Assembly (NCBI GenBank): GCA_013416795.1
Contig: RQSC01000003.1
Span: 147,181 to 175,484 of the forward strand
DNA length: 28,304 nt
Direction: 5' to 3'
Source: Prasinococcaceae sp. CCMP 1430
Taxonomy: Eukaryota > Plantae > Prasinodermophyta
Shown: piece after piece, positions 1 through 28,304 of the stretch
Layout of the letters: every line of letters starts with the position of its first letter
Numbering within the stretch: the first letter of the stretch is position 1
Notes under the pieces: model-generated
Database searches by the model: none
What the model was told of the DNA's origin: nothing
Seen by the model: only the letters and a program-made list of their open reading frames with translations
Made by a program: the position numbers and the translations under genes

Positions 1-1071
1 CTGCTCGCCGAGGTGGCCGCGGCTGCGGCAGCTGCGCAGGGCGCGCCGCTCGCGGCGCTCGGCGCGGCGCTCGTGCTGGTGGCGGCGTCGGTGGTGGCGG
101 TGCGATCGTTCAACGGCGGCAGCCGCACGTACAAGGACGGCGAGAACACCGTGGGCAACGAGTACGACGCGTGGACCGAAGAGGGCGTGCTCGAGTACTA
201 CTGGGGCGAGCACATCCACCTGGGCTACTATGAGCCCGAGGAGCTGCGCGGCGACTTCTGGCCGCCCAAGCGCGACTTCATCGAGGCCAAGTTCACCTTC
301 GTCGACAAGATGTTCGACTGGGGCTGGGAGGGCCCGGCGACGGGCCCAAAGCGCATCCTCGACGTGGGCTGTGGCGTCGGCGGCACCTCGCGCCACCTGG
401 CGAAGCGCTTCCCCGACGCCGAGGTGGTGGGCATCACGCTGTCGCCCAAGCAGGTGCAGCGCGCGACAGAGCTGGCGGCGGAGCAGGGCGTGACCAACGC
501 GCGCTTCGAGGTCATGAACGCGCTGGACATGACCTGGGCGAGCGACCAGTTTGACATGGTGTGGGGGTGCGAGAGCGGCGAGCACATGCCCGACAAGGAG
601 GCCTACATCAAGGAGATGACGCGCGTGCTCAAGCCCGGGGGCAGCCTGGTGGTGGCCACGTGGTGCCAGCGCGACCTGGCCGAGGGCGAGACGTTCACCG
701 ACAAGGAGAAGACGCAGCTGCAGTTCCTGTACGACGAGTGGGCGCACCCGTACTTCATCTCGTACGAGGAGTACGGCCGCATCATGGAGCGCACCGGCGT
801 GCTCGCGTCGGTGCGCGCGGCCAACTGGGTGCGCGAGACCATCAACTCGTGGCGGCACTCCATCTGGGTGGGCGTGTTCGATCCGTGGATCGTTGTCTTC
901 AAGGGACCGCGCATGTGGTGGAAGGTCATCCGCGAGATCGTGACGCTCGAGCGCATGCATCGCGCCTTCGACTGCGGGCTCATGACCTACGGCATGATTC
1001 GCTCCTCGAAGGAGAAGCCCTCTGGCCAGAAGGGGGGCGCCACGCGCCGGCTGGAGCCGCGCGCGGCGTAG
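1..1071 (+). CDS. SAM-dependent methyltransferase, cyanobacterial-type MPBQ/MSBQ methyltransferase (gamma-tocopherol MT superfamily); 5' end lies outside the window
   Basis: Frame is open from base 1. Contains YDAWTEEGVLEYYWGEHIHLGYY, SAM motif I ILDVGCGVGG, and CESGEHMPDK...RVLKPGG...WCQR and LYDEWAHPYF, typical of the Sll0418-like MPBQ/MSBQ MT of cyanobacteria and green algae. The Ala-rich hydrophobic N-terminal stretch fits the end of a transit peptide or anchor. Confidence 0.85.
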   Translation: MLAEVAAAAAAAQGAPLAALGAALVLVAASVVAVRSFNGGSRTYKDGENTVGNEYDAWTEEGVLEYYWGEHIHLGYYEPEELRGDFWPPKRDFIEAKFTFVDKMFDWGWEGPATGPKRILDVGCGVGGTSRHLAKRFPDAEVVGITLSPKQVQRATELAAEQGVTNARFEVMNALDMTWASDQFDMVWGCESGEHMPDKEAYIKEMTRVLKPGGSLVVATWCQRDLAEGETFTDKEKTQLQFLYDEWAHPYFISYEEYGRIMERTGVLASVRAANWVRETINSWRHSIWVGVFDPWIVVFKGPRMWWKVIREIVTLERMHRAFDCGLMTYGMIRSSKEKPSGQKGGATRRLEPRAA

Positions 1072-1273
1072 GCGGCCGGGGGCGTGGCGTGCCCCTGGCG
1101 TGCCCAGGGAAAGCGCCTCCGCGCTGCGACGCCGCTCGACGTGCGGCCACGGCAGCCAATTTTGGAGCGTGCGAGCGCCTCGCGAGGCCTGAAGAGGGCG
1201 CAGGGCGTCCGCAGCACAATCCCTCGCATCAGAGGCGCGACTGAAACACGCACGCTCTTCTTCAACTAATAGT

Positions 1274-1278
1274 TTACA
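1274..1278 (-). promoter_or_regulatory. TGTAA poly(A) signal for the minus-strand gene ending at 1436
   Basis: ttaca at 1274-1278, about 160 nt downstream of the stop. TGTAA is the established chlorophyte near-upstream element. Confidence 0.55.
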
Positions 1279-1435
1279 CCGCTTGCCCGAGACGCCCGCT
1301 GCGCGCGCGCATGGCGCGGCGTGCCGCCTCGCGACACCTGCCGCACGGCAGCCCGCGTGCTCGCGGTCGAAAGCGCGCGCGCGTCCGCGCGCATGAGGCG
1401 CGTGCTTGCGCTGGCGCCCGCGCCCGCGCGCGCTC

Positions 1436-2280
1436 TCAATAGTGCTTGTCCCGCTGGAAGCACTCGTTGCCCCCCACCCGCCTGCCGTTGGGATAGTTGC
1501 CGCCGGTGATCACGTTGTATTGCGTGAGCTTGGTGCGCGAAGCACCCGCGCGCTCCAGCTTCCGGCTGACCTCGATTGACCGCGTGGGGAAGTGGTCGTT
1601 GGCAGAGGTGATCATCTCATCACCGCTGCGGGCGTCGGAGCGCCCGGCGTCGAGGCACGCGCGAAAAGGTGATCGTGGGTCGCATGGCCGCGGCCGCAGC
1701 TGCGTGTCAGCGCCCTGAAGCGCGCGTGCGAGAAAGAGAGACCTCGAGCGCAGGCAACATACCGTCTTGTGGTCTTCCACGTCTCCTTGTTTTCCGAGGG
1801 CACGATGAGCTCGCGCGTCTCGGCATACCCGGACTTGTCTCTGAAGTCGACCTGCGTGGTGCTCGCGAGAAACTCCCGCGAGGGCAGCGCACCAAGCACG
1901 ACCTCGGACTTCGTCTTGGGCGGTTGTCGGCGCTTCTCTGCGACGTGTGGCTGCGGTTGGAACTGCGTGCGCGTCTCGGTTGCGTCGCTCAGCGTATCGG
2001 AGCTCGGATCGGATGCGAACGAGATCTTCCAGCTCGTCTCGTAGAAGCTGCTGCCGGCGCCGCGGCGCGGGCGCGCGGCTGGCTCGCCCGCAGCGTGCAG
2101 CGACTGGCTGCGTGCGAGGTCGGGCGCGGGGTAGTGATTCACACGCTGCTGCAGATCGTTTCCGAAAGAGTCGGCGAACGAGCGAGGATCGGCGCGCGGC
2201 GCCGATGATGTCCGCGCCGGCGCCTTCACGGGCTCGTCCGTCCCCCACGGCGGCCAGTTGCTGCTCTCGTGCTGCGGCAT
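1436..2280 (-). CDS. Hypothetical protein (~235 aa, 2 exons: 2280-1763 and 1625-1436), possibly a ciliary microtubule-associated protein
   Basis: gccATG at 2280 (MPQHESSNWPPW...). Donor GTATGT at 1762. Acceptor cccgcAG at 1626 joins in phase to a coding-like last exon (RGDEMITSANDHFPTRSIEVSRKLERAGASRTKLTQYNVITGG...HY*). TGTAA lies downstream. The acceptor choice is uncertain. Confidence 0.6.
1626..1762 (-). other. Spliceosomal intron (GT-AG, 137 nt); alternative acceptor at 1700
   Basis: Donor GTATGT. The distal acceptor restores the coding-like frame. A proximal GCTGACacgcAG acceptor at 1700 would give a 63-nt intron and a shorter C-terminus. Confidence 0.5.
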
Positions 2281-2499
2281 GGCCGTCGCGGCGCACGCCC
2301 CGGCCCGCAGGGAAGCGACGCCCCTCCCTCGCGCTCTCCCGAGCCGCGCTCGGCGCCCTCGGCGAGCGCTCGAGCGCCTCGCCGCGCGACGGCGGCGCGC
2401 GGCCGCTGCGGTCCGCGTGTGTGGCGCCGCGCGCCCCGCGTGGGCGCGCGACGTCCAGTCAAGCAGCGCGCGCTGCAACGGGGAACACCAACTCGTGAG

Positions 2500-2700
2500 A
2501 ACAAATTCAATGCGGTCCGCGAGGGGTTTATCGGTTGGCCGGTTGCACTACCTGTCAGTCGGAACATTTACTGTAACCCTATTTCCTATGGATTAACCCT
2601 ATTAACCGCGTTTCCAAAACCGAAATCGCGCCGAAGGTGCATGTTTTTTTGCATCGGCCGTGCAGAGATCGCCCGTTTTCTAATTTGACGTCAAGATGGA
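2500..2700. promoter_or_regulatory. AT-rich bidirectional promoter region with two TAACCCTATT (telobox-like) copies
   Basis: AT-rich island between divergent ATGs at 2280(-) and 2962(+). TAACCCTATT occurs at 2574-2583 and 2594-2603. Confidence 0.5.
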
Positions 2701-2961
2701 TGTTTTGATGCACAGCTCTGGGATCGCGCGGCGCGCGCGCGTGGCGCCAACACCCCCCGGTCGCCCCACACACCACCACCTCCACTCCACACACCCCTCA
2801 CGCACACCTCTGCCCGCTTGTGCTGTAGCGCGCAGCGGTGCTGCTGCCGCCGCTCGCCACACGCCGCGCGCGCGACGGCCGCCGGGCGGGCGGGCGGGCG
2901 GGCAGGCTGGGATGGGGAACGCGAGGAACGCGCTCGGTGGCCTCGGCGCTGGCGAGGGGCG

Positions 2962-4440
2962 ATGGCGGAGCCCGCGGCGCCGGCGGTGTCTCGCGTGGCG
3001 ATCGCCGGCGCGACGCTCGCGCACGCGCTTGCGGATGCGGCCGCTGGCGACGCCGACGGATGCGACCTGGCGCTCCTCCTTGGGCGCGTTGAGCGCTCCG
3101 CACGCCTCGCGAGCAAACGCGAGGCGGATGCGGCGGCGGGCGCGGTGGGGGCGCAGACCGTGCGCGCGCACATCGTGCGGCTCGCGCACGCGCACGACCG
3201 CGCACGCGCGCGTAGGTCTCCACTGTTCTACGATGCGCGCGGGCGAGTCGACGTGCGCGCCCTCGATGGATGGGTGCGTCAGGCCCAGGCCCAGGCCCGA
3301 GCTGAAGCGGCACGTGGGTGCGAGGACGGCGGCGACGCAGGCGAACCATCGCACCAGCTGCTGGGATGGTGCGTCACCCGGCCGTACGCCCGCCTCGCGC
3401 CGTCGATCCGCGAGGCCGCAGCGGCCCGCTCGCTCGCGGCGACCGGCCGCTGCGCCATTGCGCCGCTGCTGCTTCTCATCGGCCTCGCAGAGCCGCAGGA
3501 CGGGTCGCTCGTGGTCTCGACGGAGTACTCGATCACGCAGGTCGATCCGCGTTCGGGGGAGCTGGTGCCCACATCGATGGACGTGCTCAATCTCGGCACG
3601 GCGCACGGCAGGTACGGCGGGCTGGCCGACGTGGCGGCAAGGGACAGCGCTGGCTGTGGCGCAGACTCCCCGAGTCTGCGCTCGCTGGCCGAGGGCGCGG
3701 AGAGCACCGCGCGTGGCATCGAGGAGTACTATCGCGCAGAGGCGAGCAAGCTCGAGAGCGTCGAGCGGGCTCTGCACGAGTCGAACGGACGCTTGGCGGA
3801 GCTTCGAATGCGACAGCGCGCGCACCTGCATGGCCACCAAGAGCAGCCGCAGGGGCGCCATGCGGAGCAATCCACGCAAGAGCAGCTGCCGCGTGACGGC
3901 GTAGACTGGGAGGCGGGACCCGATGCAGGGCGCGCGGATGCCACGCCAGGTGACGACGGCGCTGGCCAGCTGGAGCAGCCAGCCCACGAGCCAGCCACGC
4001 TCGAGCTGCAGCAGCAGCAGCAGCAGCAGCAGCAGCACGAAGGCGACTGCCTAGCTACGCATGGCGAGCAGGAGCGGCAGCAACAGCAACAGCAGGGACC
4101 GCAGCACCTGCCGCGGCAGCAAGAGGAGCACGGGCGGGTGTCCGACGCGGGCGCGGAGAGCGGCGACGTGGCCCTGTGGGGCGCTGAAGGTGCTACAACT
4201 GCGACGTTCGATCTCGGACCGGCCGCGGGGGAGGAGGGTGCGCACTCCAAGGCTGTGCAGCGCAGGGAAGACGCCGCGAGCTCGCCGAAGGGACTCGATG
4301 GCACTGCGCAAGGTGGCCACGAGAGCGGCGGCGCGAGCTCGAAAACTGCTGCCGTCGCGGAGCTCGCGCGCTCGCCGCCCACGCCGGCGCCAGAGGACCC
4401 GCCACAGCTCGCTGACGGTGTGTCCCCTCGAGCACTTTGA
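2962..4440 (+). CDS. Abraxas/ABRO1 (FAM175)-like MPN- pseudo-deubiquitinase scaffold with coiled coil and low-complexity tail
   Basis: ATG at 2962. Motifs FYDARGRVDVRAL, LLGWCVTRPYARLAPSIRE, STEY and DVLNLG..GRY parallel the Abraxas FYN.AG.V...L / VVGW..FR......TFRE / STH..E / VANLG...GY pattern. No HxH zinc ligands. Followed by a coiled coil (IEEYYRAEASKLESVERALHESNGRLAELRMRQ). Confidence 0.7.
   Translation: MAEPAAPAVSRVAIAGATLAHALADAAAGDADGCDLALLLGRVERSARLASKREADAAAGAVGAQTVRAHIVRLAHAHDRARARRSPLFYDARGRVDVRALDGWVRQAQAQARAEAARGCEDGGDAGEPSHQLLGWCVTRPYARLAPSIREAAAARSLAATGRCAIAPLLLLIGLAEPQDGSLVVSTEYSITQVDPRSGELVPTSMDVLNLGTAHGRYGGLADVAARDSAGCGADSPSLRSLAEGAESTARGIEEYYRAEASKLESVERALHESNGRLAELRMRQRAHLHGHQEQPQGRHAEQSTQEQLPRDGVDWEAGPDAGRADATPGDDGAGQLEQPAHEPATLELQQQQQQQQQHEGDCLATHGEQERQQQQQQGPQHLPRQQEEHGRVSDAGAESGDVALWGAEGATTATFDLGPAAGEEGAHSKAVQRREDAASSPKGLDGTAQGGHESGGASSKTAAVAELARSPPTPAPEDPPQLADGVSPRAL
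4009..4035 (+). repeat. (CAG)9 encoding polyQ
   Basis: Nine consecutive CAG codons in the Abraxas-like ORF. Confidence 0.95.
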
Positions 4441-4490
4441 CTGGGCATAGCGCTCACGCTCACGCTCGCGGCGCGCGGATGGCGATGCGA

Positions 4491-4495
4491 TGTAA
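4491..4495 (+). promoter_or_regulatory. TGTAA poly(A) signal
   Basis: 50 nt downstream of the stop at 4440. Confidence 0.6.
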
Positions 4496-4702
4496 CGACA
4501 GTGCGGCGTGCGCAGTGTGCGCTTGTTTTTTTGTACGCGGCGCGTGACAGCAGGGACGCTCCAGTCGTCGAGCGCGGGAGCGCCACGCGCGCGCCTGCAC
4601 GGCCCACTTGAGTTAAGTGGTTTTCTTAAAGCACAGCAGCCTCAGCGAGGAGGCCGCCGCGGTAGTAGTATCCAGCCCGTTGCCGCGTTGCGAAGGGGGC
4701 AT

Positions 4703-5343
4703 CTACTTCTTGCCGCCCTTCTTGCCCTTCATGCGCGCCTTGATCTCAGCGAGCGCGGCGTCGCGGGCGGCCTTGCGCACCTCCGGCTTCTCCTGGCGGC
4801 GCTTCTGGATCACCTCGAGCGACGCGCCGACGAAGCCGCGGGTCATGTTCGAGGTCTTCGCCCTGCGCTTCTTGCGGGTGGCCTGCATCGCCTGGTCCTT
4901 CTTGTGCTGCTTGCGGTAGATAGCCGTCCACGCGAGCTTCGAGGGCTTCAGCCTGTTGTTGAAGAGGCGCTTGCACTTGGCGTCCGCGAACAGGTAGGTC
5001 TGCGTGTCGTGCGTCAGCGCTCCGTGCTGCGGCGCGCAAAACACAAGTGGGGGCTGGCGCGCCGACGCGGCGCGACGCCGCTCGCGGTGCGCGAACACCA
5101 GCACGCAGCGCCCGCCCGCGCAGGTCCCCTACACTGCGCATCGCCCATCGCGAGGAGCTTTGCGCTGCCCTCTACCCCACGCGCGGCAGGGACGCGGCCC
5201 TTTTTGACGCGCGCCGCCCGGCAGGGCGTCCCTACTGCCGGCGGCCCACAGTCGCGCGCAGTGCGTACCGTGCTGTCCGTCCTGTAGTAGCGCATGCCAT
5301 GGCCGGGGTACACCCTCTTGCCCGAGAAGCGGCAGAGCTCCGT
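4703..5343 (-). CDS. RPL24: 60S ribosomal protein L24 (eL24); exons 5343-5269 and 4999-4703; first exon (Met plus ~3 codons) not found
   Basis: The spliced product [25 protein letters not shown]|[35 protein letters not shown]...[38 protein letters not shown] is classic eL24. Confidence 0.95.
5000..5268 (-). other. RPL24 intron (GT-AG, 269 nt, phase 0)
   Basis: Donor GTACGC at 5268, branch point GCTGAC, acceptor acgcAG at 5000. Confidence 0.9.
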
Positions 5344-5815
5344 CTGCAGAGGCACAAGGGCGCGGCGGCGTCGAGCAACGGCGTCGTCGGCGTCGTCGGC
5401 ACGTCGTCAGCACACGCAGGCGAGAGGCGGCGCGGGCATTCCCTCGCAGCGCTGCGCAGGCGCACACGCTCGCCCTGCGGCGCGGAGCGCCCAGGACGCA
5501 CGCAGGCGCCACGCCCCGCGCGACACGAAGTCACGTCCGCACATGCGCGTGCACGCAATGCGTCCACGCCGGGGCGCATGACGGCGCGGCACGCCGCGCG
5601 CCACACGCACGCACACACACGCACAGCGTCCCCATGCATGCATGGGAGGTTTGCCCTAAAGACACGCACACACAGCGGACACACAACACGGCCGCATGCA
5701 CGCCATCCCCTCCCCTCCACACACACAAACACACGCACACACACACACACACACCGCCCCACGCCGCCGCCGCCGCCGCCGCCGCGGGCGCGAGGCGTCC
5801 CGCAGAGCGGCCACG
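5344..5815 (-). other. RPL24 first intron (3' part) containing (TG)-rich and (GGC)7 microsatellites; donor not located
   Basis: Acceptor tctgcAG at 5344 with GCTGAC upstream. CA-rich tract at ~5718-5754 and (GCC)7 at 5763-5783 on the plus strand. Runs up to the N at 5816. Confidence 0.6.
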
Positions 5816-6004
5816 NTGCACGCGCACCCGGAAAAAAAAAAACTGTCACTTCTACGTGAAAAGGGATCATGTGTCATCATACTTGTCTTGTAACTGTACC
5901 ATGATGATATACACTGTGCGCACCGTCACTACTCCACCCGCGCTGCGGCCATTGCTGCCGCTCTCTGTGCGCCTTCTCGATCGGGAGCCTTGCTCGCCCG
6001 CCAA

Positions 6005-6619
6005 TCAACAAGCCTTTGCTTGTGCTCCCTGCAGCGTCTCCCCTTCCTCGTCGGCCGGCTCGTCTGCCACAGGAGACCACTCGTTGCGCACAAATTGGGC
6101 CAAGTTGCGGGCATACGCCTCCCTGACGGCTTCGGGGGGGCCGGCAGGCACCCTCGCAAGCACACTGGAGCGTAGCTTGTCGAGGCGCGAGAAGCCAACT
6201 CTCCAAGCGTCGTTGAGATTGGCACGACCGTCGTCGTACGTGGCGTTGCCGAGCAGGCGCACTGCGCTGATCACCTCCTCCAGCATGACTGGTGGAAGCG
6301 CCGATTCGCTCATCGTCTCAGGGCGGAGATGCCACGGCTGAGGGAAGGGCTGGTGCGATGAGTGCTCGGCGCTCACGTGAAACCAGCGCAGGTCGGAAAC
6401 CTCCAGTGGCAGCAGCGGGTCGTACGGTCCAACGATTGCGCCCACGAAAGGCGTCGAGGCGCGGTCCGTACTGAACATCATCTGGTATAAGGACTGGTTG
6501 ATGCAGTCCTTGATCGAGGGAAGGGTAACAAACAGTGGATGGGAGTGGTACCATCCCACCACGCGCATGCCCGCATTGCGTATTTGCTCACGCAGCGCCA
6601 CCTCGCTCTCAGGATCCAT
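6005..6619 (-). CDS. JAMM/MPN+ metalloprotease-domain protein (MYSM1/MPND-like), 5' part missing or unresolved
   Basis: EMDPESE...MRVVGWYHSHPLFVTLPSIKDCINQSLYQ...FVGAIVGPYDP gives a perfect H-x-H-x7-S-x2-D JAMM motif in MYSM1/MPND-like context. First in-domain Met is at 6619; stop at 6005-6007. Confidence 0.75.
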   Translation of the reverse strand: MDPESEVALREQIRNAGMRVVGWYHSHPLFVTLPSIKDCINQSLYQMMFSTDRASTPFVGAIVGPYDPLLPLEVSDLRWFHVSAEHSSHQPFPQPWHLRPETMSESALPPVMLEEVISAVRLLGNATYDDGRANLNDAWRVGFSRLDKLRSSVLARVPAGPPEAVREAYARNLAQFVRNEWSPVADEPADEEGETLQGAQAKAC

Positions 6620-7111
6620 CTCCACAGACACTCGTCCCTTGCGCCCGGAGCAGCGTCTGGAGCGCGCGCGAGGACGCGGACCGTGCGCGCGCCAGTGCGC
6701 GGGAGGGCGCGCACCCTGCGCGCGCAAGGCTGGCGCGAGGCGCGGAGGGCGCCGCGACGGCAAGAGCTCGAAAGCCAGCGCCGGAGGGTGGGGCCCGGCA
6801 TGAGCGGCGGAGAGAGAGGGGGTCCCCCGCACACGTCGCGCGCGCATCCCCCCTCCCCACACACCCACCTCTGCTCTAAATTCGGGCGAAATCCGAGAAA
6901 AAAAGTGCTGGGCGAGGCGCTCCGTGGCGGGTGGCTCTGCGGGAGCGCGCGCCCCGGCGCGCGGGGGTGGGCTTTGCGCCGCGGACCACCGGACGCTCGC
7001 CGCTCGCGTGCGCTCGTCCGCTCCGCAGGCGGCCGGCGACCGTGCTCTCTCTCTCGCCCGCTCGCCCGCTCGCCCGCTGACGGCCACGGCCCGCCCGCCG
7101 CTCGCGCGCTC

Positions 7112-8743
7112 ATGCAGGTCAAAAAGTTCAAGAACGAGACCGACGAGGAGCGCCTCGTGCGCGAGCAGATGCTCGCGCTGCAGCAGGAGGAGGAGCGTAG
7201 GAAGACCGCCGAGCTCACGAAGGCGAGGCTGCGCGCGCGCCAGCTGCGTGAGGAGTCGTACGCCAAGCTGAACGGCACCAAGATACACAATCAGTGGCGA
7301 AAGATCATGCGGCTGGCCAAGGTGGAGGACCTGCGCCGCGACATCGAGGTGCTGTCGCAGAACCACGAGCGCGAGGTTGACCGCAAGGATGCTGTCCTCC
7401 AGATGCTCGATCGCGACCTCGAGGACGCCGAGGAGCAGTTCCAGACGAGCCTGCGGGCGCACTCGCAGACCGTTGACTCGCTGCTCGACCTCGAGTACAC
7501 CAGCGTGAAGAAGCTGCGGGCGGCCTTCGACGAGAGCGTGCGCGAGCTCGAGGAGGAATTCGACACCGAGCGCGCGGAAATTGCGAACAACCACGCGCGC
7601 CTGAAGAAGGAGTTCGGCGACATGATTGCGGCGATGGAGGCCGAGTTCCACGGCGCCGAGCAGGACGCGTGGCACGACTTCGAGTCGCAGCGCGAGGAGA
7701 TCAAGAACCGCAACTCGGAGGAGTACAACGTGCTCAAGCTCTCGCTGGAGAACATCATCGAGGAGCTGGAGCATCACTTCGAGCAGGCGCACCAGGCATA
7801 TCTCGCCAGCACGGACGCTCGCACGCAGTCGTTCAAGGAGCTCACGGAGCGCGACACGCAGAGCGCCACGCAGATCGAGCGCCGCATGCGCAAGCTCGTT
7901 CGCCTGCAGGACGCGCTCGCGCACTGGCGCAACAAGATCGCGTCCAACTCGCGCGAGTGGGAGGAACGCAACAGCGCGCTGCGTGGCGAGAAGGACGTCG
8001 TGTCCAAGCACTACCATAGCCTCAAGGCGCGCATGAACAACTTCCGCTCCGTCGAGGCAGAGCGCCTCAAGGCGCTCACGCTCGACTCGGGCGCGGCCAT
8101 CAAGACGCTCAAGGAGAAGGTGCAGGCCGCGGAGCGCATGATAAAGCTCGCGGAGCTGAACCGTAAGCTGGAGACCGAGCAGGAGAAGGTGGTGCCTTTT
8201 CAGCCCAACGGGCCAGTGCCCGCGGCGGCGGTGACCGAGGTGGAGGAGGAGCTCGCCAAGGCGAGGGCGGAGGCCACAGGTGGCCTCAAGGGCAAGGGCG
8301 AGGAGGAGGACCTCGAAGGCACAGGCGCTTCCTCAGCGCACGTCGACGCCGGAGCGGAGGGCGGGGCGGACGCCGACGGCGAGGGCGAGCAGCTGAGCTC
8401 GCAGGGCTTGGGCGCCGACGGCACGGCGGTGGACGAGTGGGACTATCTGAACAACTTCTACAAGCGTTTCAACAAGGTGGAGCTGGACAGAATCGCCATC
8501 GACCGCGAAAAGCAGCGCTTGGAAAGCGAGAATGTTGAGCTGCGCAACATCCTGAAACAGTACCTGGATGGCGTCAGCGTCAACGAGGACGTCATCAATA
8601 ACCCGAGCAACCCGCTTCTGGTGGTGAACAACAGGCTGCATCTGAATGTGCAGTCGCTCGTGCAGCGGGACGTGCCTCGCACCGTGGTGGAAGCGAGCCA
8701 CGTCGTGCAGGAGCGGCGCGGCACGGCGTTGCGGAACCGCTGA
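7112..8743 (+). CDS. DRC2: Nexin-dynein regulatory complex subunit 2 (DRC2/CCDC65/FAP250)
   Basis: Long coiled coil with KIHNQWRKIMRLAKVEDLRRDIEVLSQNHEREVDRKD, IKLAELNRKLETEQEKVVPF, FYKRFNKVELD and ILKQYLDGVSV. The start is either ATG 7112 or a short upstream exon spliced to the acceptor at 7117 (GCTGAC at ~7076). Confidence 0.92.
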   Translation: MQVKKFKNETDEERLVREQMLALQQEEERRKTAELTKARLRARQLREESYAKLNGTKIHNQWRKIMRLAKVEDLRRDIEVLSQNHEREVDRKDAVLQMLDRDLEDAEEQFQTSLRAHSQTVDSLLDLEYTSVKKLRAAFDESVRELEEEFDTERAEIANNHARLKKEFGDMIAAMEAEFHGAEQDAWHDFESQREEIKNRNSEEYNVLKLSLENIIEELEHHFEQAHQAYLASTDARTQSFKELTERDTQSATQIERRMRKLVRLQDALAHWRNKIASNSREWEERNSALRGEKDVVSKHYHSLKARMNNFRSVEAERLKALTLDSGAAIKTLKEKVQAAERMIKLAELNRKLETEQEKVVPFQPNGPVPAAAVTEVEEELAKARAEATGGLKGKGEEEDLEGTGASSAHVDAGAEGGADADGEGEQLSSQGLGADGTAVDEWDYLNNFYKRFNKVELDRIAIDREKQRLESENVELRNILKQYLDGVSVNEDVINNPSNPLLVVNNRLHLNVQSLVQRDVPRTVVEASHVVQERRGTALRNR

Positions 8744-8816
8744 GCAAGCTGTTCGCATGAGCTCTTTACCATAGTTTGTGCGCGTGTGCCCGCGTGGCGC
8801 AGTGGGTGGTCGCACA

Positions 8817-8821
8817 TGTAA
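8817..8821 (+). promoter_or_regulatory. TGTAA poly(A) signal
   Basis: About 75 nt downstream of the DRC2 stop. Confidence 0.6.
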
Positions 8822-8925
8822 TATCATAGTACTAAAGTACAAAGTGTCGACTCAGGCAGTGTACATCAGTCGAGTCGCACGCGCACATGCCACGGGAACG
8901 CGCGCTCAAGCCGCCTCCTTCGCGC

Positions 8926-10265
8926 TCACGCGATGGTCTTGACCTTGATGGGGCCGCCCTGCGCGGGCCGGGGCTTCCTGGGCGGTGCCTTGGGCAGAGG
9001 GGGCGGGCCCTTCGGGGGAGGAGGGGGCACCCCAACGACCCTGCGCGAGCTGCGCGTCGGCGGCGGCGGCGGGCTGGCACGGTCGTCGCCGATGTCGCTG
9101 CAGCTGAAGTTCAATGACTTCCGCGCACCGGCTCGGCTGTGGCCAACCGAGGAGATGCGCCGGAGGTGGGCGCCAGAGCGGGCGCCGCGAGCCGCAGACG
9201 CGGGTGGTGTGCCTCCGGTTGGCTTGGGCGCGACAGGTTTGGGCGGCGATGGCGGCGGTTGCCTTGACCTTGAACTCGAGGAGAAGGCTGCAGACGAACA
9301 TGCCGGTGGCGTTGCTGGTCCCTTTGGTGCAGCAGGCTTAGCACTGCTTATGGATGACTCGCGGCGCCTGAGCTTGATGGCCGCCATCAAGTGGTCGTGA
9401 GGGCTGGCCGACATTAGCTGCGGGCGTGCCGCGGAGGTTTTCGGCACCTTGCGCTGCGATAGCGTGCGCAAGGAGGGCGCGAGTCCGAGCAGGGCGCGAG
9501 CGCAGCAGACAGCGCGAGGGCGAAAACGTCCGCGTCAGTGCGCTGCGCGTGAATAGGGCCGCGCGAAGCGTACTGTAGATCGCCCGCGCGAGTCTTCTGT
9601 GCGCGGTATTGTAACGCAGCGCTCGCGGAGGCACGTCGCGCCGCACTCACCAGGTTGGTGCCTTTGCGAATAGCTGCCATGAGGTCTTCGCGCAAGCTTC
9701 CGCCGCCGCCTGGCGCGTTTGGATCCGATGAGGCTTTGGGAGCAGTGGGGGGCACCTTGCGCAAGGACTTGCCCGCGCGGATGGCCGCCATGAGATCGTC
9801 GTGCCCACCGCCCGCGGCATTGGACGGCGGCACCGCCGGAGCGACCTGCACGAGGACGGAGGGCTTGGGCGTCGACGGTTCGGCCGCGTGCTGGAAGCCG
9901 AACGTCTTGACTTCCCGCTGAGACGCGCGCCTCTGCTTTAGCGGGGCCTCGCGGTTGGTGGGTGCTGCCTTGGGCACAGGCAGGGGTGCGGGCATCGGCG
10001 CAAGCGCCACTCGCGTGTACGGCTCGGCTGTCCTGTGGGGCGGCGGCGCCACGGGCGCGGGCTGCATCGGCTCGGCATAGTGAAGCACCGCGGGCGCGTT
10101 CGCCGCGCTGGTGCTCGGCGTGGGAAGTGGTGGCGCCTCCGCGCAGATGCATTCGCGCAGCTCGGCCAGCTCCGCCAGGAACGCGTCGCGCTCGGCGACG
10201 TCGGCGCGCAGCCGCGCCTGGAGTACGTCGTCGTTCGCCAGCCACACCCGCAGCGTCGCCGCCAT
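8926..10265 (-). CDS. Tandem WH2-domain, proline-rich putative actin-binding protein (380 aa; exons 10265-9651 and 9453-8926)
   Basis: gccATG at 10265. N-terminal coiled-coil-like segment. WH2-like repeats DDLMAAIRAGKSLRKV, EDLMAAIRKGTNL|RKV (completed only by splicing) and a degenerate DHLMAAIKLRRR. Poly-Pro C-terminus. Confidence 0.75.
9454..9650 (-). other. Intron (GT-AG, 197 nt, phase 0)
   Basis: Donor GTGAGT at 9650, ACTGAC branch point, acceptor atcgcAG at 9454. Splicing reconstitutes the LRKV of a WH2 motif. Confidence 0.9.
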
Positions 10266-10429
10266 GCCGCCCCCGCTGGCCCGCTCGCCCGCTCGCGGGC
10301 CGACCTCCCACCTTCGCGCGCGGCCGGGGCGCCGTCCGGCGCGCCCGTTCGTTCCCCGCCCGTCGCGCAGCGCGCGCGCTGCCCCTTGGGCTCCGCGCGT
10401 CGCGCTCGCCAGCCCGCTCGAGCCGCGTC

Positions 10430-10790
10430 GACGTAACCCTAACCAGACTGGCAATATTTACGGTTATTCTCTGTCTCGAGGCATGGCATACTGGAACAAG
10501 AGTCTCTGTGTGTCCTGGCCTGTACAGTACCAAGTAGAGTTGCTTTTTAGGGTCTGTTTTGATGTGCAATTCGATGGAAAGTGATGGGAGGGTGCGACCG
10601 GCGCCGCGCGGCGGTGCGGCGGCCGGTGCTCGCCGCGTTCCCGTTCGGGCGCGCGCGCGCCTCCAAGGCGTTTTGACGGGCGTTTTTTTTTTCCCTGACG
10701 AGGACGAGTTTGTTCTGTCTGAGCGTACAGTACGTATGTCCATGGAGGAAGGCGAATTTTGGTGGAAAAACTTTTTTTTTGGCGGCCTCG
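10430..10790. promoter_or_regulatory. AT-rich divergent promoter region (WH2 gene / dynein) with telobox-like motifs and poly(dT) tracts
   Basis: TAACCCTAACC at 10434-10444, TTTTTAGGG at 10544-10552, T-runs at ~10683-10692 and ~10772-10780. Confidence 0.45.
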
Positions 10791-11124
10791 GGCCGGCGCC
10801 ACAGCGCGCGCGCGCCGCGCCGCGCNCGGTGGCGGCGCTCATCGCCCGCGCTCGGCCCGGCGCGTGCGCGCGCGCGGGAGTGGGGCGGAATGGGATATAC
10901 GCGCCCGATCCCGGAGCGCCCCCGCGCCGCGGCGCAGGCCCCGCGATGCGCTCGCGCTCGCGCTGGGATGGCGCCTGCTCGCCTCGCGCGCTCGCGCCAG
11001 CGCATGGCCGCGCACGTGCCCTATTGCATTTCGTCTGCCATGCGCTGCTGCTGACGCACGCCCGTGCGCTGCGCCACCACCCACACACGTGAAACACGCA
11101 CACGCACACGTGCACTCCGCGCAG

Positions 11125-14100
11125 GCTGTAGTCGCCGACGAGGCATGCATCGAGTGGGTGCGTCAGCGCCTGACGTCCGTCGCACCAACCATCCAGGAAG
11201 TGTGGTCGGCGGACACGCACCTCAGCGCCGTGAACGACTTCCTCACAAGCGCGTCGTGCGGGCGGCTATTCGCGTATGTCCGCAGCACCGCCGGTGCGGA
11301 CGACTGCCCGTCCGACGCGGCCGAACCGCCTGCGGACGGCGGCGCCCATGGAGGGAGGCGCGTGCTCACGCTGCAGACCACCGTGCCCCCGGCGTGGGAT
11401 AAGCTGCTGTACATGGTGCGTGACACCAGCAAGCTCGTCACCGCGGACAACATCGGCCAGTGCGTGCACTTCGGCCTCGTCAACGGCGGCACGATGGACA
11501 ACATGCTGCAGATGATGGCCGGCGTCTACGTGCCGGCAGTCATAGGCAACAAGACGTGGCCCGACTCGGTGCGCAAGGAGTTCATGGGACAGCTGCACAA
11601 GTTCATGGCCAATTTGACCGAGGCGGCGTTCGAGGCCAAGGGTCGGACGGTCCTGTACATCCCCAACGAAGAGCTTGGCCGCCCCGACGTCGCGGCCGCC
11701 GAGAAGGACCTAGTGCAGCGCCTGGAAAGCACGCTCATCCACTGGACGCGCCAAATCAAGGAGGTTATCCTCAACCAGGACAACTCAGAGGTCGGCGAGG
11801 AAGCGGGCCCGCTCGCCGAGATCGAGTTCTGGCGCTCGCGCAGCGTCGACCTGAGCGGCATCCGCACGCAGCTCGACGACCCGGGCGTCGCGCGCATCGT
11901 GGGCGTGCTTGAGATCGCCCGATCGAGCTACCTGTCGCCCTTCTCCGACCTGAGCTCCCTCATTCAGCACGAGGCCGCCGCCGCCGAAGACAACCTCAAA
12001 TTCGTGTCAAGACTCGAGGCGCCGTGCCAGGCGCTCAGCAAGGCCGAGCCCGAGGGCATCCCGCTGCTGCTGCCCACGCTGCTGCACTGCATTCGCATGA
12101 TCTGGAACATCAGCGGTTTCTACAACACCCCGGAGCGGCTGACTGGCCTGCTGCGCAAGGTGTCCAACGAGATCATCAATCGCTGCAGCGCGTCCATCTC
12201 GCTGAGCGACATCTTCGACGGCGACCTGGAAAGCGCCATGGGCGCGCTGCGGCAGTCGATCCGCGCCGGCGAGGCGTGGAAGCGTGCCTACCGCTCGACC
12301 ACCGCGGCCATTTCGCGTGCGGGTGAGCGCGCATGGGACTTCGATGTGTCGTCGATCTTCGCGCACATCGACGCTTTCGTGCAGCGCTGCCGCGACATGC
12401 TCGAGGTCTGCGAGGCGCAGACGCAGTTCGCGCCCCGCACGCGGCTGCCCGCCTTCGGTGGCGCGCGCGGCCCTGAGATCTCCAAGTCGCTGCTCGACAT
12501 CCAGGCGAGCTTCCGCCGCCTGGTGGTGTCGCTGCGCTCGCTCGACTACAACATCCTCGACGTCAAGGCAACGCGCTGGCACGACGACTACAACTCCTTT
12601 AAGAGCGGCGTCAAGGATCTCGAGGTGATGATGCAGCGCGTCATCGCGCTGGCGTTCGAGTCGGTGTCGGACCTCTTCGTCAAGGTGGAGCTGCTCGAGG
12701 CCTTCCAGGCGATGGCCAAGCGCGAGTCCATCTCGCGAGCCGTCGAGAAGAAGACAGCCGAGGTGTACGCCGCCTTCATCGCGGAGCTCAACGCCACACG
12801 CAAGCACTTCGACTCGCATCGGCGCTCGCCGCCGGTTGACCCGGCGTTCCCGCGCCACAGTGGCGCCGCGCTGTGGGCGCTCGGCCTACAGCGCCGCATC
12901 GATAAGCCCATGGCGCGCCTCGAGAAGGCCGTGCCGTACTTGCCGCATGCAGGCGAGGCGGACGAGCTGCGCGCGGTGCACGAGGGCCTCAGCTCGGCCA
13001 TCGAGATGTTCATCAAGGACCAGAACCACAACCAGTGGTTCAACTCGCTCGACGCCTCGCTGTCGCTCAAGCTGGACAACACACTCATCGCCATGGGTGA
13101 CGACGGCCTCCTGCGCGTCAACTTCGACAAGCAGGTGCTCAGCATGTTCGCCGAGGTGCGCTACTGGGAGCGTTTGAACATGGAGATCCCGTACGTGGCG
13201 ATGGAGATCAGCTCGCAGCGCGAAAAGTTCCGCGTGCTCTGCGAGAACGTCAAGCTGGTCGTGCGCGACTACAACCGCGTCGTCACGAGCCTCGACGCCA
13301 GCGAGAGGAGGCTCTTCGCCAACCGCATCCACCACCTGGACCGCCGCATAGCTCCGGGCATCCACAAGCTGCAGTGGACCTCCCCCAAGCACACACTTGA
13401 CTACTACGTGCGTGAGGCGCGCAAGTACGCCGGCGAGGCGTACAGGATCGTCCTCGAATGGCAGGCTGTAAACGCGCGCATCGCCGCCAACGCTCGCCTC
13501 ATCGCCGAGACGAGCCTGATCTCGATCGAAAAGAAGCGCGTCTACGAGCAGTTTGAATTTGAGGAGCGCCAGCGCGAGCACCGCGAGCTCGTGCGCGCGC
13601 GCTTCGAGAAAGCCCACTCCGAGATTCAGGCCACGCTCGAGGACATGTACCAGACCTTCGCCCAGGACTCGCAGGACGTTCAGGAGGCCTGGCACGCCTA
13701 CACCTCCGTCGTGGACAAGCGCTTACTCGCAGCGCTGCGCACCGCGGTGAAGCGCTCGCTGCTGGAGCTCTCGCGCGCGCTCACCGGCGACGGCAAGACC
13801 GAGGTGACGTCCATCTTCACCGTGAGCGTGGTCCTCAACCCCCAGAAATGCTGCGTGGAGCTCAAGCCGAGCGTGCAGGATCTGTTCAACATGATCCACA
13901 ACGTGAGCCGCGAGCTGGTGAGTGTGCTCAAGGCGGTGCCGCGCATCGCTGAGCCCACGCGGCTTGGGGGGGAGGAATACGAGCCGCCGGCGTTGCCCAC
14001 TTTCTTCGACATCATCAGCACCGATGACGACACGACCCTCAAGACGATCGTGTCGATCACCACGGGCATCACGAAGATCGTCGACAAGGTGCAGCAGTTC

Positions 14101-17100
14101 ACGTTCTACTGGAGCTCCAAGTACAAGCACATCTACGACCAGGACAAGGACGCGCACATGCGCCGCTACGAGGAGGCCAAGAAGCCGCTCGCGTCCTTCG
14201 ACAGCGACATCGTCAAGTACAGGGACCTGCAGGACAAGGTTCAGGGTGAGGACACGAGCATCAACATGAGCTTCCTGCACCTCGACTCCGCGCCGCTCAA
14301 GCAGGCGCTGGTGGCGCACTGCGAGGAGTGGGCCGGCCGCTTCCTCAAGCTGCTCAACGCTTTGGCCGCCGACGAGCTGCGTGCCATCCACTCGCACTTC
14401 AGCAGCACCACCGAGGAGCTGCGCCGCCCTGTGGTCAACTTGGATATGCTCGCGGACAGCGTGGCGCTCCTCAAGCGCACGGTCGCCGACGCGCCCCACA
14501 TGGAGGCGCGCTTTGAGCCGCTCGAGGAGAAGTACCGCGTGCTAGAGAAGTTTGACCACGACGTGGGCGAGCAGGAGCAGGCCCTGCGCGAGTCCCTGCA
14601 ACCTTCGTACGCGGCATTCTGCGCGATGCTGCAGGAGACCGAGCTCGACCTCGAGCGCGCCAAGGAGCAGTTTCGCGAGCAGCTGCAGAAGATGGTGGCC
14701 GAATTCACGCGCAGAGTCGCTGAGCAGCGCGAGCTCTTCTCGCAGGAGGCGCCCTTTACGGTGGAGGGCTTCACGCACCCCCAGGCTGTCGAGTACATCG
14801 AGGGCGCGCGCGAGGAGGTGGCCTCCAACCGCAAGAGAGAGGCGGAGCTCGCCAAGGGTCTCGAGATCTTCACAATGGCGCCGCCGCCGTACAAGGAGCT
14901 CGACGACACCGAGCGCGACCTCGCGCTGCTCGAGGGCGTGTGGGCCATCATCGACGAGTGGCAGCGCCGCTTCGACGGCTGGAAGGACGGCAAGTTCCGC
15001 GAGCTCGAGGTTTCGGCCATGGAGGAGGAGGCCGTGCGCGTCAACAAGAAGATCGCTAAGATCGGCCGCGAGATCCGCCAGTGGCCCGTGTGGCAGCACA
15101 TCCGCGCGACGGTCGACTCGTTCAAGTTGACCATGCCGCTCATCACTGACCTGCGCAACGAGGCCATGCGCCCCCGCCACTGGGAGCAGCTCATGGAGCT
15201 CATCGGCGAGCGCTTCGACCCCCAGGGCGACGACTTCACGCTTGGGCGCGTGTCGGAGTTCCGCCTGGACACCTTCGCCGACAAGATCGGCGAGCTCTCG
15301 AGCAACGCCAGCAAGGAGCTGCAAATCGAGGTGGCCTTGGAGAAGATCGACGAGAAGTGGCAGGTGAACGAGCTCGACATGGTACCGCACAAGGAGGGCG
15401 TGCCCGACGTGTACAGATTGCGCTCGGCTGAGGACGTCTTCAACGACCTCGAGGAGAACATCGTGGCGCTCTCCACCATGAAGAGCAGCCGCTTCTTTTT
15501 GTCGTTCGAGGATGACATTACGAAGTGGGAGCGGGCGCTCTCGCTGGTCAGCGAGATGATCGAGATCATCCTGCAGGTTCAGAGGAATTGGATGTACCTC
15601 GAGAACATCTTCGTGGGCTCCGAGGACATCCGCAAGCAGCTGCCGGCCGAGTCCAACATGTTCGACTTCGTCGACACGACCTTCAAGCGCTCCATGCTTG
15701 CCATGTTCGAGGCGAAGAACGTGCTCAAGGCCACGCACCTGCCCAAGATGCTCGACACCTTCCAGGACATGGACGCAAAGCTCGAGCGCATCCAGAAGTC
15801 GCTCGACGCCTACCTCGAGAAGAAGCGCCAGCAGTTCCCGCGCTTCTACTTTCTGTCCAGCGACGACCTGCTCGAGATCCTGGGCCAGGCCAAGGATCCG
15901 CTGAACGTGCAGCCTCACTTCAAGAAATGCTTCGAGGGAATCAAGAAGCTGGACATGCACGCGCCGGCGCTGGCCGAGGGGCGCCGCCACTTCGAGGCGA
16001 GCGCCATGACGAGCCCCGACGGCGAGACGCTGCCCTTCGCCGACGCCGTGAAGACCGAGGGCAGGCCTGAGGATTGGCTGAACGATGTGGAGGCCACGAT
16101 GTACGCCACCACCAAGCACTTTCTGCTTCGGACCATCGAGGAGGCCAAGGGCATGAAGAAGGATCGCTGGGTGAAGGAGTTCCCCGGGCAGTGCATCATC
16201 TCCGCCGGTCAGGTGCTGTGGACGGCCGACTGCGAGCGCGCGCTCTCCGATGCCGAGACGAGCAAGGCCGCGCTCAAGCTGCTCAAGAAGAAGTGGGTGA
16301 ACTACCTCAACAAGTTGACGGCTATCACGCGCAGCAAGCTCAACAAGGTCGAGCGCAAGAAGACCGTCGCGCTCATCACCATCGAGGTGCACGCGCGTGA
16401 CGTCATCGAGAAGCTCGTCAAGGCCGGCTGCTCGAGCGACTCGGCATTCGAGTGGGTGTCCCAGCTGCGCTTCTACTGGGACCGCGAGATCAACGACTGC
16501 GTCGTCAAGCAGGTGCTGAGCATTTTCAAGTACGGCTACGAGTACCAGGGCAACAACGGCCGTCTCGTCATCACGCCGCTTACTGACCGCTGCTACATGA
16601 CGCTGGGCGCGGCCATGTTCACGCGCCGTGGCGGCAACCCGCTCGGGCCCGCGGGTACCGGAAAGACAGAGACCGTCAAGGCGAGTTCAGCCCGAGCGCA
16701 CTCCGCTGCCACGCGCGCACGGGCACATACATACACACACACACACAAACGTACGCACACGCGCTGACGCACGCGCGGCACACACACACACACACAGGAC
16801 TTCGGCAAGGCGCTGGCACGCTACGTGGTGCGTTCCGCGCGCGCGCGCGCGCGCGCGCGCTGGGTGCTACGTTTCGCGGGGCGCCACAGCACGCGAGACG
16901 CCGCAGCACGCGAGATGCCGAGTCCTCCAAACCTCGCGCGACTGACCCCGCGTGCCTACACTGCATCAAAACTCGCAGATCGTCTTTAACTGCTCGGATG
17001 GCGTCGACTACAAGATGACCGCCAAGATGTTCAGCGGGCTTGCACAGACGGGGGCGTGGTCGTGTCTCGACGAGTTCAACCGCATCGAGGTGGAGGTCCT

Positions 17101-20100
17101 CAGCGTCGTCGCCACGCAGATCTCGGTGGTGATGTCGGCCATCAAGGCGGGCAAGAGCCGCTTCATCTTCGAGGGCGAGGACATCCGGCTCATTCCGTCC
17201 TGTGGAATTTTTGTGACCATGAACCCCGGCTACGCCGGGCGCTCGGAGCTCCCCGACAACCTCAAGGCGCTGGTGCGCCCCGTGTCGATGATGGTTCCCG
17301 ACTTCACGCTCATCGCCGAGATCATGCTCTTCTCGGAGGGTTTCCAGACGGCGAAGCCGCTCTCCAAGAAGATGATCTCCATCATGGAACTCTCGCCGCA
17401 GCAGCTGTCCAAGCAGGACCACTACGACTACGGCCTGCGCTCGTTCGTCATCCCGATCGCGCGCGCGGCCGGCGCGCTCAAGCGCGCCGACCCCGACGTG
17501 GCCGAGGACTTCATTATGTACCGCACAATGCTCGATCTCATCAAACCCAAGCTGGTGTACGCCGACCTCCCGCTGTTCCAGGCGCTGCTCTCCGACCTCT
17601 TCCCGGGGCTCGAGCTCAACGACGCGGGCAGTGCCGAGCTGCGCGCGGAGCTGGAGGCCCAAGTCAGGGCCGCCGGCCTGCAGATCGTGCCGGACTGGAT
17701 CACCAAGATGGTGCAGATCTTCGACTGCAAGGTGGCGCGGCACGGCAACATGATCGTCGGCAAGACGGGCGCGGGCAAGTCCGAGGCGTGGAAGTGCCTC
17801 ACGCGCGCTATGGCCGAGCTTAAGAAGCGAGGCGCGCAGGGCGAATACGAGCGCGTGACAGTGCACACCATCAACCCGCTATCGCTCTCCAACGACGAGC
17901 TGTACGGCTCGTTCGACGCCGCGACGCACGAGTGGTCCGACGGCGTGCTCGCCAAGCTCATGCGCACCATCTGCCGCGACGAGGGGCTCGACCAGAAGTG
18001 GGTGCTCTTCGACGGCCCCGTCGACACCCTGTGGATCGAGTCGATGAACACGCTGCTGGACGACAACAAGCTGCTGACGCTTCTCAGTGGCGAGCGGATC
18101 TCCATGCCAGCGCAGGTCTCGCTGCTCTTCGAGGTGGAGGACCTCTCAGTGGCCTCGCCCGCGACGGTCTCCCGCGCGGGCATGATCTACATGAATACCG
18201 AGGACCTGGGCTGGCAGCCCTTCGTCACCAGCTGGCTTGAAAGGAAGACCGACGCGGCCATGGTGCAGACGCTGCGCCGCATGGTCGACAAGTATGTGGG
18301 CGCCACGCTCGAGTTCAAGCGGCTCAACTGCGCCGAGAGCGTGCCCGTCGACCAGCTATCGTCGGTGCGCTACACGTGCGCGCTGTTCGACTCGCTGGCG
18401 ACCGCCGAGAACGGCGTCGACCCGTCCGAGGGCGACGAGCGCCTCCCCCTCGTAGAGATGTGGTTCCTCTACGCGCTGATTTGGGCGATGGGCGGCACGG
18501 TCGACGAGGAGGGGCGCAAGAAATTCGACATGTTCTTGCGCGAGCTCGACGCGCGCTACCCGAGCCAGGACACCGTGTTCGAGTACTACGTCGACCCCAA
18601 GAAGAAGGTGTGGACGCCTTGGGAAGAGAAGCTGGGCGCGGCCTACCGCCCGGCCCCCGACACGCCCTTTTTCAAGATGGTGGTGCCGACGGTCGACACG
18701 CTGCGCACGCGCGCCGTGCTGGACGCCTACGTGCGCGTCGGCCGCCACGCGCTGCTGACGGGGAACGTCGGCGTGGGAAAGACGCTCGTGATTGAGGGCC
18801 TGCTCGCGGCGCTGCCGAGCTCCAAGTCGAGCGTGACCATCAATTTCTCCGCGCAGACGGGCGCCAAGTCACTGCAGGAGACCATCGAGGGCAACCTGGA
18901 GAAGCGGACGAAGGGCGTCTTCGCGCCAGTGGGTGGCAAGAAGCTCGCCGTGTTTTGCGACGACCTGAATATGCCCGCAAAGAGCGTCTTCGGATTCATG
19001 CCGCCGCTCGAGCTCCTCAAGCTGTGGATGGACAACGGCTTCTGGTACGACCGGCAGCGCCAGGAGGTGAAACACGTCAAGGACATGCAGCTGCTGGGCG
19101 CCATGGCGCCGCCCGGCGGCGGCCGCAACGCCTTCTCGCAGCGCATCCTGTCCTGCTTCGGCGTGCTCAACATGACGGCGCCGAGCGACGCGCAGGTGCG
19201 CCGCATCTTCGGTGCGCTGCTCAGCAGCCGGCTCAGCGACTTCGACGACGAGATTAAGCCGCTCTCCGAACCCATCGCCGCGGCCACCACCGAGATCTAT
19301 AACGCGGCGCTCGAGCACCTCCTGCCCACGCCGTCCAAGTGCACGTACCTCTTCAACCTGCGCGACGTGGGCAAGATCGTGCAGGGCGTCCTGCAGGCGA
19401 GCCGGTCCTACTACGACAGCCGCGAGTCGCTGCTGCAGCTGTGGTGCCACGAGACGCAGCGTGTCCTGTCGGACCGCATGTGGTCGTCGGACGACAAGAC
19501 GTGGCTAGTGTCGCAGATCGACAAGCGGCTGAACGAGGACATGTCGACGAGCTGGGGGGCGCTCTTCGACCGCGGCGAGGTGCCGCCTTTCGTGAGCTTC
19601 ATGCGCGAGGTGGAGTCGCCGCCGTACGAGGCCGTTAACGACATGAACGCGCTCAAGGACCTGCTCACCGAGAAGCTGGAGGACTACAACCTCGAGCCCG
19701 GCACCAGCGCGATGGACCTTGTGCTCTTCCGCGACGCCATGCACCACCTGTGCCGCATCCACCGCGTACTGTGCCTCCCGCGCGGGAACGCGCTGCTCGT
19801 GGGCATTGGCGGGTCGGGCCGAAAGTCGATGGCGCGCCTGGCGGCGTACGTGGCCGAGCTCAAGGTGTTCTCCATCGAGATCACCAAGAATTACCGCCTG
19901 CAAGAGTTCTACGAGGACCTCAAGATGCTCTTTAAGCAGGCGGGGGCCTCAAACAAGCCCACCGTCTTCCTCTTCGACGACCAGCAGATCGTGCACGAGA
20001 CCTTCCTGGAGGCGATCAACAACATCCTCACCAGCGGCATCGTGCCGAACATCTTCCCCAAGGACGAGCTGTCACCCATCCTCGATGAGTGCCGCGCGGA

Positions 20101-23100
20101 CGCCAAGAAGGTAGGCATGGGCGACACGGCCGACCAGGTGTTCAAGTTCTTCCTCGAGCGCGTGCGCAGCAACCTGCACGTGGTGCTGTGTCTGTCGCCC
20201 ATCGGCGAGGCCTTTCGCAACCGCGTGCGCATGTTCCCCGGGCTGGTCAACTGCACCACCATCGACTGGTTCACCGAGTGGCCGGGCGACGCGCTCTTTG
20301 AGGTGGCCGCCAAGCTGCTCGAAGAGGAGAGCCTCGGCTCCGACGAGGTGCGCACCAACATCTGCAAGGTGTTCGTGACGGCGCACACCTCCGTGTCGGA
20401 GGCGTCCGACCAAATGCTGCGCTCGCTCAAGCGCCACAACTACGTGACGCCCACCAACTATCTGGAGACGCTCAACACGTACCGCATGCTGCTCAAGGAG
20501 AAGCGCGCGAGCGTGGGCGAGCAGGCTAACAAGCTGAGCGGTGGTCTCGAGAAGCTCGGGGAGACGTCGGTGCAGGTGGGCGAGATGCAGGTGGTGTGCG
20601 AGGACAAGAAGGTGGTCGTGGCCAAGGCAAAGAAGGACTGCGAGGAGCTGCTCGTGGAGATCGTGCAGGAGAAGCGCATCGTGGACGAGCAGGAGAAGAC
20701 GGTCAACGCCGAGGCGGCCAAGATCGAGAAGGAAGCTGCGGAGACGCAGGTTATCGCCGACGACTGCCAGCGCGACCTCGACAAGGCGATGCCAGCGCTG
20801 AATGCGGCCGTTGAGGCGCTCAACGTGCTCACGAAGAAGGACTTGTCCGAGGTGAAGGCGTACGCCAAGCCGCCGCCGGCCGTCGAGACGACCCTCAACG
20901 CCGTCCTGACGGTGCTGAAGCGCCCCGCGGGCTGGGACGAGGCCAAGAAGCAGCTCAACGACTCCGCCTTCCTCACCAAGCTGATGGAGTACGACAAGGA
21001 CCTGCTCAACGACGCGCTGCTGAAGAAGATCGGCAAGTTCACAGGGCAGGAGGACTTCACGCCCGACAAGGTGGGCAAGGTGTCGGGGGCGTGCCGCGGC
21101 CTGTGCCTGTGGGTGCACGCTATGGACACCTACGGCCACGTGGCCCGCGACGTGGCCCCCAAGCGCGCCAAGCTCAAGGCGGCGACCGACACGCTCAACA
21201 AGAAGCAAAAGGCGCTCAAGCAGGCCAAGGCACAGCTCGCCGAGGTGCAGGCGAAGGTCCAGGCGCTTAAGGACAAGTACGAGCAGTCGACATCCTCCAA
21301 GGAGGCGCTGCAGCGCGAGGCCGAGGACCTCGAGCTCAAACTGCAGCGCGCGGAGAAGCTGGTGAACGGCCTGGCGGGCGAGAAGGGCCGCTGGGAGGCG
21401 TCGATCGGCGTGCTGCAGGAGCAGCTCACCCAGCTGCCCGGCGACGTGATGATGGCAGCAGCCTTCATGTCGTACGCGGGGCCCTTCCCCAAGACATACC
21501 GCGAGGAGCTCGTCGAGCACACGTGGATGAAGCAGCTTCAGCAGCTGGCGGTGCCCAGCTCGCCCAAGTTTGACTTCGCGGGCTTCCTGGCGGATCCATC
21601 CGACGTGCGTGACTGGAACATCCAGGGGCTGCCCAGCGACTCGTTCTCGACGGAGAACGGCGTGATGGTCACGCGCGGCCGCCGCTGGCCGCTCATGATC
21701 GACCCGCAGTCGCAGGCCAACCAGTGGGTGCGCGCCATGGAGGCCAAGAACGGCCTGCAGCTCATCGACCTGCAGATGCCAGGCTACATCCGCACGGTGG
21801 AGAACGCCGTGCAGTTCGGCTCGCCCGTGCTGCTGCAGAATATCCTCGAGGAGATCGACCCCATCCTCGAGCCCCTGCTCTCGAAGGCCTTCATCAAGAA
21901 GGGCAACTCGACGCTCATCAAGATCGGCGACAAGGAGCTCGACTTCTCGCCCGACTTCAAGCTGTACATCACCACGAAGCTCTCCAACCCGCACTACCAA
22001 CCGGAGATCTCCACCAAGGCGATGATCTGCAACTTCGCGCTTTCGGAGCAGGGCCTCGAGGCGCAGCTGCTGAACACCATCGTCAAGAAGGAACGGCCCG
22101 ACCTGGACCAGCAGAAGGGCGAGCTGGTGGTCAAGGTGGCCGCCGGCAAGCGCAAGCAGGCCGAGCTCGAGGACACCATTCTGTACATGCTCTCCACAGC
22201 GACCGGCTCGCTGCTCGACAACGTGGAGCTCATCAACACGCTGGACAGCTCCAAGGTGACCTGGGAGGAGGTGAACGAGTCCCTCAAGGTGTCCGAAGAG
22301 ACCTCCGAGATGATCGACCAGGCGAGCTCGGCGTATCAGCCGAGCGCGCTGCGCGCGTCCGCCCTGTACTTCGTGCTGAGCGACCTCGCGATGATCGACC
22401 CGATGTATCAGTTCTCGCTGGACGCCTACCAAGAGCTCTTCCTCACGTCGATCGCCAAGTCAGATAAGTCTGAGGTCATCGCTGAGCGCATCAAGAATCT
22501 CAACGACTATCACACGTATGCCGTGTACCGCTACACGTCGCGCGGTCTGTTCGAGAAGCACAAGCTGCTGCTCTCCATGCAGCTGTGTGTCAAGATTCTT
22601 CAGAGCTCTGACGCCGTCAACATGCAGGAGTGGACGTACCTGCTGCGCGGCGGTTTCGTGGTGGACAAGGCGGCGCAGCCGGCCAACCCCGCCCCGGCGT
22701 GGATCAGCGAGGAGATGTGGGACAACGTCTCGATGCTGGAGGAGCTGCCCAACTTCAAGGGCGTGGTAGCATCCTTCGAGCAGGCCAGCATGGTCTGGGA
22801 GTGGTACCGCGAGGGCGAGCCCGAGGTCGCCGAGCTGCCAGGCGAGTGGGAGGCGAAGTGCGACGAGCTGCAGCGGCTGGTCTTCGTGCGCTGCCTGCGG
22901 CCCGATCGCGTCATCTTCGCGGCCACCTCGTACGTTGCCAACAACCTCGGCCGCAAGTTCGTTGAGCCGCCGGTGCTGGATCTCGGCGAGGTGTACGTCG
23001 ATTCGAACCCGCTGACGCCCATCATCTTCGTGCTGAGCCCCGGCGTGGACCCCACGTCCAACCTGCGCCAGCTCGCGCAGCAGCAAAGCCAGGACGACCT

Positions 23101-24784
23101 GGTGGCCATCGCGCTCGGCCAAGGCCAGGCGCCGCACGCAACGAAGGCCATCGAGGCCGCCGTGGGTAGCGGCGGCTGGGTGTTCCTGGCCAACTGCCAC
23201 CTGATGACCAGCTGGCTGCCCGCGCTCGAGAAGATCATCGAAGACCTGCCAAACAAGAAGCCGCACGCCAACTTTCGGCTGTGGCTGTCGTCCAACCCCA
23301 CGGCCGACTTCCCGATCAACATCCTGCAGGGCGCGCTCAAGCTCACCACGGAGCCGCCACGCGGCCTGCGCGCGAACCTGCTTCGCATGTACTCGACCGT
23401 CTCCGAAGAATCGTTCGCCGAGTGCCGCAACGCGCAAAAGTACTCCAAGCTTCTCTTCTGCCTGGCGTACTTCCACTCCGTGCTGCTCGAGCGCCGCAAG
23501 TTCCAGTCTCTTGGCCTCAACATCCCGTACGACTTCAACGACACCGACTTCGCAGTGTCGGACGACCTGCTCAAGACGTACCTCGACGAGTACGCTGAGG
23601 TGCCCTGGGACGCCCTCAAGTACCTCATTTCGGAGGCGAACTACGGCGGGCGCGTCACGGACGAGCTGGACAGGCGCGTGCTCAACTCGTATCTCGAACA
23701 GTTCTACTGCGAGGACGCGCTCAACGTGCCCAACTACCCGCTGTCGACGCTCACGCACTACTACGTCCCCGAGCACGGCACGCTGCAGTCGTACAGGGAC
23801 TACATCCTCACGCTGCCGTCGGTGGACGACGCCGAGGCGTTCGCCCAGCACCCCAACGCGGACATCTCGTACATGATCCATGACTCGAAGACTATCCTCA
23901 ACTCGCTGGTCTCGTTGCTCCCGCGCCAGTCCGAGGGTGAGGGCACGTCCACCGACGACATCGTCACGAGCGTGCTGGAGGACCTCACCACGCAGGTGCC
24001 AGGCCCATGGAATCTCGAGGAGGTGCAGAAGGCCAAGGCCGGCGATCCGAGCGCGCTGCACGTTGTGCTCTTCCAGGAGGTGGAGCGCTACAACGTGCTG
24101 CTGAGCCTGCTCCATCAGACGTGCGAGGCCACTAAGAAGGGCATCAAGGGGCTGGTGGTCATGTCGGCCGAGCTCGACTCGATCTTCAACGCGGTGGCCG
24201 CCGGCAAGGTGCCTGACGCGTGGAAGAAGACCTACCCGAGCCTCAAGCCGCTGGGCTCGTGGATGCGCGACCTGGTGCAGCGCGTTGAGGAGCTCAACCA
24301 GTGGATCACCGGTTCGTACCCCAGCGTTTACTGGCTGTCGGGATTCACCTACCCGACGTGCTTCCTCACGGCCGTGCTGCAGACCACCGCGCGCCGCGAC
24401 GCCATCCCCATCGACACGCTCAGCTGGGACTTCTCCGTCGTCAACCTCAACGAGAGCGAGATTGCGCAGCCGCCAAAGGACGGCGTGTACATCAAGGGCA
24501 TCTTCCTCGAGGGCGCTGGCTGGGACTTCGACAACGGGTGCCTCACAGAGCCCGAGCCGCAGGAGCTCATCGTATCGATGCCCATCCTCCACTTCAAGCC
24601 CGTGGAGAACAAGAAGAAGTCGGCGAGGGGGCTGTACTCGAGCCCGCTGTACCTGTACCCGCTGAGGACGGGCACCCGCGAGCGGCCCTCGTACATGATC
24701 TCGGTCGACCTCAAGGCCGGCGCGCACGACTCGGACGTCTACGTCAAGCGCGGCACCGCACTGCTGCTCGCGCTCGACCAATAG
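11125..24784 (+). CDS. DNAH2: Axonemal inner-arm dynein I1/f beta heavy chain (DHC10/IDA2; DNAH2 orthologue); exons 11125-16680, 16798-16827 and 16979-24784 (4463 aa) plus an unresolved short first exon
   Basis: DHC tail (LESTLIHWTRQIKE, GPLAEIEFW), linker (FPRFYFLSSDDLLEILG) and P-loops [32 protein letters not shown], then stalk, AAA5/6 and C-terminus RGTALLLAL. Segments such as [27 protein letters not shown] and YGLRSFVIPIARAAG match my recollection of Chlamydomonas DHC10. Acceptor gcgcAG at 11124. Confidence 0.95.
16681..16797 (+). other. Non-canonical GC-AG intron (117 nt) with CA-rich tract
   Basis: The exon ends ...ACC GTC AAG. The intron begins GCGAGT, has GCTGAC at ~16763 and ends cacacAG. 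Only this junction restores the conserved [11 protein letters not shown]. Confidence 0.88.
16798..16827 (+). other. 30-nt in-frame micro-exon ([10 protein letters not shown]) of dynein AAA1
   Basis: Bounded by AG (16796-97) and GTGCGT (16828). Supplies the residues missing between the two long ORFs. Confidence 0.92.
16828..16978 (+). other. Intron (GT-AG, 151 nt, phase 0)
   Basis: Donor GTGCGT, ACTGAC at ~16941, acceptor actcgcAG. Coding resumes IVFNCSDG. Confidence 0.92.
16836..16860. repeat. Perfect (CG)12C alternating tract
   Basis: 25 nt of uninterrupted CG alternation, 8 nt into the intron. Confidence 0.95.
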
Positions 24785-24795
24785 CGGCGCTGAAA

Positions 24796-24800
24796 TTACA
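24796..24800 (-). promoter_or_regulatory. TGTAA poly(A) signal for a minus-strand transcript converging on the dynein 3' end
   Basis: ttaca at 24796-24800. The only upstream minus-strand unit is the LOV-HK/Fanzor-like region. Confidence 0.45.
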
Positions 24801-24969
24801 TCACATCCATACTACAGTACAGTAATGTTTTTTTTCGAGCGTACAGGTCACGGAGGGGTGTGGGCGCAGAACCAGAACGCGTATGTCAGTAGTCACGAAC
24901 GCCGGGGCGGGCATTCGCGTGCGCTGGCGTGCAGCAGAGGTCGGAGGTCTCAGTGAGTCACGCGTGGAT

Positions 24970-25060
24970 ACACACACACACACACAACACACACACACAA
25001 ACAACACACACACACGCTCGCACGCACACGCACGCACGCACACACACACACACACACACA
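24970..25060. repeat. (CA)n-rich microsatellite
   Basis: Interrupted CA/CACG repeats. Confidence 0.95.
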
Positions 25061-25075
25061 TGGCCATCGACTCAC

Positions 25076-25250
25076 CCAGAATAGTCCCACCGACGAAGTC
25101 GACCGACCGCGACGATGTTGAGACTGACGAGCCGCCGCGACCTTTCATCGAGCCCAGCCTGAAGCAGGGCTCTCCAGGCGCAGCGAGGGCGTGCATAGAG
25201 ACTATGCACGTCGCACGGACTGGCTGAGGACAGCCATCCGTGTCCCCATC
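25076..25250 (-). ncRNA. Putative structured RNA; candidate Fanzor/TnpB omegaRNA scaffold
   Basis: Four adjacent stem-loops: 25215-25241 (ACGGA.TGGCTG/CAGCCA.TCCGT), 25183-25214 (perfect CGTGCATAG/CTATGCACG plus GCGA/TCGC), 25150-25172 (GAGCCC/GGGCTC) and ~25084-25107 (CGAC/GTCG core). Lies downstream of a Fanzor-like C-terminus on the same strand. Confidence 0.45.
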
Positions 25251-25280
25251 TGGTGGTGGGGAGAGTGGTGGAAGAGAGGG

Positions 25281-25390
25281 TGTGCGTGTTCGTGCCTGCG
25301 CGCGTGTATGTGTGTGTGTGTGTGTGTGTGAGAGAGAGCCTGTGTGTGAGGGCCTCTGTGTGTGCGTCTGTGTGCGAGCATGTGTGCGTG
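25281..25390. repeat. (TG)n-rich microsatellite
   Basis: Pure TG run at ~25309-25330 within a broader TG/AG-rich tract. Confidence 0.95.
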
Positions 25391-25435
25391 GGTGGTGGGG
25401 GTGCGTGCGTAGGGCGGGTCACATCGGACCGGCGC

Positions 25436-26060
25436 CTACTGGCCAGTGTAGAGCTGAAGCATGATGTTGCGTGCGGCGTTGTCGTCCCGGCCCATGCTGC
25501 GTGACTGTCCTGCCAGGCTTGAACATCTCCGCATGCTTGCACGACTGGGCGGTGATGGTGATGGTCCAGGCCGAGCGTTCGCGTTTGTTCTTAAAGCGCA
25601 GCTCGAAGGCGTGCGCCGGCTGCCCACGTTTCAGTCGCTCCTCCTGCTTGCTCACGTTTGAGGCGTGGGCGTGAAACGCGTCCCGGCACGCGTGCTGCCG
25701 GACACAGGCAGCGATGTTGCTGAGGCCCGGGTGCTGGCGTATGAAGTGCCCCTTCGTCCTGGTCCCCGATGGGATGCGCTGTGCCTGGTCCCTGCCGTCG
25801 TTGATCTGCTGCAGCGCTCTCTTGAAGTCCTCGCTCTGCGACATGAAGGTGGACTCCTTGGGCCCTCTGCCCGTGTCCTCAGTGGCCAGGCATTGCATGA
25901 TGACCTTCTCCACCCACTTGGAGAGGGGCTCGGCGGCCTCAGTGCCGCCCGCGTGCCTGCCAACGCCTGCGTTGCGCAGGAGCTCGACCGCCAGGTTATA
26001 AATCTTCCTGGCGCCGCGCATTTGCTGCATCAGCCAGCGCCGCTGACGAGTCGATGGTGC
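25436..26060 (-). mobile_element. Internally deleted Fanzor2 / IS200-IS605-IS607 TnpB-like gene remnant (N-terminal HTH/WED-REC part plus RuvC-III tail)
   Basis: Frame A: PSTRQRRWLMQQMRGARKIYNLAVELL (HTH_OrfB-like P-x3-Q...AR..YN.A) and LSNIAACVRQHACRDAFHAHASNVSK...FELRFKNKRERSAWTITI (Fanzor2-like VR..A..DA..A..SN...F.L.F..K). Frame B, 25495-25436: MGRDDNAARNIMLQLYTGQ* (RuvC-III DRD.NAARNI). No RuvC-I DPG, RuvC-II or zinc finger between them. Confidence 0.75.
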
Positions 26061-26843
26061 GCTGCAGGTTGAAGGGGACGCTCTGGATGGCGAGCTTGTC
26101 CGCCCCGATCTTCGAAAAGCCGGGGATGTCGCTCACGGTGGACAGCAGGCTCTCGGACGACGCGCTGACGGTGCTCACGAGGCCGCGCTGCTCGCGGGAG
26201 GGCGGGGTGGACTCCAGCAGCTGCGTGACGCCGATCATGCCGTTCAGCGGGGCCCTGATCTCGTGCGACATGGTGGCGAGGAAGCGGCTCTTCAGCGCCG
26301 CCGCCGCCTCCGCCTCCTGCGCGGCCGCCGTGGCCTCGGCCTCGGCCTCGCGGCGCCGCACGAGCTCGCTGATGTCGCTCTGGATGCCCACGTACTGCGT
26401 GAGGTTGCCCGCGGCGCCGCGGATGGGCGTCACCGACGGGTAGTTCACGAAGGGCGTGCCGTCCCTCTTGTAGTTGAGCATCTCCACGCTGACGTGCTCG
26501 CCCGCCAGGATGGCGTTTCGCAGCTTGGCGAGCGGCGCGGGGTCGGTGCCCTCGCCCTGCAGGAAGCGGCAGTTGCGCCCGAGCGTGTCCTCCACGCTGT
26601 ACCCCGTCATGGTGTAGAACGCCTCGCTGGCGAAGACCAGCGGCATGTCGGGCAGGCGCGCGCCGGCGATGGTGATGCCCTCCGAGAGCATGCTCATGGC
26701 GCGCACCTTGAGCCACATGGACGCCCCCTGCCGGACGGCATGGTCGATCAGCTGCTTGGCGTCCAGCGCCTGCTGATGATCTGCCGCAGCTCGCGCGCCG
26801 ACTTGTTGTGCAGGGACGCGTCGGCCGCCGTGCCGCTGGGCAT
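26045..26843 (-). pseudogene. LOV-histidine kinase pseudogene fragment (LOV + HisKA; HATPase and receiver absent; frameshift near 26770)
   Basis: GRNCRFLQG with the photoactive Cys (26571-26569), LNYKRDG.PF.N and GIQSD, then KSRFLATMSHEIRAPLNG (phospho-His). Truncated after PFNLQRTIDS. The upstream MPSG...RQIIS (ATG 26843) is in another frame. Many conserved residues are substituted. Confidence 0.85.
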
Positions 26844-26893
26844 GCGCGAGCGCCTGCCGCCGCCCGCGCGCGCGCCCGAGTCGGCGCCCGAGC

Positions 26894-27314
26894 NNNNNNN
26901 NNNNNNNNNNNNNNNNNNNNNNNNNNNNNNNNNNNNNNNNNNNNNNNNNNNNNNNNNNNNNNNNNNNNNNNNNNNNNNNNNNNNNNNNNNNNNNNNNNNN
27001 NNNNNNNNNNNNNNNNNNNNNNNNNNNNNNNNNNNNNNNNNNNNNNNNNNNNNNNNNNNNNNNNNNNNNNNNNNNNNNNNNNNNNNNNNNNNNNNNNNNN
27101 NNNNNNNNNNNNNNNNNNNNNNNNNNNNNNNNNNNNNNNNNNNNNNNNNNNNNNNNNNNNNNNNNNNNNNNNNNNNNNNNNNNNNNNNNNNNNNNNNNNN
27201 NNNNNNNNNNNNNNNNNNNNNNNNNNNNNNNNNNNNNNNNNNNNNNNNNNNNNNNNNNNNNNNNNNNNNNNNNNNNNNNNNNNNNNNNNNNNNNNNNNNN
27301 NNNNNNNNNNNNNN
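26894..27314. other. Assembly gap (421 N)
   Basis: Run of n. Confidence 1.
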
Positions 27315-27407
27315 ACAAAACCCCAAACGCGCGCACCGCGCGCGGCGCGCGCGCGGTCGCCTGCGCGCGCGCGAGACCATACGTACGAAAAAGTGAGTGA
27401 CGAGAAT

Positions 27408-27412
27408 TTACA
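27408..27412 (-). promoter_or_regulatory. TGTAA poly(A) signal
   Basis: ttaca 20 nt downstream of the minus-strand stop at 27432. Confidence 0.55.
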
Positions 27413-27431
27413 AATGCGAGAGTGCGACCCG

Positions 27432-27815
27432 CTACACGCGCCGCCGCGCCGCCGCCGCCACGTCGCCGCGACACGCCATGACGGCATCCATTCCCACCCA
27501 CCCCGCGCGCGCCTGCCCACCATCACCACCAAGCTCGCACCTGAACCAGTAAGACCCACCGTACCGTGCGCATTCACCCGCGGCGGGGTCGCGCCACTCG
27601 ATGCGCTCGAGCGTGACGCCGCTCTCGGCGGCGACGCCCATGCGTGCGCCGCAGTCCGGCGTGCACGCGAGCACGCCACGGAGCACCAGCTCCTTCGCCT
27701 CGCCCGCGTCCAGCTCCGCCAGCGGCCCCGCCATGCGCAGGCGGCGCTCCGGCAGCACCCCACCGTTGCGCCGGTACCTCCCCGTGGCCTCAAAGCGCAG
27801 CCCGGCCAGCTCGAC
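27432..27815 (-). CDS. Hypothetical protein (last exon, or the whole gene from Met 27734); no family recognised
   Basis: Coding-like codon usage (VELAGLRFEATGRYRR...KELVLRGVLACTPDCG...YWFRCEL...GWVGMDAV...), stop at 27432 and TGTAA just after. The 5' structure is unresolved. Confidence 0.5.
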   Translation of the reverse strand, partial: VELAGLRFEATGRYRRNGGVLPERRLRMAGPLAELDAGEAKELVLRGVLACTPDCGARMGVAAESGVTLERIEWRDPAAGECARYGGSYWFRCELGGDGGQARAGWVGMDAVMACRGDVAAAARRRV

Positions 27816-28044
27816 CTGGCCCGCACCGCCTCGCTCGCGCTCGCGCGCGCGCGCGCGCGAACGTCCGAGTGGCGCGCCTGCGTGGCTTTGCAACCGGCCG
27901 CACACGCGCCTGGCCCCTCAGTCCCCTCCCTCCCCTCGAACACACACACGTGCAAGCACGCAAGCTCACGCCCACCCGCCCGCGCCCGCGCGCGCACGCT
28001 CGGGCGGGCCAAAACGGGAACCGCCCGATCATCGCCGTCCGCTG

Positions 28045-28165
28045 GCGGAATCCATGCGCACCACGCAAAAGCATTTATATATGGATTCCATCATATCGAA
28101 TTAGGGATTGTGTCATTTGAGAGCATTGCAATGTATTATGATGAAAGGATTCCTTTGGATTCCGC
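28045..28165. promoter_or_regulatory. AT-rich island with four GGAATCC/GGATTCC motifs in inverted arrangement
   Basis: GCGGAATCCA (28045-54) versus TGGATTCCGC (28156-65). Also ATGGATTCC at 28081-89 and AAAGGATTCCTTT at ~28144-56. Confidence 0.4.
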
Positions 28166-28304
28166 TGAGGGCGGCATCCAAATCAAACAGGACACGCAGG
28201 CGCCGACGCCAGAGCGCGCGCGCGGCGCGCACGCGCCCTCACTACCCCCCGCGACCGCCGCACCCACGCCCTCCAGCGGGGCGCGACCGCGCGCGCGCCG
28301 CGCG

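What the first reader, a model, noticed from the sequence alone, without database searches (positions are those of the whole stretch)
25996..26843. LOV-HisKA blue-light sensor joined directly to the Fanzor-like gene (one base out of frame)
Seen: the kinase stops being recognisable at PFNLQRTID(S), exactly where the Fanzor-like PSTRQRRWL begins in the +1 frame (~26045-26065), with no spacer. The rest of the kinase (HATPase, receiver) is not found beyond the element, so this is not a simple insertion. The LOV-HK part already has another 1-nt frameshift (26770), so an ancestral in-frame LOV-HisKA-Fanzor fusion is possible. Inference, in order of likelihood: a deletion fusing two neighbouring decayed loci; gene-fragment capture by a Fanzor-carrying transposon; or a genuine light-sensing, dimerising RNA-guided DNA-binding protein, or a Fanzor/omegaRNA unit driven by a clock-gene promoter. 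The last would be a previously undescribed system.
Basis: partly seen in the sequence, partly recalled or inferred. Interest (0 to 1): 0.8.

Follow-up and report, generated by a model that had tools for sequence, protein, structure and literature searches.

The report
Patchwork pseudogene, not a LOV-Fanzor fusion
The blue-light sensor piece next to the Fanzor-like gene is a decaying 731-base partial copy of a kinase gene that lies elsewhere in the genome, joined out of frame to fragments of two other genes, so it is a transcribed patchwork pseudogene and not a light-controlled RNA-guided nuclease.

Summary
The junction is real, but the fusion reading fails. Contigs of public DNA and RNA runs show two versions of the LOV-HisKA stretch. 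A parent version runs out of the window at both ends. It continues downstream as ordinary kinase sequence (…TIDSS-VDIAGLRAS) and upstream as coding sequence. The window version matches the parent only over 26775-26045 (731 nt). There it abuts a partial copy of a third, separately transcribed gene, "Y" (26776-26893). The Fanzor piece lacks its start, about 200 N-terminal residues if it resembles its nearest relatives, and RuvC-I/II plus the zinc finger. All three joints are out of frame. The LOV-HisKA copy carries 22 changes, 18 of them amino-acid-changing and 17 AT→GC. They include L→P and D→G in conserved positions. None of 39 family members listed in a profile search, nor the ten phmmer hits I scanned in Pfam, carries PAS or HisKA. 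No kinase promoter or start codon was copied. The locus is nevertheless transcribed and spliced (JGI contig L001). Most likely origin: ectopic copying during break repair, or transposon-mediated fragment capture. Interest is low.

The parts
26776..26893 (-). Fragment of a third gene ('Y'). It reads ...MPSGTAADASLHNKSARELRQII in its own frame and runs into the N gap (26894-27315).
   Evidence: In one search, DNA run X2 holds both the window type (depth 62) and a second type with 5 other letters (depth 94) over 26784-26893. RNA contigs of X15 and X16 fit 26775-26893 and then run on, below 26775, into unlike sequence. That sequence continues the Y frame as ADLQMAVTAE. The continuation is absent from the window.
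26045..26775 (-). Partial duplicate (731 nt) of a LOV-histidine-kinase gene located elsewhere. LOV core about 26365-26658, HisKA/DHp about 26101-26292. It has no start codon of the parent, no HATPase and no receiver.
   Evidence: Pfam and PDB. Parent-type contigs leave the window at 26045 and at 26775 in DNA and RNA runs. There are 22 differences from the parent type, 18 non-synonymous and 17 AT->GC. tblastn shows that only residues 73-302 of the 847-aa Prasinococcus LOV-HK are covered.
26044..26045 (-). LOV-HisKA | Fanzor joint. It is out of frame: the kinase frame runs on to a stop at 25996-25998.
   Evidence: The loose end 'before 26045' is identical in all four runs laid. The contig covering 25400-26074 with 0 other letters is present in DNA (depth 92) and RNA (depth 166).
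25530..26044 (-). Fanzor/TnpB-like N-part (HTH_OrfB-like motif QRRWLMQQMRGARKIYNLAVELL through ...FELRFKNKRERSAWT). It matches about residues 205-360 of 767-aa relatives.
   Evidence: phmmer, Pfam of the hits, alignment A3 and tblastn. It looks single copy, with no other letters read.
25448..25492 (-). Fanzor C-terminal RuvC-III-like motif GRDDNAARNIMLQLY, in a third frame. The roughly 330-370 residues between it and the N-part (RuvC-I, RuvC-II, zinc finger) are missing.
   Evidence: Translation. Alignment with RDPAAARNIFIK of P0126 and P0116.
24812..25075 (-). 264-nt GT-AG intron (GTGAGT...CTGTAG) removed in the transcript contig L001. It holds a (CA)n microsatellite.
   Evidence: L001 joins window 25076 to 24811.
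24669..24811 (-). Last exon segment seen in L001. It is antisense to the 3' end of the dynein heavy chain gene, whose stop is at 24784 on the + strand.

Best explanation
The locus is a non-coding patchwork of gene fragments on the minus strand. In order it holds a fragment of gene Y (>=118 nt), then a 731-nt internal fragment of a LOV-histidine kinase gene whose intact parent lies elsewhere in the genome, then a Fanzor-like remnant. The remnant is cut inside its own ORF and has lost its catalytic middle. Every joint changes the reading frame, so no LOV-Fanzor protein can be made. The LOV-HisKA copy is drifting under this genome's strong AT->GC bias. The patchwork is transcribed and spliced, at most yielding a crippled 240-residue LOV-DHp ORF (ATG at 26718). 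It probably acts only as a non-coding RNA that overlaps the dynein gene in antisense. Inferred, not shown: the fragments were copied in from ectopic templates when a chromosome break was repaired, by synthesis-dependent repair with template switching ('filler DNA'). The break may have arisen at a decaying Fanzor element. Shown: the duplicate status and exact edges of the fragments, the frames, the decay and the transcription. Inferred: how the patchwork formed.
For: One search shows two versions of 26060-26173 in DNA. The window type has depth 100 and the parent type 205. Parent-type contigs diverge from the window at exactly 26045 and 26775, in DNA and in RNA. The Y stretch is likewise present in two versions. 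The Fanzor part has depth 92 with no variants. One search shows that the parent continues in frame as TIDSS-VDIAGLRAS, which resembles the aligned stretch of Prasinococcus P0129 (LDFAIDLA). The same call counts 22 differences in 731 nt, 18 non-synonymous, 17 AT->GC and no G>A or C>T. Parent GC3 is 98 %, so nearly all A/T sites are non-synonymous. Searches compare contig L001 with the window. All 22 mismatches fall in the LOV-HisKA part and none in about 1100 nt beyond it (Fisher p 1e-9), which excludes a simple strain difference. L001 also shows a GT-AG intron. Searches show that only the N-part and a C-terminal motif of a Fanzor-like protein are left. One search lists 39 family members, none with PAS or HisKA.
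Against: The runs laid are Logan contigs, not raw reads. Twelve of the 22 window-type letters (26183-26740) were not seen in any run; minor branches are dropped from such contigs, so this is not proof of absence. The window-type letters are linked to the Fanzor branch only by depth parity and by the assembly itself. The parent genes were not retrieved in full. The N gap (26894-27315) hides the upstream edge, so a transposon boundary cannot be excluded. Filler DNA described in the maize literature is mostly under 150 bp (PMC2686159), shorter than a 731-nt patch. All fragments share one orientation, which break repair does not predict.
Confidence: 0.85

Rival explanations
1. A transposon that carried the Fanzor gene captured fragments of host genes (Y and LOV-HK) by transduplication, as Pack-MULEs or Helitrons do. 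What is seen is one dead copy of that element, transcribed as a chimeric RNA.
For: At least two unlinked host genes contributed fragments. They lie head to tail in the same orientation as the Fanzor remnant, directly adjoin it, and are co-transcribed.
Against: The locus looks single copy (depth 92-100, no variants over 25400-26044). No terminal repeats or target duplication were found, though the N gap hides one side. The Fanzor ORF itself is cut at the joint, whereas captured cargo normally sits beside the element's genes, not inside them.
Confidence: 0.2
2. The mosaic still encodes a useful product. One option is a truncated LOV-DHp protein (240-aa ORF from the ATG at 26718) that pairs with the parent kinase as a light-dependent decoy. 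Another is a regulatory antisense RNA against the dynein gene.
For: The locus is transcribed at a contig depth comparable to the parent's (166 and 130 against 187 in X15) and is spliced. The flavin-binding cysteine motif and the phospho-acceptor histidine are still present.
Against: Eighteen of the 22 changes alter residues. They include L->P three times and D->G four times at conserved LOV and DHp positions (ITIAD->ITIAG, NYLS->NYPS, DILDFSKIEADK->DIPGFSKIGADK). This is the pattern expected without selection. The Y|LOV joint was not seen in the RNA contigs.
Confidence: 0.06
3. A simple deletion fused two neighbouring, decayed loci: a resident LOV-HK gene and a resident Fanzor element.
For: The two pieces abut directly and both are truncated at the joint.
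Against: The LOV-HisKA piece is also cut at its 5' side, inside the coding sequence, where it meets a fragment of a third gene. An intact, 97 % identical parent exists elsewhere.
Confidence: 0.03
4. A genuine or ancestral in-frame LOV-HisKA-Fanzor protein, that is, a light-gated RNA-guided DNA binder.
For: Only the adjacency and the shared orientation.
Against: The joints are out of frame. The Fanzor piece is cut after its own start and lacks RuvC-I/II and the zinc finger. The kinase fragment is only about 3 % diverged from its parent, so it is a recent copy. None of the 39 listed family members, nor the ten phmmer hits I scanned in Pfam, carries PAS or HisKA.
Confidence: 0.01
5. An assembly artefact next to the N gap.
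For: An N run lies 850 nt away, and 12 window-type letters are unconfirmed in the contigs.
Against: Joint-spanning words are present in DNA run X2, in RNA run X15 and in an independent JGI contig. Fourteen DNA runs hold about 0.72 of the sampled words of the stretch.
Confidence: 0.03

Closest known systems
Chimeric or patchwork pseudogenes made by break repair with ectopic filler DNA (for example maize p2/p1, PMC2686159) or by transduplication (Pack-MULE and Helitron gene-fragment capture; the latter from general knowledge)
   Same: It is a mosaic of internal fragments of unlinked genes. The joints have 0-1 nt of overlap, the frames are not kept, the fragments decay neutrally, and the mosaic can be transcribed as a chimeric RNA.
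   Different: The 731-nt patch is longer than the filler sizes quoted in PMC2686159 (8-131 bp). No transposon termini or further copies were found. One of the joined pieces is a Fanzor remnant.
LOV-histidine kinases of green algae (Ostreococcus tauri LOV-HK, a clock-linked blue-light receptor, PMC4343026; Prasinococcus capsulatus histidine kinase P0129, 847 aa)
   Same: The window fragment is 62 % identical to residues 73-302 of P0129 and has the LOV core, the J-alpha-like linker and HisKA in the same order.
   Different: Only the LOV-DHp middle is present. There is no N-terminal region, HATPase or receiver, and conserved residues are replaced. It is a copy of the organism's own full gene, not the gene itself.
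Fanzor (eukaryotic TnpB-like RNA-guided endonucleases; Saito et al. 2023, PMC10432273)
   Same: The N-part shows the HTH_OrfB_IS605-type motif and following segments of 600-840-aa relatives that carry the Cas12f1-like TNB domain, and a DxNAAxNI-type RuvC-III motif survives.
   Different: The start and about 200 N-terminal residues (by comparison with its nearest relatives) are missing, as are RuvC-I, RuvC-II and the zinc finger. The surviving pieces are in different frames. No second copy was seen in the genome at 90 % likeness or more.

Membership tests
LOV-histidine kinase (functional photoreceptor kinase) | LOV domain with the flavin-binding cysteine motif (NCRFLQG) | tested here: met
   PAS_9 E 2e-16. 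PDB LOV hits down to E 4e-36. The motif is present in the translation.
LOV-histidine kinase (functional photoreceptor kinase) | HisKA/DHp with the phospho-acceptor histidine | tested here: met
   HisKA E 2e-14. SHEIRAPLNG is present, but helix-breaking changes follow it (DIPGFSKIGADK).
LOV-histidine kinase (functional photoreceptor kinase) | Catalytic HATPase_c domain (and the receiver of the hybrid kinases) | tested here: not met
   No Pfam hit. tblastn with three full-length relatives covers only residues 73-302 of 847. The parent's continuation is absent from the window.
LOV-histidine kinase (functional photoreceptor kinase) | Complete ORF with its own start | tested here: not met
   The fragment begins inside the parent's coding sequence at 26775. 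Upstream lies an out-of-frame fragment of another gene.
Fanzor / TnpB RNA-guided nuclease | WED/REC N-part with the OrfB-type helix-turn-helix motif | tested here: met
   phmmer E 4e-12 to 1e-9 against proteins with PF12323. Alignment A3.
Fanzor / TnpB RNA-guided nuclease | Complete RuvC (motifs I, II, III) and zinc-finger/TNB domain | tested here: not met
   Only a RuvC-III-like motif is left, in another frame. tblastn covers residues 193-357 of 767 only.
Fanzor / TnpB RNA-guided nuclease | Transposon ends and a guide (omega) RNA at the 3' end | not tested
   No inverted terminal repeats other than microsatellites were found. The omega RNA was not examined here.
Natural LOV-Fanzor fusion protein | One reading frame across both parts | tested here: not met
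   The frames differ at 26045|26044, and the kinase frame stops at 25996.
Natural LOV-Fanzor fusion protein | The same architecture in relatives | tested here: not met
   None of the 39 profile hits of 308-842 aa, nor the ten phmmer hits I scanned in Pfam, carries PAS or HisKA.
Gene-fragment-capturing transposon (Pack-type or Helitron-type) | Element termini around the captured fragments, and more than one copy | tested here: inconclusive
   Single-copy depth and no termini found, but the N gap at 26894-27315 hides the upstream side.

The most novel reading that the evidence does not exclude
The mosaic is the dead remains of a Fanzor-bearing transposon that picked up fragments of host genes (Y and the LOV kinase) and expressed them as one spliced chimeric RNA. 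That would make it a case of gene-fragment capture by a Fanzor-associated element in a green alga.
Probability: 0.15. Interest if true: 0.4.

Novelty: new member of a known kind. Interest (0 to 1): 0.15.

Why it matters
It removes a tempting false lead: there is no natural light-gated RNA-guided nuclease at this locus. What remains is a cleanly resolved recent gene-fragment patchwork in an intron-poor, very GC-rich green alga. Both parents are still present for comparison. It offers a small natural experiment on how breaks are patched and on the strong AT->GC drift of unconstrained DNA in this genome. It is also a warning for annotation and for transcriptome assembly, because contig L001 probably threads the parent gene into the pseudogene.

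Tried and rejected
1. Pfam and PHROGs on the Fanzor piece gave nothing. Only the full-library phmmer search found relatives.
2. The single metagenome scan was wasted.
3. The word-index protein searches found no protein more than 62 % identical. The parent's protein is either outside the length range or not in the collection.
5. I considered that L001 shows an intron at 26775. This is rejected because DNA run X2 has the same upstream continuation.
6. I considered a strain difference between L001 and the window. This is rejected because of the 22-versus-0 distribution of mismatches.
7. I considered RNA editing. This is rejected because the 'edited' letters also stand in DNA.
8. A Tara Oceans relative (P0115, loci L002-L007) shares only a 148-nt island with the Fanzor piece and has no LOV part. 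Its other tblastx hits are low-complexity.
9. The contexts of intact family members are GC-rich contigs of unknown origin and gave no clue on element type.
10. Earlier notes of this scan gave no pointer to the parent loci.

Full report
**What is in the sequence.** The window is GC-rich (about 65 %) and intron-poor, with a very long dynein heavy chain ORF on the + strand that ends at 24784. On the minus strand just beyond it, the translation of 26781-25999 gives a PAS_9/LOV domain (E 2e-16) followed by HisKA (E 2e-14). The LOV part matches solved phototropin, aureochrome and LOV-kinase structures (best E 4e-36) and keeps the NCRFLQG motif. This frame ends at a stop at 25996. One base out of register, 26057-25422 reads PSTRQRRWLMQQMRGARKIYNLAVELL…. 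Pfam and PHROGs do not recognise this piece. A phmmer search of 1.84 billion representatives finds 15 relatives besides the window's own ORF, with E down to 4e-12. The ten of them that I scanned carry HTH_OrfB_IS605 and/or Cas12f1-like_TNB domains, so they are Fanzor/TnpB-like proteins. A third frame holds GRDDNAARNIMLQLY (25492-25448). This aligns with the C-terminal RDPAAARNIFIK motif of those relatives.

**An independent contig.** The 203-aa Fanzor-frame ORF exists verbatim on one public contig, L001 (JGI sample 3300016765, 2092 nt).
- L001:248-1949 equals window 26775-25076.
- It then skips 264 nt that begin GTGAGT and end CTGTAG on the minus strand.
- It continues at 24811-24669, antisense to the end of the dynein gene.

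L001 is therefore a spliced minus-strand transcript. Its 22 mismatches to the window all fall between 26740 and 26090, and there are none in the roughly 1100 nt beyond (Fisher p 1e-9). At every mismatch L001 has the residue that LOV kinases conserve (ITIAD, FANEAF, NYLS, HEIRTPLNG, DILDFSKIEADK), while the window has a substitution. L001:1-247 has no counterpart in the window.

**Reads settle it.** I laid Logan contigs of four runs on 25400-26893: one DNA run (X2), two probable RNA runs of the same organism (X15, X16) and a marine metatranscriptome (X17).
- *Two versions.* Over 26060-26173 the DNA holds two versions. The window type has depth 100 and a type with seven other letters, the L001 letters, has depth 205. 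Both are also in RNA run X15 (130 and 187).
- *Downstream edge.* The second type leaves the window at 26045 in all four runs. On the minus strand it continues GGTGGACATCGCCGGCCTGCGCGCCAGCGA. In the kinase frame this reads …PFNLQRTIDSS-VDIAGLRAS, which resembles the aligned stretch of the Prasinococcus kinase (FNLAEVLDFAIDLA).
- *Upstream edge.* The second type also leaves the window at 26775, continuing as in L001 (…RSKPIMLGGH). It does so in the DNA run too, so this is not an intron.
- *A second duplicate.* The window's 26776-26893 is itself a duplicate. DNA holds two versions (depths 62 and 94). RNA contigs fitting 26775-26893 run on, below 26775, into different sequence that continues that stretch's own frame (…RELRQII-ADLQMAVTAE).
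- *Parents are elsewhere.* Neither continuation occurs in the window.
- *The Fanzor part.* The stretch 25400-26044 has depth 92 and no variants, so it looks single copy.
- *The joint.* The contig 25400-26074, which carries the joint words, is present in DNA (92) and in RNA (166).

**Anatomy that follows.** Reading the minus strand:
- Gene Y fragment, >=118 nt, entering the N gap.
- Joint at 26776|26775, with 1 nt of overlap (C).
- LOV-HK internal fragment, 731 nt, 26775-26045.
- Joint at 26045|26044.
- Fanzor N-part, to about 25530.
- An internal deletion.
- Fanzor C-terminal motif, 25492-25448.
- Non-coding sequence with microsatellites and the intron.

Each joint shifts the frame. The Fanzor piece starts at about residue 205 of its nearest relatives (P0114, P0116, P0123, P0125). 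These relatives carry a conserved N-terminal extension of about 200 residues and the strand RKxCMRL before the motif. More distant members lack the extension, but even then the start codon and first strand are missing here. tblastn confirms that only residues 73-302 of an 847-aa LOV-HK and 193-357 of a 767-aa Fanzor relative are represented anywhere in the window.

**Decay.** Against the parent type there are 22 differences in 731 nt (3.0 %): A>G 11, T>C 5, T>G 1, C>G 3, G>T 1, A>T 1. Eighteen are non-synonymous and 14 fall at codon position 2. They include L→P three times and D→G four times. The parent fragment has 98 % G+C at third positions, so almost all A/T sites are non-synonymous. An AT→GC-biased neutral process therefore produces just this pattern, and nothing suggests selection on the copy.

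One caveat applies. Only the seven window-type letters at 26090-26143 were seen in the run contigs. The other twelve tabulated positions (26183-26740) rest on the assembly alone, because such contigs drop minor branches. Three further differences lie in a repeat that was skipped.

**Is L001 a real parent-type transcript of this locus?** Probably not. The two copies share an uninterrupted 45-nt segment (26045-26089), through which a de Bruijn assembler can pass from the parent branch to the pseudogene branch. In the DNA run the depths pair the window-type letters (100) with the Fanzor branch (92). The pseudogene is nevertheless transcribed, since the window-type branch and the joint contig are both present in X15. 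The intron shows proper processing.

**Search for a true fusion.** A profile of eight full-length family members retrieved 39 proteins of 308-842 aa. Their precomputed Pfam domains are only PF07282, PF12323 and PF01385, and none has PAS or HisKA. The same holds for the ten phmmer hits I scanned. A full-text search for Fanzor together with LOV gave only incidental matches. The related remnant in Tara Oceans contigs (P0115, L002-L007) shares a 148-nt island (82 %) with 25686-25833 and nothing of the LOV part.

**How it most likely arose and what it does.**
- *Shown.* It is a recent mosaic (about 3 % diverged) of partial copies of at least two genes that remain intact elsewhere. The mosaic is joined to a mutilated Fanzor remnant, cannot encode a fusion, and is transcribed and spliced.
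- *Inferred origin.* The pieces were copied from ectopic templates while a break was repaired. Complex "filler DNA" mosaics are documented (PMC2686159), although those quoted there are much shorter.
- *Main alternative.* Capture of host fragments by a transposon that carried the Fanzor gene. The shared orientation and the adjacency speak for it. Single-copy status, missing termini and the cut inside the Fanzor ORF speak against it. The N gap prevents a decision.
- *Remaining functional possibility.* A residual function as a decoy LOV-DHp protein (240-aa ORF from 26718) or as an antisense RNA is unlikely given the substitutions.

**Comparison with known systems and verdict.** The fragment derives from a green-algal LOV-histidine kinase. 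Its closest listed relative is Prasinococcus capsulatus at 62 %, and the Ostreococcus LOV-HK is the studied member (PMC4343026). It fails membership as a kinase because it has no HATPase, no receiver and no start of its own. The neighbour derives from a Fanzor-like gene (PMC10432273) but fails membership as a nuclease. The "clock promoter drives Fanzor" idea fails because the copied stretch begins inside the parent's coding sequence. The finding is real as a junction, ordinary as biology, and of low interest.

Noticed in passing
window 26045-26775: Against its parent, the pseudogene copy has 17 AT->GC changes (11 A>G, 5 T>C, 1 T>G) and no G>A or C>T. The parent fragment has 98 % G+C at third codon positions. 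This looks like a very strong AT->GC fixation or mutation bias acting on unconstrained DNA. A directed process cannot be excluded from 22 sites.
   Followed up: partly
window 24669-25076 (minus strand), L001:1949-2092: The transcript through the mosaic is spliced (GT-AG intron 25075-24812). Its next exon overlaps the last 116 nt of the dynein heavy chain coding sequence in antisense.
   Followed up: partly
window 24950-25062 and 25280-25394: (CA)n-rich and (GT)n-rich tracts form a long imperfect inverted repeat around 25076-25250, the block another note calls a possible omega RNA. The lower edge of that block coincides with the splice donor used in L001.
   Followed up: no
L002-L007 (Tara Oceans and other marine contigs), about L002:513-660: A 148-nt island is 82 % identical to window 25686-25833 (inside the Fanzor remnant) and sits in otherwise unrelated marine contigs. 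The conservation is at the DNA level, not the protein level.
   Followed up: partly
window 26060-26775, run X2: The parent-type LOV-HK contigs have about twice the depth (205-225) of single-copy neighbours (92-114). The parent gene may itself be present in two identical copies.
   Followed up: no
window 10759-24784 (+): A dynein heavy chain is encoded in two giant ORFs (2002 and 2610 aa), interrupted only near 16770-16950.
   Followed up: no
L009-L012 and the NCBI contig of P0251: Intact 770-842-aa members of this Fanzor-like family, with a conserved N-terminal extension of about 200 residues (CPWWK… motif), sit on GC-rich (about 64 %) marine contigs among ORFs without known domains. Their host or element type is unknown.
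   Followed up: partly

Follow-up and report, generated by a model that had tools for sequence, protein, structure and literature searches.

How is an open reading frame to be understood that resembles part of an RNA-guided nuclease and is followed, in another frame, by the end of the same nuclease? This question is raised by a locus in the window, the 28,304-nucleotide stretch of Prasinococcaceae sp. CCMP 1430 DNA that was analysed here, in which a sequence-only reading had noticed a Fanzor2/TnpB-like remnant with both ends kept and the catalytic middle deleted. Fanzor2 proteins are guide-RNA-directed RuvC DNA nucleases and represent the branch of the TnpB family that occurs in eukaryotes and giant viruses. 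The stretch is very probably a pseudogene fragment, left without function, of a Fanzor2-type gene that would have been carried by a mobile element. The features of the remnant and its flanks, in the order in which they are read on the minus strand, are:

26046..26843 or 25996-26843, minus strand: open frame with LOV/PAS and HisKA domains (Pfam PAS_9 2e-16, HisKA 1.7e-14; PDB histidine kinase 2.8e-22)
26011..26060, minus strand: junction zone between the LOV-HisKA ORF and the 5'-truncated Fanzor fragment (kinase alignment to 7z8n and alignment A3)
25500..26060, minus strand: N-terminal Fanzor2-type fragment of about 185 codons, with the second half of the HTH/WED helix, the REC helices and a WED strand
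25493..25513, minus strand: internal deletion and frame-change junction (alignment A1, HMM coordinates 312 then 575, three-frame translation)
25436..25492, minus strand: RuvC-III tail GRDDNAARNIMLQLYTGQ and stop, in a frame that differs from that of the N-terminal piece (25-column C-terminal profile)
25484..25486, minus strand: codon of the retained RuvC-III catalytic Asp, aligned with Asp501 of ApmFz2 and D484 of the relative P0009 (HMMER alignment of P0009 with 9b0l)
25076..25435, minus strand: 3' flank of the remnant, with CA-rich low-complexity sequence at 25280-25420 and then a 175-nt folding block at 25076-25250

The N-terminal piece is found in the frame of a minus-strand ORF, which runs from an ATG at 26030 to a stop at 25419 and encodes 203 amino acids (MQQMRGARKIYNLAVELL...AFELRFKNKRERSAWTITI); the frame is free of stops from 26132 on, leaving 237 codons open. 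The extended frame around this ORF translates as ...QRRWLMQQMRGARKIYNLAVELLRNAG ... IAACVRQHACRDAFHAHASNVSKQEERLKRGQPAHAFELRFKNKRERSAWTITITAQSCKHAEMFKPGRT...; the second half of the HTH/WED helix reads 'MRGARKIYNLAVELLR' and the WED strand reads 'FELRFKNKRERSAWTITI'. Using hmmsearch with a profile of 11 full-length relatives, the six-frame translated window gave a match at 25422-26132 (minus strand) with E=3.8e-29, which covers positions 133-312 of the 593 profile positions, the WED/REC part. The Fanzor homology of this piece begins at around profile position 133-140 in the helix '...Q..L...M..R..YN', at about 26045-26060. In an exhaustive HMMER scan of 1.84 billion representatives (phmmer), 13 relatives of the ORF were recovered at E<=1e-3 with 28-62% identity. 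A word-index protein search with the ORF returned only the ORF itself (P0001), and a search of the ESM Atlas gave nothing above 0.76. Direct scans of the N-terminal and the tail ORF revealed no TnpB-type match in Pfam or NCBIfam and, with phmmer, none in the PDB; the Pfam TnpB models cover stretches that this copy lacks. Each of the two pieces was searched on its own, not as a joined read-through product.

An AF2 model of the 237-residue N-terminal piece, which was built from a 46-sequence alignment, reached a pLDDT of 68.7 and a pTM of 0.61. Foldseek, which had been proposed as a check of the Fanzor assignment, found no significant match for this model, the best being Cas12n with E=1.2. VIA-align was run on the candidate structures from Foldseek, and residues 10-176 of ISDra2 TnpB (8H1J) scored best (rmsd 4.0 Å, 142 aligned residues) with a Z of 9.7, which lies in the range below about 13 that can be reached by chance in helical models. 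Cas12n, Cas12m2, Cas12f and Cas12m followed, and the top nine rows were all N-terminal regions of TnpB or Cas12 proteins. Since such Z scores can arise by chance, the structural match supports the assignment but does not stand on its own.

The tail is opened by an ATG at 25495-25493, from which M-GRDDNAARNIMLQLYTGQ is read up to a stop at 25438-25436, and it forms the end of a separate 63-aa ORF (25436..25627); the sequence-only reading had given the position of the remnant, the frame change and the motif at the end of this ORF exactly. A RuvC-III profile of 25 columns, which was made from 38 family members of the algal and the giant-virus type, matched the tail (GRDDNAARNIML...) with E=2.4e-5 as the sole significant piece of the window, the next best having an E-value of 1.1. 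Against the full-length profile of 593 positions, the tail was not significant (E=1.2), yet it was placed at positions 575-589, which is the collinear position. It is collinear with the N-terminal piece, lies on the same strand directly 3' of it and resembles the natural C-terminus of the family, as seen in P0009 (...CGRDENAARNILLKYL). The RuvC-III motif R-D-x-N-A-A-x-N-I is present as GRDDNAARNI at 25463-25492. A DNA pattern back-translated from the tail occurred at one place in the window and in none of 100 dinucleotide shuffles, with an expectation of about 1e-5 per window. Judged from these sequence comparisons, both the N-terminal piece and the tail exceed chance, and a TnpB/Fanzor/OrfB-type profile match exists for each of the two fragments.

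The full-length relatives (511-767 aa) carry the Pfam domains Cas12f1-like_TNB (PF07282, 1e-6 to 6.5e-18) and HTH_OrfB_IS605 (PF12323), and one cluster of relatives is a 'putative IS605 transposase' of Chloropicon primus (QDZ22394.1). Invariant across ten full-length relatives are D301-P302-G303, E449 within the motif E-x-Y-T, the cysteines C456/C459/C474/C477 and R483-D484 (P0009 numbering); the canonical Glu position ('LPxF') is variable in the relatives, as judged from alignment A1. The DPG motif together with an alternative Glu is the signature that defines Fanzors and pro-Fanzors according to Yoon et al. (PMC10711439; see also PMC11832414). The closest solved structure is the mimivirus Fanzor2 9b0l ('TnpB-like protein L79'), which was matched by P0009 with 2.4e-22 and by profile A1 with 2.2e-31. 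TnpB, Cas12f, Cas12m and Cas12n chains matched the family more weakly (1e-12 to 1e-7), and at E<=1 the PDB searches with P0009 and profile A1 recovered no Fanzor1 chain (e.g., 8GKH). The placement with Fanzor2 rather than Fanzor1 is judged on the family; of the HTH helix, only the second half is left in the window itself. The matches of the two pieces to this family support the view that the remnant belongs to the TnpB/Fanzor superfamily and is of the Fanzor2 type, and the identity proposed for it from the letters alone has held up.

Among the 1.84 billion representatives, the best full-length relatives share at most 37% identity with the window copy. The only close relative is P0002 (123 aa; Logan/ENA, 6 contigs of at most 1,280 nt), which is 67% identical over 49 residues of the poorly conserved REC linker, after which the similarity ends as if the sequence were frame-shifted; P0002 is a second member of the sub-lineage of the window copy and looks like another damaged copy. 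A scan of IMG/VR with the fragment as the query found nothing. The same database searched with the family alignment gave 56 giant-virus contigs (L001-L056) with 25-43% identity to P0009, which agrees with the viral enrichment of Fanzor2 that is already known (PMC10530073). In the JGI metagenomes, just five relatives with 26-30% identity and no close parent were found. An intact parent, which had been suggested as possibly findable, did not turn up in the representative library, IMG/VR or the JGI metagenomes. The giant-virus carriers of the family include a contig of 344,691 bp (L003), and on another giant-virus contig the Fanzor2-type gene is followed, about 1 kb further downstream, by a second long ORF of 664 aa (L012:8299-10290), whose start looks TnpB-like by eye.

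In a tree based on the shared region, the fragment has no supported sister and a long terminal branch (1.35); it emerges from a polytomy that also holds one viral clade and three non-viral ones, namely the Chloropicon type, the P0003/P0004 type and the P0005/P0007 type. The viral rows form two groups in this tree, apart from the three non-viral clades.

The composition of the fragment bears on the question of its host. The window has about 65% GC (63-70% composition), and the GC3 of the host is above 0.9. In its own frame, the N-terminal piece has GC1/GC2/GC3 values of 0.59/0.48/0.857, and the GC3 of the tail is 0.83, compared with 0.90-0.93 in the dynein ORFs and 0.95 in the kinase frame. With a value of 0.857 against 0.90-0.95 in the host ORFs, the fragment was a coding gene that had adapted to the host genome. 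This suggests that the lineage resided in this genome or in another of similar GC richness and speaks against a recent transfer from an AT-rich virus; it also speaks for an inactivation that is fairly recent. The combination of an open frame of 203 codons and a high third-position GC content could reflect recent inactivation or residual coding constraint. It had also been supposed that the genome hosts, or hosted, a Fanzor family, possibly a new algal one; a resident lineage is indeed suggested by the host-like GC3, but what is left of the supposed newness is a divergent lineage within a kind already known, since the 'Fanzor2*' of C. primus has already been published (PMC10711439).

The host context is eukaryotic, the flanks being a dynein heavy chain, whose 2,610-aa ORF ends at 24784 on the plus strand, and a LOV histidine kinase. 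The dynein heavy chain as a whole spans 10759-24784 (plus strand) in two giant ORFs of 2,002 and 2,610 aa, which are parted by a short CA-repeat-rich stretch at ~16700-16950, probably a single microsatellite-type intron. It is improbable that the fragment stems from an integrated giant-virus segment instead of a cellular transposon, although Fanzor2 is enriched in giant viruses, relatives are encoded on the 56 IMG/VR contigs and the row of the window shares its polytomy with the viral clade: both flanks are cellular, viral ORFs are absent from the window, the GC3 is host-like as opposed to the visibly AT-rich sequence of the relative L060 (taken here as viral-type), and the nearest rows by tree path are those of the non-viral P0003/P0013/P0004 group.

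The remnant of a cellular Fanzor2-type gene, which is the preferred reading, shows three lesions. The first ~130 profile positions are absent from the window, i.e., the NLS, the N-terminal domain and the first WED strand; in the relatives, the NLS region is rich in K/R, the N-terminal domain contains 'PWW' and 'SWF', and the WED strand reads 'RKIRMRL'. The statement that both ends are kept therefore holds for the C-terminal end with its RuvC-III tail but not for the N-terminus, which is gone at the kinase junction. Inside the gene, the homology of the N-terminal piece fades past 'AEMFKP' (~25513), and that of the tail starts from 'GRD' (25492). About 255 residues in P0009 numbering, or about 275 profile positions, are missing in between, which corresponds to ~0.8 kb and comprises RuvC-I with the DPG Asp, the helical insert, the relocated Glu and the zinc finger. 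In alignment A1, the row of the window has nothing in the columns of RuvC-I, RuvC-II and the zinc finger, and these parts are not matched by any other piece of the six-frame translated window; the sequence-only reading had likewise described them as absent. In all, the window copy retains ~30% of the family columns. Of the catalytic features, the RuvC-III Asp is present, and the RuvC-I Asp, the relocated Glu of 'E-x-Y-T' and the CxxC...CxxC zinc finger are absent. In addition, family-invariant residues of the N-terminal piece are altered (G49R, A50G, W146G, A171S and R192K in P0009 numbering). Since the DPG columns of RuvC-I are empty and no other part of the window matches them, the remnant is a derivative of the TnpB/Fanzor superfamily and not a functional member; lacking the zinc finger and two members of the catalytic triad, the fragment cannot cleave DNA. 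It has no plausible activity and presumably does nothing now.

A rival idea is that the 203-aa ORF is a retained, possibly domesticated protein made only of the REC and WED parts of a Fanzor2, for example an RNA- or DNA-binding regulator, which might be made by itself or, through frameshifting or splicing, as a fusion with the LOV-HisKA frame. This idea is very doubtful. The 237 open codons and the host-like GC3 of 0.857 are in its favour, as is the gene caller, which predicted exactly this protein (P0001), and the ORF lies directly behind an intact-looking LOV-HisKA frame. In this 65% GC window, however, spurious ORFs of 100-770 aa overlap every real gene, so that an open frame is weak evidence of coding. 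Moreover, family-invariant residues such as W146 (changed to G) have been lost, and the WED fold cannot form because its first strand is gone. The similarity to P0002, the one close relative, ends after 49 residues, and no family of similarly truncated proteins was seen in the word-index or HMMER searches.

At the 5' side, the remnant is joined to the LOV-HisKA frame, and the two frames are one base out of register at the junction. The histidine-kinase alignment to 7z8n extends to residue 163, at ~26011, and the invariant columns Q30/L34 of the Fanzor frame (alignment A3) place the start of the Fanzor homology at ~26045. Because the weak homologies to the kinase and Fanzor families overlap there, the breakpoint lies somewhere within 26011-26060. 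The LOV-HisKA frame looks intact in that it contains GRNCRFLQG in the LOV domain and the H-box SHEIRAPLN in the HisKA domain, and its GC3 is 0.95. Neither a HATPase_c nor a receiver domain lies downstream of it; the kinase frame is truncated as well. The distance from the Fanzor junction to the dynein stop is only 1.25 kb. An assembly gap of 421 N (26894-27314) is located 0.85 kb upstream of the Fanzor junction and interrupts the upstream part of LOV-HisKA. That the real Fanzor gene is intact and that the deletion and the kinase junction are mis-joins is barely credible: this gap, the single Ns elsewhere and the low-complexity CA repeats in the flanks speak for an artefact, but both breakpoints are in unique contiguous sequence 0.85-1.4 kb from the gap, and the identical 203-aa product is encoded on a 2,092-nt contig in the protein database, which is possibly not independent. 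The fusion of the remnant to the truncated LOV-HisKA frame documents a local rearrangement within a region that is otherwise dense in genes.

On the 3' side, the unique 175-nt block at 25076-25250 (minus strand) forms several hairpins (-88.3 kcal/mol, z=-4.9 compared with shuffles). It starts 186 nt beyond the stop of the tail, past the CA-rich low-complexity sequence, is present in one copy only and had no match in Rfam. The block is bracketed by inverted CA/TG microsatellites at 25005-25061 and 25308-25364, which are 82% complementary. We lean against the block being a guide-RNA (omega-RNA) scaffold; part of the 3' flank may have belonged to the element, for instance as its right end, but the block could equally be the 3'UTR of the dynein gene read on the opposite strand.

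In the window, neither terminal repeats nor a target-site duplication, a transposase or a second copy could be recognized, so that the proposed definition of element ends, target-site features and an associated transposase has come to nothing there. The only inverted repeats around the remnant are the CA/TG microsatellites, and the left end of the element has been lost. A serine-recombinase TnpA ORF is missing around the remnant, and with it the canonical IS607-borne arrangement; likewise, the ten ORFs immediately upstream of relatives contain no resolvase domain. The relative L060, a metagenome sequence of the Chloropicon-type clade, contains a 2.06-kb unit with 78-nt TIRs that are 99% complementary and with only the Fanzor ORF inside. 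This ORF occupies 1615-3300, the TIRs lie at 1335-1412 and 3316-3393, and the right TIR begins 16 nt past the stop. Outside the TIRs, L060 has direct repeats of ~270 nt at 1047-1318 and 3392-3662, which are 96% identical; a normal target-site duplication would be very much shorter. The sequence also contains part of a third TIR copy (800-885) and a tandem array of 9-nt units (1451-1534). When the 3' flanks of L058 and L060 were aligned, no clearly conserved guide-RNA scaffold emerged. The TIR unit of L060 and the ten upstream ORFs without a resolvase indicate that the family is mostly 'solo' or TIR-borne, as published for Fanzor2*. As the window offers no TIR, target-site duplication, transposase or second copy, the transposon origin of its Fanzor fragment is deduced from these relatives.

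Taken together, the following history would account for the locus. The parent gene would have resided in a mobile element, most likely a short, TIR-bounded one of the kind that carries 'Fanzor2*' in C. primus, and its nuclease would have cut TAM-adjacent DNA by means of the triad of DPG-Asp, relocated Glu and RD-Asp together with the zinc finger. The 5' third of the gene, including the NLS, the N-terminal domain and the first WED strand, would then have been lost at the junction with the truncated LOV-HisKA frame, and an internal deletion of ~0.8 kb would have removed RuvC-I, the relocated Glu and the zinc finger, thereby shifting the frame. Several family-invariant residues would have been substituted as a third lesion. 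Double-strand-break repair or abortive gap repair may have caused these lesions.

The remnant is no working system but a transposon fossil of an ordinary kind. Its direct value is small, and it serves mainly as a probe or query for intact copies in this alga. Green algae with Fanzors on record are Chlamydomonas, Klebsormidium, Auxenochlorella and Chloropicon, and the remnant extends this patchy record; it also implies that a Fanzor2-type lineage lived in the alga long enough to acquire the extreme third-position GC bias of its host. There is a minor chance that the remnant points to a Fanzor2* lineage that had not been sampled before and is adapted to its host, a deep-branching and very GC-rich green alga; of this lineage, intact, active copies with guide RNAs may exist in this genome or in close relatives. 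If so, it would represent a new compact RNA-guided nuclease lineage native to eukaryotes and another capture of a Fanzor2 by a eukaryotic transposon.

Several named systems can be compared with the window copy and its family. Fanzor1 proteins (SpuFz1, 8GKH; PpFz, 9CF1) belong to the same superfamily and are eukaryotic; PpFz reached a Z of only 4.2 with the model of the N-terminal piece. ISDra2 TnpB (8H1J / 8EXA) has the same domain order as the family, WED-REC-WED-RuvC-ZnF-RuvC, but is bacterial, belongs to IS200/IS605 and uses the canonical Glu position. Its sequence likeness to the family is confined to the RuvC/zinc-finger part (~3e-7), which is absent in the window. The mimivirus protein ApmFz2 (L79, PDB 9B0L), whose catalytic triad is formed by Asp324/Glu467/Asp501 (PMC11832414), has the DPG Asp, the relocated Glu in 'E-Y-T-T' and the Asp of 'RDENAA.NI' in common with the family, and GRDDNAARNI of the window aligns with its residues 499-508. 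The REC part of the window gave no direct sequence match to 9b0l, where only the HTH region was matched, weakly (i-E 0.13). Unlike the window copy, ApmFz2 is viral, is accompanied by an IS607 TnpA and is active.

The Fanzor2s of C. primus have been termed 'Fanzor2*', which denotes a Fanzor2 on a cut-and-paste TIR transposon and not on IS607 (Yoon et al. 2023, PMC10711439). They are members of the same family as the window copy (P0008/P0026; BLASTP 31% identity over 115 residues, E=3e-12). The C. primus protein is full length with 662 aa and has all catalytic parts, whereas the window copy is frame-shifted, retains about 30% of the family columns and forms a long branch by itself that lies outside the Chloropicon clade. 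Both have a green alga as the host, and the C-terminal motif GRDxN(G/A)ARN(V/I)LLK is common to both.
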